Assembly: GCA_021792955.1 (NCBI GenBank)
Contig: JAJYTP010000002.1
Span: 43,575 to 107,574, forward strand
From: an archaeon
Lineage (GTDB): Archaea > Thermoproteota > Nitrososphaeria > Conexivisphaerales > UBA164
Reading direction: 5' to 3'
DNA length: 64,000 nucleotides
The translations under genes were made by a program, and so were the position numbers. Below the pieces are notes generated by a model. That model was not told where the DNA came from. It saw only the letters and a list, made by a program, of their open reading frames with translations, and did not search any database. Positions within the stretch are counted from its first letter, which is position 1; each line of letters starts with the position of its first letter. This document shows positions 1 to 64,000 of this stretch, piece by piece.

Positions 1-1
1 A

Positions 2-679
2 GAACCCTTCGCAATACTTGCCGGCGATACTCTTTTTGCTAAGGCATTCCAGATCCTTTCTCTATCGGCGATCCTGAGGCATCATCCAGATAGATATATG
101 AAGATAGCCGACCTGCTTGCAGGACAGAGCATAGACATTTGTGAAGGCCAGGCCATGGATATTACTAAGATAAGTGACTTCTATGACAGGGACCACTATA
201 TGGAGCTAATAAAAAAGAAGACATCGGCCCTGTTCATAGCAGCGTCTGAGGCTGGTGTCTTAGCCGCAGGGAAATACGAACATATTGGCGCTGCCAAGAG
301 GTACGGGGAAAGCCTGGGGTCCGCCTTCCAGATAGTCGATGACCTGCTCGGCATAGTAGGGAACCCAAAGGACACGGGAAAACCAGTTGGGGACGATATA
401 AGAGAGGGCAAGAAGACGCTTCCGATATTTATCGCTTTCAGTATGGCCGGCGAAAGCCTGAAAAAGGATATACTTAGTGCATATAAAGGTAAGAGCGGAC
501 AGGGGCAGATTGAGAGGCTCGTTGAGCAAATCAGGGGACTTGGCATCGAGGAACGAGTGAAGGAAATAGCATCGGCCTATGCCGAAGAGGCGAGGGGGGC
601 CCTGTCAAGCTTCCCAAAATGTCAAAGCAGGGATGAACTGGGAGAACTTGTCGAACTCGTCATCAAAAGATCTCATTGA
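2..679 (+). CDS. Polyprenyl (geranylgeranyl) diphosphate synthase, 5'-truncated by window edge
   Basis: Frame open from base 2 (EPFAILAGDTLF...); motifs CEGQAMD, KKTSALF, AFQIVDDLLG, GKPVGDDIREGKKT. Confidence 0.93.
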   Translation, partial: EPFAILAGDTLFAKAFQILSLSAILRHHPDRYMKIADLLAGQSIDICEGQAMDITKISDFYDRDHYMELIKKKTSALFIAASEAGVLAAGKYEHIGAAKRYGESLGSAFQIVDDLLGIVGNPKDTGKPVGDDIREGKKTLPIFIAFSMAGESLKKDILSAYKGKSGQGQIERLVEQIRGLGIEERVKEIASAYAEEARGALSSFPKCQSRDELGELVELVIKRSH

Positions 680-2390
680 AGCTGTTAAGCCGCTCATAAA
701 AAGGCTGGCAGCCGAAAACGCTGTAAGGCACGGAGGGAAGGCTGAAAGCGGAGCGGTGATGGGTAAAGTAGCTGCCATGAGGCCCGATGTTAGGCCCATC
801 ATCAAAGATCTAGCGCCGATCGTGGCAGAAATATGCAGGGAGGTTTCTGCGCTTTCGCAGGGGAAACAGGGTGAAATGGCGGGAGAGCCCGTAACTAGAA
901 TTCGGTCGGAACAGGAGGAAAGGAAACTGCCTCCATTACCATCCCGGGATAGATATAAGGAGATAAGGACACGCTTTGCACCTAACCCCAACAGCGTACT
1001 GCATCTGGGCTCAAGCCGTCCTGCAATACTCTCTCATGATTATGCTGCACAATACGGCGGCAAGTTCATCCTGAGGTTCGAGGATACTGACCCGCGCATC
1101 AAGAGGTCGGATCTGAAATTCTACGATTACATTCGTGAAGATCTCCGGTGGCTCGGTTGTGAATGGGATGAAGAGTATATTCAGAGCGACAGGATGAAGA
1201 TATATTATGAATATGCGGAGGCCGCCATTCGAGGGGGCAGCGCCTATGTATGCACCTGTTCACAGGAAAAATTCAAGGAACTTACCTTGGCCTCCAAGGC
1301 TTGCCCGTGCAGAGGACTTGATGCCAAGGAACAACTTGGGCGATTTAGGGAGATGGTTGAAGGAGGATATAAGGAGGGCTCGGCGGTCCTGAGGGTCAAG
1401 ACGGACCTGGACCATCCCAACCCTGCGGTCAGGGACTGGCCAGCCATGAGGATCATCGATCCGGCCAGCCATGCCCACCCAAGGGTAGGAAGCGATTTCA
1501 GGGTTTGGCCGCTGTATAACTGGGCCTCTGCAATAGACGATCATCTGATGGGGATTACGCACATAATAAGGGGACAGGAACATACCACCAACGCCGTTAG
1601 ACAGATGTATCTTTATGCGGCTTTTGGGTGGGAATATCCTACCACCCTCCATTGTGGGAGGCTGACCATCGAGGGCGGCTCGCTCAGCAAGTCGGAGATT
1701 GAAAAGGGCATAAGGGAACGCGCATTTGACGGATATGACGATTTGCGCCTAGGGACCCTTGTCGCGCTGAGACGAAGGGGCATAGAGGCTCAGGCCATAA
1801 GGAAGCTGGTTTATGAGCTAGGCGTCAAGCCGAGCGACGCGGTGATAAGCTGGGATAACCTCTTTTCAATAAACCGGAAGTTGATAGATGGCGTTGCAAA
1901 CAGGTATTTCGCTATCATAGACTCACCGGTAAGGCTCATGATAAGCGATTACCCGTATTCAGAGATCACTGTTCAACTTAAGAAACACCCAGATAGGTCT
2001 GAAACTAGGCACATCACAGTGAAGAAAAATGGGCCAGACCTAGAGCTATGGGTTGAAAGATCGGACATCGAAAGGATAGGGAAGGGCAACGAGTTCAGGC
2101 TCATGGGATTGGCCAATGCGGTGATCGTTGAAGTCGATCCAGCGGTTGCAAAATTTACCGGAAACGACGTATCTGCTGCTAGGGGGAAACAGCATATACA
2201 CTGGCTTCCGATCTCAGATCATTTAGAATTGGAGCTTATTAACAGGGAAAACGGGCTCCAGCATGGCATGATAGAAACCAATATAGCATCAGAGCAGGCA
2301 GGTAGCCATGTACAGCTGGAAAGGAAGTTCTTCGCTGTGGTGGAGAAGGCAGAGGCTGGGAAGGTGAAGCTGATCTACACTTCCGCATAA
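633..2390 (+). CDS. gltX: Glutamyl-tRNA synthetase (archaeal type)
   Basis: RTRFAPNPNSVLHLGS (HIGH-like), LRFEDTDP, HIIRGQEH, SLSKS (KMSKS-like); start moved to in-frame ATG 633. Confidence 0.95.
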   Translation: MNWENLSNSSSKDLIEAVKPLIKRLAAENAVRHGGKAESGAVMGKVAAMRPDVRPIIKDLAPIVAEICREVSALSQGKQGEMAGEPVTRIRSEQEERKLPPLPSRDRYKEIRTRFAPNPNSVLHLGSSRPAILSHDYAAQYGGKFILRFEDTDPRIKRSDLKFYDYIREDLRWLGCEWDEEYIQSDRMKIYYEYAEAAIRGGSAYVCTCSQEKFKELTLASKACPCRGLDAKEQLGRFREMVEGGYKEGSAVLRVKTDLDHPNPAVRDWPAMRIIDPASHAHPRVGSDFRVWPLYNWASAIDDHLMGITHIIRGQEHTTNAVRQMYLYAAFGWEYPTTLHCGRLTIEGGSLSKSEIEKGIRERAFDGYDDLRLGTLVALRRRGIEAQAIRKLVYELGVKPSDAVISWDNLFSINRKLIDGVANRYFAIIDSPVRLMISDYPYSEITVQLKKHPDRSETRHITVKKNGPDLELWVERSDIERIGKGNEFRLMGLANAVIVEVDPAVAKFTGNDVSAARGKQHIHWLPISDHLELELINRENGLQHGMIETNIASEQAGSHVQLERKFFAVVEKAEAGKVKLIYTSA

Positions 2391-2509
2391 ATTTATTTCT
2401 TCTCCGATCAAGGGATACCTTAAAGGAAGGAGGATTTTAAGTGAGCCTCTGTTAGACGCGTAACAGTTCGTGCAATATATTAATTAATATGTCATCTGAG
2501 GCTAATGAT

Positions 2510-2704
2510 ATGAATGAAGTGTGCCCAGAATGTGGTGGCAGTCTGCTCTATGATATCTCGACGAAGCGGCATACATGCAAGAATTGCGGTCTCTATATGA
2601 CGAAGGAGGAGCTGAGAAGATTAACTGATGAGAAGGCCAAGAAGGCACCGAGCAAGACTGAAAAACAGTCCGAATACCTGCAGTGGTGGCTGAGTAGGAA
2701 ATAG
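2510..2704 (+). CDS. Small zinc-ribbon protein (CPECGG...CKNCG)
   Basis: Two CxxC pairs; TATA-like TATATTAATTAA ~25 nt before ATG 2510 (ORF track start 2489). Confidence 0.75.
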   Translation: MNEVCPECGGSLLYDISTKRHTCKNCGLYMTKEELRRLTDEKAKKAPSKTEKQSEYLQWWLSRK

Positions 2705-2826
2705 GGCTCATAGCCTCACTGGTATGTATTAGGCTGGCCTGTAGTGAATTAACTTTGTAAAATATCATACATTTTCCATGTGCATCCGATAAGTTAAAAA
2801 GCCGTATAATTACGCTATTATCTTAA

Positions 2827-2910
2827 GCCGGGGTACCCTAGCCTGGTAGGGGGCAGGCCTGCTAAGTCTGTGGCCATTTGGCCTCGTGGGTTCAAATCCC
2901 ACCCCCGGCG
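2827..2910 (+). tRNA. tRNA-Ser(GCT), intronless, long variable arm
   Basis: GCCGGGG/CCCCGGC acceptor stem, CAGGC-CT-GCT-AA-GTCTG anticodon arm, variable arm GGCCATTTGGCC, GGTTCAAATCC T-loop. Confidence 0.97.
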
Positions 2911-3037
2911 TTCTGGAGCCTAAATATTAAGAAATCATTTGTACTACGTAGATCTTATTTGACAATAAAATAGACGAATACGGGGGATGCAATTGCTATT
3001 AACGCATCATTAAATTGCTATGAGACGATCGCAGAAA

Positions 3038-3116
3038 GACATCCTCCAACGTTCAAGCGCGTGAGCTTCCTGTGGGGCTATCCCGCTTGCGGGTTCGTCA
3101 ACCAGCAGGGAACTCC
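3038..3116 (-). mobile_element. Orphan IS200/IS605-type right end / TnpB omegaRNA-like scaffold, copy A
   Basis: Minus strand GGAGTTCCCTGCTGGTTGACGAACCCGCAAGCGGGATAGCCCCACAGGAAGCTCACGCGCTTGAACGTTGGAGGATGTC; homologous to 22701-22776; ends like the GAAGCNCACG...CGTGGGAGGATGTCAC right ends recalled for this family. Confidence 0.65.
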
Positions 3117-3341
3117 TTTCCCGATTTGGCAACACACGACTAACATCAGCCTGATGAAGCTAGTTTTATCTGCACCGGTATGAATTCTTGCATAGCCATC
3201 ATTTGCATATTATCATCTTAAATAACATTTGAACAAAGTAACCGTTGTTGGAGGAAGCCCATATATATTTTCTTAGCTAAAGCATGAGCAGACACGATAA
3301 ACGACGGTGCGTCTAAATATAAAAAGAATATAAATTAAGGA

Positions 3342-4154
3342 TTGAGTAGAAAGGTTGTGACAAAGGATATAGTTGTAGTAAAGGTTGGAACTGCGGTGCT
3401 CACGGAGAACGGCAGAATAAGCGCTTCCCTTATCGAGAGCGTAAGTTCACAAATTTCCGAGCTGATGCCCACTAGATCTTTCATCATCGTAAGCTCTGGC
3501 GCCATTCTCGCCGGCATCTCTAAGATCGGGCTTACATTATCACCACAGGAGCTGGATCTTACTACCAAGCAAATGTGCGCGGCCGTTGGTCAACCATGGT
3601 TGATGTCGCTTTACAGTGACGCATTTGCCAAACGCAATATTATAACAGCTCAAATACTATTGACCGAAAATGACCTTGGAAACAAATACGAATACCAAAA
3701 CTTCTGGAGGACCCTGAGAGCGCTGATAGTGAATAACATTGTGCCAATAATAAACGAAAACGATGTGGTTTCTACAAGGGAATTGATGCCGGTCAACCCA
3801 TACGTACCTGACTACGTGAGATTTGGTGACAACGATAGGCTATCGGCGATAATTGCGACAAAGGTCAGGGCTAAGTCCTTGATAATCCTCACCGATGTAG
3901 ATGGATATATATCTAACGGCTCTGTTATGAAGGAAATAGCAGATATACGGAACGAGCTTAAGGCTACAAAGGATAAGCCAAATAGATTTGGCAGGGGAGG
4001 GATGAAATCCAAACTGGAGGCGGCCGGCATAGCGTCAAAACATAAGACAACTACGTATATAGTGAACGGCAGAAGGCCCGGCATAATACGAAATGTGCTT
4101 TCAGGTGAATATACAGGTACAGCGGTCTTCCCAAAGGGTTCAAGCACCAGGTAA
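3342..4154 (+). CDS. proB: Glutamate 5-kinase (no PUA domain)
   Basis: VVVKVGT, VSSGA, AAVGQ, IINENDVV, FGDNDRLSA, GGMKSKLEAA. Confidence 0.93.
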   Translation: MSRKVVTKDIVVVKVGTAVLTENGRISASLIESVSSQISELMPTRSFIIVSSGAILAGISKIGLTLSPQELDLTTKQMCAAVGQPWLMSLYSDAFAKRNIITAQILLTENDLGNKYEYQNFWRTLRALIVNNIVPIINENDVVSTRELMPVNPYVPDYVRFGDNDRLSAIIATKVRAKSLIILTDVDGYISNGSVMKEIADIRNELKATKDKPNRFGRGGMKSKLEAAGIASKHKTTTYIVNGRRPGIIRNVLSGEYTGTAVFPKGSSTR

Positions 4155-4252
4155 GTTTATAACGAACAGCGCAAATTTTTGAACTATTATGATGGCCTTG
4201 CAATTTGAAGTAGCCAATAAGGTTTTGGCATACATTGCCAGCCTTTTTATAG

Positions 4253-4795
4253 TTGGTAATTGATTTGTCAAGAAAGAACGACCACTTGGCCTTGGCCCAG
4301 TATCACCAGGATAGGATCGCGGTAGAGTTGAAAGGAAATGAAGCGCTGTTGAACAGAGGCTATGGCAGGGTGGAAGGAAAGAGGATAGTTTTAAGGACCT
4401 ATGAAGCCCTGTACCTCCTTGAGAAGGAGGAAATCGAAGTTCGTGATGGAAAGAAAAAGCTAGGATATGCCGATCTTGTAAGGGATCTGAGGTTTCAAAG
4501 GGATGGCCTTTCAAAGTATCTGATATATAAGGACCTTCGGGACAAGGGATATGTAGTAAAGGAAGGACTGGATAGGGAGCTTTCCCTTAAGGCATATGAA
4601 AAGGGGGAATACGAGGGTAAACCATCTAAATACCTTATAGCGATAATGAACGAAGGAGAAAGGATAAGGGCTAAATCACTGGAAGGCGTTGTGAATGAAG
4701 CGATAAGGCAGTCAAAGGTGCCCATCATAGCCGTTGTGGATAGAAGAGGAGAGATAATTTACTATCGTGGCTTCTTGGTGGCCAATCACAATTGA
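4253..4795 (+). CDS. tRNA splicing endonuclease subunit, probably the structural (beta) subunit
   Basis: GYG...YEALYL, IYKDLRDKGYVVK, AVVDRRGEIIYY; the catalytic-subunit KFGxDF and His motifs are not evident. Confidence 0.8.
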   Translation: MVIDLSRKNDHLALAQYHQDRIAVELKGNEALLNRGYGRVEGKRIVLRTYEALYLLEKEEIEVRDGKKKLGYADLVRDLRFQRDGLSKYLIYKDLRDKGYVVKEGLDRELSLKAYEKGEYEGKPSKYLIAIMNEGERIRAKSLEGVVNEAIRQSKVPIIAVVDRRGEIIYYRGFLVANHN

Positions 4796-4854
4796 GCATA
4801 GCCCCCCTAACGCTTATAGGGCTGGTTAGCAGCATATTAAAGGCGATAATCTAG

Positions 4855-6006
4855 TTGAGCTGGGTAGAGAAGTACAGGCCTCTCACTTTAGATAGGCTGA
4901 TAGGCAATGAAGATAAACGCAGTGAATTAAAGGGATGGCTGAAGGGTTGGCATGTAGGAAGGAAGCCGGTTCTCCTCATAGGTCCTGCCGGTACGGGAAA
5001 GACTACAGCTGCACGTGCTCTGGCGGCCGACGCCGGCTACAGAGTAGTGGAACTAAATGCGAGCGACACCAGGACATCAGTGGAGCTGGACCGTAGGCTA
5101 AGCAGCATAACTCCGGTGGATCTGGAGGGTAAGAGGATACTGTTATTTCTTGATGAAGTGGATGGGCTCTTTACAAGGGGGGATTATGGAGGGGCCGAAT
5201 TCATAATAAGCATAATAGATAAGATGGAAGTGCCCCTGATACTCGCTGCTAACGATGGAAGCCCTGAATTTATGAAAAAATTGAGGGGTAAGTGTCTGGT
5301 CCTTAACTTCTATCGTGTCCCTCTGAGGGAGCTTGAGTTGCTCCTAAAGTATATAATCAAGGTGGAGGGGATAGATGTTCCATTCAGGAAGCTTAAGGAT
5401 ATAGTCAAAGCCTCTGGGGGAGACGTAAGGTTCGCCATAAATTCACTGCAATCTTCAAGCGGGATGGAGGCCGGAACCGGCGAAAAGGACGCAAGTTCAG
5501 GTGGTATGGTGGACGCGATAAGCGGCGCCATGGCCGCATCGGATATCGATGAAGCGATTGGAGCTCTGTCAAAGTGGTCGGCGTCACCCGACGATAAGCT
5601 ACGGGCCGTATATGCTACGTTGATTGGCTCGGCAGCCTCCGACCTAAGGACGCGGTTGGCAATCCTATCAGATGCCGATCTCCTACTGGGAAATATAAAG
5701 GCCGTACAGGAGTGGAGGCTTTACCGTTATTTTTATGCGATACTATCCAGGTCCCTGATGGGGCTGAACGCGCAGGTCAACGAATATTCGATACCATTTA
5801 CAATGTTGAGGGAACTATGGAAGAGGAAACACTCGGTGGCCCTTGCCCAGAAAATATCCAGAGATATGAAGGTCTCCATCGGGTTCGCCTCGGTCGAAAT
5901 CGAACCATTATACATCCTTATAGCTGATAAGATGGGCTGGAGCTCCGATGAAGAGGGGATGTCCAAATATATGGGCGCGGAAATGACCAGGATCAGAAAT
6001 GGTTAA
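4855..6006 (+). CDS. rfcL: Replication factor C large subunit
   Basis: WVEKYRP, GPAGTGKT, ELNASD, LDEVDG, GDVRFAINSLQ. Confidence 0.88.
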   Translation: MSWVEKYRPLTLDRLIGNEDKRSELKGWLKGWHVGRKPVLLIGPAGTGKTTAARALAADAGYRVVELNASDTRTSVELDRRLSSITPVDLEGKRILLFLDEVDGLFTRGDYGGAEFIISIIDKMEVPLILAANDGSPEFMKKLRGKCLVLNFYRVPLRELELLLKYIIKVEGIDVPFRKLKDIVKASGGDVRFAINSLQSSSGMEAGTGEKDASSGGMVDAISGAMAASDIDEAIGALSKWSASPDDKLRAVYATLIGSAASDLRTRLAILSDADLLLGNIKAVQEWRLYRYFYAILSRSLMGLNAQVNEYSIPFTMLRELWKRKHSVALAQKISRDMKVSIGFASVEIEPLYILIADKMGWSSDEEGMSKYMGAEMTRIRNG

Positions 6007-6021
6007 AGACGAGCTAGTAAA

Positions 6022-8754
6022 ATGGATGGTATATTGAAAAAGGATGAACTGAGAGCAGAATTCAGCAGGGAGCGCCCCGAGCTGTACAGGGTGCCCCTTT
6101 TCGAGGAGAAGGGGTTCATCAGGAAGGTGTGCAAATCGTGTGGCAGGTACTTTTGGACCTTGGATGAAGGACGGGAGTACTGTCCCAATCAGCCATGCTC
6201 TAGGTACCAGTTTATAGGCAATCCATCAGGTGAGAAGCTTAACTATGTAGATACATGGAAAAAGATAAGGTCATTCTTTGAAGGGGAAGGGCACACCTAT
6301 GTAAAGAGGTATCCGGTAGTAGCAAGGTGGAGGCCAGATCTATATTTCACCGTAGCATCCATAATAGACTTTCAGAGGATCGAAGGTGGGAGGGTTATAT
6401 TCGAGTTTCCAGCCAATCCTCTGATCGTGCCACAGATAAGCCTGCGGTTTAACGATGTGATAAACGTGGGCGTGACCGGGCGTCATTACACTTCCTTCTG
6501 TATGGTCGGTCAGCATGCGATGAACGATCAGCACGGTTACTGGAAGGAGAGGACCATCGATCTCGATTATCATCTTCTGACTTCGGTGTTCGGCATCGCG
6601 CCTAAGGATATAGTATTTGTCGAGGACATCTGGGTGGGCTATGGCGCCTTCGGATATTCTCTTGAGTTCTTTGTAAAGAACCTGGAGCTTGGTAATGCGG
6701 TTTTCACGGAGTTCGAGGGAACTCCATCCTCATACAGAAGGTTCTCACCTACAATAGTGGATATGGGCGCTGGCCTGGAGAGGTTCGTGTGGCTTTTGAA
6801 CGGGACCCCCACCAGCTACGATGCGGTTTTCGGAGAGGTTGAAAAGAAGTTCATTGACCGCAATTCCATTTCTCTGGATGTGGAGGGCGTAAACGAGTTC
6901 TTCAAGGAGGCAGGTCAGATAGACCTTTCTGAAGTTACCAGCCCTCAAACTGTAATGAAGGACCTTCTTCATTCTTTCAACTACAGTGACAAACAGCTTG
7001 ACTCCTTATACAAGATGCAGGATATGTATGCGTTGCTGGATCATACGAGGACGCTCCTTTTCGCGCTTGTGGATGGGGGACTGCCAAGCAACGTTGGTGG
7101 TGGCTATAACCTGAGGGTCATACTTAGGCGGTCACTGGACATAATCAGGAGGAATGCATGGAGCATAGATATTTATGAACTGATGGAGTGGCACTCAAGC
7201 CACCTTAAGGATATGTATCCCGAACTTGGCGAGTCCATTGAAGCTGCCAGGGAGGTGATCAAGGTCGAATCGGACAGATATACGGTTACCTCGGAGAGGG
7301 CTGGTAAGATAGCTGAAGGGTACAGGCACAAACAGGTGACAGTAGACGAGCTGGTGAAATTATATGAGTCTGATGGCATCACACCTGAACTGTTTCAGAG
7401 GGCAGGCATAATATCTGAGGTGCCAGCCGAATTCTATGAAAAGCTGACAGAGCGGCACGGTAATCCGCATCCGGAGGCACAACCGAAACCGATCTTTAAC
7501 GGTCGGGGGGTCCAAAAGACCGAACTCCTCTTTTATCAGAATAAGTACCTGTTTCAATTCAGGGCAAAAGTACTGAAGGTTGATGGACCATATGTTATGC
7601 TAGACAGGACCGCCTTCTATGCCAGGTCGGGAGGACAGGAACCTGATACCGGCTATATAGAAGGAAAGGCGGTCGTGGACGTAGTGAAGTCGGATGACGT
7701 AATAGCCCACAGGGTAGATGACGGTAATTTCAGAGAAGGCCAGGAAGTGGAATGCTCGGTTAACAGCAAGAGAAGGCTGGCACTGATGAGACACCACTCG
7801 GCCACGCATATATTGAACGGAGCCGCAAGGGAGCTGCTTGGACCGTGGGTATGGCAGAATTCCGCCTTTAAGGATGAACAAAAGGCCCGTTTGGATATAA
7901 CTCATCACTCGCATTTGACAAAGGAACAGGTCAGGGCTATCGAGGATCTGGCAAACTCGGTAGTAATGAACGATCTGGAGATGAGCACCGAGGTAATGCA
8001 CAGGAACGAGGCTGAATCAAAGTATGGCTTCAAAATTTATCAGGGGGGGGTTACCCCTAGCGACAGCCTGCGGATAGTCAGCATCAAGGGGTTTGATACA
8101 GAGGCGTGTGGTGGAACGCACTGTGATAGGACAGGCCAGGTGGGCCCCATAAAGGTGCTCAGGGCCGAGAGGATACAGGATGGTGTAGAGAGGTTGGAAT
8201 TCGTTGCAGGTGAAGCAGCGCTGGACTATTTCAGGGGTAGAGAGGACTCGCTTTCAAGGATTGCAACGGAGATCAGAGCGCCTGATGATTATTCGAACGA
8301 CCTGTCGGTTCCGGTCAAGGAACTGGTTTCAAAGCTGAAGGTTGAGGAAGAAAAGAGGAAGAGGCTGCTGACGATTTTAGCGGGTTACGTATCAGGTGAC
8401 GCTGAACGGTCATCCTCTCGGTTCATGGTAATCGATGGGGAGGGCCTTGATTCTGGTGATCATATATACCTAGGGGACGGACTTACAAGGGATCGCGATC
8501 TGGTATACTTGGGCGTATGGAAGCTTAAGCAAGGGTATGGGTATATCATATTTGCGGGCGGAGAAATGCGCAAGCCCATCGATGCAAAGGCCATCTCCGA
8601 TGCCCTGATCAAGGAATTCGGTGGGAGGGGGGGCGGAAGAGGAGGGAGGATGGCGCAGGGCGCCATGGATCATTATGATGGTAAGCGTGCGAGGGAGTTG
8701 ATTGGGGAATTAATCGGCGACAAAGGTCAGGGCGTACGCAATGACAGCCTGTAG
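6022..8754 (+). CDS. alaS: Alanyl-tRNA synthetase (archaeal type)
   Basis: N-terminal CKSCG zinc motif, YPVVARWRPDLYFTVASI, VDMGAGLER, editing domain HSATH...EACGGTH, C-Ala GGRGGG. Confidence 0.97.
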   Translation: MDGILKKDELRAEFSRERPELYRVPLFEEKGFIRKVCKSCGRYFWTLDEGREYCPNQPCSRYQFIGNPSGEKLNYVDTWKKIRSFFEGEGHTYVKRYPVVARWRPDLYFTVASIIDFQRIEGGRVIFEFPANPLIVPQISLRFNDVINVGVTGRHYTSFCMVGQHAMNDQHGYWKERTIDLDYHLLTSVFGIAPKDIVFVEDIWVGYGAFGYSLEFFVKNLELGNAVFTEFEGTPSSYRRFSPTIVDMGAGLERFVWLLNGTPTSYDAVFGEVEKKFIDRNSISLDVEGVNEFFKEAGQIDLSEVTSPQTVMKDLLHSFNYSDKQLDSLYKMQDMYALLDHTRTLLFALVDGGLPSNVGGGYNLRVILRRSLDIIRRNAWSIDIYELMEWHSSHLKDMYPELGESIEAAREVIKVESDRYTVTSERAGKIAEGYRHKQVTVDELVKLYESDGITPELFQRAGIISEVPAEFYEKLTERHGNPHPEAQPKPIFNGRGVQKTELLFYQNKYLFQFRAKVLKVDGPYVMLDRTAFYARSGGQEPDTGYIEGKAVVDVVKSDDVIAHRVDDGNFREGQEVECSVNSKRRLALMRHHSATHILNGAARELLGPWVWQNSAFKDEQKARLDITHHSHLTKEQVRAIEDLANSVVMNDLEMSTEVMHRNEAESKYGFKIYQGGVTPSDSLRIVSIKGFDTEACGGTHCDRTGQVGPIKVLRAERIQDGVERLEFVAGEAALDYFRGREDSLSRIATEIRAPDDYSNDLSVPVKELVSKLKVEEEKRKRLLTILAGYVSGDAERSSSRFMVIDGEGLDSGDHIYLGDGLTRDRDLVYLGVWKLKQGYGYIIFAGGEMRKPIDAKAISDALIKEFGGRGGGRGGRMAQGAMDHYDGKRARELIGELIGDKGQGVRNDSL

Positions 8755-8854
8755 ATAGTGGATAGGGCAAAATAGCCCGGTCATCCAGGGCCGATATTAT
8801 AGCACAAAATTTATAGCCTGTGTCTTGAATGGTAAGATGCGGTAGCGATCCTAA

Positions 8855-9118
8855 GTGTTGCCAGTTAAAACCGGGAAGAAATTTGAAGTTACTATAGGGC
8901 CTCCTAAGTTAACGAAGTTTGAAAGGGCAAGGATACTCGGTGCGAGGGCGCTCATGCTTTCAAATGGCGCGCCGCCATTTATAGACTACATGTCCAAGTT
9001 CAGAAGTTCACTGGATATAGCACAGGAGGAGCTAAAGAGCAAGGCCCTCCCGATATCCGTAAGGCGGGTACTCCCCTCAGGAATTTATCAGGATATACCT
9101 CTTGATTATCTTCTATGA
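8855..9118 (+). CDS. rpoK: RNA polymerase subunit Rpo6/K
   Basis: LTKFERARILGARALMLSNGAP...IAQEEL...LPISVRRVLP. Confidence 0.95.
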   Translation: MLPVKTGKKFEVTIGPPKLTKFERARILGARALMLSNGAPPFIDYMSKFRSSLDIAQEELKSKALPISVRRVLPSGIYQDIPLDYLL

Positions 9119-10707
9119 GAAGAGCTGAGCGCCTCTACGCCCAGTTTATAGTTATATCCATCGCTCAACGCTCTGGCGCTCGCCTCCAGTATGTTGTCTG
9201 AGACGGCCGCCGTAGCCCATCTATCCTTTCCGTCCCCAAATTCTATTAAAACGCGTACCGATGATGCCGTACCCCTATCGCCGTCAAATACGCCAACCTT
9301 ATAATTAAGAAGCTGAACATCCCTTAGCAATGGGAACTTCCGGAGTACCCCTTTCCTCAGCGCGTTATCAAGCGCGTGGACAGGGCCGACCCCCTTTTCC
9401 CGTTCATACAGGACTTCGTTGTCCACTTTCACTATTACTTCACCTTCAGACTCAACGGTCCTGTTGACGTTCCTGGCAGAAGCCATCCAGTAAAGCATAT
9501 TGAAGGAGTCCCTGTATACACCTCTGTTTTTCAACAGTATGAGCTTGACTGTAGCATCCGCACTTTCAACGGACAGTCCGCCCTTCTCTAGCTCCTTTAC
9601 CTGCGTAAGCGTGTCCGTTATGAGCCTATCCTCCTTATCGACATCCAAGCCTAGGTCTTGCGCGTACTTCAGCACGGCAGCCCTTCCGGCCAGCTCCGAT
9701 ACTACATAGTTTCTAGTATTTCCAATGAGCTCCGGGTCAACATGTTCATATGCACGGCTATCCTTGATCATAGCGTCAACATGAACTCCGCCCTTGTGGG
9801 AGAACGCATATCTGCCAACATATGGCTGATAAGGGTCCGGCGTAATGTTAAGCAGGTCATACACATACGATGATAGCGCTCTTAGTTCCTTCAAGGAGCT
9901 GGGAGAACGCTCATTCCCTCCTATGGCGCTGATGCCCATTTTTAGTTCCAGGCTCGGTATTATCTGGATGATGTCTGCATTGCCACACCTTTCACCTAGC
10001 CCATTTACGGTGCCTTGGATTTGATTAAACCCCTCGCTGGCGGCCAGGAGGGAGTTAGCGACCGCTACTCCGGAATCGTTATGAGCATGGATGCCAAGGT
10101 CCCCCCCTACGTTCTCCTTGATATCCCGAACAACCTTCAGCGCATGCTGGGGCAGGGTGCCACCGTTAGTATCGGCTAGCACTATCGTTCTCGCGCCAGC
10201 CTCCTTCGCAGTTCTTATTGTTGAAATGGCGTACTCACGGTTATCCATATATCCATCAAAGAAATGTTCTGCGTCGTAGATGACCTCCATCCCATGCTTT
10301 CTGAGATATTCTATGGATTCCGATATGATCGTCAGATTATCGTCTGCGGTTATCCTTAGTACCCCCTCTACATGTAACAGCCACGACTTACCGAAAAGAA
10401 CGGCGTACCTGACGTCGGAATCAACTATGCTCCTTAGGCTCGGATCTTCAGCAGACCCCTTTTTCTTTGTAGCCCCAAACGCAGCTATCTTCGAATTCTT
10501 GAAGCTGTAGTCCTTGATCCTTCTGAAGAATTCCAGGTCCTTTGGGTTTGAACCGGGCCAGCCGCCTTCGATGAAACTTACGCCTACCCGATCCAGCCTT
10601 GTCGCTATTTCGATCTTATCCTGAAGGGAAAAGGCGACGCCTGTAGTCTGTGCACCGTCCCTGAGCGTAGTATCAAGTATTTCTATTCTTCTGTTTCCCT
10701 GCATCAT
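9106..10707 (-). CDS. cimA: Citramalate synthase (CimA-type, LeuA family)
   Basis: LDTTLRDGAQ, EGGWPGSNPKD, YDAEHFFDGY, HAHND, GERCGNA, HKGGVH, C-terminal GPVHALD regulatory domain. Confidence 0.87.
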   Translation of the reverse strand: MMQGNRRIEILDTTLRDGAQTTGVAFSLQDKIEIATRLDRVGVSFIEGGWPGSNPKDLEFFRRIKDYSFKNSKIAAFGATKKKGSAEDPSLRSIVDSDVRYAVLFGKSWLLHVEGVLRITADDNLTIISESIEYLRKHGMEVIYDAEHFFDGYMDNREYAISTIRTAKEAGARTIVLADTNGGTLPQHALKVVRDIKENVGGDLGIHAHNDSGVAVANSLLAASEGFNQIQGTVNGLGERCGNADIIQIIPSLELKMGISAIGGNERSPSSLKELRALSSYVYDLLNITPDPYQPYVGRYAFSHKGGVHVDAMIKDSRAYEHVDPELIGNTRNYVVSELAGRAAVLKYAQDLGLDVDKEDRLITDTLTQVKELEKGGLSVESADATVKLILLKNRGVYRDSFNMLYWMASARNVNRTVESEGEVIVKVDNEVLYEREKGVGPVHALDNALRKGVLRKFPLLRDVQLLNYKVGVFDGDRGTASSVRVLIEFGDGKDRWATAAVSDNILEASARALSDGYNYKLGVEALSSSHRR

Positions 10708-10717
10708 CTTACCCTGA

Positions 10718-12370
10718 TCAATCAAGCGGACACCCTTTGCTAGCGGACCCAACCGATGCGGCATACCTTAGCAGCCATTTTGATTTAGTGTTTGGCTTTC
10801 GCCTTTCCCATTTTACGTACCTAAGCCTTAGTTCTTCGACGCTTATCATCAGATCAAGCTTCCTTTGCTTCAGGTTTATCCTTATCAGATCGCCATCCTT
10901 AACCATGGCTATCGGTCCCCCTATGGCGGCCTCCGGTGTAACGTGCGCTATGCAGGGCCCTCTGGTGCCACCGGAAAATCGGCCGTCTGTAATAAGCGCA
11001 ACATGATGATCTAACCCCATCCCTACGACAGCGCTTGTAGGGCTGAGCATCTCCCTCATTCCTGGCCCTCCACGGGGACCTTCGTACCTTATGATGATAA
11101 CGGCACCCTTGGCTATGCGGCCAGCAGTTATTGCTGAATAAGCCTCCTCCTCAGAGTCAAAAGTCACGGCAGGGCCTTCGAACGAGTACTCAGAGTCCCC
11201 CAGCGCCGCTGTCTTGATTACGGCCCCTTCAGGGGCTAGGCTCCCCCTTAGCACGGCTATACCTCCTTCTGAGTGAACCGGCCTATCCAGCGGCCTTATT
11301 ACCTCTTCATCAACGATATTACCCATATTGGCTATATCGCCGATCTTCAGGCCGGATACGCTGTTCTGGGTCAGGTCAAGAAACTTAGCCAGTCTTTTGA
11401 TTATGGCAGGTACTCCACCAGCCCTATGAAGGTCCTCTAACATGTACCTGCCGCCTGGATATATTGGCGCTATATGAGGCACTAACCTCCCTATCCTATC
11501 GAAGTCCTCTAGGCTTATCGCTATATTTCCTTCGTTAGCCGCAGCCAGCAGGTGTATCACCGTATTGGTTGACCCTCCTAGCGCCATATCAACTGTTATA
11601 GCATTTTTCATGGCGCTATCTGTGACCAGCTGCCTTATGGTGGTCCCGCTCCTTATCAGTTCCATGATCGTCCTGCCGGTTCTGTATGCAATATCCCTTC
11701 TTTCTTCAGATGTCGCCAATGCCGTTCCAGCGTAAGGAAGGGAAAGGCCCATGGCCTCAACTATGATGGCCATGCTGTTGGCAGTAAAGAGCCCGCTGCA
11801 GGAGCCCGCCGCAGGGCACGCCACCCTTTCAATCCTCTGCAGCTGGAGCTCATTTATCTTTCCAGCCTTGTACTGGCCGACAGCTTCAAATACATCGATC
11901 AGGCCAATGGATTTATCATCTAGCCTTCCGGCGGCCATAGGCCCGCCAGTCAGCATGACAGTAGGTACGTTGACCCTGATCGCACCCATTAACATACCAG
12001 GTGTTATCTTATCACAGTTGCTAATGGTTATAAGCGCGTCGAATTGGTGGGCATTTACCATAGTTTCAACGGAATCCGCTATGAGCTCCCGTGAAGGAAG
12101 AGAATATTTCATGCCTTCATGGCCCATGGCTATACCATCGTCGACTGCTATTGTATTGAACTCAAAGGGGATCCCACCGGCTTCCCTGACGCCTCTTTTT
12201 ACGTGTTCCACCAGTTCCCGAAGGTGGATATGGCCAGGAACTATCTCTGTAAAGCTGTTTGCAATACCTATGAAGGGCTTATTGAAATCCTCATCCTTTA
12301 GCCCATCGGCTCGTAGTAGAGATCTATGGGGCGCCCTGTCCACACCCTCTTTAACGTTAACGCTTGGCAT
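10718..12370 (-). CDS. ilvD: Dihydroxy-acid dehydratase
   Basis: [53 protein letters not shown]. Confidence 0.97.
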
Positions 12371-12605
12371 GTTTCAACTGGCGGCATATTGTATAAAAAG
12401 GTTTTTGTGTTTTGGCGGTGACGGCAGGCTTGATCTGGCATTGAGAGAAAACATATGCTGCCCGTAAAGGACGGGCCATAGGGGGGTCTAACATAAAGGG
12501 CTTATTGATCAGCGGGCAGCTACAATAACTTAACCCACAGGTAGAAGTTGGCTAGTTTCATGTATGCCAAAAAAACTTTAAATGCTCACCCATTGATGTC
12601 CAGCT

Positions 12606-13160
12606 ATGCACTTTGAAAGGGGCATCAAGGTGCCCGCCGAAAGGCTTCCGATACTTATAGGTCGGAAGGGCGCCATAAAATCCAAGATCGAGAGGGAGTT
12701 TGGAGTGAAGGTGTCTGTGGACAGTAGGACCTGTGATGTACTGGTAACTACTGACGACCAGCAGGCCGACCTGTACCTCGCGACGCAATTTATAGAAGCG
12801 ATTGGGAAGGGTTTTTCCCCGCAGCGATCTGCAAAGTTGAAAGAGGAAGGGTATGCCCTGGGAACACTTGAATTAAGAAAGTATGTGAATACAAAGGATG
12901 GGCTGTCCAGAATCAAGGGCAGGCTAATAGGTTCCAACGGAATAGTTAGGAAGAACCTTGAGGAGTTGACCGGTACTGAAATATCCATCTACGGGCATTA
13001 TGCGGCTGTCATAGGTGATGTGCAGGGGCTGAAGCTAGCCCTGAACGCACTTGAAGAGCTGGCCAGCGGTAAGAAACACGGTGGAGTTTACTCCAGGCTT
13101 CAGAAGGTTAGGAGCATAAATAAAAGGAAGGGATTGGAACTCTGGGAGGAGCAGTCTTGA
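12606..13160 (+). CDS. KH-domain ribosome biogenesis protein (Dim2/Pno1 family)
   Basis: Two KH motifs LIGRKG and RIKGRLIGSNG; AIGKGFSP; directly upstream of top6B. Confidence 0.9.
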   Translation: MHFERGIKVPAERLPILIGRKGAIKSKIEREFGVKVSVDSRTCDVLVTTDDQQADLYLATQFIEAIGKGFSPQRSAKLKEEGYALGTLELRKYVNTKDGLSRIKGRLIGSNGIVRKNLEELTGTEISIYGHYAAVIGDVQGLKLALNALEELASGKKHGGVYSRLQKVRSINKRKGLELWEEQS

Positions 13161-14677
13161 ACAAAACAGAATTTCAGGAGATATCCCCCAGCGAATTCTT
13201 TTACAGGAACAGGGACCTTGCGGGGTTCAGCAACCCGTCCAGGGCACTATACTCCACAATAAGAGAACTCGTAGAGAATTCCCTGGATGCGTGCGACCTG
13301 TTCTCCATATATCCAAAGGTCTATGTCAGGCTGACGGGGCTTGAGAATCAATCAAAGGAGGATGTTAAGGAATATACGCTTGTGATATCAGATAACGGCT
13401 CAGGTATTCCCAATGAAAAGATACCTCTGGCACTGGGAAAGGTCTTCTTCGGAAGCAAGTTCAAGCTTAAACAATCCAGGGGGATGTTCGGCATGGGTGG
13501 GACCATGAGCATGCTCTATGCCCAGATAACCACCAACAAGCCCATAACCATAACCAGTTCCGTTGATGGGAAGACTTATCACCGCTACAGGATGATTATA
13601 GATATAGAAAAGAACCAGCCCACGGTTCTGGACTACTCCTCAGGCGACTCCAAGGGGTGGAGGGGAACGAGGATCGAATTGAACCTGATGGGGGACTATC
13701 TAAGGTCTGCATCCAGGATAGTTGAATATTTTAACAAGATAGCCTTGGTTACGCCATATGCCGAGATAGCGTTCCTGGATCCTATGGATCGGCTTTTCGT
13801 ATATGCAAAGGGGACTGACCAAATGCCGACTCCTCCGACCGAGGTACTCCCTCATCCTCTGGGGGTGGATGTAGAGGGACTTCGTAGGGCAATAAGGAGC
13901 TGGAAGGGTGGAGGGATAAGGAGTTTCCTTATCAAGAACTTTCACAGGGTGGGCCCCGGCATAGCTGATAAGTTCCTTGAATATGTAATGATAGATCCGA
14001 CAAGGGATCCCAGAACGCTTTCAAGCGAAGAAATGGCCTCCTTAACGAATTCCCTTCAGACGTTCGGCAAGTTCCTCCCGCCGGATGGCAGGTGCCTTTC
14101 TCCGCTTGGCAGGGAGATACTCCTTACCGGAATAAACAAAGAATTGAACCCCGAGTTTGCGGATGTAGCCATAAGGGCGCCTGCGGCTTACGGGGGATTT
14201 CCATTTGTGGTTGAAGTAGGGCTGGCATATGGTGGGCAGATCAAGAGCGATAAATTATTGCTCTTCAGGTTTGCAAACAGGATACCGTTGCTCTATGATG
14301 AGGGAAGCGATATAGCTTGGAAGGTGCTTATGGAGGATATTGACTGGAACCACTATAAGGTGCCCATGGAGTCGCCCCTTGTAATAATCACTCATATATG
14401 CTCAACAAAGATTCCGTATAAGACTGTAGGAAAGGAATATATCTCGGACAGGCCAGAAATAGAAAGGGAGCTTAAGAACGCCATTAAAGAGGTACTGAGG
14501 GGGCTCTCACTGTACCTTGGAAAAAAGAGCAGCATGGAAAACATACAGCGAAAGTATAACATATACGCCAAATATCTCCCTCTGATCGCGCAATTTTCTA
14601 CATCCCTGGCAGATAGAAAGAGGAAGCCCAATATCCAGCTGCTTCTGGGAGAAGGATCTTTGGATATTTTTACGTAA
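13157..14677 (+). CDS. top6B: DNA topoisomerase VI subunit B
   Basis: ELVENSLDA, DNGSGI, QSRGMFGMG, RFANRIPLLY, KIPYKTVGKE. Confidence 0.97.
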   Translation: MNKTEFQEISPSEFFYRNRDLAGFSNPSRALYSTIRELVENSLDACDLFSIYPKVYVRLTGLENQSKEDVKEYTLVISDNGSGIPNEKIPLALGKVFFGSKFKLKQSRGMFGMGGTMSMLYAQITTNKPITITSSVDGKTYHRYRMIIDIEKNQPTVLDYSSGDSKGWRGTRIELNLMGDYLRSASRIVEYFNKIALVTPYAEIAFLDPMDRLFVYAKGTDQMPTPPTEVLPHPLGVDVEGLRRAIRSWKGGGIRSFLIKNFHRVGPGIADKFLEYVMIDPTRDPRTLSSEEMASLTNSLQTFGKFLPPDGRCLSPLGREILLTGINKELNPEFADVAIRAPAAYGGFPFVVEVGLAYGGQIKSDKLLLFRFANRIPLLYDEGSDIAWKVLMEDIDWNHYKVPMESPLVIITHICSTKIPYKTVGKEYISDRPEIERELKNAIKEVLRGLSLYLGKKSSMENIQRKYNIYAKYLPLIAQFSTSLADRKRKPNIQLLLGEGSLDIFT

Positions 14678-14766
14678 GGGTGAATGATATCATATTTTCC
14701 GAAGCAGCGGATGAATTTGCGGGCAGAATAAGGGCCAGATTGCCGTCCTGAAGGTTCACGGGCATT

Positions 14767-14780
14767 AACCTTTTTATAAT
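14767..14780 (+). promoter_or_regulatory. BRE/TATA promoter of top6A
   Basis: AACCTTTTTATAAT ~20-30 nt before ATG 14800. Confidence 0.55.
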
Positions 14781-14799
14781 CGCAAGGAGCAGGCCCCCC

Positions 14800-15876
14800 A
14801 TGAAAGGAGCAGACCGAAAATCCATCGTCAAGGATCAACTACACGAGATGGGGGTTAGGATATATGATCTGCTTGATAGCGGTAAATATCCGGATATCGA
14901 GATGCCCAGCCGCTCCGTAAAGAACATAGAATATGACTCGAAGCTCAGGCAGTATGTGCTGGGGCCCACAAGTGTAAAAAGGAACGCGAAAAACATTAAA
15001 CACATAAGGCCATTTACCCAGTTGGTCTGGTTAGCGTCGTTCAGCAAGGAGCTTCTTTCTAACAGGAAGACATCCACTCTCAGGGATATATTTTATTCGG
15101 CGCAGGCGTACAACATAGACTTCGAAGATCAGAATGAATCAGACGAAGTAATTACCGAGCTCGAGTCCATACTTGGAAAAGCCAGAGAGGATTTTAACGT
15201 CTATCCAGAAGAGCGCAGCGCCATATTTGGGGATCTGACCATCGAGTACACTGTCCCCGGTTATGAAGGTAAACGGCTTGATTTGACATCCCACCCGGAC
15301 GGCGTCATGATAGGACCGGCCCTGACAACCGCTGCGTTCGCACAGACAAACGCCGAAATGGTTTTGGTCATAGAAAAGGGGGCATTATTCACAAGGTTCG
15401 TAGAAGAAAAGGTCTACAAGAAATACAACGCGATATTAATAGATACGGTGGGTCAACCTCCGCGCAGCACCCGTTATATGATAAGGAGGCTCCATGAAGA
15501 ATTAGGATTACCGGTATACGTGTTCACGGACGCGGACCCATGGGGAATGCACATAGCAATGGTGATAATATCAGGTTCCGCCAACGCCGCGCATTTAAGG
15601 GAGTTGACTACGCCGGACGCCAAATGGGCCGGCGTCTGGGCTTCAGATATAAATAAGTATAAACTGCCTCATGACCCTCTCACGGAACTGGACGTAAAAA
15701 GGCTGTTCGAGTTGAAAAGCGACCCGCGTTATGGGGAAAAGCTGTGGAAGGATGAAATGGCCACCTTTTTGAAGTATAAAAAAAAGGCTGAACAGGAGGC
15801 CTTTGCCAGATACGGATTAACTTATATAGTTGATAAATACCTACCCGATAAGCTTAAATTATTAAAGGAGCAATGA
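14800..15876 (+). CDS. top6A: DNA topoisomerase VI subunit A
   Basis: TLRDIFY (catalytic Tyr), VIEKGA, TDADPWG, KKAEQEAF. Confidence 0.97.
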   Translation: MKGADRKSIVKDQLHEMGVRIYDLLDSGKYPDIEMPSRSVKNIEYDSKLRQYVLGPTSVKRNAKNIKHIRPFTQLVWLASFSKELLSNRKTSTLRDIFYSAQAYNIDFEDQNESDEVITELESILGKAREDFNVYPEERSAIFGDLTIEYTVPGYEGKRLDLTSHPDGVMIGPALTTAAFAQTNAEMVLVIEKGALFTRFVEEKVYKKYNAILIDTVGQPPRSTRYMIRRLHEELGLPVYVFTDADPWGMHIAMVIISGSANAAHLRELTTPDAKWAGVWASDINKYKLPHDPLTELDVKRLFELKSDPRYGEKLWKDEMATFLKYKKKAEQEAFARYGLTYIVDKYLPDKLKLLKEQ

Positions 15877-15879
15877 AAC

Positions 15880-16131
15880 ATGAGTTTTGAAAAGATTAAG
15901 GGTCCAACAGCTAAGGTCATCGGGATCATAGCGGTAATAATAGGGGCGTTGATAGTCTATTATGGTTATTTATCATTAAAGAGCGTGAACTTGATACTAG
16001 TGGGTATGTACTACATGGCTGGGGCCCTTGTTATACTGGCCGGCGTGGTAGTGTTAATAGTTAAGATAGATGGCCACTCGGCTGAAGGGTCAACCGGCGC
16101 TTCAGGCACGGAGAAGAAGGGTAAGCCCTAA
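15880..16131 (+). CDS. Small two-TM membrane protein
   Basis: Two hydrophobic segments; starts 3 nt after the top6A stop. Confidence 0.7.
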   Translation: MSFEKIKGPTAKVIGIIAVIIGALIVYYGYLSLKSVNLILVGMYYMAGALVILAGVVVLIVKIDGHSAEGSTGASGTEKKGKP

Positions 16132-16457
16132 AGGTAGAGAAGAAGGGTAAGGCCTAAAATGTACATCACAAACCAGCCCAGAATGAAAATTCCGATCCCA
16201 TGATAGGACCCCTTTTTCATGGTCGCTACCTTCAGAAAGCTATTTGATCGGACCATTATGAAAGACGCCGCGTAGGCGATAACCGGCATGATAAACGCCA
16301 AGTAAGATGACATATGGGCATAAATTACAAAAGCGCTTCCGATTCCTGCTGCTATGGCTAGGATGGACCTTAATAGGTATAGCTTATTTAGCTGTTTGGT
16401 CTTTGCTTCTTCCATGGATTTTTTATCTGACTTGGAACTCTTTTTTTTAGCAGACAA
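16128..16457 (-). CDS. EMC6/Rab5ip-like three-TM membrane protein
   Basis: Lys-rich N-terminus, LYLLRSILAIAAG, C-terminal GIGIFILGWFVMYIL pattern recalled for archaeal EMC6-like proteins. Confidence 0.65.
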   Translation of the reverse strand: MSAKKKSSKSDKKSMEEAKTKQLNKLYLLRSILAIAAGIGSAFVIYAHMSSYLAFIMPVIAYAASFIMVRSNSFLKVATMKKGSYHGIGIFILGWFVMYILGLTLLLYL

Positions 16458-18264
16458 GCTTAACGTACTACTAGCTGGTTCGTACGTTAATAATATTTAC
16501 GGCTTGGGTGAAGACAGGTTTTTACTGGTGACCAGGGGGATGAAGCCCATAGCGGTCAACATAGACCTGAGGTTGGGTATCTGGACTTCGAGCGAAGTTC
16601 AGGTTGAAAGGGTAACCAGTGAACAGACGACAGCCATGAGGAAATTGATAACTGGAAGGCGGATAGACAGCGTGACATCCCCAAAAGGGGAACGCATAGT
16701 TATGTTCGATCTATTTAGGAGCAAGCTCGTCCTGGAGCTCTTTGGCAAGGGAAATATGTTGGTCCTTGATGACGCTTCCGTGATACAGTTCGCGCTAAGG
16801 GAGGAGATATACAGGGACAGGTCGCTGATCAGGGGTAAAACATATTCTCTGCCACCCTCAAGGGGCAGGCCGCTCCTTGACATAACGTCGATGCCGCCGG
16901 ATTTTGAAGCCAACGTTCCGGTGGCCAAGTACCTTGGAACCAGCATTTCGACACCCCGAAAGTTCATAGACGAGCTGCTCTATAGGCTGTCGATCGACCC
17001 CGTCAGGCCGGCCAGTTCCCTCACAGACGAAGAAAGGCGGAATATAATAGCGGAAGCTATAGAAATGACGGAGGAGGTCCGGCGGTCTGATACGATATAT
17101 ATTTACAGGGACGATTTACATAGACCCTCTGCGCTCTCCTTTATCAGGCTTAATCATCTTGGCGAAGGGGAAATGATTAATGGGGTACTCCATGGCCTGG
17201 AAACGGTATTTTCAGGCCTCTCGGTGGGGGAGGAGGCTAGAGAGGAGGGACATCGTAGAGCTGAAATAGAAGCTCAAAGGAAGGCCCTGTCGATTCACCT
17301 TGAAAAGGGGCGAACGCTTCGTGAATTGGCGAGTGCAATGATGGCCGGCGAAACGTCAAAGGTGGCGGATATAGCCAGCAAGGCCGGCTATATGATAGAT
17401 GGAGGAAAGCTATCCATTGACAACATTGTAGTAAATCTTGAGAACACGTCGAGCGCCGCTTCGAGGATATACGACTTGGCAAAGGACGTTGAAGCTGGTT
17501 CTCATAAGCTTGAAGCGGCCATAAATAGGCTGGAGAGTTCGATGCCGGTTACGAAGAAGGCTAAGGTTAAGGTCCTCAGGGCTAAGAAGTGGTACGAAAG
17601 CTTCAGGTGGTTTTATACGTCTGACGGATTGTTTATCATAGGCGGAAGGGATGCCAGCGGCAATATCACGCTGCTCAAGAAGAGGCTCGAGGCTGGTGAC
17701 CTTGTATTCCACGCTGATGTTCCGGGCTCGCCATTCTTTATACTAAGGGGTAAACCTTCAGAAATATCAAAGATTGAAGTAGCGACAGCAACTATTTCAT
17801 TCAGCAGGGCTTGGAGGGAAGGACTCCTCGCTGGTGATGTTTATTATGTGGACGCGGCCCAGGTCAGTAACACCGCGCCATCGGGCCAGTTTCTGGCTCA
17901 CGGTAGTGCTATGATCTATGGTAAAAAGGAGTTCATAAAGGGGCTCAAGTTGGATCTGGGGGTTGGAGCCTTTGATGATGACGGGACTATGAAAGCCTAC
18001 TGTTCACCTATAACCAGCGCTGATAGGTATTGCGATTACTACGTGGAAATAGTGCCGGGCAGGCTTTCGCAGGCGACCGTTGCTAAGAAGGTCTATCACA
18101 TGTTGGTTGAAAACTATCATGACAGCACCCCCTCCATTGAGGATATCCAACGCTGCCTGCCTGCCGGCAACTCCGATATCCTGGGCTTGAGAAGAGGTAG
18201 ACACACAGGGGGTAATGGTCAAGTAGGGGAACGCCATACGCCCGTTGATCTACGTAATGCATAG
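16414..18264 (+). CDS. rqc2: Rqc2/NEMF (NFACT) ribosome quality-control protein
   Basis: NFACT-N (VNNIY, ERIV, LELFGKGN) and NFACT-R (WYESFRWF..SDG..IIGGRDA, FHADVPGSP, FSRAW); ATG 16414 fits the family N-terminus. Confidence 0.9.
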   Translation: MDFLSDLELFFLADKLNVLLAGSYVNNIYGLGEDRFLLVTRGMKPIAVNIDLRLGIWTSSEVQVERVTSEQTTAMRKLITGRRIDSVTSPKGERIVMFDLFRSKLVLELFGKGNMLVLDDASVIQFALREEIYRDRSLIRGKTYSLPPSRGRPLLDITSMPPDFEANVPVAKYLGTSISTPRKFIDELLYRLSIDPVRPASSLTDEERRNIIAEAIEMTEEVRRSDTIYIYRDDLHRPSALSFIRLNHLGEGEMINGVLHGLETVFSGLSVGEEAREEGHRRAEIEAQRKALSIHLEKGRTLRELASAMMAGETSKVADIASKAGYMIDGGKLSIDNIVVNLENTSSAASRIYDLAKDVEAGSHKLEAAINRLESSMPVTKKAKVKVLRAKKWYESFRWFYTSDGLFIIGGRDASGNITLLKKRLEAGDLVFHADVPGSPFFILRGKPSEISKIEVATATISFSRAWREGLLAGDVYYVDAAQVSNTAPSGQFLAHGSAMIYGKKEFIKGLKLDLGVGAFDDDGTMKAYCSPITSADRYCDYYVEIVPGRLSQATVAKKVYHMLVENYHDSTPSIEDIQRCLPAGNSDILGLRRGRHTGGNGQVGERHTPVDLRNA

Positions 18265-18275
18265 GGTGGCTACAG

Positions 18276-18953
18276 GTGAATTCGATATTCCAAGAGGAGA
18301 TAACGGCGTGCAACAGGTGCTCAAGGCTGGTCAAATATAGAACGCAGGTGCCACCAGCAAAGAGGTTCGAGCATTATAACTACTGGAGGAAACCGGTGGC
18401 AGGTTTCGGTGATCCGCAGGCAAAGCTGCTCATAGTTGGCTTGGCGCCATCGGCTCATGGGGGGAACAGGACGGGCAGGGTTTTTACAGGTGATGAGTCC
18501 GGTCGCTTCCTGTTTTCAGCCCTTTACAGGGCCGGGCTTTCCAGTTCGCCGTCCTCTGAGGAAAGGGGTGATGGAATGACCTTACATGGTGTATATATTA
18601 CCGCGATAGTCAAGTGCGCTCCGCCTGCAAACAAACCACTAACTATTGAAGCAGAAACATGTATCGACAATTTTTTTCGCCGGGAGCTCGATGCGCTCAA
18701 GCCGAAGGCCATACTCGCCCTAGGCGGGTTTGCGTACATGTGGACCATTAAGGCCCTTGCAAAGAATGGCGTTGACACGTCATCAGCAGGCCGGTTTGGC
18801 CATGGGGAGGCTTACAGGGTTGGCGATGACGGCCCATGGATCATCTGCTCATACCATCCATCACCTCAAAATACCTATACGGGTACCCTTACGGCCGAAA
18901 TGTTTCTATTGACGCTTTTGAAGGCGTATGAACTTTCGGTTAATGTCGGGTGA
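18276..18953 (+). CDS. Uracil-DNA glycosylase family 5 (UdgB, 4Fe-4S)
   Basis: CNRCSRL, GLAPSAHGGNRTGRVFTGDESG, KCAPPANKP, SYHPSPQNT. Confidence 0.93.
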   Translation: MNSIFQEEITACNRCSRLVKYRTQVPPAKRFEHYNYWRKPVAGFGDPQAKLLIVGLAPSAHGGNRTGRVFTGDESGRFLFSALYRAGLSSSPSSEERGDGMTLHGVYITAIVKCAPPANKPLTIEAETCIDNFFRRELDALKPKAILALGGFAYMWTIKALAKNGVDTSSAGRFGHGEAYRVGDDGPWIICSYHPSPQNTYTGTLTAEMFLLTLLKAYELSVNVG

Positions 18954-19072
18954 TAAAGGAGTACAGCGGATCGGAAGGAACCGTGCGGGGCCAGTGAACG
19001 CCTTGCTTTAAATCGAGACGCAATACTCCTGAAAAGATGAAGGTCGCATGCTTTCGATTGTGCTGTTAAAAG

Positions 19073-19786
19073 TCAGTCGTTCTCCAGTTCGAGAGTACCC
19101 TTTAGATTCCTGATCCCTCCAAGCAGCTTTCCATCTAGCATGTACGCATTAAAATCTATCAAGCGTCTTTCAAAGAAGGGGATCTTCATTCGGGGGTTTC
19201 TGAGCCCCATCCCAGGAATGAACTGATTGAATGGTGGGATCAAAATGAAAGATGGCAGCTTCCCCGTGTCTTGGATAAGCCACACGGGATATTTTGAACT
19301 TCCATATCTGATAAATAGGTGCAAGTGCGCCATGATTATACAGTCCGAAGTGGCTACTGCCTTGCTGGGTCTCGCATGGCCGTGCAATATGCCATAGCTT
19401 CTTCCTTGGCTTTTTAGGACAGTGCCGCTCGGAGAGAAGACAGTTACGTAGCTAGGCAGGATTCTTTCAATAGATCCGTCATGGTTCCCTTTAACCAGGT
19501 TTACTTTGAACGATGCGTTTATTTCCTCCAGTAGTTCCAACAGCTCAGATATCTCTTCGGAGCCGGGGAACGTTATGGTGTTCTTGAGATCGCCAAGAAT
19601 GTATAGCTCGGAGGCGTTGGAGGATGATGATAAAAGCCTGATGTAGTTTTTATAAGTTCTCGTAAGCGGGGGGATATGTATGCCCCTCCTCATCGCCTCA
19701 AACTCGTATCCGATATGGAGGTCCCCTATGACCAAGTATTTTTTATCGATTTCAAGCGCAGGGATATCATCAACCAGCCTGATCAA
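19073..19786 (-). CDS. Calcineurin-like metallophosphoesterase
   Basis: GDLHIG, LGDLK, KGNHDG, LHGH, AHLH. Confidence 0.9.
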   Translation of the reverse strand: MIRLVDDIPALEIDKKYLVIGDLHIGYEFEAMRRGIHIPPLTRTYKNYIRLLSSSSNASELYILGDLKNTITFPGSEEISELLELLEEINASFKVNLVKGNHDGSIERILPSYVTVFSPSGTVLKSQGRSYGILHGHARPSKAVATSDCIIMAHLHLFIRYGSSKYPVWLIQDTGKLPSFILIPPFNQFIPGMGLRNPRMKIPFFERRLIDFNAYMLDGKLLGGIRNLKGTLELEND

Positions 19787-19801
19787 GGGCGGTCGGCTAC
19801 T

Positions 19802-20512
19802 TTATCTGGATATATCAGTTGATGGAGGGGGTGACGCTGGCTTAAAAAGTGGAATCACTTCGTTAAACGCATATTTTACGATATCCTCCTGTGTTCCCTG
19901 CGAAAAGATCGTTATTACGCTATTTCTGGTTAACCCTATAATTTGGTTGGCAGATCTGACCTTCACTACTATATACCAGAGCAGGCCGTGTGTTTGATAT
20001 TCCTTGAAGAGTTCAGTATCTGACAATCCTTCTCCATATAATGCTAATACATTTACACTGGGGATATCCACTTGGTCAAAGAACGCCACCCTGGTTTCTT
20101 CGAGGCTCCTTCTATAGTATTCTAGAAAAGCCTCCGGGTCAATCCTTGCTTCAACTATGGTTCCTGGCTTCATGAATAAAATCTTACTCAATGTATTGGC
20201 TATTTCGTTTGCAATTCTCTTTTTGGCTAAAATTAACAGGAAAGTCTGGTCAACCAGCGACCTGATAAAGAAAGGTATCTTTGAAGTTGAAACAGCAGGC
20301 TTCCTGCCTTCCTTGAGGCCAAGGTAAACTATGTTATCCCTATAAAAGTCCCCTATGAGCGTTCCATCCTTTATCTCCCTCACCTCGATCTCCGTCTTTA
20401 GGCTAAGGCCAGCCTCTGTATCCTCTGTCGAGTTCCGAAACCCCTGTAGCTTTTCTCCGAACATTTCTAGAGGATCATCAGAAAGGACCTTGAACAGCTT
20501 ACCGGCTATCAT
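19802..20512 (-). CDS. Conserved hypothetical archaeal protein
   Basis: Long ORF with TATA ~25 nt upstream of ATG 20512; FFDQVDIP...LYG...WYIV motif; function unknown. Confidence 0.7.
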   Translation of the reverse strand: MIAGKLFKVLSDDPLEMFGEKLQGFRNSTEDTEAGLSLKTEIEVREIKDGTLIGDFYRDNIVYLGLKEGRKPAVSTSKIPFFIRSLVDQTFLLILAKKRIANEIANTLSKILFMKPGTIVEARIDPEAFLEYYRRSLEETRVAFFDQVDIPSVNVLALYGEGLSDTELFKEYQTHGLLWYIVVKVRSANQIIGLTRNSVITIFSQGTQEDIVKYAFNEVIPLFKPASPPPSTDISR

Positions 20513-20626
20513 TTTCAAGGGGCTAAAGGTTATGCTCATTAAAAACCTTTACTGGCCAAACGGCCTATCTTGGCTAATCTATCAAATTAGGCGATGTTTA
20601 ATTCGATCGTATAGGGTAAACTTTTC

Positions 20627-21221
20627 ATGAGGAGGAAAATTGTGGCTATTGGCGTTATAGCACTGGCAAATATGTACGGGCTAATCTCCGCCAGCCCTTT
20701 CCTTTTTAAAGCGAGCTTTGATGCGAGTTCGCTGTATCCATTAAATGAGCGCAAATTTGAACGCGAATCAGACAATTTTTGTACCCTCGGTACTCCCGGC
20801 CGATATATTGACGATGATCTATAACGATTCATTATCGATGCCACTGGAATTTAATTTGAACGGTATGAGTGTACAAAGCGTAAACGATACGTACTTCGGA
20901 GAGTACTAGAACACAGGGAACGTTACACTAAGTGTTTATCTCCTGGATAACTATACAAATCCCGTCGTCTATTATTCAAGCCTGGCTAAGCCTGTAAGCG
21001 GTATATTAGATATCCTTTTATTGATAGTTGCAGGTATAGCCCTCCTTATAGGAGGGGCTGTAACAGCAGTCATATGGTTGTTGATGAGAAGGAGCCGTCC
21101 CTCAGTTAAAGAATACAACGGTTTCAATAGTAGCAAATATCTCCGTAATTCCAAGGTTTTAAGTGAAGGCTCCGCAAAAACATCTTGGGTAACTATTTTT
21201 GTCATAATTCCCAATTTTTGA
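20627..21221 (+). pseudogene. Disrupted membrane-anchored glycoprotein-like gene
   Basis: N-terminal hydrophobic segment in one frame; frameshift near 20741-20746 into a frame rich in N-x-S/T sequons; in-frame TAG at 20907-20909; C-terminal TM then MRRSR. Confidence 0.65.
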
Positions 21222-21486
21222 CATAAAGTGGCCCCCAATCAGCAAATTACCCGAACATAATTTTATTGTCCTTGTTCGCCGTTAAATATAATTAACGAAG
21301 CTTGATAGGAATATGGATTAGCTGGTGGGCGACGATTCAGGGGTTAGCCCAGTCAACGATCACTCACAGGCAAGGTGCTGCACAAAAAGATATACTGATC
21401 CATGGATGTGATGTAAAATCTGCGCATTAAGGGCCTCTGGAGGATGTACGCAAACCTTTTTATCAACCAGCTTATAAAAAAAGGCC

Positions 21487-22239
21487 ATGGCGGAGCTAGA
21501 TGGAAAGGTTTTATTCATAACTGGCGCATCTTCGGGCATAGGGTCGGCGGCTGCAAAAGTGGCTTTCAGGGAGGGCGCACTGCTGGCTTTAAACTACCAT
21601 GAACATGAGGGAGGAATAAAAGAGCTGCTTGAAGGCCGTGATGGGGAAGCGAGGGTCCTTTCGGTTAAGGGTGATGTGACAAGAAGTGATAACGTTAGGG
21701 CAATGGTAGGATCGGTTATCAAAAAATTCGGTAAGATCGACGTTCTCATCAACAACGCAGGGGGTTTGCCTGAAAGGAGGCCTTTCCTCCAAACCGATAC
21801 GGAATATTGGGATAAGCTCCTAAGCATTAACCTCAGGTCGGCATATATCGTAACAAGGGAAATTCTTCCCGGTATGGTTCAAAGGGGAGGTGGTGTCATC
21901 ATAAACATATCATCAATCGCTGCGGTGGCGGGGGGAGGTATGGGGGCTTCGGCATATGCAACAGCAAAGGGGGGATTGGCTACCTTCTCTAGGGCGCTTG
22001 CAAAGGAATTTGGAACTAAGGGGATCAGGGCCATATCGGTTTTGCCAGGACTGATAGATACTCCATTTCATGAAAAGGCAGGCACAAAGGACCTAAATGA
22101 ATGGGCAAAGAGGTCGGTCATGCTCGGCAGGGTTGGAAGGGCCGAGGAGGTTGGCGAGTTAATCTCCTTTTTGTCAAGCGACAGGGCCAGTTATATTACC
22201 GGTGTAAGTATTCAGATTGATGGCGGCTGGGCATATTGA
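21487..22239 (+). CDS. Short-chain dehydrogenase/reductase
   Basis: TGASSGIG, NNAG, YATAK. Confidence 0.95.
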   Translation: MAELDGKVLFITGASSGIGSAAAKVAFREGALLALNYHEHEGGIKELLEGRDGEARVLSVKGDVTRSDNVRAMVGSVIKKFGKIDVLINNAGGLPERRPFLQTDTEYWDKLLSINLRSAYIVTREILPGMVQRGGGVIINISSIAAVAGGGMGASAYATAKGGLATFSRALAKEFGTKGIRAISVLPGLIDTPFHEKAGTKDLNEWAKRSVMLGRVGRAEEVGELISFLSSDRASYITGVSIQIDGGWAY

Positions 22240-22252
22240 GCGTATGACGCCA

Positions 22253-22612
22253 TTAACCATACACAGGAAGGTCCATAGGTGATGATTTAGTCCCCTTGCT
22301 CTTAATTATTTTCCTTTCAAAATAAACTAGAAGGGATATTGTAACCACTTCAAGTAAAAATATAACGTAAAGGAAATAGTTTCCTAGAAATATAATGCCT
22401 GCTAGCAAATATATTAATGAAATGCCATTTAAAAAATAGGACGCCATACGAGGGCCAAGGTCCAATAGATGAAGGGTTCCAATGGCCAATATGAAAATGA
22501 AAAAGGCCAAGCTTAGATAAGGAGAGGCCAACCCAATGGAAAGGATGAACATGATGAGGTAAGCTACAGAAATTACAATATGAAACGTCCCGATAAGGAG
22601 GTTGGATTTCAT
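22253..22612 (-). CDS. Hypothetical four-TM membrane protein
   Basis: Four hydrophobic segments; C-terminal PMDLPVYG. Confidence 0.7.
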   Translation of the reverse strand: MKSNLLIGTFHIVISVAYLIMFILSIGLASPYLSLAFFIFILAIGTLHLLDLGPRMASYFLNGISLIYLLAGIIFLGNYFLYVIFLLEVVTISLLVYFERKIIKSKGTKSSPMDLPVYG

Positions 22613-22700
22613 TTGCGAATAAAGCCTTGGGCGGTTCCATTTAACTATTTCTAAAAAATTGATTTAATGAAGTGTTTAATAATGAATATTTCTTACACCA

Positions 22701-22776
22701 AGTTCCCATGTAGCCGACGAACCTCATGAGGGATACTGGCATGAAGCTCACGAGCTTTAGCGTGAGAGGATGCCAC
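22701..22776 (+). mobile_element. Orphan IS200/IS605-type right end / TnpB omegaRNA-like scaffold, copy B
   Basis: AGTTCCCATGTAGCCGACGAACCTCATGAGGGATACTGGCATGAAGCTCACGAGCTTTAGCGTGAGAGGATGCCAC; terminal CTCACG/CGTGAG hairpin; homologous to copy A. Confidence 0.68.
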
Positions 22777-22854
22777 ATGGTAAAACTTTACCGGAAGAAG
22801 TAGATAATTCAATATGTCGAAAGGTTTAAAGGGATCGATTGTGCATTTAAATAA

Positions 22855-23409
22855 ATGGTTAAGCTGGAATATGAGGACTCCTTCGTCAAAGCCGCTGGCA
22901 TGCTGGGAGGAGAGGAATATGTACGCGTCGCTCGAGCCCTTCTTAATAATGTAGACGCCACCGATGAGGAAATAGCTAGCGCTACGGGTCTTAAAATAAA
23001 TATAGTGAGGAGAGTGCTTTATGCGCTCTTTGAAAGGTCACTTATAATAGGTATAAGGTTTAAGGACCCTAAAAAGGGCTGGTACGTATATAGATGGAAG
23101 GCGCAATCTGATGCAGTGGATACATTCCTGATGCGGGAGAGGAGAACCGTGCTTCAGAAGCTGACCGAAAGGCTGGAATATGAAAAATCAAACAGTTTTT
23201 ATTATTGCGGCACACCTACCTGCAAGAAGAGAACGTTTGAAGAATCAATGATGGACCTCTTTAAGTGTCCAGAGTGCGGTAATACGCTTACACCATACGA
23301 TAACTCAGAATTGATCAAGGCGATCGAGTGGAAGATAAATCAGATAAACGAAGAAATGGAACAGAAAAAAAGGGAGACGGAGAAGCCGATAGCGCCAAAG
23401 GAAAAGTAA
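22855..23409 (+). CDS. tfe: Transcription factor E alpha
   Basis: TDEEIA...INIVRRVLY, GWYVYRW, LEYEK..FYYC, FKCPECG..L..YDN. Confidence 0.95.
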   Translation: MVKLEYEDSFVKAAGMLGGEEYVRVARALLNNVDATDEEIASATGLKINIVRRVLYALFERSLIIGIRFKDPKKGWYVYRWKAQSDAVDTFLMRERRTVLQKLTERLEYEKSNSFYYCGTPTCKKRTFEESMMDLFKCPECGNTLTPYDNSELIKAIEWKINQINEEMEQKKRETEKPIAPKEK

Positions 23410-23433
23410 CATCCCCATTGCTGGGCGCTAAAA

Positions 23434-24768
23434 TTAGCTTTCCTTCCCTACTCTCGCAGCTATTATGACCGAATCCCAAACAGGCGAAAATGGTGGCGCA
23501 TAAGGAATTCCAGAGAAAAAGAGATCGTTTAGGTTGAATTTAGCCTGAATGGCCACGCTCAATGCGCTGATCCTCCCCCATGCTCCACGCCCGAGCGCCT
23601 GAGCCCCCACAATGGCCTTTGATTCAGCTAGGTATACCAATTTGATTTTTATTTCACTTCCACCCGGATAGTATCCTGCCATATTTTCCCCTTCAATGGT
23701 AACCGATCGTACGTTCATGCCTGCGGCCCTGGCGGCCTTTTCAGTAAGCCCTACACCACCTATCTCCATATCATAGAACTTGGTTATAGAGGAGCCCACT
23801 GTTCCAGGGAAAGCCAAATCCCCACCCGTAGCATTCGTTCCAGCTACATATCCCTCCTTATTGGCCTCGGGCGCGAGCGGGACATATACCGGTCCCCCGG
23901 TTATCATGCTCCTGATTTCCACGTTATCCCCAGCAGCGAATATGGATGGATCTGAAGTGAGCATGTGATCATCAACGGCTATCGCCTTTGTGCTTCCAAG
24001 CTTAAGGCCCGCCGTACGAGCAAGGTCGGTATTGGGCTTAACTCCCATGGAAAGGATCACGCCGTCAAAAGATGCTCGCCCGCCATCGGTTTCAACTATT
24101 ACGCTGGGACGATCTTTTTCCCCGTATATGCCCTTTACAGCTAACCCCTTCTCTATCTTTACCCCTTTATTAATTACCGCCTTTTCAACCAGAGCCGCTG
24201 TATCAGTATCCATATTTGGCATGATCTGGGGCATGGCCTCCATTATAGTGACCTTCTTGCCTATGGCGCTAAGGCCTTCAGCCATTTCAATGCCTATATA
24301 TCCGCCTCCCACTATTCCTATGTTTTTGGAATCAGCCAACCGTTTCTTGATGGTTATGGCATCCTCGATATATCTAACGGTAAATACCTGCTCGGCTTCC
24401 AGCCATTTCTTTTCAGGTATAAATGGCGATGCACCGGTAGCAAGGACGAGCATGTCATAGTTTAGTGTAATTTCCTTATCATTAGTAATAGCCCTAATGG
24501 ATTTGGCGCCAGCATCAATGCCAAGCACCTTGGACTTGACGTACACATCTATCCTCCTGTTCTTCTTGAAGAATTCAGGGGTATAGGTAACCAGGTCCTC
24601 CGCTTCGTTCACCAACCCCTGTATAAAATAAGGTATGCCGCACGGGCCATAGGATACATAGCCGGATTCTTCAAATACTTTTATCGAAGAATCAGGATCG
24701 CGTTTCCTTATCCTTGAAGCTGCGCTCATGCCTGCGGCTCCCCCCCCTATAACGACATATGATTTCAT
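23434..24768 (-). CDS. CoA-disulfide reductase / NADH oxidase family flavoprotein
   Basis: GGGAAG, SYGPCGIPY (redox Cys), GGGYIG, AAGD, YAPPFSPVWD. Confidence 0.93.
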   Translation of the reverse strand: MKSYVVIGGGAAGMSAASRIRKRDPDSSIKVFEESGYVSYGPCGIPYFIQGLVNEAEDLVTYTPEFFKKNRRIDVYVKSKVLGIDAGAKSIRAITNDKEITLNYDMLVLATGASPFIPEKKWLEAEQVFTVRYIEDAITIKKRLADSKNIGIVGGGYIGIEMAEGLSAIGKKVTIMEAMPQIMPNMDTDTAALVEKAVINKGVKIEKGLAVKGIYGEKDRPSVIVETDGGRASFDGVILSMGVKPNTDLARTAGLKLGSTKAIAVDDHMLTSDPSIFAAGDNVEIRSMITGGPVYVPLAPEANKEGYVAGTNATGGDLAFPGTVGSSITKFYDMEIGGVGLTEKAARAAGMNVRSVTIEGENMAGYYPGGSEIKIKLVYLAESKAIVGAQALGRGAWGRISALSVAIQAKFNLNDLFFSGIPYAPPFSPVWDSVIIAARVGKES

Positions 24769-24909
24769 GTAGGGTACAGCCTTTGCGGGCTTAAAATACT
24801 TTATCAATAGGCGTCTTGGCTGTGGGAAGCGTTTCCGGAGTAAAATATTTCATTAACTGGGGGATGTTCGGATAGATAGAGTTAAAAATGTCATAATGGT
24901 AGAAGGCTC

Positions 24910-27900
24910 ATGTCGGCTCCTATCGCTTTTCTCACTCAGAAGATAAGTGAACAGTCAAAGGAGATAACGGATCTTAAGGGAGGCTTCCTGTTAGGAGCTG
25001 GCTATGATGGAGACAAGAAGTTGGCCTACCTTAAATTCTTGGATACTGTTTCACAGTCCATCTGTTATTATTATGATAATTCAGGCCATAGGCCCTATTG
25101 TTATAGCAAAAAGACGCCATCTGAGCTTCAGCAACTATTAAAGAGGCCGGATGTAATTGCCATAAGGAAGGAAGAGAAACTCGAACCTATAAGTGACCAG
25201 AAGATCGAGGTATCAAAGATAATCACTTCAGACCCGTTAGCCATTGGCGGTTCACCCAACAGTCTAAGGAATATCGAGGACTGCTATGAAGCCGATATCA
25301 AATATTATGAAAATTACCTCTATGATCTGGGGCTCATTGCCTGTACATATTATGACCTAGAAAAGGGCGTCATAAGTAAGTCAACGATCAGCTACACGGA
25401 GGATATGTCATCCGTGTTGCAGGGGGTGATAGGCTCTCAGGACGCGTCTATGGCCAAGTACACGAGAGACTGGGCATTCATCCTTGCCCAACCGTTCCCC
25501 TATATAAAAAGGGCCGCGATAGACATCGAAGTATTTGCTGAAGCCGAAAATAGATTGCCGGACCCCGAAAAGGCAGAACAGCCCATTATAAGCATCTCCG
25601 TTGTGGGAAATGATGGCCAGCGAAAGGCCTTCGTACTTAGGAGGACGGATGTGGAACCCGGTGATGACAAGCTGCCGGAAGGGGCAGATCTAATTTACTA
25701 TGATGATGAACTCCAGCTGCTGCTCGACTTCTTCAAAAAGATGCTTGAATATCCGGTAATAGTGACATTCAACGGTGACGGCTTTGATCTTCCATACCTG
25801 TACCATCGAGCGCAGAATCTGAATGTGCCTAAGGAAGCTATTCCGATCAGCATCGGTAAGGAGGTCGCATCCCTTAAACATGGAATACATGTTGACCTGT
25901 ATAAAACATTCATAAATAGATCGATTCAGGGTTACGCCTTTTCTAACAAGTATTCTGAGCATACTCTTGACGCCATTAGCCAGGCCATCCTAGGCGAAGG
26001 AAAGGAACCGGTTGTAGACAGCATAAATACCATGACGACTACCAAGCTAGCCGTATACAATTTGCAGGATTCAAACATAACCTTGGGGCTGACCACTTTC
26101 AATGATGATCTATTGTTCAAGCTCCTAATGACCATATCAAGGGTCGCTAAGATGCCGATCGAAGATACATCCAGGCTAAGCGTTTCCAATTGGATCAGGA
26201 GCATGCTTATCTTCGAGCACAGAGCTAGGAAAGCGCTGGTGCCCAAGAGGGAGGAAATAGCCGCCAAAGGTAATGCTGGCTCCACGGCGATAATCAAAGG
26301 CAAGAAATATCAGGGAGGATTCGTTGTAGAGCCGAAACCCGGCGTTCACTTCCAAGTAGTAGTTCTGGACTTTGCCTCCCTGTATCCTAGCATCATTAAG
26401 GTCTATAACCTAAGTTATGAAACTGTAAAGTGCCCACACCCAGAGTGCAGGGATAACATACTTCCTAATACAAATCTATGGGTCTGCAAAATAAACAAGG
26501 GTATGATTTCCCTCCTGATAGGCTCCTTGAGAGATATAAGGGTGAACTATTTTAAATCCCTTGCAAGGATAGCCGTAAACAAGGAACAAAAGCAATTTTA
26601 CAACGTTATATCCCAATCACTAAAGGTTATACTCAATGCGTCATATGGGGTGATGGGGTTCGAAAGCTTCCCCTTCTACAGTTTGCCGGTAGCAGATTCG
26701 ACTACTGCATTGGGGAGATATTCCATTCAGAGCGCTATAACAAAGGCTCAGGAACTGGGGAGTGAGGTGATATACGGCGATAGCATAGCCGGTGACTCAA
26801 TTGTGGTAGTAGCAACTGAAGGCGAGCAATCCGGTGTTTTACCCTCGCCAGCTGTTGAACGAAAGATGAAGGTTGAGGACCTGTTTAAGAGGGTCGATAT
26901 AACCGGTGACGGGGGGAAGGAGTATTATCTGCCCGAGCATCTCTTTGTAGAATCACTGGATCAAAATAAAATGGTGACGTTTGCGAAGGTCGTCAGTATA
27001 ATGCGTCACCGAACCGCTAAAGACATGTACAGAATACGGGTGGATGGGCATAACATAGACGTTACAGAGGATCATTCGCTCATTTCGCTTTCGGAATCCG
27101 ACAGTCCGCAATTTTCACCTATCAGACCACTGGATATCAAGAAAGGAACGCTGCTTGTAACGAGATCGAACACGACGAACGAAGTTAACGCTGGCAGTGG
27201 AACAAAGATCAGTATCTTATCGGCAGGCTATCATTTGGCGCACGCGTCAAGCATCGAGAAGCTGGCTGGCTATCAAGGCTACGTCTATGATCTGGAAGTG
27301 GAAGGTAATCACCGTTTCTTCGCGAACTCCGTGTTAGTCCATAATACTGATAGCCTCTTTCTAAAAAATGCTTCCTCTATGCAAATCAAGGAAATCGAAA
27401 GATGGGCCAAGGAAAAGCTCGAAATAGATCTGGAGATAGACAAAAGGTACCGGTTTGTGGCGTTCAGTCAGAGGAAAAAGAACTATTTGGGTGTTTATGA
27501 AGATGGTTCCGTAGAGGTAAAGGGACTTTCCGGGAAGAAATCACATACTCCGGAATACATCAAAGAGGCCTTCTATAGCGTACTGGATACGCTTGGTAAG
27601 GTCAAGACGGAGGGTGATTTTGTTGAAGCAAAGGAAGAAATAAGGAAGAAGATACGTGAAGCATATTTGATGATAAATGAAAGGAAGGTGCCACTTGAAA
27701 AGTTAGCCTTTAAGGTCATGCTCAACAAGCCCGTTGACAAGTATACAGTAAGCACGCCGCAGCATGTCAAGGCGGCTCAACTGCTCATAGAAAATGGCAG
27801 TGAAATCAAGGCAGGCGATGTCATTTCATATATAAAGACTGTGACCCCGTCTGGAGTAAAGCCGCTATCCCTGACAAAGAAGGAAGATATAGATACCGGC

Positions 27901-28008
27901 AAATACATCGAGTTCCTTGAGAGCACGTTCGAACAGCTGCTGGATGCTTTAGGGTACAACTTCGATCAGATAATAGGTTCATCTAGAATCGAAGATTTTT
28001 TTGGCTAA
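24910..28008 (+). CDS. polB: Family B DNA polymerase (PolB1 type) containing an intein
   Basis: YDNSGHRPY N-terminus, DIEV and TFNGDGFD exonuclease motifs, DFASLYPS, KVILNASYG, YGD/TDS split by an insertion, KKNY. Confidence 0.96.
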   Translation: MSAPIAFLTQKISEQSKEITDLKGGFLLGAGYDGDKKLAYLKFLDTVSQSICYYYDNSGHRPYCYSKKTPSELQQLLKRPDVIAIRKEEKLEPISDQKIEVSKIITSDPLAIGGSPNSLRNIEDCYEADIKYYENYLYDLGLIACTYYDLEKGVISKSTISYTEDMSSVLQGVIGSQDASMAKYTRDWAFILAQPFPYIKRAAIDIEVFAEAENRLPDPEKAEQPIISISVVGNDGQRKAFVLRRTDVEPGDDKLPEGADLIYYDDELQLLLDFFKKMLEYPVIVTFNGDGFDLPYLYHRAQNLNVPKEAIPISIGKEVASLKHGIHVDLYKTFINRSIQGYAFSNKYSEHTLDAISQAILGEGKEPVVDSINTMTTTKLAVYNLQDSNITLGLTTFNDDLLFKLLMTISRVAKMPIEDTSRLSVSNWIRSMLIFEHRARKALVPKREEIAAKGNAGSTAIIKGKKYQGGFVVEPKPGVHFQVVVLDFASLYPSIIKVYNLSYETVKCPHPECRDNILPNTNLWVCKINKGMISLLIGSLRDIRVNYFKSLARIAVNKEQKQFYNVISQSLKVILNASYGVMGFESFPFYSLPVADSTTALGRYSIQSAITKAQELGSEVIYGDSIAGDSIVVVATEGEQSGVLPSPAVERKMKVEDLFKRVDITGDGGKEYYLPEHLFVESLDQNKMVTFAKVVSIMRHRTAKDMYRIRVDGHNIDVTEDHSLISLSESDSPQFSPIRPLDIKKGTLLVTRSNTTNEVNAGSGTKISILSAGYHLAHASSIEKLAGYQGYVYDLEVEGNHRFFANSVLVHNTDSLFLKNASSMQIKEIERWAKEKLEIDLEIDKRYRFVAFSQRKKNYLGVYEDGSVEVKGLSGKKSHTPEYIKEAFYSVLDTLGKVKTEGDFVEAKEEIRKKIREAYLMINERKVPLEKLAFKVMLNKPVDKYTVSTPQHVKAAQLLIENGSEIKAGDVISYIKTVTPSGVKPLSLTKKEDIDTGKYIEFLESTFEQLLDALGYNFDQIIGSSRIEDFFG
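26782..27345 (+). mobile_element. Mini-intein (188 aa) in the PolB YGD|TDS motif
   Basis: Starts SIAGDS, block B VTEDHSL, block F VYDLEVEGNHRFFAN, ends VHN before T; no LAGLIDADG motifs seen. Confidence 0.95.
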
Positions 28009-28068
28009 TTTCAAGCTCTTCTTTAAAAGTATATAAAGTATATTATATAAAAGGTAAAATCGATCTAA

Positions 28069-28518
28069 ATGAAGGTTAGAAGTCCCGAATTTAGGGATCA
28101 AGGATCAATTCCTATAGAACTCACCTGCGATGGAAAGGATGTATCTCCGCGACTTGAGTGGGACGCTGTACCTGGAGCCAAGAGCTATGCCTTGATAATG
28201 GAGGACCCTGACGCTCCCAACGGCACGTTCACCCACTGGGTTATCTATGCCATACATAACACGTTCTTACCTAAGGGGGTACCGGCGGCCGATAAATCGG
28301 AATATGGCTTTCAGGGAATAAACGACTTTGGAAAGATAGGATATGGGGGGCCCTGTCCCCCAAAGCCTCACCCAGCGCACAGGTATTATTTTTATGTATA
28401 TGCTATCAGTGAGGATATAGAGTTTACACCGAAAACAACGGCCGTGTTACTGCGGAGTAAGATAAGGGGAAAGACCATAGATAGCGGAGTAATTATGGCC
28501 AAGTATAAACGCATATAA
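28069..28518 (+). CDS. YbhB/YbcL family PEBP/Raf-kinase-inhibitor-like protein
   Basis: TCDGKDVSP, MEDPDAP..FTHW, GYGGPCPP, HRYYFYVYA. Confidence 0.95.
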   Translation: MKVRSPEFRDQGSIPIELTCDGKDVSPRLEWDAVPGAKSYALIMEDPDAPNGTFTHWVIYAIHNTFLPKGVPAADKSEYGFQGINDFGKIGYGGPCPPKPHPAHRYYFYVYAISEDIEFTPKTTAVLLRSKIRGKTIDSGVIMAKYKRI

Positions 28519-28662
28519 ACGCAAATAATGCGCTGTAAAAGAGCATTCCAGGGCATTAAATCATGAGTTATTTATCTATCTATCTTAAAAACGCCACTTA
28601 GCAAATCTGCGAATTACGGCTCAGATTTAAAAAACATTTTTATATGGTCAAATCAAATCAGC

Positions 28663-29133
28663 TTGAGAATGATAAACGAAGTTATAGTTGAGAAAAGCAG
28701 TGCAGAGGAACTCCTGTATGATTTGAGCAAGAGACTAAAGTCAAATAAGGTCGTTGGTATGGCCAGGTTGCCTGAGCCAAGAGCCGATCAAGAGTATAGA
28801 GATGTAATCAAAAAGATTTACACCTTAACCGGCAGCGTAGAGCCTATAGTCATGCTCGAAGGCGATGACGGTCAGAAGTATGTTTACACATTCCTCATTA
28901 CATCCAATCTTGAAAAGGGAAAGGAGATAGTGGAATCCAGCGCGGTCGTCAGCGGGAAGTTAATTACGATCAGGGGGGATGGCACTGAAGTACGGTCTTA
29001 CAGTCCTCTTAAGATTTCAGGTGGGAGGGAATTGTTCAAGAGAATTGAAACTATTGCCAACGATTATGAGGCTGCATACAGTGACCTATTTATAAGGAAA
29101 TCTAAGAAGATAGATCCATATTATTGGTTATGA
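28663..29133 (+). CDS. Hypothetical protein
   Basis: 156-aa ORF preceded by TTTTTATA; ATG 28669 is an equally likely start. Confidence 0.7.
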   Translation: MRMINEVIVEKSSAEELLYDLSKRLKSNKVVGMARLPEPRADQEYRDVIKKIYTLTGSVEPIVMLEGDDGQKYVYTFLITSNLEKGKEIVESSAVVSGKLITIRGDGTEVRSYSPLKISGGRELFKRIETIANDYEAAYSDLFIRKSKKIDPYYWL

Positions 29134-29155
29134 GAAAAGGATGTAGATAATTAAA

Positions 29156-29497
29156 TCATATTTTATTAGATCTGACATCTGATACAAGTTCGCTATTTTT
29201 TTGCTTTATTATAACGGCAGCTATTTCGTTTGGATTAAGCCCTGACTTTCCGTTTATGGCCTTTATGGTCGAGTCTATTATGTTATACGCGTAGTCGCCT
29301 GCAGGGAATTCGTCCTTCTCATCCATATAATAGTGGATACCTATTGCATTATACAAGGGGTGAACTACATAGATCATTTTATCAAGCTTGTAGAAAACAA
29401 GAACCATACCACGGCCAGCGCCACTGGTGATTGCTGCAAGATCCTTTATGAGGTCTTCCAGAGAAAAGAATTGAGCGTAATACTTCTCTATTGCCAT
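29156..29497 (-). CDS. Hypothetical protein
   Basis: 113-aa ORF with GGAG upstream; no function recognised. Confidence 0.65.
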   Translation of the reverse strand: MAIEKYYAQFFSLEDLIKDLAAITSGAGRGMVLVFYKLDKMIYVVHPLYNAIGIHYYMDEKDEFPAGDYAYNIIDSTIKAINGKSGLNPNEIAAVIIKQKNSELVSDVRSNKI

Positions 29498-29559
29498 AGC
29501 TCCCCATTAAGATTGGAAATAGAAATAGTTAGCGGCTGATTTGGAAGGATCGTTAAGCT

Positions 29560-29814
29560 TCAAACAGCTGGTATCAGTCTGCAATTGGGCGGACATGGTG
29601 TCTTTGAAACTGGAAGAACCTTTAATTCGCCACTTTTTATATCAAATTCAGCACCATGAAATGGGCACCTAATTCTACCATCAACTATCAGAAATCCCTC
29701 TGACGTAATCACCCTACCCTTATGGGGACAGTAATCAAGATAGGAATAGGTTTGGCCATCAACCTTGATCCTAAATGATGGGCCGATCGTTGATAAAAAT
29801 CGTTCGATTTCCAT
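29560..29814 (-). CDS. Small Rieske [2Fe-2S] ferredoxin
   Basis: CPHKG and CPFHGAEFD Rieske boxes. Confidence 0.85.
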   Translation of the reverse strand: MEIERFLSTIGPSFRIKVDGQTYSYLDYCPHKGRVITSEGFLIVDGRIRCPFHGAEFDIKSGELKVLPVSKTPCPPNCRLIPAV

Positions 29815-29867
29815 TTAACCAATACCTCTTGATAAAGACTTGTTACGATCCCTTTTAAGCCTTATAT

Positions 29868-30464
29868 TTATACTAATTTTGGCATCTTCAGTCTCATGTC
29901 GGTTGTATGCGCAAATCCGAACGAGTGTAAATAATGCGTAAAGGCCTTCTTTATGTTAGTATCTGGCTCCGGGTTCTTCTCGTAAAAGAACCCTTCCATG
30001 AGCTTGGCTGCATGATATCTGAAACTTTCTGAGTCCTTTACTACAAAAGTTATTATCCGCGGTTTCAATCCAAACAATGAAGTGCTGGAATATTTTCTGC
30101 CTTCCATGCCCACGCCCGTGCTTATCTTAATTAATTCTAACTCGGGATGAGACCTTCGAATTTTGCGTTCCAGATGGGGTGAGGTCACTTTAGTAAAGCC
30201 ATTTATATCTATTAGCTCCATGGCCCTCTGGAATTCCATTTCCTTATAATTCATCAATCCATATTTACTTTTTAATTCCCTTATCATCCTGTAAATCGTT
30301 GAAAAGCCCCTTTTGGTCATGCTTGATATGCCTTCCACTGAATACCCCTTTTTATACAGTTTAATCACCTGCTCAAATGTATTATAATCGTGCAGGTAGA
30401 ATGGTTTATTCCTTTTATAAATGGAATTAAGATTATTCCATATAATTTTTATATCATCAGCCAT
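29868..30464 (-). CDS. HTH-containing hypothetical protein
   Basis: LYKKGYSVEGISSMTKRGFSTIYRMI is HTH-like; C-terminal domain unrecognised. Confidence 0.65.
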   Translation of the reverse strand: MADDIKIIWNNLNSIYKRNKPFYLHDYNTFEQVIKLYKKGYSVEGISSMTKRGFSTIYRMIRELKSKYGLMNYKEMEFQRAMELIDINGFTKVTSPHLERKIRRSHPELELIKISTGVGMEGRKYSSTSLFGLKPRIITFVVKDSESFRYHAAKLMEGFFYEKNPEPDTNIKKAFTHYLHSFGFAHTTDMRLKMPKLV

Positions 30465-30528
30465 AACAAATTATCTACTTGAAGAATATTTAAATATATC
30501 TCCAATTTTTATTGTAAATTACAGAGTA

Positions 30529-31755
30529 TCACAAGTTGCGCTTGTCTATATATCCAGATTTATCAGTTTTGAACGCCCATATATTTTTTCTTAAAATCAC
30601 TGCGCTTAGGGCCATTAGGGATGCCAGTGACAGAAATCCCATGTATAGATAAATAAGGGGTAGAAAGGCGAGATTTCCCTTTAGTTCACCCTTTAACTTG
30701 ATCATCGAGCCTAGGCTCGTCATCTGGATAATAACGAAATACCCAAATAGATATCCAGCAAAGAGTACGATCCTGAACACCCCGTATGTCCACAAATATA
30801 TGGCTATGGGTGTAAGTGAAACCGTCACGAGAAGCAGTATGGAATACAAGGGCATCAGAAGGAATAGAAGAGCGTCCATTGCAGATACCATACCCGTCTT
30901 CTTGAACAGATCCAAGTGATTTCTTACCAGCTGCAGATATCCACCATACCATCTTATCCTTTGCCTGAAGAAAGTTGTGACCTTTGCTGGCACTTCTATC
31001 CAAACGAAGGAATCCAAATACGATGACTTGACCTTATGCTTAATAAGCTTAAGCCATAGATCCACATCCTCAGTTGCACTGTTGCTAAATCCTCCTATAT
31101 CAAGCAATAATTCCCGATCCACAAAGGAGTTGTAACCGGCTATCGGAACCGATAACCCTAGCTTGTTACGTCCACAGTTCAAGGCCCTTGAAGTAAGAGA
31201 TTCAAACGTAGAAAGCTTTGATAGCCACGATTCGCCTACGTTTATCACTTTATAGTACCCGGTCATTGCCTTCTTACCACTCAAGTACTCCTGCGCGGCT
31301 GCCATCAGATAATTTTCGCAGGGGACGCTGTCGGCATCCAGTAACGCCACAAGTTTTCCAGTGCAATACTTTAACCCAACATTTAATGCGCCGGGCTTCC
31401 TGTTATAATTCTTCTCCATTTTAACAACCCGGAGCCTTTCATCCTTCTCCGCGAAGGAATTAACTATGGCAAGGGAGTTGTCTGTGGAATCATCAAGTAC
31501 GAGGACCATTTCGATTAGGTCGGCTGGGTAATTGAGATGGTTGATGGACTGTATCAGCCTCCCGATGGTGTTTTCTTCATTCTTCACAGCCACTAGGATA
31601 GAAATCTTTGGAAGTCCACTGAATGGGAATTTATAGGCTTGCTTATTATTCTTGGACATCGCATTTCCTCCAACTAACATGAACAGGCCCCAGTATGATG
31701 CTAGGAATATCACTATGCCATTGAAAAGCCAAGTAAGGTCTGCCCCGATTATCAA
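30529..31755 (-). CDS. Membrane GT2 glycosyltransferase (cellulose-synthase-like)
   Basis: DDSTD, KPGALN, LDADS, TED, QRIRW; TM segments at both ends. Confidence 0.92.
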   Translation of the reverse strand: MIIGADLTWLFNGIVIFLASYWGLFMLVGGNAMSKNNKQAYKFPFSGLPKISILVAVKNEENTIGRLIQSINHLNYPADLIEMVLVLDDSTDNSLAIVNSFAEKDERLRVVKMEKNYNRKPGALNVGLKYCTGKLVALLDADSVPCENYLMAAAQEYLSGKKAMTGYYKVINVGESWLSKLSTFESLTSRALNCGRNKLGLSVPIAGYNSFVDRELLLDIGGFSNSATEDVDLWLKLIKHKVKSSYLDSFVWIEVPAKVTTFFRQRIRWYGGYLQLVRNHLDLFKKTGMVSAMDALLFLLMPLYSILLLVTVSLTPIAIYLWTYGVFRIVLFAGYLFGYFVIIQMTSLGSMIKLKGELKGNLAFLPLIYLYMGFLSLASLMALSAVILRKNIWAFKTDKSGYIDKRNL

Positions 31756-31862
31756 TATACGCGCGTAAGAAATAAACCGGTATTATATATAATTTTCCAA
31801 AAATTGGAAATTTAATGCTCTGTAAGACCAGAACAATTATTACATCCCCTTATGTAATAATC

Positions 31863-32250
31863 GAGGTGATAGGCAACGGCTATCAAAAACAGGGAATTAT
31901 ACCTTAAGGATGGAGACATTTCACTTTTAAAAGAAGAATAAGTCTACGTGAAGAGGTACGGAGCTGTAGCAAGGGTGCTGTCCTACAGCGAAATACTTAG
32001 GATCTCTAGGGGACAGGCAGCCAAGATGATATGTCTGCTTGGGCAGGAGGCAGATGCAGAGGATGGCGAAGCGCTTTAGATATGATGGAATAGTTGATCT
32101 CAGGTTCAAGTCCACCAGGCCTTACATTTTTCCCAACAGGACGCCTCTGTGATAAAAACCATGGTGGTGAAGGTGAGGAAGGTGACGAGCTTAGGTGCTG
32201 ACCAGATATCGAGGATAGTCAACAACTTCTCTTTAACGAAAAGTATATGA
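31863..32250 (+). pseudogene. Possible degraded gene fragment
   Basis: Protein-like stretches in shifting frames (VYVKRYGAVARVLSYSEILRI; MAKRFRYDGIVDLRF; MVVKVRKVTSLGADQISRIV) broken by stops; no family recognised. Confidence 0.3.
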
Positions 32251-32272
32251 ACCTTTAGAAGGTAGATAATAT

Positions 32273-32698
32273 GTGTCCTCGGATTCAAATTCAGGTACTA
32301 TAAAGATCAGGGTTAGGAACGGCGAAAATGAGTTTGAAATAGATGCCAAAAAGGTGGATCTTCAAGACGCGTTTAAGACCGCAAGTGATATATTCCAGCT
32401 GATTGGGAAAACACCTACTGTCGTTAGCCCCACGATTGAATCCAGTTTCGATACACCAATCCAGATAGATTCAAAGGCGTCGCTTCCAAACATAGTGGTA
32501 AAGCTTCTTGGGAGCGAATGGGGAAGCAAGCCCAGAAGGCTAAAGGAAATCAAAGAGCAACTTGAGCAGATGGGTATGATATATCCAAAACAGTCAATCG
32601 CCGTATCCCTTTTACGTCTTGCTAAGGAAGGTGAAATAAGGAGATTTAAGGGAGATGAGGGTGATTACCTTTACGTAGGCGCGCGTAAGGGCAACTGA
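32273..32698 (+). CDS. Winged-helix protein with N-terminal beta-hairpin/helix domain
   Basis: PRRLKEIKEQLEQMG..YPKQSIAVSLLRLAKEGEIRR...YLY. Confidence 0.75.
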   Translation: MSSDSNSGTIKIRVRNGENEFEIDAKKVDLQDAFKTASDIFQLIGKTPTVVSPTIESSFDTPIQIDSKASLPNIVVKLLGSEWGSKPRRLKEIKEQLEQMGMIYPKQSIAVSLLRLAKEGEIRRFKGDEGDYLYVGARKGN

Positions 32699-33044
32699 GA
32701 TTACTGAAAAGATGTTGGGGGGTTTCGTTATAAGCTGAACTCTGATGCCTTAACTGAGAAAATATACGCGGGCTTCCTTCAACGACGGTTACGGCGTTCA
32801 AATGTCATTTATGATAATAATATATTGAGCCGGTCGCGTCCGATTTCATACCTGTGAAAATACACCCGGCGAAGCAACGTACTGATGTCTGTCATGTACC
32901 GCTAAATCATGAAACAACTTCCCTGCAGGTTTATGAGCCAGCAAGGGTGATGCCTTTATAAAAGACTCGCACCCTTGAACGTAAGAGAATATGCCGGTAA
33001 AACTATAATATGGGGATAATATATAGCAATAGCGTTAGATTGAC

Positions 33045-33542
33045 ATGAGCGAAGAACCATTGAACGTAGAAATTCGCATGGGGGATTTACACGCAACTTT
33101 TTCAGGGAAGCCAAGCGATGTTTATGAAACTGTTGATCGATTCCTTTCTCAAAACATATCTGAAATCGGTTTCGCGAGACAGATATACCTTAATTACAGC
33201 CTTAAAGAACTGGTTGAAATGTTCACGGGATTTGTGAAAATAACCGAGGAAGGCCCGCGGGTAATATCTGAAAGGCCCTTAAGCTTAAAGTTGAAGATAA
33301 GCCTTCAACTTATAGCGTGTAAGATTGCGTTTATGCTCAATCGCATCCAGAGGGCTGGATACTCTGTACAGGAGTTGGAGGAGTCCATGGCGACCAACGC
33401 AAAATCCATCAGTTCTAGGCTTAGTGAATTGGTCAAGGAAGGGTATGTAATGAGAAGCAACGACGAAAAGGGAAGTTCATATTATGTAACCACTGCCGGC
33501 ATTAAGTGGGTCTTCGACACTCTGCACAGCGCGCTAAAATGA
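33045..33542 (+). CDS. Winged-helix protein with N-terminal beta-hairpin/helix domain
   Basis: SVQELEE...KSISSRLSELVKEGYV...YYVTTAG. Confidence 0.8.
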   Translation: MSEEPLNVEIRMGDLHATFSGKPSDVYETVDRFLSQNISEIGFARQIYLNYSLKELVEMFTGFVKITEEGPRVISERPLSLKLKISLQLIACKIAFMLNRIQRAGYSVQELEESMATNAKSISSRLSELVKEGYVMRSNDEKGSSYYVTTAGIKWVFDTLHSALK

Positions 33543-33625
33543 CAGGTCCATCTTTCTAATACATCAAATATTAGCCAACCTATCCTTAAAGCGCTTTATG
33601 AACCACTTGGTTAACAAGGACCCAC

Positions 33626-33901
33626 TTACTTATGTCTCATTTTAGTGAAATCCTTGTTTCTAGAAAGAAATGTGCTTCTAAGCCGTCTCAGCTCCTGCAC
33701 GCACTGCATGAATTCTCCTTCGTTATAATATTGCCTTGCAGCATCCAAAGACCCAGGCTTTGAATCTGGTTGCGCAGCAACCTCGACATTATTGTCCAGC
33801 TTGACTTCTAGGATTAGCGTTTCAAGTTTCACAAAGAACCCATATGAATCGTTCTTCATCGTTCCCAGCTCTTCAAACAGGTCAAGTATATGGCCCTTCA
33901 T
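33626..33901 (-). CDS. Hypothetical protein
   Basis: 91-aa ORF with TATA-like element ~25 nt upstream. Confidence 0.55.
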   Translation of the reverse strand: MKGHILDLFEELGTMKNDSYGFFVKLETLILEVKLDNNVEVAAQPDSKPGSLDAARQYYNEGEFMQCVQELRRLRSTFLSRNKDFTKMRHK

Positions 33902-34031
33902 AATGAACAGTAGCCTTCTGAATATTAAAGGATTTTCTTTAATATATAATATATGTGATCAATAGGCTTTGGCTACTTGCCACTAGTTAAATATTTAAGA
34001 GCGTATATTTGCCCCCTTACTAGGGATACTA

Positions 34032-34238
34032 TTGAATCGCATAAGGAAGATTTCCACCGAACTGTTGGTAAAATATCCGACTAAATTTACAGAGAGCTTT
34101 GATTCAAATAAGCTAGCTCTCAATGAGCTTGCCGATATAACTTCGAAGAACCTGAGAAATGAGCTTGCGGGGTATATAACTAAAAAGATTAAGATGTCTC
34201 GGAGAGTTATAGAGGAATCACAAGATGGACAGGAGTAA
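34032..34238 (+). CDS. rps17e: 30S ribosomal protein S17e
   Basis: YPTKFTESFDSNK, SKNLRNELAGYIT. Confidence 0.95.
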   Translation: MNRIRKISTELLVKYPTKFTESFDSNKLALNELADITSKNLRNELAGYITKKIKMSRRVIEESQDGQE

Positions 34239-35073
34239 TGTTCTGGACGCGGATGGTTTTAAGATAAACTTAATGCTGATGCCGCTTAAGAACATCAGAA
34301 TTCATGAAGAGGTGCTTCCCAACTATCTTTCCGATCTGACCGAATCTATAAGACAAAGCGGAGTGCAGCTAGATCCTATAATTGCAGATATTAAGACAGG
34401 AATCGCGCTAGATGGTATGCATCGGATAGAGTCAATCAGAAAACTGGAGTGTAAAAGGATAATGGTTGCAGGGGTTGACTACTCCGATCCCCGTATAACG
34501 CTAAAGAGGTGGCTTCGTTCTGTAAAACTTCCCGCAGGGATATTTGATGAATTACGGTATAATTTACAATTAACCAGGGCTAGTAGCATGGAAGAAGCGA
34601 GGTCGTTAGTCGATTCAGGGGCATCACCGATAGCCGTACTAAGCGAGGAGGAATCGTTTATTACATCTATAAAGGCACAAGGGCTTGAATATTTTAAACT
34701 GGTAAGAAGGTTTGACGCGTTGACCCACGGTCTAACTATTTCTTCAATACTCGATATAAATCTAAAGGAATATATTGATGGGGGTTACAAGGTCCTTTAT
34801 GTTCCCACTCCTAAAAAGGATGATGTTATATTTTCCGGCATGAGTGGAACGCTATTTCCCCCGAAGTCCACACGTCATTTGATACCGCTCAGGCCGGTTA
34901 ACGTTATGTGCCCGCTCGACCTGCTTAAAGGAAGGCTTGCGGACCATGAAGCTGAAGAAAGATTTAACGAACTGCTTTCAACCAAATCGCGGTCTGAGCT
35001 ACCGCCCGGTTCAGAATACAAGGGCAGGACCTACGAGGAGCGATTGACGGTATTTAACGATAGGCAAAGCTAA
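34225..35073 (+). CDS. SerK-like free serine kinase (ParB/Srx fold)
   Basis: IHEEV, LDGMHR, VDYSD..I.L.RW, FPPKSTRHLIP match the Thermococcus SerK pattern recalled from memory. Confidence 0.72.
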   Translation: MDRSNVLDADGFKINLMLMPLKNIRIHEEVLPNYLSDLTESIRQSGVQLDPIIADIKTGIALDGMHRIESIRKLECKRIMVAGVDYSDPRITLKRWLRSVKLPAGIFDELRYNLQLTRASSMEEARSLVDSGASPIAVLSEEESFITSIKAQGLEYFKLVRRFDALTHGLTISSILDINLKEYIDGGYKVLYVPTPKKDDVIFSGMSGTLFPPKSTRHLIPLRPVNVMCPLDLLKGRLADHEAEERFNELLSTKSRSELPPGSEYKGRTYEERLTVFNDRQS

Positions 35074-35074
35074 A

Positions 35075-35707
35075 TTGAAAATAAAGCTTCTAGGCAGCCT
35101 TTCCTACAAGGGCCGGACAAGGTTCAATGTAAGGACACAGGGCCCCATCACGCTTAAGGCCCTATTAAAAAGGATACAGAATGGGGAACTGACCCCGGGA
35201 AACCCTAATCTGATCGTCTTCATAAATGGCGTCGAATTCCACATGCTGGGCGGTTATGATGCCCTTGTCAGCGTATCGGATGAGGTAACAATACTCCCAG
35301 CAGCTCACGGCGGCTCTGGCTTCAGCGTCCGAATATTTGATGATGACGCGTATATCATAGCCCAAAAGGGCGTCATAAGTGTCAGGTGCAGTCGCAGTTG
35401 CCTCCGGTATATGGGTCTCGTCTATTTTACGGCTTTGCAGACCTGGCACGCTCTTGCGAACGACGAACTGATAGCCAAGAAGCCTGAAGTGGACTTCCTA
35501 ATGAGGTTGTCACGCCAAAGGAGAATATCATTGGCCATAAAAAGATGCGGAGCTGAGGGCAAGCCGAATAATGATGTAGTAACTGTGAGCTTCGGAGAGT
35601 ATGACAAGATTGATCTGATGACGTCGTCCAAGAACATTGAAATCTCACCTGAAACCGATGAAGATACGCTTATAATGAGTGAAGAAAGCGCGTTAACTAC
35701 CATCTAG
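35075..35707 (+). CDS. Ubiquitin-like (ThiS/MoaD/Urm1) domain fused to KEOPS subunit Cgi121
   Basis: LIVFING...DEVTILPAAHGG, then IAKKPEVDFLMRLSRQRRISLAIKRCG. Confidence 0.82.
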   Translation: MKIKLLGSLSYKGRTRFNVRTQGPITLKALLKRIQNGELTPGNPNLIVFINGVEFHMLGGYDALVSVSDEVTILPAAHGGSGFSVRIFDDDAYIIAQKGVISVRCSRSCLRYMGLVYFTALQTWHALANDELIAKKPEVDFLMRLSRQRRISLAIKRCGAEGKPNNDVVTVSFGEYDKIDLMTSSKNIEISPETDEDTLIMSEESALTTI

Positions 35708-35738
35708 GTAAATTCTTATTTATCGGTTTACCGATGGT

Positions 35739-36017
35739 ATGTCGGTTATGGACAAAAAATACGATGTTCAAGTAAAGACAAAGGATAAGGCTGCGCGGAT
35801 ACCCAAGGAGGTCATATCGAAGGCCAAGATGGGTCTAAGCGGGAAGATGATAGCAGCAATGAAAAAGGAGATCGTAGATTGTCCATTGGTCAAGGAAGAG
35901 GTTCCATTCCTGTACTGCTTTACCTGCCCATCATATATACGGAGGGTAAAGGGCGTAGTGCACTGCGCTGCTATCAAGGGCCCATATGGTAGCATGGGAG
36001 CAGAGGCCACAGCTTAG
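35739..36017 (+). CDS. Small Cys-rich conserved protein (putative metal-binding)
   Basis: VDCP...CFTC..YIRRVKGVVHC; TATA at ~35714-35723. Confidence 0.75.
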   Translation: MSVMDKKYDVQVKTKDKAARIPKEVISKAKMGLSGKMIAAMKKEIVDCPLVKEEVPFLYCFTCPSYIRRVKGVVHCAAIKGPYGSMGAEATA

Positions 36018-36138
36018 AATATACAACTTACCGCAGTATTTGTATTAAACAGTTCAGTGTATTTCGATAATAACAAATAGTTATGGATCTTTGCCTGATT
36101 TAAACAAAGCTTAAAAAGGCTTTAATTAACGCCTGTTC

Positions 36139-37122
36139 ATGAGCATAAAACTTCTGAACATGGAGCAAGTCGGTTCCTTGATCGACATGGATGAAGTTAT
36201 TGAAGTCACAAAAAGGGTTCTAATTGAGAAGGCTAGGGAACAGACACAAATGCCTCCCAAGGTCTATGTCTTCTTCGCGGCTTATAAGGGGGACTTCAGG
36301 GTCATGCCCGCGTATATTCCTATGGAAGAGGCAGCCGGGGTTAAGATAGTGAATGTACACCCAGATAACCCCAAGCACAACCTCCCCACGGTAATGGCTA
36401 CGATAGTTTTGCTTGACCCGAAGACCGGAGAGCCTATTTCCATCATGGACGGCACGCTGCTAACCAGCATAAGAACTGGTGCTGCAGGCGCCGTGGCCGC
36501 AGAACGCCTGGCGAGAAAGGATGTGCGCAAGGTAGCTTTCATAGGTGGTGGAACTCAGGCAAAACAGCAGCTGTTAGGGCTTTTGAGCGTCTACGGGAAT
36601 CGGTTTTCAGCCAAAGTTTATGATCCTTCAAGCGAGGCTATCAAGAGGTTGATAAGTTTAGCGAAGGGGAAGGGGGTTGATTTATCTGAGGAGAGCAACG
36701 TCAGGAGCTGCATCAGGGATGCCGATATAATTGTTACAACTACTCCATCGACTAAGCCAGTAGTTGAGGATGGGTGGGTTCAGGAGGGCGTCCACATAAA
36801 CGCAATGGGAGCCGACGCGCCTGGTAAAGAGGAGCTGGATCCGAAGTTGCTAAAAAGGTCAAAAATATTCGTAGATGATATCGAACAGGCTACACATTCC
36901 GGTGAGATCAATGTGCCAATATCAAAGGGGTTGATGGACAGGCACGATATAGCAGGGGAGCTCGGTGAAGTACTGGATGGAAGGGTTAAGGGTAGACAGA
37001 GTGATAAAGATATAACGGTTTTCGATTCAACCGGACTGGCGATTCAGGATATAGCGGTAGCCCATCTTGCGTATGAGAGCGCCGTTAAGAAGGGAGTCGG
37101 CTCACTGATCAACTTAATCTAG
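36139..37122 (+). CDS. ala: Alanine dehydrogenase (ornithine cyclodeaminase/mu-crystallin family)
   Basis: GDFRVMPAY, GVKIVNVHPDN, RTGAAG, GADAPGKEELD, HSGEINVP, FDSTGLAIQD. Confidence 0.88.
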   Translation: MSIKLLNMEQVGSLIDMDEVIEVTKRVLIEKAREQTQMPPKVYVFFAAYKGDFRVMPAYIPMEEAAGVKIVNVHPDNPKHNLPTVMATIVLLDPKTGEPISIMDGTLLTSIRTGAAGAVAAERLARKDVRKVAFIGGGTQAKQQLLGLLSVYGNRFSAKVYDPSSEAIKRLISLAKGKGVDLSEESNVRSCIRDADIIVTTTPSTKPVVEDGWVQEGVHINAMGADAPGKEELDPKLLKRSKIFVDDIEQATHSGEINVPISKGLMDRHDIAGELGEVLDGRVKGRQSDKDITVFDSTGLAIQDIAVAHLAYESAVKKGVGSLINLI

Positions 37123-39898
37123 CCCCTTCAACCACTATAGCTGGCCTTAGAGGAAGCGCTAATCTAGCCCTTTCTGTATGTGATGGCGACGCCTTTGATT
37201 CCGCCAATATATGTATCTTAGCTCCTGTCTCCTTCTCGATATATTCGGAGGCCGATCTGTAAATAAGGAGTTCATCGATAGCGCCCTTCTTTATGGTCAT
37301 GCCCTGAAGGGGTGTCATTTCCCTGGATAGCTTATATATGCGCTGTAGCATTTTCTTGTCAATGTTCTGAACTAGCTTCTCTCCATTAATGATTTTCATC
37401 AGCAGGTCCTGTTTTTCCACTTCGGCAGTATATATGAAGAAGGACGGATCTGTAACCCTTACAACCTTCCTTATCTCCCTTATGTCATCCGTCAATCTCT
37501 TAACTAGCTCAACCCTGAAGTCCGCCTCTTCGATAAAAGCCATATCTGACGGCCAACCTCTGTCAAGCACGCTGCCAGAATTTCCGAGCCTCTCATTCAT
37601 CTCTTCCGAAATAAATGGAATGAACGGCTCCAATACCTTAACCCAGCCGTCGAGGAACTTGAGTATTGTATATCTATTAGGATCAACCTTCATATGCAGA
37701 TAATCTCGAAGGTGATTATTAAGGTCAAAGAAGGCTATTTGCATGGCGGACCTCGTGCTCATAGATTCTATTAATTCCCCTATCCTTGTGGCGCCAGTTA
37801 TTAACCTGTTTATAAGCCAATCATCCATATAATCATTAGCCAGACGCGGATCCTCCTTTTCCCCTTTAGAGGCGGCATAGATGTCAATAAGCTCAAGTAG
37901 TTTATTTAGCCTTTCCTTAAGGTTTTTCGCGTCTTCATCTCGCCAGTTAGCATCATCCATGTTTTCAGCGCTCATCAATAGGGTTGCCCTTACAGCGTCA
38001 GCGCCAAATTGAGCTATAGCGTTGTTTATGGTTAGAACGTTGCCGCGTGATTTTGACATCTTTAGGCCCTCCTTCTTAAGCATGCCATTAACAGAAATGC
38101 GGCGTGGCCATTTGCTTTCATCGAAAAGCGCTACATGATGAAAGATGAAAAACGTGAGATGATTGGGTACAAGCTCCTTAGCCGAGTTCCTCATATCAAC
38201 CGGATACCAATACAGGAACTCCTTCCTCATGGATTCAAGAAGGTCTTCACCGATTCCAACCTGCGCTGTTACCTTGGCTACATCCCCTTCTCCATATAAT
38301 ATATAGTCAAAGAAGGAAGGTGTCATCAATTCAGGATCAATAGCTTGTAGCAGGTGCGAAAATGTGTAGTAAGCCATATATACAGTTGAGTCGCTTAGAG
38401 TTTCGATTACCCACTTTTTATCCCATGGAAGGGGTGTTCCCAATCCGCTTGTCCTTGCGCAGGGGTAGTCATTGAGCCATGAAATAACTTCATTGAACCA
38501 TGGCCTCGCACTTTCAGGCATGATTTCCATACTTGAAAGGCATCGCCTGACATTATCCTTCCATTCCGTGTCTGAATATCTGAAGAACCACTGGTCAGAT
38601 AGCACCTTAACAGTGCATCTCGCAGTGCACCTGCAAATCACGGGTTCTGCTAGGTCAAACATGGAAGCGCCTAAGCCATCCTCCTTAAGTTTCCTGATTA
38701 TAGCGGCCCTAGCATCAGGGACGCTCATTCCAGCAAATTCTCCACAATTGCTTTTCATTCTTCCATCCCGGAACTCCTTGGAATATATCTCCTTGGTGGC
38801 CTCCTTAGCTCCTTCATCCAACTGCCCCCTAAGTTTCATCCTCTTAATCACATCAAGCGCCGGCAGGTTACCGTAGCCTTTCACCTCTATTATCGATATC
38901 GGCTCGATGGCGCCCTCCTTAAGATCCAGTAGGGCAAGCATATCGAATGGAGCGTGCGCGGGAACGCTGAATACGACCGCAGTTCCTAAACTGGGATCTA
39001 TGAAATCTGCCTTTAGGATAGGAACCTCTGCGGACTTGATAGGCACTATACATTTCCTGCCTATCAACTCTGAACCCTTAAATCGCCTTTTTATTGTGAC
39101 ATTAAAGAGCTGGTTCTCCAATTTGATTATCGCTTCAGCCCCTACTATCCAAATCCTTCCGTTTACTTCAGCCTCTACATATTCAGCATCCGGGGATATC
39201 CAGATATTAGTAGTGCCGTAGAGGGTCTCTGGCCTCAGGGTCGAAGCCACCAAAAACTTCTCTTCGTCAGCCAGCTTAAACAGAATTAGTGAAAATTCTT
39301 GGGCAAAAACACCTTCACCGGTCAATCGGTCATGGTCCCCAACTGGGCTTTTGTCCCTAGGACACCAGACCACCGGGTGCGTTCCCTTGTTTATGTAACC
39401 TTTCTCTTTAAGGGCAAGGAATTGCCATTCCACGAACTTGCTAAACCGTGGGTCGTCGGAAGTTGTATGAAACTCCCTTCGCCAGTCAATAGATATTCCC
39501 AAAGATATTAGGGCGTCACGGTTCCTTTCAGTATAATACCTAGCCATAAAAAGCGGATCTTTGAATTTAGCCAGCGTTTCTTCATCAACGCCGTCAATAT
39601 CCCTGAACTCCTTTATCATGGACTCATCGCCCTTAGCCAGCCTTGATACCGCTGACGTGATCGATTGGCCGGTCCACTGCCATCCCTGAGGAAACAGGAC
39701 GTTGAACCCCTTCATCCTTTTATATCTTGCATAGACATCCAGTTTAATGACGGTAAAGGCATGCCCTAGGTGAAGGGGGCCGTTCATATATGGTATAGGG
39801 AAGGTCACTAATACCTTCCTTCTGTTATAATCGACCTCCGGCTCGAACATGTGCCGTGACCGCCAGAGGTCTATCCACCTTTTCTCCGTCATTACCAA
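37109..39898 (-). CDS. leuS: Leucyl-tRNA synthetase (archaeal type)
   Basis: PYMNGPLHLGH, TLRPET, GTAVVFSVPAHAPFD, IETLSDST, KMSKS. Confidence 0.97.
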   Translation of the reverse strand: MVMTEKRWIDLWRSRHMFEPEVDYNRRKVLVTFPIPYMNGPLHLGHAFTVIKLDVYARYKRMKGFNVLFPQGWQWTGQSITSAVSRLAKGDESMIKEFRDIDGVDEETLAKFKDPLFMARYYTERNRDALISLGISIDWRREFHTTSDDPRFSKFVEWQFLALKEKGYINKGTHPVVWCPRDKSPVGDHDRLTGEGVFAQEFSLILFKLADEEKFLVASTLRPETLYGTTNIWISPDAEYVEAEVNGRIWIVGAEAIIKLENQLFNVTIKRRFKGSELIGRKCIVPIKSAEVPILKADFIDPSLGTAVVFSVPAHAPFDMLALLDLKEGAIEPISIIEVKGYGNLPALDVIKRMKLRGQLDEGAKEATKEIYSKEFRDGRMKSNCGEFAGMSVPDARAAIIRKLKEDGLGASMFDLAEPVICRCTARCTVKVLSDQWFFRYSDTEWKDNVRRCLSSMEIMPESARPWFNEVISWLNDYPCARTSGLGTPLPWDKKWVIETLSDSTVYMAYYTFSHLLQAIDPELMTPSFFDYILYGEGDVAKVTAQVGIGEDLLESMRKEFLYWYPVDMRNSAKELVPNHLTFFIFHHVALFDESKWPRRISVNGMLKKEGLKMSKSRGNVLTINNAIAQFGADAVRATLLMSAENMDDANWRDEDAKNLKERLNKLLELIDIYAASKGEKEDPRLANDYMDDWLINRLITGATRIGELIESMSTRSAMQIAFFDLNNHLRDYLHMKVDPNRYTILKFLDGWVKVLEPFIPFISEEMNERLGNSGSVLDRGWPSDMAFIEEADFRVELVKRLTDDIREIRKVVRVTDPSFFIYTAEVEKQDLLMKIINGEKLVQNIDKKMLQRIYKLSREMTPLQGMTIKKGAIDELLIYRSASEYIEKETGAKIHILAESKASPSHTERARLALPLRPAIVVEGARLS

Positions 39899-40052
39899 AG
39901 AATCAAATGCTGATCTTATAAGCTCTTAGTTTCCACTGGAATAGAGTCTCGATATGGGCCTTTGTTGATTATATGGTCATGGGCACCAAAAAATTAGCGG
40001 ACTAAGATGAACCAGAAGTATCAGGCATCGCATGCGCGATTGCTCTAATAGA

Positions 40053-40126
40053 AGCCCCGGGCGAGGTTTGAACTCGCGGCCCACAGCTTACAAGGCTATT
40101 GCTCTACCAGGCTGAGCTACCGGGGC
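40053..40126 (-). tRNA. tRNA-Thr(TGT), intronless
   Basis: GCCCCGGTAGCTCAGCCTGGTAGAGCAATAGCCTTGTAAGCTGTGGGCCGCGAGTTCAAACCTCGCCCGGGGCT folds into a cloverleaf with anticodon TGT. Confidence 0.96.
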
Positions 40127-40420
40127 ATTTTTAACAAGGCTTTCATCAACTAGATATTTAAATATTTGATTGAACTCTTCATCATGTAAAACGAACAGCT
40201 CATATGATTTATCTTCCATAGCCCTTTTTACGGCTTGTATATGTACACATTCTCCGATTGACCCTTTTATCACTCCATTATAATGGCTATAACAGGTACA
40301 GCTATTGCCGGTGACTAGGTAATCGGACCCTTTTCCTACAACCACCATGAGATTATTGCCGGATGGGGAGAATAAGAGCTTTTTTACAGATTGTTCGTAT
40401 TGCCTGTGATTATGTTTCAA
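40088..40420 (-). CDS. SWIM zinc-finger protein whose 3' end overlaps tRNA-Thr
   Basis: VVGKGSDYLV..SCTC...ECVHIQA; start taken as TTG 40420 (track start 40459). Confidence 0.8.
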   Translation of the reverse strand: MKHNHRQYEQSVKKLLFSPSGNNLMVVVGKGSDYLVTGNSCTCYSHYNGVIKGSIGECVHIQAVKRAMEDKSYELFVLHDEEFNQIFKYLVDESLVKNAPVAQPGRAIAL

Positions 40421-40862
40421 CGGTACCCACCTTAAAGGCGGAGATGGGGAACTCCTCATTTATTATGAAATATAAACCATCTCCCGCAATTTCATATTTC
40501 CTGAAAAATCTATCTGATCCCTTGCCGAAGGAAATCAGCTTCTTCTCGACGCCCTTGTGCTCAGACTTGATAATGCCGCCTAGGGGTATACACCGGCCTT
40601 TAACTTTTGCAAGTACGGAGGAAGAGCATACCTTTTTCATTATCTTTGTATCGGCATAACAGACCACCGTCCCATCAGGCTTGATGAGCGTCGATGTCCT
40701 GGCTATAGATTCATCGTTCTCCTCCTGCCTTAGCACTATGACCTTAATCTCTTCATTAAAGAAAGCTGATAGAAGTAGCTGGTTTGTGCCATCGTTGAAC
40801 AATATCATCCTTTCCACGGGTTCCAGAGTTTTTGCCCCAGATCTATTTCCTGTGGGAATCAT
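40410..40862 (-). CDS. Chorismate pyruvate-lyase-like (DUF98/UTRA-fold) protein
   Basis: ERMILFNDGT...LLSAFF, IPLGGII, RKYEI...FIINEEFP. Confidence 0.7.
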   Translation of the reverse strand: MIPTGNRSGAKTLEPVERMILFNDGTNQLLLSAFFNEEIKVIVLRQEENDESIARTSTLIKPDGTVVCYADTKIMKKVCSSSVLAKVKGRCIPLGGIIKSEHKGVEKKLISFGKGSDRFFRKYEIAGDGLYFIINEEFPISAFKVGTVET

Positions 40863-41482
40863 AGAAGATGCACCGTTGCGTCGTATATAAAAAGTCCTAC
40901 ATCCAGTACTCCAGGCAGGCCCCTCAGGTCGTAATATGCTTGCCTTGCGTCCTTGTATGACACATCGAATAAAAAGTTTCCATTTTCACTGACCAATGGA
41001 TAACCCTTTTCATTGGTTCTTAAAGTAGCATGCATACCCTTCTTTTCAATCAACTTTTTTAAAATATACATCGAAAATGGAAGGAATTCCACAGGAAGGG
41101 GAAGTGACAGATCCTTTACCATCCTTTCCTTTTTGATAAATACATGGACGTTATCAGAAGCCTCCCAAAGGACTCGCTCTCTACCAAGCGCGCCTCCGCC
41201 CCCCTTGATGATCATACCACCTTCGGTTAACTGATCAGCTCCATCCACGACTATGTCCAGTCGATCGAGTTCACTTGGAGATAGCATAATAAAACCCGCT
41301 GATGAGGCTGCTATGGCTATCTGAGTAGAGCTTGGGATACCCATAATGGTTATGCCATCCATCCTTGCTTGGAATCCTAACTCCTCAGCTACCATCTTAG
41401 CTGCGGAACCACTTCCAAGCCCAACCGTGATATCCCTCCTGCCTCTAAGGGCCTGTTTTACAAAGTTCTTAATCTCTTCCAC
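40859..41482 (-). CDS. rpiA: Ribose-5-phosphate isomerase A
   Basis: VGLGSGS, VDGADQ, IKGGGGAL.RE, SENGNFLFD, PGVLDVGLF. Confidence 0.93.
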   Translation of the reverse strand: MEEIKNFVKQALRGRRDITVGLGSGSAAKMVAEELGFQARMDGITIMGIPSSTQIAIAASSAGFIMLSPSELDRLDIVVDGADQLTEGGMIIKGGGGALGRERVLWEASDNVHVFIKKERMVKDLSLPLPVEFLPFSMYILKKLIEKKGMHATLRTNEKGYPLVSENGNFLFDVSYKDARQAYYDLRGLPGVLDVGLFIYDATVHLL

Positions 41483-41633
41483 GAATGTCGTTTGCTGTAT
41501 ATCGTTAAAAACTTTCTTGAATCGTGTTACTCAAGACTATGATAGTGTGGAACGTACACATACATAAGTCAAAGGTTGTAACCTACAATCAGTTTGAGTG
41601 CGGTTCACAGGTTAAGGGCTGGTTTTATCATAA

Positions 41634-41864
41634 TTACGAGTTATCATTACTTCCAGTTACCTGCTGCGTATCCTTCTTGTTTGCCGCCATATAGTCTTCT
41701 GCATCAATTTCTACATACACAGACCCTTTATAACCGCACTTTTCACAATAATAATATTCTGGGGTCATCCATCCGCTCATAGATGAAGTTTGGCCAAGCT
41801 TTCCCCCACATTTTGGACATACCTTAACGGTAGGCTCTAATGGGTCTTTCCAATGGAATTTCAT
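41634..41864 (-). CDS. Small zinc-ribbon protein coupled to aIF1
   Basis: CPKCGG...GWMTPEYYYCEKCGYKG; ATGA overlap with aIF1 stop. Confidence 0.75.
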   Translation of the reverse strand: MKFHWKDPLEPTVKVCPKCGGKLGQTSSMSGWMTPEYYYCEKCGYKGSVYVEIDAEDYMAANKKDTQQVTGSNDNS

Positions 41865-42169
41865 TGCATTATAATACTGTCCTGCTTGAACCCCAGGCCT
41901 ACAAGATACTCCGTTATCTTATCACGGTGATCTCCTTGTAACATGATTTGACCATCCTTCACTGATCCACCGCACGCCAATTTTTTCTTCAATGTTTTAG
42001 TTATATCGTCAATATCCAGATGCTTCGAATCGCCTATCTCAAGCAATGTAATAGGCTTGTTAAATCTCCTCCTTTCTAGCCTCACTATTATCCTTGAACT
42101 CTCCCTATCAAGTTCGTCACAGACGCACAGTTCCTTTGGAAGTCCGCACCTTTCACAAATTTCCCCCAT
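41861..42169 (-). CDS. Translation initiation factor aIF1 (SUI1)
   Basis: CGLPKELCVC, LKKKLACGGSVK, LQGDHR. Confidence 0.95.
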   Translation of the reverse strand: MGEICERCGLPKELCVCDELDRESSRIIVRLERRRFNKPITLLEIGDSKHLDIDDITKTLKKKLACGGSVKDGQIMLQGDHRDKITEYLVGLGFKQDSIIMQ

Positions 42170-42371
42170 TAAGTTCTCTACGAGGACTAGTTATGATGGT
42201 GTATTTAAATATATCCTAGTAAGCGATTGTTTCGCTAAAAGCAGTTAGAAATAGTCCCGAAAGGCTAAGCCTGATCTGGCATCTTTAAGATACACTCAGC
42301 ACGATTTGATCCAAGGGCTATCATTGCGCCGAAAGGGTTAAAAGACCGTTTAATTTCATTTCCTAAAGGTA

Positions 42372-43634
42372 TTGATACCGGTTTTCGAGTTTTTTTTGCT
42401 GGCCAGCCTGATAATATTTATTGGGTTCTTCGGCAACATATTTTTCAGGAAGACCGGGTTCCCCGAAGTCCTCTTTCTCATAGCGGTAGGGATAATAATA
42501 GGGCCGCTGTTCAAGATCATACCGACATCAATAGCTTACAGCATTTTACCCTATTTCAGCGACTTGACTTTAGCTATGATCCTCTTTAATATAGGAATTC
42601 AGCTAGATCTTCGAAGCCTGTTTCAGGAAGGTATCAGGGCCATAGGAAGGACTGTCCTATATGTTTCCATAAGTGTGATAGTCATATTTTTCATATTTAG
42701 CCATATATTTAACTGGGGAACCTATTCCTCTCTTCTGTTAGCCGTGATCATTGGTGGGGAAACCACTACAGTGGTGGTGCCGGAGCTGGTACGAAGCCTG
42801 GCCGACAAAAGGCTCTTCACCAACCTCACCATCGAGTCGGTGCTAAATAGCGTCATACTGATAGTTTTATTCTTCGTCTTCCTCAATGGTTTCCTGAACT
42901 CTACGCCGATCAGCCTTGCGGGAGCGACGGATCTCGTTGGGTCCTTTTTTTCTCAGTTCTCAATAGGGATAGTAGTCGGATTGATTGCCGCCATAGTGTG
43001 GGTAAAGTTCTTACAGTTGGTAGGCGTTGAAAACTATTTCTATATAGCTACAATAGGTTATGTGCTTCTGATATACGAGTTTGTGGAGCAGATAGGCGGA
43101 AGCGCCATACTCGCGGTGCTAACGATGGCGATAACCATGGTCAATCTCAGATTTATAAGCGACCCGCTTTCAATATATCTGGATATACCGAAGAGCGCCA
43201 AACAATATATTATAGACTTTCAAGGGGAAATATCATTCTTCCTAAAGACCTTCTTCTTCCTTTTCTTGGGCATGGTGCTATCCGTGTCCTCTTTTAGCAG
43301 CCCCTTAACATATTTACTGGCTGGCATAGTTATCGTTGTACTGGCCCTTTCTAGGTTAACGGCAATACAGCTGGTTAACAGGGATAAAAGTGCAGAAGAT
43401 AGGAAGCTAATATTTTACATGATGGCGCAGGGTTTAACCCCAGCCGTGCTAGCTACCACCCTGCTGCTCTATCCGGTCCCTCATAGGGAGGGAATAGTCC
43501 TCATTACTACACTTGTGATAATAATCACTAATATAATAACGACCATCGGATCCGTCAGGTTTAAGCAGGGATGGAACAATTTGAATTTTAACTCTAAGAA
43601 AAATTTGAACAAGGCCGAACCTGATAATTCATAA
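42372..43634 (+). CDS. CPA1 cation/proton antiporter (NhaP-like)
   Basis: Many TM segments; ESVLN, EISFFLKTFFF, GLTPAVLA. Confidence 0.85.
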   Translation: MIPVFEFFLLASLIIFIGFFGNIFFRKTGFPEVLFLIAVGIIIGPLFKIIPTSIAYSILPYFSDLTLAMILFNIGIQLDLRSLFQEGIRAIGRTVLYVSISVIVIFFIFSHIFNWGTYSSLLLAVIIGGETTTVVVPELVRSLADKRLFTNLTIESVLNSVILIVLFFVFLNGFLNSTPISLAGATDLVGSFFSQFSIGIVVGLIAAIVWVKFLQLVGVENYFYIATIGYVLLIYEFVEQIGGSAILAVLTMAITMVNLRFISDPLSIYLDIPKSAKQYIIDFQGEISFFLKTFFFLFLGMVLSVSSFSSPLTYLLAGIVIVVLALSRLTAIQLVNRDKSAEDRKLIFYMMAQGLTPAVLATTLLLYPVPHREGIVLITTLVIIITNIITTIGSVRFKQGWNNLNFNSKKNLNKAEPDNS

Positions 43635-43793
43635 ACTACAGAATCAAAAACCTCCTTTTCCACACATGATATAAAAACCTTATACCTAATTGAAACCATA
43701 TAAGCATAAACGAGCTCATTAATGTTGGCTGCTCATGGTCAAATCGTTCTCTGTTTATAGTCGGAATATAATGTGCCCTATGTCGGAAGAAGG

Positions 43794-43868
43794 CGGGCCC
43801 GGTGGGATTTGAACCCACGGCTTCCGGCTTCGCAGGCCAGCGCCCTATCCATCCTAGGCCACGGGCCC
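43794..43868 (-). tRNA. tRNA-Arg(GCG), intronless
   Basis: GGGCCCGTGGCCTAGGATGGATAGGGCGCTGGCCTGCGAAGCCGGAAGCCGTGGGTTCAAATCCCACCGGGCCCG cloverleaf. Confidence 0.96.
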
Positions 43869-44393
43869 ATCCTTTAAATGGCGTTCAAAGCCATATTTAA
43901 ATGGAATGCGAGGCAAAGCTTTGAGCAGCCGTGCTAGAGGGCTGGATGATTTAGAAACGTCCAATAAGGAGGAAATGTGGTCAGGCCGTAATGGCGTCAT
44001 TAGAGGGGGTGGTGTTGCAACACTGCTAGGAGCGCCGGTCGCCCTAATTATTGCATTATCACTTGTACTAAACATCCAACTAGCTTCTCCTATAGCTGGT
44101 CGGTTGAGTCTAATTTAACAAAATGCTATGCCCTTCAAAGGGCATGTTAAAAAGGACCGCTGCAATTCCGGTTAAAAACTACCGGAATTATGTCAAGAGT
44201 ATATATTACCTGAAGGATCACCATAGTTATTGATCCAAATCCTTCTGCTCACAAACCTACTGAATGGCTACCCATAGATCTCCTCTTTCGGCTTAAAAAA
44301 TAAACAAGCGTAACGGCTGTTGTTTAACGGCCATTATCGGGAAATATTTATAGGAACAATAAGGGCTCGTCTTCAATGGGGTAGTTTGATATA

Positions 44394-45218
44394 TTGCGTA
44401 AAATAATCGACGCGCATATCCATCTGTCTGAACGAAAAAATGATATATTGATCCCTTACGCTAGAATTAACGGTTTGGAGTATACCCTGGAAGAGTTATT
44501 GCGCCTTATGGAACAACAGGGAGTAGCCAAGGGGCTCCTGCTTAGCCCTCCCCTCCAGAGCGGTGTGCCTTTACCAAATGAAGAAGTTATTGATCTTTGC
44601 AGGAAATCTAATCTGAAGCTCCTGCCGATCTTGACAGCTGAGCCTGAAACCGGGGCAATAAGGGCGGCGATAAAGCTTGCACAAGAAAACCGGGAAAACA
44701 TCAGGGGGTTCAAGATAAGGCTTGGATATGTTAACGCCTACGCGACGGACCCGATCTTCGACAAGCTCTACGACTTCGCCGAGGTCGAGCACCTGCCTGT
44801 GCTCTTCCATACAGGTGACACGGCCACTAGTAACGGAAGCCTGAGCCATTCGCATCCGCTCACGTTGGATGCCCTGGCTAATAAAAGAGAGGCATTAACC
44901 ATCGTCCTGTGCCACTTTGGCAATCCGTGGTTTCAGGACGCCGCCGAGCTTATTTACAAGCACCAGAACGTCTTCGCTGACATATCAGGCCTTATAACCG
45001 GAGTAGGTAGATATCCAGAGAAATATATGGGCTGGGTTACCGAAAGGATCAACGAAGCCATTTACTACGCCGGTGGAACTGATAAGGTGATCTTCGGAAC
45101 GGACTATCCAGTTAGCAGGTATTCTGATGTCCTTCAATTGGTAGAAAGGTTGGACATAAGCGAGGAGGACAGGGAGAATATCCTATGGCGAAACGCGAGC
45201 GAGGTGTTCAGGCTTTGA
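44394..45218 (+). CDS. Amidohydrolase_2 family metallohydrolase
   Basis: IIDAHIH, PVLFHTG, LCHFGNPW, DISG, FGTDYP. Confidence 0.9.
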   Translation: MRKIIDAHIHLSERKNDILIPYARINGLEYTLEELLRLMEQQGVAKGLLLSPPLQSGVPLPNEEVIDLCRKSNLKLLPILTAEPETGAIRAAIKLAQENRENIRGFKIRLGYVNAYATDPIFDKLYDFAEVEHLPVLFHTGDTATSNGSLSHSHPLTLDALANKREALTIVLCHFGNPWFQDAAELIYKHQNVFADISGLITGVGRYPEKYMGWVTERINEAIYYAGGTDKVIFGTDYPVSRYSDVLQLVERLDISEEDRENILWRNASEVFRL

Positions 45219-45706
45219 TACAAGACAGCGGCCTCTTGGTGGTTGACTATCCTCCCGAGAAGAGGAAGGCGCTAGAGGGGTTGCTCGAAGAGAGCTTTGA
45301 AGGTTGGTATCTCAGACATTCAAAAAGGACTATCCGGAATATTGAAACTGTAAAGGCGGCCCTGAGGTCAGGAGCACCGGTGGGCTTGACCATGCTTAGG
45401 AAGCTGTATGAGCGCTATGGCTACGTCTTCTACATAGCGGTTGCGATGGGGGAACGGAAAAAGGGGGTGGGCGGAAGGCTTTTGGATGAAGCGCTGGCGC
45501 ATTTTGGGAGGCTTGGAATGATAGGCGTGTACGCGAGCGTGGAGGAGGACAACGAAGCTTCAAGGAAGCTGTTTCAGTCTAGGAAGTTCGTCCGCATCGG
45601 CTTCGGGGATGAATCAAGGAAACATGGTTTATTCAAAGCTTTAATGATGTATAGAGCCATGCGCGTCGTGCCAGGAGAGATTTTGCTGTACAGGGACCTT
45701 GGCTAG
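45215..45706 (+). CDS. GNAT family acetyltransferase
   Basis: YIAV...RKKGVGGRLL, NEASRKLF; TTGA overlap with upstream stop. Confidence 0.85.
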   Translation: MIQDSGLLVVDYPPEKRKALEGLLEESFEGWYLRHSKRTIRNIETVKAALRSGAPVGLTMLRKLYERYGYVFYIAVAMGERKKGVGGRLLDEALAHFGRLGMIGVYASVEEDNEASRKLFQSRKFVRIGFGDESRKHGLFKALMMYRAMRVVPGEILLYRDLG

Positions 45707-45917
45707 TCAGCCACTTCACACCATGGGCTTCCGGTATTCATGGTAAGCTTAATCCAGAAGTTAATCCGCCGCCTTCAGGGCCCCATCTACGATCGGATAT
45801 TATCAAAAATCAATTATGGCTGAATAGAACTGTGTATAAATGCCTGATCTGTTTGACTCTAATTTGCACAGTGTTAAGTGGGCGTGTCAGGATTTCAATT
45901 TTTATAAAAAATGGGGG

Positions 45918-46340
45918 TTAAATAACCCCGAGGAATCCGATTAGGTGGTCTAGAGATATGGCTCCCGGGCCCAGCAGTACTAATGTCACCGATAACAACA
46001 GATATAGCACATCCATTTCATAACTGGGTTTCCCGGTGGATATATAAGGGGATTTCATCTTCATCCTTTTCATTATTATATTCGACACCATAAATATGGC
46101 AAAGAATATAGCCACTATTCGTGCAAGAAGACCAAAAATGAGCGTTATTCCGCCGAAAAATTCGAGGATAGTTGCTAGCACGGCGGTCCATGCGGGTATG
46201 CCCATGTTATTCATCCATTGTCCTGCCTGTTTTGCTCTATCCTTTAATTTTGGATAACCGTGAAGGATAAACGTCCCGCCCAGTACCAGACGATATAGTA
46301 GGAGCCACACTGTTATGAATACGCTGTAGTTCATATTCAC
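45918..46340 (-). CDS. DoxX family membrane protein
   Basis: RLVLG..FILHGYPKL, EFFGG...G..ARI, GPGAISLD. Confidence 0.92.
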   Translation of the reverse strand: MNMNYSVFITVWLLLYRLVLGGTFILHGYPKLKDRAKQAGQWMNNMGIPAWTAVLATILEFFGGITLIFGLLARIVAIFFAIFMVSNIIMKRMKMKSPYISTGKPSYEMDVLYLLLSVTLVLLGPGAISLDHLIGFLGVI

Positions 46341-46582
46341 CGTTCAAATCTATAAGTATACTATATAAACTTAGTAGTAATTTTGTACTGCATCCAAAAA
46401 ACCCTAAGACTTTGGGAAAACGGTAAAACTTCGACGTTTAGTAAAAAATACAACCGTTCCCCAAATAGCGGCCGCCATTGAACAGAAGAGGTATAAAAAA
46501 GGTCTCCGCTAGCTGGGCGGCAAAGCTGCGAAAAGGGAATAGCTGTAAAGGAGCGCTCACTGGTTTTAGTAATTAAAGGGCA

Positions 46583-46906
46583 TCATTTCCACTTGTTCAT
46601 CCATTCAGCTACCTGTTTGATTATCAGTTTTAGATCATTTCCTTTTTCAGTTAGATAATATTCAACAAGGGGGGGTGAATCGGCCGAAACTATCCTCTTT
46701 ATTATTTCCTCCTTTTCTAGTTCCAATAATCGTTCGGATAGGCTCGTTGAACATATGCCGCCTATCCTTCTTTTGAGCTCATTGAACCTGGATGGTTTAA
46801 TCATGTCCAGCGAATAAATCAGGGGGATGGTCCAGGTATGAATCATTTTATCCCATTCCAGTAACACATGGTTGCACTGATCATCATTTGTAACTTGATC
46901 GCCCAA
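46583..46906 (-). CDS. HxlR family transcriptional regulator
   Basis: N-terminal Cys, WT..LI, RFNELKR, LSERLLELE, PPLVEYYLTEKG. Confidence 0.9.
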   Translation of the reverse strand: MGDQVTNDDQCNHVLLEWDKMIHTWTIPLIYSLDMIKPSRFNELKRRIGGICSTSLSERLLELEKEEIIKRIVSADSPPLVEYYLTEKGNDLKLIIKQVAEWMNKWK

Positions 46907-47060
46907 GACAGTTCAACAAAATGCTTTCCCTCTAATAAATTTTTATCGTAAATCTAGATCATTCAGCGGCATTCACGTAATGAGCTGTCATCGCTTTTCG
47001 ACTCATTTTACCCTTAATCATGATCAATTACTGCTGGCGGGCTGTCGATCATGCCATCTT

Positions 47061-47810
47061 CTAAAGAAGGTTTACGGCAAACCCTAGGATGAAGCCTATG
47101 AAGACTCCGGCGTAGGCAATGCCCAGCATGGTTTTATCTGGGTCAATCAGCAGGTTCCTCAGCATAGGTAATATGACATATAGCATAGTTCCAATTGCCA
47201 ACCCAAAGAACACAAGGTCAAATACGGTGGAATTATAATAATACCCAAGCGCTCCTCCTATTATCGTGGGAAAACCCCCTAAGAACAGCGCTCCAGCCAT
47301 AACTCCCATTCGCCCTTCCGTAGACCCCAGAAAGGGTGAGGCGATGGGAAAGCCTTCAGTAAAGTTCTGAAAAATAAATCCGATCAGTACAACCAGGGCT
47401 ATGCCGGTCAGGCCAATGGTCGAGTCAACAGAGCCAAATAGCAGGCCTTCAGTCAAATTTTGAAAAGCGATCCCGAGCGCGATTATCAGTGCCAATTGAA
47501 TCTGGGATAGCCGCCCCTTTCTCCGGTGGCCCACAGCAAACAGTATAAAAAATCCAACGGCTGTTGAAACTCCGAATATAAGGTCGTAATAAGGCGAAGA
47601 ACCATATCCATAGAGCGTCCCGTTATAGAGCACCTGTGCCGCATCCAGAAAGACATCCGATATCAGGAAGATCAATATGCCTATAGCGATCGCATTTAGA
47701 AATTTTGTTTTAGTATGCGCCAAATTCTTTTTCATGATAATAGGCATTGAAAGGTAAATGGAAAGCCCCATTATCGCGGAGAGAAGCAGTGTATCTGTGA
47801 AGCTAACCAA
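47061..47810 (-). CDS. ZIP-family divalent metal transporter
   Basis: Multi-TM; IAFQNLTEG and FQNFTEGFPI (Gln where ZIPs usually have HNxxEG). Confidence 0.75.
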   Translation of the reverse strand: MVSFTDTLLLSAIMGLSIYLSMPIIMKKNLAHTKTKFLNAIAIGILIFLISDVFLDAAQVLYNGTLYGYGSSPYYDLIFGVSTAVGFFILFAVGHRRKGRLSQIQLALIIALGIAFQNLTEGLLFGSVDSTIGLTGIALVVLIGFIFQNFTEGFPIASPFLGSTEGRMGVMAGALFLGGFPTIIGGALGYYYNSTVFDLVFFGLAIGTMLYVILPMLRNLLIDPDKTMLGIAYAGVFIGFILGFAVNLL

Positions 47811-48072
47811 TACATATCCGCACCAATGTCTGTTGAATTATAACACCGTTATAAGCATTTATCATTTTCCGGTCAGAAGATGATTTGAAGTAATACAGGT
47901 CTTATGAATAAACTCTACAGGTTATTGCCATCAAGGCTTAAATCGTTGATTGGATTGGTAGGCCCTCTGCCGGAGTACAGGCGGTTCATCCTTGTCTGGT
48001 AATCATCTAATTGTGTGCCCTTAGCTGGGTTATGCCGTGGTTAAAGGAAAAAAGGCAGGTCTAGTGCTGCCT

Positions 48073-49437
48073 TTAACCGCCTAGCTTAAGCACGTCAACC
48101 TGCTCCTTTACTCCCTTTAGCCTAGCCCAGTAGTCACCTACCATTCTTAGCACTTTCTGGTTCACCTGCTCGTAACTGACCTTTGTGGGCACCCTGTCCC
48201 TTAATAATAGTTCACCATTAACCACTACATCGCTGACGTCATCGCCATCTATTGAATTTACCAAGTGGCCGTAGACTGAGGAAACGGTGATCGGAGTTGG
48301 AAGCAACTGCGGTTTTATTATCACTATATCGGCCCGCTTCCCTACTTCCAGTGACCCAAGGTCCTTTTCAAGATGATATGCCTTTGCCGCGTTTATCGTA
48401 GCCATCTCTAGGGCCTGCATTATCGAGATCTTCCTAGGGTCGAGCATGTTTACCTTGTGAAGAAGGAAAACCCCCCTCAGGTTCTCGAATACATCAAATA
48501 TATATCCATCATTTCCTAGGCTTACGTTTATACCTTCATCCAACATATGAGGCACGGCGGGCACCCCCACCGCGTTAAGCATGTTACTTAAGGGATTATG
48601 TGCCACATTAGTCCCTGTCTTCTTGATTATCTGTAACTCGTCCTCATTTATGTTGACGGCATGCGCTACAACCGTCATGTTCCCCAACGCCCCGAGGTCA
48701 TGGAGCCTTTCAAATGTCCTCTTACCATACCTTTCCATGCTGTGATAGAGGTCCCATCTTCCTTCAGCCGTATGAATGGTTGTGGTCGCCTTCAGCGATC
48801 CCGCCTTTTCAATGGCGTATTTGATCAACTCATCACTTACGGTGAAGGGTGCGTGCAAACTTATCATCCCCATTATCCTATCACCATTCTCCTTCTTGAT
48901 GAACCGCACATCTTCTTCGACCCCTCTATATCCCTCTTCATGGCTCCTTCTTTGCGTTGCTTCAAAGGCAAGTACCCCCCTGATTCCCACCTCGTCAACC
49001 CCCTTCTTGATATCGTCCAGGACTCCTTCTATTGCGTTCGGGCCAGAAAAGGTGTCAGCGAACAGGGTGGTCCCGCTCCTCATAAGCTCCATGCTTGCCG
49101 TAAGGGCGCTTATGTATGCGTCCTGATGGTTCATGGCCTGGTCCATTGGCCACCATATACGCTGCAGGTTCTGGGTGAAGTCGGTCGGAGCTGGAAGGTT
49201 TAGATTAGCTCCCCTCAGGAGGATGCCGTAAAGGTGCGTATGGGAGCATATGAAGCCGGGCGTGATGATCCCACCCTTGGCATCAATAACTTCGCTCGCT
49301 CCTTCGCCCCCTATACTTCTTTCATCCCCTACCTTAATTATCCTCTCTCCCTCCACCAGCACTCCGCCCTTGAACACTGACCTCTCCTTATCCATGGTCA
49401 CTACTATCCCGTTCTTAATCAGCAACGATTTGGCCAT
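48073..49437 (-). CDS. SsnA/MTA-SAH deaminase-like amidohydrolase
   Basis: PGFICSHTH, IWWPMD, LHAPFT, IHTAE, AHAV, HNPLSNMLNAVG, LGNDG. Confidence 0.87.
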   Translation of the reverse strand: MAKSLLIKNGIVVTMDKERSVFKGGVLVEGERIIKVGDERSIGGEGASEVIDAKGGIITPGFICSHTHLYGILLRGANLNLPAPTDFTQNLQRIWWPMDQAMNHQDAYISALTASMELMRSGTTLFADTFSGPNAIEGVLDDIKKGVDEVGIRGVLAFEATQRRSHEEGYRGVEEDVRFIKKENGDRIMGMISLHAPFTVSDELIKYAIEKAGSLKATTTIHTAEGRWDLYHSMERYGKRTFERLHDLGALGNMTVVAHAVNINEDELQIIKKTGTNVAHNPLSNMLNAVGVPAVPHMLDEGINVSLGNDGYIFDVFENLRGVFLLHKVNMLDPRKISIMQALEMATINAAKAYHLEKDLGSLEVGKRADIVIIKPQLLPTPITVSSVYGHLVNSIDGDDVSDVVVNGELLLRDRVPTKVSYEQVNQKVLRMVGDYWARLKGVKEQVDVLKLGG

Positions 49438-49469
49438 GGTGGAACTACTAAAGGTAGTATTTATTAAAT

Positions 49470-50045
49470 TTAATCACGATAAGCGGTCGTGGTCCCCTTC
49501 CATCTGCTGAACAATTCATTGGGAAGATCCAATTCGTCCATCATCCTTCCCACCATGAATTTTACGATGTCATCTATGGATTTTGGCCTGCTGTAGAACC
49601 CTGGAGACGCCGGCATAACTATAGCTCCAGCCTGTGCAACCCTGAGCATCGCCTCTATGTGGATGACGCTTAGCGGCGTTTCACGTATCAGAAGCAGTAA
49701 CCTTTTCCTTTCTTTCAGCTGAACCATGGCCGCCCTTGTTATAAGGTTCGACTCGTAAGCAGTTGCTATTGAAGATAGCGTTTTAACGCTGCAGGGGGCT
49801 ATCACCATTGCGTCATACCGTGCGGAGCCGCTTGCCATAGGGGCGGTCATATCATCCTCGGTATAGTTGTAATCTGCGAGCCTTTGGAGCTGCTGGGGTT
49901 TGAGATCAGTTTCCTGCTTCATTGTGACCTTTGAGCCCTCGCTCAATATCAGGCTGATCTCAACCTTCGCATCTCTAAGAGCGGAGAGGAGTCCGACACC
50001 GTACTGGATGCCGCTAGCCCCAGTTATTGCAACTATTGCTTTCAT
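49470..50045 (-). CDS. ubiX: Flavin prenyltransferase
   Basis: ITGASG, ASGS, APCS, RAA.V.LKE.R, RETP, PASPGFY. Confidence 0.95.
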   Translation of the reverse strand: MKAIVAITGASGIQYGVGLLSALRDAKVEISLILSEGSKVTMKQETDLKPQQLQRLADYNYTEDDMTAPMASGSARYDAMVIAPCSVKTLSSIATAYESNLITRAAMVQLKERKRLLLLIRETPLSVIHIEAMLRVAQAGAIVMPASPGFYSRPKSIDDIVKFMVGRMMDELDLPNELFSRWKGTTTAYRD

Positions 50046-50130
50046 GCATATTAATGACGACGTTAGGATATTAAGTTTTACTGACATAACTTCGTAAAAG
50101 CTTAATAATATAAAATCAGAGATGGTATAA

Positions 50131-50754
50131 ATGCGAAAGACAGCACTCGCTATTTTTATGATACTGATGGTGGTTGCAGCGTCCCTTGGATACTACTATG
50201 TGTATATCTACGAACCAGGGAGCAGGCTGTATCAGAGGACGCTATTTTACAAATATGTCGTTAACGACAGCTTCGACGGTAACCCGGTGAACTATACGGA
50301 GTTCGCTACCTATCAACTTCTGGGTGTGAATGGCGGTGTGATGCACATGTTGGCTGAGGAGGAGCTTGAAACCTATATGGCGGTGATAAATGCTACTACG
50401 GGCAGAATGGTAGGTGCGTACTACAACGGCCCGCCTTATTATAATCTTTCCTTCGGCTCAAACTTTTACGAGCCTATGGTCCTATTCGACAGGGATTTAA
50501 AGGTGGGTTCGCAGGTCCCTCTCCTGAATTATAACTTTACCACAGTATCGACGACAGGCAGTACCGAAGTGCTATTGTATCGTAATGATTCGACCAATTC
50601 CAGCGGCGCCTCGATTGATCAGCTATTCGTCTATACATATTCAAGGAGCACAGGATATATGCTTAATGGAACAACCATCTACACCTACTCTAGCCCGACG
50701 AGCCATTCCACTATCTACGTTCAGGTCTTGCTAATTTCTGCAACTAGTAGATAG
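50131..50754 (+). CDS. Membrane-anchored/secreted Tyr-Thr-Ser-rich protein
   Basis: N-terminal MRK plus hydrophobic segment; many N-x-S/T sequons. Confidence 0.75.
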   Translation: MRKTALAIFMILMVVAASLGYYYVYIYEPGSRLYQRTLFYKYVVNDSFDGNPVNYTEFATYQLLGVNGGVMHMLAEEELETYMAVINATTGRMVGAYYNGPPYYNLSFGSNFYEPMVLFDRDLKVGSQVPLLNYNFTTVSTTGSTEVLLYRNDSTNSSGASIDQLFVYTYSRSTGYMLNGTTIYTYSSPTSHSTIYVQVLLISATSR

Positions 50755-50819
50755 GAGGAAGACCTTACGTGGTAGTAGATAAGGGAATAATTAATTAAGA
50801 AGATGAAGTCAGGTAATGC

Positions 50820-51341
50820 ATGAATATAATAGTGGGAAGCGATAACCCTGTTAAAATTAATGCTTGCACTGAAGCATTCAGAAAGGCGTTTAGGGGGCAT
50901 ACGGTGGATGTTATGGGAATTGGCGTAGAAAGTGGCGTGCCGGCCCAGCCTTCAAATGATGAAATGTTTGAAGGGGCTAGGAACAGGGCCGCTAGGGCAA
51001 TGGCTCTAACAAGCGCTGATTATTCGGTAGGCATAGAAGGTGGGACCCTAACGGCGGGTCGCCATTTATTCGTAACAGCTGTCATCTGTATACTGGACTC
51101 CAAGGGCAGGGAGGGATACGGGCTCAGCGGCGGGTTTCTGATCCCGCCTAGCGTTGCAGGGATGTTAAAGAGCATGGAGCTCGGGGATGCCGTGGATATT
51201 TTTTCCAATCAGCATGATACAAAAAGGAAAGGTGGAGCAGTAGGGCTATTCACCGGTGGTCTGATAGACAGAAAGGGCCTTTATGAGCACGGGATTACAC
51301 TGGCCCTGGCTAGGTTTCTGTCCGCTGGTATATGGAATTAG
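50820..51341 (+). CDS. yjjX: Non-canonical purine NTP phosphatase (YjjX family ITPase/XTPase)
   Basis: VGSDNPVK, SGVPAQP, GARNRA, GIEGG, ELGD, GAVGLFT. Confidence 0.92.
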   Translation: MNIIVGSDNPVKINACTEAFRKAFRGHTVDVMGIGVESGVPAQPSNDEMFEGARNRAARAMALTSADYSVGIEGGTLTAGRHLFVTAVICILDSKGREGYGLSGGFLIPPSVAGMLKSMELGDAVDIFSNQHDTKRKGGAVGLFTGGLIDRKGLYEHGITLALARFLSAGIWN

Positions 51342-51342
51342 T

Positions 51343-52563
51343 TTATCTTCGTAAAGTAAGGTGACCTTGGCTTACTACATAATCCGGTTCTACCTGAAAG
51401 GTGAGTGCTTCCATCACCGATTTTGCCGGCAAGAGGACAAGGTTGGCAGTATTACCCTCCTTGAGCCCGAAGTCGTTTACTCCGATGATCCTAGCCGGAC
51501 TTGTAGTTACCATATCATATATCCTGTCTACCCCTTCATAGTCCATTCTCCATAGCAGGTGGCTGGCGAGGAACGCTACTTCTGTCATTTTACATCTTCC
51601 ATAGGGATAGTAAGCATCGCTGCAGTCATCCTGCCCTATGGCTATATCTACACCATAGCGCGCTAGCTTCTCAACTGGTATGTGCAGCGGGCCTGTATGC
51701 GGATCAGTAACTAAGCCCATCCCCGCCGTCCTGATCTTCTGGGCCACCTCCCTCAGCCTTGAGTCGTCATATAACTGTAGTGCCCTTGCATGACAGGCTT
51801 CAACCTTCCCATCTAGGCCCGCCCGATGAGCCATTTCAGCTAGCATTTCAACGGTGTGCAATTCCTTGTTAGCCGCATCGTCCACCAGCATTGCAACTGG
51901 CTTATTATATTCAACAGCTAAATTGATCATCTTCTGTATATGCGCTCTCTGGTCCTCCTCGGTCCGTTCTATCCAGGGTATTCCACCTACTACATCAGCC
52001 CCTTTATCTAGCGCCTTTCTGACCAGCTCCTCGGCACCAGGCTCCATTATAACGCCGTCCTGAGGAAATGCTACTACCTGAATTGAGATTTCCGACTTGA
52101 GCTGTTCCCTGAGCTCGCATAATGCATCTATAGCCATTAGCTTCGCCTTGGTATCTACGTCCGCAAAGGCCCGTATATGGGAAACTCCATATTTCTTTGC
52201 AAGCATCAGGTACCTGCTGGCCCTTTCCTTTATGCTTTCGACCGTATATGAGGCCTTGACCTTTGATGCCGTCATTATCGCATCCTTGGCGCTTGAGTTA
52301 TCCATCCTGTGGTATGCCCTTACCGCCGTATCCCCAGCGATGTCCCATGTACCCACTTTATCAAGATGTACGTGCGCTATAACGTATGATTCTGTCACAA
52401 GCCTTCCCTTAGCGTCTATCTCTATCTGTGCCTTTTGGGTTTCACCGGCCTCTTTAATGGATATTATTTTGCCGTTCTGGATGTATATGGAGTAGAGTTC
52501 GTCCTTTCCCCTGAGCCTTGCCCCCTTAATGAATATGTCATCCATACCATCCATGTACAGCAT
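51343..52563 (-). CDS. Cytosine/creatinine deaminase-like amidohydrolase
   Basis: AHVHLDK, QVVAFPQDG, VVGGIP, GQDD..DAYYPYG. Confidence 0.85.
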   Translation of the reverse strand: MLYMDGMDDIFIKGARLRGKDELYSIYIQNGKIISIKEAGETQKAQIEIDAKGRLVTESYVIAHVHLDKVGTWDIAGDTAVRAYHRMDNSSAKDAIMTASKVKASYTVESIKERASRYLMLAKKYGVSHIRAFADVDTKAKLMAIDALCELREQLKSEISIQVVAFPQDGVIMEPGAEELVRKALDKGADVVGGIPWIERTEEDQRAHIQKMINLAVEYNKPVAMLVDDAANKELHTVEMLAEMAHRAGLDGKVEACHARALQLYDDSRLREVAQKIRTAGMGLVTDPHTGPLHIPVEKLARYGVDIAIGQDDCSDAYYPYGRCKMTEVAFLASHLLWRMDYEGVDRIYDMVTTSPARIIGVNDFGLKEGNTANLVLLPAKSVMEALTFQVEPDYVVSQGHLTLRR

Positions 52564-52693
52564 CTAAATATTAATGTTACTTGCCTGGGCCTTTGATATA
52601 AGATGGCAGTAATTTACGGCTTCTCCCAAAGTCCACAACATCTTGATAAACATAGCTAGTTTTAAATAGCCTTTGTACGCAATTCCTTCCCGT

Positions 52694-53569
52694 ATGTATC
52701 CTCCTTCTTTTGATTATGCCGCGCCAGACGATTTGGACGAAGCTCTAAAGCTACTTGAACTTCATAATGAAGATGCGAAGATCATGACAGGCGGAGTGGG
52801 GCTTATAAATGCGATGAAACATCACGTAATCAAGCCGGGGTTTCTCATCGATATCTCCCGTATAAGGGAACTGGGCTTGATTGGCGATCACGGCGGTTAT
52901 CTTTCAATCGGTGCAGCCGTAAAGGTGGCCGAACTTCAGCGATCGGATCTGGTAAAAAGAAACTATACCGCCCTCTCAGAGGCCGCAGGAGCCATAGCGG
53001 ACCCGCTTCTTCGGAACATGATAAGCGTAGGTGGCAATGTATGCACCGGAAATCCTGACGATGACCTCCCCCCAGTTTTTCTCTCGATGGACGCCCAGTA
53101 CATTTTGGCCGGAAGGAACGGCCGCAGGGTCATTGACGCTGATGGCTTCTACCTTGGTCATATGTCAACTGCCATAAGGCCAGGAGAAATTCTGGTAGAG
53201 GTACGAGTGCCAAGGCAGACGGAGCGGTCAGGTAGCGCTTATATTAAAAGAGAGTTAAGGCAGAACGACCATCTGGTTGCTGGTGTAGCCGCATCTATAT
53301 CGTTGGAGGAGGATGGAAGGTATAAGCGGCTAGCCTTTGGGCTGTCCGGATCAGGAAACACATCCATACATGCTAGGCTACCAAAGTTTACAGGAAGCCG
53401 ACCTGTTGATGTGCCAGTTGGTGATATAGCCAAGATGGTCGTTGAAGAAGCTTCACCGTTGTCCGACAGGCAAGGCTCAGCTAGCTACAAGAGGAAAGTT
53501 ATCTTGGTGCTTGCCAGGGAAGCCCTTACTCTAGCCCTACAAAGGGCTGAACAGGGGGGGCAGAAATGA
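52694..53569 (+). CDS. Molybdenum hydroxylase FAD subunit (CoxM/CutB-like)
   Basis: [25 protein letters not shown]. Confidence 0.9.
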
Positions 53570-54039
53570 AGATTAGCGTTAATTTTAATGGAAGGAACGT
53601 CGATGCAGACGTGGAGCCAAGAAAACTTCTGGTGGATTTCATAAGGGATGACCTTCACCTTACTGGAACCCATGTCGGTTGCGACACATCGAGCTGTGGA
53701 GCTTGTACCATTCTCCTGGATGGCGTGGCAGTGAAGTCCTGCACCATGTTTGCGGTGCAGGCCAATAACAGAAATATAACAACCATTGAGGGGTTATCGA
53801 AAGGAGATGAGCTTCATAGGCTACAGAGCGCCTTCATTGAAGAGGGCGGCCTTCAATGTGGGTATTGTACGCCGGGGATGATAATGACATCAGCATGGCT
53901 GTTATCAAATAACGCTGCTCCTACGGAGAAGGAAATACGCAATGGTATATCAGGAAACCTCTGCAGGTGCACAGGATACGACTCGATCATTCGCTCAATA
54001 CAGAAGGCTTCATCGGATAGGAGAGGGGGTCGTAAGTGA
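53566..54039 (+). CDS. Molybdenum hydroxylase 2x[2Fe-2S] subunit (CoxS/CutC-like)
   Basis: [27 protein letters not shown]. Confidence 0.95.
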
Positions 54040-56081
54040 ACATGGAAGCTACTGAAAGGTTTGTAAGGGGACAGGGAAGGTATGTCGGCGATATCGAGCT
54101 GCCCGGTATGCTACATCTTGCAATAATAAGGAGTAAATACGCTAGGGCTAGGTTGCTCAGGGTAGAAGGGGGAATAAGCGGCCGTGACCTGAGCGCTGTG
54201 ATACCCGATGTGGGCGAGGGGGCGAGAGGCGAAAGCTGGAAGATAAAGCAGCCAGTGTTCGCTACAGGGCAGGTGAACTACCTAGGACAGCCGGTGGCTG
54301 CGGTTTATGCGGATAACAGATACCTAGCGGAGGACCTTATGGATTCGGTGGACGTATCATATGAGCCGATGCAGCCGGTGCTTGATGAGCAGGAAGCCAT
54401 GACCGCAGAGCCTATTCATCCCGGACTGAATAGTAATGTGGCTACGGACCAATTTATAGGAAAGGACTTTGAAGCGAAGGACGCCGAAGTCGTGTTGGAT
54501 GACGCTTTTAAGATAGGCAGGATAGCGACGGACCCGATAGAGACTAGAGGCATACTGGTCAATTATGATGGCTCCAGATTGAACGTATGGGTATCCACCC
54601 AAGCAATGTTCAGCATAAGGAATGGGTTGTGTGCTACCCTGGGTTTACCAATTACGAGCGTCAGGGTCATGCAGGCAGACACCGGAGGCGCATTTGGATC
54701 AAAGAGCGCCATGTATCCCGAATATGCCATAGCCGCCTTTGTTTCAATGAAGACCCACAGACCAGTAAAGTGGCTGGAGTCCAGAAAAGAGCATCTGACA
54801 GCCTCCAGGCCGGGCAGAGGGGTCAGCGGCAGCATGAAGCTCTTTGCCAAGAGGGACGGAACGGTGATCGGGCTTAAAGGGGAAATAATAGTCAATGGAG
54901 GCGCCTACCTTGACGGCCTCGCAAGGTTCTCACCGATGTTCATAGGGATGCAATTGACCGGCCCATACGCCATAAGGAACGGCTATGTCAGGGCTATTTC
55001 TGTAGTCACCAACACTCCACCCCTGGGGCCTTACAGGGGAGCCGGCAGGCCCGAAGCCGCATTCTTCAGGGAAAGGATGATGGATTTGTTGGCCGATGAG
55101 CTGAAGCTGGACCCAGCGGAGATAAGGATAAAGAACGCTACGGATCAGGTGTTTACCAACCCATTTGGAATGAGGATAATTGGAAGCCGCCAGTTTATGA
55201 CAGAGGCATTTGATAGTTTGGAGTACTACAGGTTGGCCCGGGAGCCAAATGGAAGAAGAGGCGTCGGCATTTCATGTTTCGTACTTGTTCCAGCCTTGAT
55301 GGAAGGTGAAAGCTGCAAATTAAAGGTGGATAATGGCAGGATTAAAGCCTGGCTAGGTGGGAATTCTCACGGCCAGGCCCATGAGGTTTTCGTCAGAAAG
55401 CTGATCGGTTCAACACTGGATGTTCCAACTGGCGTTGTAGATGTTCAGCCAGGCGATACGGATATGATAACATCTGGGGTGGGAGTCTGGGGAAGCCGCT
55501 CAGCTATAGTCGCTGGATATGCCACAGTCCTTGCTTCACAAATGCTGAAGGAGAAGGTCGTAAAAACCAAGGGCCTCTATACGCCTGAATATCTTCTGGC
55601 GGGCAACTATGAAGCAGAAGTGTTGAATGAGAAGTTCGATGATCCAAGTCTCAATTCATTTGGAGCAAACTTGGTGACGGTTGAGGTGGATGAGCTGGGA
55701 GAGGTTACGGTTGAGGAGTGCAGGTCATACTATGACGTAGGGAATGCGCTAAATAGGGAAATGGTAAAAGGGCAGATAGCAGGCGGTATGGCGCAGGGGA
55801 TATCCTCAGTGCTCTATGAGGGTTTGATTTTTGCAAAAGATGGGACCCTCCTGACGGATTCGATAGCCAGCGCTGGGGTGCCTCCTGCAAGGGAGCTCCC
55901 GCACTTTGTAACCGGCATAACCGAGCATCCATCGAGTCTGCCACATGGGGCTAAGGGGGTGGGAGAAGCCCCCACCATAGGGGTGCCACCGGCCCTAGTG
56001 AGGGCAATAGAGAAAGCCACAGGAGTCAGAATACGTAATATTCCACTACATCCCGAAGTCCTCATAGGACCCGAGAAGTAA
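54036..56081 (+). CDS. Molybdenum hydroxylase Mo-cofactor subunit (xanthine dehydrogenase/aldehyde oxidoreductase family, form-II-like)
   Basis: [35 protein letters not shown]; lacks the AYxCSFR motif of form I CO dehydrogenase. Confidence 0.9.
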
Positions 56082-56459
56082 AACAGTTCGGGGCGTATCA
56101 AAATATGTTAATATTGGGCCGGAGTGCCTTTTAAACTTCAGTCGAAATCAGTTTATATGACCTTATGGCTTAAGCTATTCCCAACTCCCTTTGGCTATCA
56201 TTAGCACCAATTGTTTAGAAGTACTCCATAAATCGCGCCATTTTGGAGGTTAGTTGCCGCTCACCCTACCCCCTTCACTATAGCAGGTTAACGAAGGGTA
56301 AATGGGATATCCTTCTGGTGGCCTCAGGCGCGGTATCCTTTCCAGGGATAATTGTTGTTCTAGGGCCTGTCAAGCGGGCATGTCACTTATGTTTGAGTTA
56401 ATGATAAAATAAATTTGATAGCCGGTTATATAATTATATTAGCCTTTAAAGTGTAGAAA

Positions 56460-57641
56460 ATGAGTCTAGCTTTAGTGTTATCGTTCAGCCCTACATTGGT
56501 TCTTAACAAGAATTTCCCATATGAAAGGGCAGATCGCATAATTAGCGAAGCGAACCTTGTGGACAGGTACTTTGATGCCAAGCTGACCAAGGATATTTTT
56601 CTGAACTATTCCAAGAACGTCTATTCACAGATCCTGACCAAGGCGGTGGAGCTGAAGGAGTCATCCATAAAATCCGCCGTGCCGTTTAAGATCAGCATAG
56701 CCCCGACCGGGGTCTTTTTCGAACTTGCAAAATATGATAATACGATTTTGACTCTACTAAAAAAACTTCAGTCGATAGATGCGGTGGAGTTCATAGGTAC
56801 TACCTTCTACAGTACGATGGCCCCTCTGGCCCCTAACACCATTGATGAAGTAGAGGAACAGGTCAGGAACCATATTGAACTCTTAGAAGGTTCATTCAAA
56901 TACAGGCCAACTATCCTGGTTCTACCACATATGCTTTATAATGATAGGCTTGCCAAGGTCGCACAGAAGCTTTCATTTAAAGCGGTGTTGACGGAGGAGG
57001 TAGGGGAGCTTAGCGACCATCGTTACTCCTTTGTGCCATCCGGCATGGAGAATATGAAGGTGCTGATTAGGAATTATGAGCTGAGCCAGGCGCTATATGA
57101 AGGTAAGCTTGAGGCTCTCCTGGCCGAAAATAATAACGGTATAGCCTTCCTAGAAGCAGAAAGGCTTGGTAGAAGGGGGCCTAACTACGTTAGCCTCCTT
57201 TTGGAATCAGCATATAGGTCCGGAAAGGAGATGATCGGCCTGAGCCGGCTACTTGATGATACTGAAAATGGGGTACTTACTGTTCCAGAACAGCTTACCG
57301 TTATCGACAGGGCCTATGGATCCGGTTCGTCATCTGTCATGAAGAACAAATTTCAGCGCGCTTCCATGGACAGGCTATACTACCTCAAACAGTACCTATA
57401 TGAGCTGGGAGACCAGAGGAATATAGCGATCTGGAGATTGCTTCAACAGGATGAAAATCTGATAGAAATGGATCACCATATTGATGGTAAGGTTTCAAAT
57501 TTCGTTGATGGCGATGACGCAAAGCTAGCCTTCTGGTCCATATATTCCGATTTCGAAGGTAAAGTGGCTTCGAAAGTGCAGGCCGGCAGGCGTACGAAGC
57601 AGATGGTTACTGGAAGGTATGGGGCTCAGAAGCCGGGTTGA
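56460..57641 (+). CDS. GH57 alpha-amylase-like protein, catalytically degenerate
   Basis: FKISIAPTG, VEFIGTTFYS, EQVRNH...F..RP, LIRNYELS, IWRLLQ; HQP and catalytic Glu/Asp motifs appear substituted. Confidence 0.75.
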   Translation: MSLALVLSFSPTLVLNKNFPYERADRIISEANLVDRYFDAKLTKDIFLNYSKNVYSQILTKAVELKESSIKSAVPFKISIAPTGVFFELAKYDNTILTLLKKLQSIDAVEFIGTTFYSTMAPLAPNTIDEVEEQVRNHIELLEGSFKYRPTILVLPHMLYNDRLAKVAQKLSFKAVLTEEVGELSDHRYSFVPSGMENMKVLIRNYELSQALYEGKLEALLAENNNGIAFLEAERLGRRGPNYVSLLLESAYRSGKEMIGLSRLLDDTENGVLTVPEQLTVIDRAYGSGSSSVMKNKFQRASMDRLYYLKQYLYELGDQRNIAIWRLLQQDENLIEMDHHIDGKVSNFVDGDDAKLAFWSIYSDFEGKVASKVQAGRRTKQMVTGRYGAQKPG

Positions 57642-57692
57642 ACTTTACCAACTCTCTACCCCCTATCATCCAAAGGGTTTAGACAGTACGCT

Positions 57693-59063
57693 TTAGGATT
57701 GATTTCGTAAGGCTTCCCTGACCAACTTCACCCCTTCCTTGGCTATACGCTGTGCCTCCTTTCTCTTTATTCCCTGAGCGAAGACCCTTATGAGCGGCTC
57801 GGTTCCAGAAGGCCGAATTAATAGCCATGAGCGGTTTCCATACATGGCCTTTATACCGTCCGTTAGGTCAAGCGATATAGCCTTCAATCCATTTTTTACG
57901 AACTTCATGGCAGCCACCTTCTGTTCATCAATCACTCGCACGGCCATCTTAAGCAAATAGTAGTTCGGAACCCCCTGCCTCATACTTACAAGGGTTTCCT
58001 TTTCGGTCAGCTTCAACATTTTTAGAGTTGAAAGGACGGAATCGCCGTACATCAGGATGTCAGGCCATATGTATTTCCCAGATTCTTCAACCGCAAATAG
58101 GCTGGTGGGAATCTCCCTTATCGCTTCTACGAGTGCTGGTGGACCCACCTTAGTCCGGACCAGGCGGCCGCCGTTAGCAGAAACTATATCCTCTACGGCG
58201 TCGGAAGTGTTGATGGTTGTAATTATGGTATTATCCCTTCCGCTTGGGCTGGATCGTAGCGCATCCCTTGCAAACAGAGCCCCTGCTACATCGCCCCAGA
58301 TCAGCCCGCCTTCTTCATCGAAGAAAATAGCCCGGTCACCATCAGCATCGGTAGCTATTCCTATTCCGCCTCTATGGTGCTTTATGTAATCTGATGTTCC
58401 CTTAAGGTGTGCCGGTATAGGGCTGGGTAGCCTGTTTGGAAACCTGCCATCCGGGGATACATTGAGTATCTCATGGTTCAGGCCAAGCTCTTCAAATGCC
58501 GCTTTGGCAAATGGACCAGAGGCCCCGTTACCAGCATCAAATATCACTTTTCTGGCCCCGTTAAATTCTAACCTTGGAACCTTCCGCCTAAGCTCCTTTG
58601 TATATTCTTCTGCTACATCAGGGATAGTTTCCTCACTTTCAATGCTCCTCCAACTGCTGAGCCTTGCCCTTTCCTTAAAGTAATTATCCTCTACTCTGGA
58701 CGCGTCTGCTGTAGTGAGTTCTCCTCCATCCTTCAGAAAGAAGAGTAGGCCACATATCTGGGCTGGTGTATGGCTACCGGTCACCGCCACAGTCGCATCC
58801 GCCTTAAGCTTCCTCATTAACCAAAGCCCGACAGGGGTGGGAGCCATTCCTAGGTTATAGACGTGTACACCGGAGGACAGAAGGACCGAATTAACCGCCT
58901 TAAGCAGCGGCTCGGACTGCGCTCTTGGGTCTTTCAGGACAACGGCCGAAGAAACTCCCTTAAATGTATACAAAAAGGCATCCGTGAGCCTGACCGCTAC
59001 TGTCGGGCTTAGTGTGGAATTGATGTACCCGCGTACACCAGATGTTCCAAACAGGTGTTCCAT
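57693..59063 (-). CDS. Phosphohexomutase (phosphoglucomutase/phosphomannomutase family)
   Basis: LFGTSGVRG, TGSHTP, DADGDR, EESG, RPSGTEPLIRV. Confidence 0.93.
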   Translation of the reverse strand: MEHLFGTSGVRGYINSTLSPTVAVRLTDAFLYTFKGVSSAVVLKDPRAQSEPLLKAVNSVLLSSGVHVYNLGMAPTPVGLWLMRKLKADATVAVTGSHTPAQICGLLFFLKDGGELTTADASRVEDNYFKERARLSSWRSIESEETIPDVAEEYTKELRRKVPRLEFNGARKVIFDAGNGASGPFAKAAFEELGLNHEILNVSPDGRFPNRLPSPIPAHLKGTSDYIKHHRGGIGIATDADGDRAIFFDEEGGLIWGDVAGALFARDALRSSPSGRDNTIITTINTSDAVEDIVSANGGRLVRTKVGPPALVEAIREIPTSLFAVEESGKYIWPDILMYGDSVLSTLKMLKLTEKETLVSMRQGVPNYYLLKMAVRVIDEQKVAAMKFVKNGLKAISLDLTDGIKAMYGNRSWLLIRPSGTEPLIRVFAQGIKRKEAQRIAKEGVKLVREALRNQS

Positions 59064-59138
59064 ACATAACCATCGGCCGACATTCTTATAAATGGGAGGC
59101 CTGAAGGTATGTCAAGGAGGAAAAATAGTTGAACACTG

Positions 59139-60353
59139 GTGATCTACTTTATCCATCCACTGAATACTTACGTGCTTAAGTTCGGTGGTTCTGTCCTTAT
59201 CGATTCGAATAGTTCGACCAACGCATCGTCCCTTGTAAAAAAACTCGTAGATAGGGGAGACAGTATCGTAGTAGTGGTATCCGCGCTGAAGGGGGAAACT
59301 GACAGGCTACTGCAGAGCATAAGCGGCATAAGCAATGATAAGGAGGACACGGCGGAGGTAATAGCAATGGGGGAGAGGACCAGCGCCAGGCTGATGGCCG
59401 CAGCGCTCAAGAAAGCCAATATCTCAGCCGTTCTGGTCGATCCTAAGGGGGAAAATTGGCCCATATTCACATATGGGGATTTCCTTGACGCGGACATCGA
59501 TATGGATAAAACAAAAAAGGCGGTCGAAGAACGTATAAAACCTCTCCTGTTAAAGGGGATGGTACCCGTAGTCTGTGGTTTTATGGGGTTGAACGGCGAT
59601 GGCCGTATTCAGACCCTTGGGAGGGGCGGAAGCGATACCAGCGCTGTGGTGTTAGGTTCATGTCTTGGAGCAAGGGAAGTGGTGCTCCTGAAGGATGTAG
59701 GGGCAGCACTTACTGCTGACCCTAAGAAGACCAACGGTACGAGAACAATAGACACATTAGATGCTTCGGAGGCGCTTGCCCTTTCGATGGGTGGCTCAAA
59801 GCTTATACACGCAAAGGCATTTAGATATCTTAAAGGGACAAACCTGCGCATAACGAGCATCGAGCTTGGCCTTGAGGGCGGTACCCTTATAGATGGACAG
59901 ACGTCGGTAAACCTGACGGCACTGGATAGAGACATAAGCATGGTAACTTTGGTCACGCGCAGGGCCACCATGGACCTCGTTAATTCTATAGGCAAGATAC
60001 TGAAGGAAGCCGGGGCGGAGCTGCTGGGTATGACGCTCGGCGGCAGGTCTCTCCTGCTATATCTAAAGGGAGGCAGTAATGTGGTGGATAGTCTTCATTC
60101 GAAGCTCGTAAACGGTGAAGAGGTCAAGGCGATCAGCGAAATAAACAACCTGGCTGAAATAACGGTCAGGTCCGATTTCCTGGAGAGAGCCCCGGGTTAT
60201 ATAAGCGATATCACGGCGCCGCTGTCTGCAAATGAAATAAACATCTATGGAATATCCACCATTTCTAACAGCATCAAGCTCTATATCCTTGCAAAGGACC
60301 TGCATAACGCGCTAAACCTTATAAAAAAGGAATTGGAGGATAGGGAACTATGA
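59139..60353 (+). CDS. lysC: Aspartate kinase
   Basis: VLKFGGS, VVVSA, GERTSA, TLGRGGSDTSA, ADPK; C-terminal ACT domains; exact start uncertain. Confidence 0.92.
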   Translation: MIYFIHPLNTYVLKFGGSVLIDSNSSTNASSLVKKLVDRGDSIVVVVSALKGETDRLLQSISGISNDKEDTAEVIAMGERTSARLMAAALKKANISAVLVDPKGENWPIFTYGDFLDADIDMDKTKKAVEERIKPLLLKGMVPVVCGFMGLNGDGRIQTLGRGGSDTSAVVLGSCLGAREVVLLKDVGAALTADPKKTNGTRTIDTLDASEALALSMGGSKLIHAKAFRYLKGTNLRITSIELGLEGGTLIDGQTSVNLTALDRDISMVTLVTRRATMDLVNSIGKILKEAGAELLGMTLGGRSLLLYLKGGSNVVDSLHSKLVNGEEVKAISEINNLAEITVRSDFLERAPGYISDITAPLSANEINIYGISTISNSIKLYILAKDLHNALNLIKKELEDREL

Positions 60354-61411
60354 GGAACGAACTAAAGCTGGGCATATTGGGAGCGACGGGGATGGTAGGG
60401 CAACAGTACATAAAATTGCTTGCCGATCATCCGTGGTTCAAGGTGTCTCGAATAGTAGGAAAGAAGTCGGCTGGCATGCCGTTTAAGGAGGCGGCAGAAT
60501 GGGTTGGGGAGTACGATCCCCCGGCATCCATAATGGATATGAAGGTAGATGGCGCAAATCCTGAATCGGAGGGCGCTGACCTATTTGTGAGTTGCCTTCC
60601 CACGGATGGGGCAAAGGAACTGGAGCCGCTTTATGCTAGGCTATACCCCACATTCAGCGACGCAAGCGCCTACAGGATGGAGGATGACGTACCTCTGATA
60701 ATACCTGAGGTCAATGCTGAACAGGGAAGGCTTGTTGAAAGGCAGAAAAAGAGCCGCAACTGGAAGGGCTTCCTGGTTACGGGGCCCAACTGCACCAGCA
60801 TCGGGCTTAACATGACCCTCAAGCCCCTTGATGATGAATTCAAGATAAGGAAGGTAATAGTTTCAACCATGCAGGCGGTCAGCGGCGCTGGCTATCCTGG
60901 CGTACCAAGCCTTTCCATCATAGATAACGTCATCCCTTACATAAAAGATGAGGAGGATAAGGTTGCCATTGAATCAAACAAGATATTGGGCAAGTTTGTA
61001 GGTGGTAGAGTGGAACCGGCCGGTCTGGCTGTCTCCGCCATGTGCCACAGGGTTGCTACGATAGACGGGCACATGGAGAGCGTATATATTGAAACGGAAA
61101 AGCCCGTAAGCGTTAAGGATGCGTCCCAGGCGCTGCGTGATTTCACCGGACTACCGCAATCGCTCAAGCTTCCGACGGCGCCTGAAAGGCCAATAATAGT
61201 AAGGGAGGAACCCGACAGGCCTCAGGTCAGGAAGGATAAGAACGCTGGCACAGTCCCCGGCATGAGCACCGTGGTCGGTAGGATAAGGCCTGGACTTGAC
61301 AACCACTCATTGAAGTACACACTGCTCAGCCATAACACTATAAGGGGGGCGGCCGGAAATACAATACTTACAGCAGAGCTCTTCTACAAACAAGGGTGGA
61401 TGAACCTTTGA
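60350..61411 (+). CDS. asd: Aspartate-semialdehyde dehydrogenase
   Basis: LGATGMVGQ, PNCT, MQAVSGAGYPGV, HNTIRGAAG. Confidence 0.96.
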   Translation: MRNELKLGILGATGMVGQQYIKLLADHPWFKVSRIVGKKSAGMPFKEAAEWVGEYDPPASIMDMKVDGANPESEGADLFVSCLPTDGAKELEPLYARLYPTFSDASAYRMEDDVPLIIPEVNAEQGRLVERQKKSRNWKGFLVTGPNCTSIGLNMTLKPLDDEFKIRKVIVSTMQAVSGAGYPGVPSLSIIDNVIPYIKDEEDKVAIESNKILGKFVGGRVEPAGLAVSAMCHRVATIDGHMESVYIETEKPVSVKDASQALRDFTGLPQSLKLPTAPERPIIVREEPDRPQVRKDKNAGTVPGMSTVVGRIRPGLDNHSLKYTLLSHNTIRGAAGNTILTAELFYKQGWMNL

Positions 61412-62193
61412 CCGACGGGAAGCGCCAGAGGCTATCACGCCTCTTAAAGGATGGTAGGATGCTTTGCGTCCCAATGGATCACGGGATGAGCGATGGCCCG
61501 ATCCAGGGGTTGGAGGATATCAACGCTATAGTCAGGTCGGTGGAGGAGGGAGGGGCCAGTTCAGTGATACTGCACAAGGGCATGATTAAATCCCTTAACT
61601 TCAGCCCCCGGCTCGGCTTGATAATGCATGTCTCGGGAAGCACATCCAGAGGCCCGGCCCCCTTTTATAAAGTTGATGTATCTGGCGTAAGGGAGGCCAT
61701 CCTGCTAGGGGCGGACGCCGTGTCATTTCATATGAATGTGGGTGCCAATTCGGAGAGCGATATGATGAGATCCCTTGGTGCGCTGGCCGACGAAGCGGAC
61801 AGATGGGGGTATCCATTAATAGCCATGATGTACGTCCGTGGTGAAAGGGTAAAGGACCAGTTCGACCCTGAACTTACGGCCCTGGCGGTCAGGCTGGGTG
61901 CCGAGCTGGGAGCAGATCTAGTCAAGACGACGTACACGGGTAACATAGACAGCTTTGCGAAGGTAGTCAAGGGTTCACCCGTACCGGTTGTGATAGCCGG
62001 TGGTCCGAAGGTAAGTTCAAGGAGGGAGCTTTTACAGATGGCTAAGGACGCATTAGACGCTGGCGCCATCGGTGTAACATTCGGGCGTAACGTATTTCAG
62101 GATAGCGATCCGAAGAAGGTCGTAAAGGCCCTATCCAGCATAATATTTAATGATGCGGATGTAGAAAGCGCCCTGAAGGAGTTCGATCATTGA
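61408..62193 (+). CDS. 2-amino-3,7-dideoxy-D-threo-hept-6-ulosonate synthase (class I aldolase, AroA')
   Basis: VPMDHG, LHKG, GADAVS.H.N, AELGADLVKT, VVIAGG, GRNVFQ; next to AroB'; TTGA overlap with asd. Confidence 0.85.
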   Translation: MTDGKRQRLSRLLKDGRMLCVPMDHGMSDGPIQGLEDINAIVRSVEEGGASSVILHKGMIKSLNFSPRLGLIMHVSGSTSRGPAPFYKVDVSGVREAILLGADAVSFHMNVGANSESDMMRSLGALADEADRWGYPLIAMMYVRGERVKDQFDPELTALAVRLGAELGADLVKTTYTGNIDSFAKVVKGSPVPVVIAGGPKVSSRRELLQMAKDALDAGAIGVTFGRNVFQDSDPKKVVKALSSIIFNDADVESALKEFDH

Positions 62194-63203
62194 AACAGGT
62201 AATAGTAAAGCTGCCTAACGATCAGGCAGCGGCAAGGCCGCTGATCCAGGCCGCAAACTCTTACGGCGTGTCGTCATTCGTGAGTGAAGGCCATCATGAC
62301 GTTGGGTCCGGAACGCTCTACGCTGAAAGCTCCTTCCGAATTGCTACAATAACCACCCAGCAGGACATTCTGGACATAAGCGAAGCTAATACAGGAAATA
62401 AGGGAAATGAAAAAGGAGATAAAGGCCTTAACATTCTGATCCGGACGGCGGACTGGAGAGTCATCCCGCTGGAAAACCTAATCTCACGCGTACAGGGTAA
62501 GGGTGTTCACGTATTCGCCGAAGCCAGGGATAAGGCCGACGCGGTCATGCTCAGTGGCGTATTGGAGGAGGGGGTGGAGGGCGTAATCATCGAGCCTCAT
62601 GACGCCGAAGAGCTATTTGAGTATTTGGACGCGATGGGGCTGGGCAGATACAAAATAGACCTGGTCCCAGCTACGGTTACATCTATAGAAGTAGTGGGCC
62701 TTGGAGAAAGGAGCTGTATAGATACCGCCAACCTGCTCCACCAGGGCGAGGGCATGCTGCTGGGTTCCTTCAGTTCCTTCTTCTTTTTGATCCATGCCGA
62801 GGTGGCAGCTACGAGCTTTACAAGCCCAAGGCCTTTCCGCGTAAATGCTGGGGGTATTCATAACTATATAATGCTCCCAGATGGTAGGACCAAATATCTT
62901 TCTGAAGTAACGGCGGGGGATCACGTGCTTGTTGTATCAGCGGAGGGAGAAGGCAGGAGGGCCATCGTGGGTAGGTCAAAGATCGAGAGGCGGCCGCTGG
63001 CGTTGATCAGGGCTTCCACGGAACACCTCTCCGGATCCGTTATACTGCAGTACGCTGAAACCATTTCACTGCTCGACGCGGATAAAAAACCGATTCCAGT
63101 CACCTCACTCAAGGGAGGTGATACCGTGCTCATCCATCCTGTAGTTGGGCCGAAGGGTAGGCACTTTGGCGTAGCTATAGATGAAACTATAATAGAAAAA
63201 TGA
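62190..63203 (+). CDS. 3-dehydroquinate synthase II (AroB')
   Basis: DWRVIPLENLI, CIDT, GEGMLLG, RPFRVNAG, T.YLSE, GRSKIERRP, RHFG. Confidence 0.93.
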   Translation: MKQVIVKLPNDQAAARPLIQAANSYGVSSFVSEGHHDVGSGTLYAESSFRIATITTQQDILDISEANTGNKGNEKGDKGLNILIRTADWRVIPLENLISRVQGKGVHVFAEARDKADAVMLSGVLEEGVEGVIIEPHDAEELFEYLDAMGLGRYKIDLVPATVTSIEVVGLGERSCIDTANLLHQGEGMLLGSFSSFFFLIHAEVAATSFTSPRPFRVNAGGIHNYIMLPDGRTKYLSEVTAGDHVLVVSAEGEGRRAIVGRSKIERRPLALIRASTEHLSGSVILQYAETISLLDADKKPIPVTSLKGGDTVLIHPVVGPKGRHFGVAIDETIIEK

Positions 63204-63886
63204 AGTTCGCCATAGTAGTCAGCATAAGGGGCAGGAGCCTTGCTGAAATGGTGACCAAGGCTATGAAGGTAACCGATGACGTCATGTTTGAGTTCAGGCT
63301 TGATTCAATTTCGGAAGAATATTCGAAGGATATAGGGAACGCGCGGTTACCGGAGAGCATGTCTCGAAGGTCTATATTGACCTATAGAGTCCCCAATGAG
63401 GGAGGGCTGAGCCGTGCCTATAGCGTCGACAGGCTGATCCAGCTCATCAGGTCCTGTTCGACTGAGCCACCTGCGTTCATGGACGTCGAATCTTCATCCA
63501 TTGACGATAATCTTGTAGCTGCGGAATTAAAACGGTACAGCGGAAGGCTCATCATATCCAGCCATCTTGTTGACGGCGGAACTTCGGTTGAAGGGCTGTT
63601 TAAGCACTGGCTAAGGTGGAAGGGAACAGCCCATTATATTAAGGTCATAAACATGCCTGCCACTCTTCATGAAGCTCTTCTAAGCCTCGAGCTTTATGGG
63701 CGTGTTGACCCCCTCAGATTGATATCGTTTTCTGCGGGAAAACGGTGGAGTTTCACCAGATTTACATCTGTATTTCTTGGTTCGCCCCTATTTTACTCCT
63801 GCCTGCCGGGGGAGCCGCTGGCCGACGGTCAACCGACCGTACAGGAGGCCGTTAAATTCAAGAAGGCAATAGAGGATGGAGCATAA
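63200..63886 (+). CDS. aroD: Type I 3-dehydroquinate dehydratase (divergent)
   Basis: FEFRLD, LTYR..EGG, IISSH, IKV, ADGQP; operon position. Confidence 0.82.
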   Translation: MKFAIVVSIRGRSLAEMVTKAMKVTDDVMFEFRLDSISEEYSKDIGNARLPESMSRRSILTYRVPNEGGLSRAYSVDRLIQLIRSCSTEPPAFMDVESSSIDDNLVAAELKRYSGRLIISSHLVDGGTSVEGLFKHWLRWKGTAHYIKVINMPATLHEALLSLELYGRVDPLRLISFSAGKRWSFTRFTSVFLGSPLFYSCLPGEPLADGQPTVQEAVKFKKAIEDGA

Positions 63887-64000
63887 ACTTTACGGGATAC
63901 TCGGGCATCCGATTTCGGGATCGCTTTCACCAATAATTCAGAACATCGTGCTTGAGCGGCTGGGCGCTAGGTATGTACCATTTGATGTTGAACCTGATGA
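63876..64000 (+). CDS. aroE: Shikimate dehydrogenase, 3'-truncated by window edge
   Basis: MEHKLYGILGHPISGSLSPIIQN...YVPFDV. Confidence 0.85.
   Translation, partial: MEHKLYGILGHPISGSLSPIIQNIVLERLGARYVPFDVEPD

Follow-up and report, generated by a model that had tools for sequence, protein, structure and literature searches.

A structured repeat upstream of tfe

The window, the 64,000-nt stretch of archaeal DNA analysed here as a whole, belongs to a MAG of 1.17 Mb in 70 contigs that is 73% complete (G000). Within it, tfe (22855..23409, plus strand), which encodes a TFIIE alpha homologue (Pfam PF02002, E 2.3e-18), is preceded by a divergently oriented hydrophobic ORF of 119 aa (22253..22612, minus strand) that matches no Pfam family. 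The spacer between the two genes harbours, on the plus strand, a TATA-like AT-rich string, TTTAATAAT (22675..22683), so called from its sequence, followed about 20 nt further on by a 78-nt segment (22699..22776; copy B) that ends 78 nt before the tfe start. Directly 3′ of copy B lies the flank ATGGTAAAACTTTACCGGAA (22777..22796). Both this flank and the TATA-like string stand where the earlier note on this DNA had placed them, and the string is present in all three available genomes of the genus (G000, G001 and G002), with one change in G001. Downstream of tfe, an ORF of 1032 aa (24910-28008, plus strand) encodes a family-B DNA polymerase with what appears by eye to be an intein-like insert (..GDSIAGDS...VLVHNTDS..).

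Copy B carries the blocks AGTTCCC (22701-22707) and GACGAACC (22716-22723), and pairwise alignment with a related segment on the minus strand (copy A; 3114..3036) recovers the further common blocks GGGATA, GAAGCTCACG and GAGGATG. All of the shared blocks that the earlier note had listed are thus present at copy B, the spacing of 19.6 kb that it gave between the two segments is correct, and both copies are free of tnpB, as it had said. The window has exactly two occurrences of the combination AGTTCCC-N8-GACGAACC, against 0.07 expected, and two or more were found in one of 100 shuffles.

Three helices can be placed on copy B. The outermost, P1 (22705..22743), in which CCCATGTAGC pairs with ..CTGGCATG around a short P2, is degraded: four Watson-Crick and two G-U pairs are left, as compared with 10 bp in the family. 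P2, placed by family pair counts, joins CCT (22722-24) to GGG (22730-32), and P3 is a perfect CTCACG/CGTGAG hairpin (22747-22752 with 22761-22766) closing an 8-nt loop. The pairings proposed earlier therefore hold for the outer CATG/CATG (22707-10 with 22740-43) and for the terminal hairpin, but not for the inner CCTC..GAGG, which would leave a loop of 2 nt. Pairing CCU with GGG around a 5-nt loop gives a better drawing of that hairpin, and copies A and B then differ there by a change from G-C to G-U and not by a double change. Folded alone, copy B reaches −27.8 kcal mol−1 (z −2.61; two of 200 shuffles equally good), and copy A is no more stable than its shuffles (z 0.01; 90 of 200 as good). 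In a search of the whole window against Rfam at the gathering threshold only three tRNAs pass, and relaxing the limit to E values up to 10 around copies A and B yields only spurious eukaryotic families.

A TnpB element right end and its relics

The origin of the segment is revealed by a locus of another genome of the same order (L019 in G025), where a TnpB frame (PF07282, E 2.3e-18; PF01385, E 8e-18) has its stop codon just 5′ of AAGTTCCC; the 78-nt core follows and runs to GGATGCCAC, beyond which the sequence is unrelated. The extension upstream of the core in this locus is the C-terminal coding region of TnpB, and remnants of the same coding region are found upstream of the core in sister copies. 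As the core of L019 lies between the tnpB stop and the end of the element, it is the right end of an IS200/IS605-family element, and the description of copy B in the earlier note as omegaRNA-like is borne out to the extent that it is homologous to the sequence from TnpB stop codon to transposon right end.

TnpB elements of the IS200/IS605 family, among them the ISDra2 and ISGst families, carry an omegaRNA (reRNA) scaffold. Established knowledge of TnpB elements places the guide-proximal part of this scaffold in the stretch from the tnpB stop to the right end (Meers et al., PMC10055086). The present family is alike in that its core runs from 3′ of tnpB to the right boundary with a covarying structure, and in that conservation ends at this boundary (...GAGGATGYCAC), where 3′ flanks that differ among copies take the guide position; ATGGTAAAACTTTACCGGAA occupies the position that a guide would have in an intact element. 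Copy B differs in being the last 78 nt only, an incomplete scaffold that ends in the terminus ...GAGGATGCCAC: positions 159-239 of a 240-position family profile are matched (nhmmer, E 5e-19), the score against the family covariance model (R1) is 72 bits, and tnpB remnant, left end and upstream scaffold are all missing. Since homology is not detectable upstream of 22699, copy B is classed not as a PATE but as a remnant consisting solely of the right end of an IS200/IS605-family (TnpB) element. That it might be a mini-MITE in decay, its left end lying near 22661, was rejected, as only eight of the 17 positions of 22661-22677 match by eye.

Copies A and B, taken by the earlier note as a pair, are members of a much larger set: 24 copies were found in the MAG of the window by BLAST and the profile, a third one within the window among them. 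About 11 of the 24 matches begin no later than profile position 25 and extend at least to position 235. The 5′ starts of the others are scattered (positions 108, 143, 145, 159, 164, 169, 191 and 194), the pattern expected of random decay, and two of the 24 are without the 3′ end. By the covariance model, 22, 25, 30, 20 and 21 copies were counted in G000, G002, G001, G009 and G004, respectively, the last four being other members of the same family, and matches occur in 13 of the order's 36 genomes. Approximately half of the copies share about 160 nt of further common sequence upstream of the core, and some, including copy A, extend to a left-end region (GATGTTGGGGG...), which makes them gene-less elements of about 260-285 nt.

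Copy A in its full extent (3036-~3295, minus strand; profile positions 4-238, E 1.3e-57) is a MITE/PATE-like derivative of about 260 nt, composed of left-end region, a remnant of the tnpB 3′-coding region and right end, with no TnpB ORF. About 25 nt of its left-end terminus (GACGTTGGGTGACC...) are gone (window 3270-3316, minus strand) and are kept by its orthologues in G001 and G002 (L016 and L017), so that copy A is probably immobile in the window genome. The third copy (32711..32995, plus strand; profile positions 4-235, E 3.8e-34), likewise gene-less and MITE/PATE-like, is about 285 nt long, has the left end GATGTTGGGGGG..., a tnpB 3′ remnant and a degraded P3 hairpin, and sits between the ORFs at 32273-32698 and 33045-33542. 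Copy A is syntenic in the other genomes of the genus (L016/L041 and L017), and a further copy, c3, located 3.3 kb before the window (G000:C13:40068-40301), is syntenic as well, following a shared 286-aa ORF in all three genomes (L024 and L026); these relics are thus older than the divergence of the three species.

IS605 derivatives of PATE type, without genes but with omegaRNAs, are described by Meers et al. (PMC10055086), and solo ends of IS200/IS605 elements are likewise known. Copy A and the third copy resemble PATE/MITE-like elements in lacking genes, in their length of about 260-285 nt and in having both left- and right-end regions, and the many copies in the three genomes of the genus are a further likeness. 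Both ends are found in the third copy and in the orthologues of copy A, copy A itself having lost a part of its left terminus. A search with the left-end motif that allowed two mismatches returned 36 matches, mostly due to chance. Other genera of the family contain, at several sites, very small derivatives of about 70 nt (L034, L043, L044, L022 and L038, in G013, G009 and G008), in which about 18 nt of left end (..GGGATGTTAGGGGTTT) are fused to the final ~50 nt of right-end sequence (GGGGGATAGCGGCATGGGAAGCTCACG...GATGTCAC); these may be minimal mobile units.

Family structure and divergence of copy B

TnpB-linked and B-type copies served for drawing the three-helix structure (P1, 10 bp; P2, 4 bp; P3, 6 bp) by hand, and its pairs were counted on an alignment of 24 copies from eight genomes. 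Of 472 cells, 78.6% are paired, versus 33.6-52.1% when the 3′ partners are slid by one to three columns, a comparison in which the unslid register is favoured by alignment and structure having been derived by hand from the same sequences that were counted. In P3, 92.4% of the cells are paired among the 24 sequences. Changes on both sides were seen in nine of the 20 pairs, and the covariation score of 0.220 (0.065-0.101 when slid) was reached by none of 500 shuffles; the covariation noticed by the earlier note is therefore real at the level of the family. RNAalifold applied to the first nine copies returned only a weak consensus of eight pairs. Many of the single-sided changes yield G-U pairs, consistent with an RNA read in the sense orientation of tnpB, and the family structure presumably functions as an omegaRNA and not solely as an end of single-stranded DNA.

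Two subfamilies are distinguishable, an A-type (CCCTGCTGG...CCCCACAGG) and a B-type (CCCATGCTGC...GCGGCATGGG). Each has longer or TnpB-linked members, which indicates that the differences between copies A and B were inherited. The alternative that the earlier note had kept in reserve, that its covariation descends from two different parent IS elements, is thus the one favoured here, copies A and B falling into the two different subfamilies. For genome scans this carries a caution: pair-preserving differences between dispersed copies can be inherited from structured parents, and are then no proof that the copies themselves are under selection.

Copy B is located upstream of tfe in all three loci of the genus; the 12 tfe loci that were examined from three further genera are all without it. 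Between G000 and G002, 66 of 76 aligned positions of copy B are identical (86.8%), with three further gap columns, as against 79 of 88 and 70 of 78 (~90%) in the flanking spacers and ~95% in the neighbouring genes. At four-fold sites of four neighbouring genes, 391 of 459 (85.2%) are identical, so copy B diverges at the neutral rate (Fisher P value=0.86). Moreover, different helices are damaged in different lineages: CTCAAG breaks P3 in G002, P3 being intact in G000 and G001, and in these two genomes a GG that completes P1 in G002 is lost and two more P1 mismatches are found. Divergence slower than neutral with helices kept was not seen at copy B over the 76 aligned sites of three genomes, a sample of low power in which weak constraint on a part, such as P3 (intact in two of three), may still act. 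The part of the spacer that is best conserved in the three-genome alignment is the 40 nt adjoining tfe, not copy B.

In contigs of at least 80% likeness from four other metagenome runs, the same three haplotypes (G000, G001 and G002) were recovered. Stray ends that stem from other copies of the terminal ~33 nt were also present, and none of the contigs spanned an empty site. The earlier note had set neutral decay together with absence from relatives and lack of expression as what would refute its proposal; just half of this picture was found, copies A and B being present and syntenic in same-genus relatives. Another genus likewise has sequences resembling IS605-type right ends ahead of tfe, roughly 90-300 nt upstream, in each of its three tfe loci (L055, L057 and L058, in G009, G007 and G011, respectively). 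Their subfamilies differ from that of copy B; one is accompanied by a tnpB 3′ fragment that points to tfe and one is inverted. A preferred site of insertion may be the explanation, or else chance in genomes rich in IS elements.

Partner proteins, flanks and alternative readings

A single TnpB was found in the MAG, a 418-aa protein of another lineage on contig C16. It was rejected as the cognate protein, its 3′ region not aligning with the element, and the covariance model has no match on this contig among the matches listed. Searches of G000 for a cognate TnpB gave only fragments of up to 71 aa by tblastn and nothing at E 1e-20 or better by protein search. G002 has an open cognate TnpB frame of 368 aa at a contig end whose zinc-finger motif is degenerate and which, relative to L019, has an internal deletion. 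A Y1 TnpA is encoded on contig C68 of the MAG, and its element was rejected as the parent because its right end differs and is GC-rich. A scan of public genome contigs gave seven loci, the best of which are cut by contig ends, and the cognate frames found by an order-wide protein search are also cut or degenerate; a complete copy of this exact lineage with left end, tnpB and right end was seen in neither the public contigs nor the order-wide proteins. As the MAG is 73% complete and repeats break assemblies, an intact cognate TnpB could lie in its unassembled sequence.

For the 20-nt flank of copy B, which the earlier note had taken for a possible spacer, second matches in the genome do not exceed 14 nt (the best being 13 of 14), and the collection of viral contigs that was searched contains no exact 18-mer match. 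A loose right-end pattern finds 21 sites in the genome, several of them chance matches; at 20 of the 21, the 20-nt flank has no second genome match longer than 16 nt, and at the remaining site, one of the chance type, the flank has a match of 16 of 17.

Copy B is very probably an ordinary, neutrally decaying right-end relic of an IS200/IS605 element in a lineage rich in IS relics, and it probably has no present function. In intact relatives, the stretch corresponding to copy B is bounded by the tnpB stop codon on one side and the right boundary of the transposon on the other, and its tnpB-sense strand folds into P1 (10 bp), P2 (3-4 bp) and a 6-bp P3, which would form the 3′ portion of the omegaRNA scaffold that adjoins the guide. 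A TnpB-encoding element would have inserted upstream of tfe in the ancestor of the genus and subsequently lost its left end, tnpB and the upstream two-thirds of its scaffold, leaving 78 nt that have since drifted at the neutral rate.

Against this stands the proposal of the earlier note that copy B and the other tnpB-less copies are orphan guide RNAs that act in trans, with TnpB supplied from elsewhere and the target set by the 3′ flank. The family structure is real, 3′ flanks do differ between copies, a TnpB (C16) and a Y1 TnpA (C68) are encoded in the MAG and an open cognate frame in G002, and use in trans of PATE-borne omegaRNAs has already been proposed in the Discussion of Meers et al. 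(PMC10055086). However, copy B lacks the ~160 upstream profile positions that are conserved in other gene-less copies, and it drifts neutrally with changes that break helices; the sole TnpB of the assembly is of a lineage whose 3′ region is unalignable to the element, the G002 frame is damaged, and the flank has neither a longer second match in the genome nor an exact viral one. The proposal is therefore judged very unlikely, and the dispersed guide-RNA set of an undescribed system, for which neither an intact cognate TnpB in this assembly nor a second genomic or viral match of the putative spacer was found, gives way to one of about two dozen truncated, neutrally drifting relics. Were the copies nevertheless expressed and used in trans, they would form a natural distributed set of guide RNAs without CRISPR; nothing found here points that way. 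A narrower version, in which the genus keeps its approximately two dozen fragments because some still give rise to RNAs that a TnpB-family protein (an unassembled cognate or the product of the G002 frame) takes up in trans, is a very long shot; if it held, short 3′ scaffolds such as copy B would be minimal guides or decoys that titrate the nuclease, and an RNA-guided protein would be placed beside the promoter of a general transcription factor gene, tfe.

It is also quite improbable that copy B has been co-opted in cis in the spacer of tfe and its divergent neighbour, as a promoter-proximal structure, an alternative start further upstream from which tfe would gain a structured leader, or an insulator between the divergent promoters. 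Such a role would suit its place 78 nt before the tfe start codon, kept in three of three genomes of the genus, the TATA-like string about 20 nt upstream and the occurrence of other IS605-type right ends upstream of tfe in three of three loci of another genus. Those insertions, however, differ in subfamily and orientation, which fits repeated chance insertion in IS-rich genomes, and the tfe loci of nine genomes from two other genera are without such an element and have a different upstream gene; within the spacer itself, conservation is highest in the 40 nt beside tfe, and the divergence of copy B is that expected of neutral sequence. Neither this reading nor the one in trans gains support from anything found here. 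That the similarity of copies A and B is due to chance, or to a generic structured motif unrelated to transposons, can be taken as refuted: neither copy matches Rfam, but the profile E value and covariance-model score of copy B, the direct continuity of the core with the TnpB gene in L019 and the tnpB-coding remnants upstream in sister copies all speak against it.

Read as a right-end relic, copy B can also be set beside TldR, the TnpB-derived RNA-guided transcription factors whose guides are aimed at nearby promoters. It shares with these systems a TnpB-type scaffold beside a promoter region, and differs from them in having no adjacent TnpB-like gene, in drifting neutrally and in that its 'guide' is the flank of an insertion. 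Among the papers listed by a literature search none deals with orphan omegaRNA sets; in one TldR preprint, 'orphan' refers to oppA genes.

The inventory of mobile elements in acid-mine Nitrososphaeria is extended by an apparently uncatalogued TnpB lineage with no sequence match in Rfam, as well as by MITE/PATE-like and solo-end derivatives of the same lineage, and covariance model R1 with its three-helix structure is provided for the guide-proximal part of the omegaRNA of this lineage. A repeat of another kind, unrelated to the element, occupies G000:C59:1-600, where six units with ..GGGTTGTTAGGGTTTAACG.. form a tandem array of 102-nt period.
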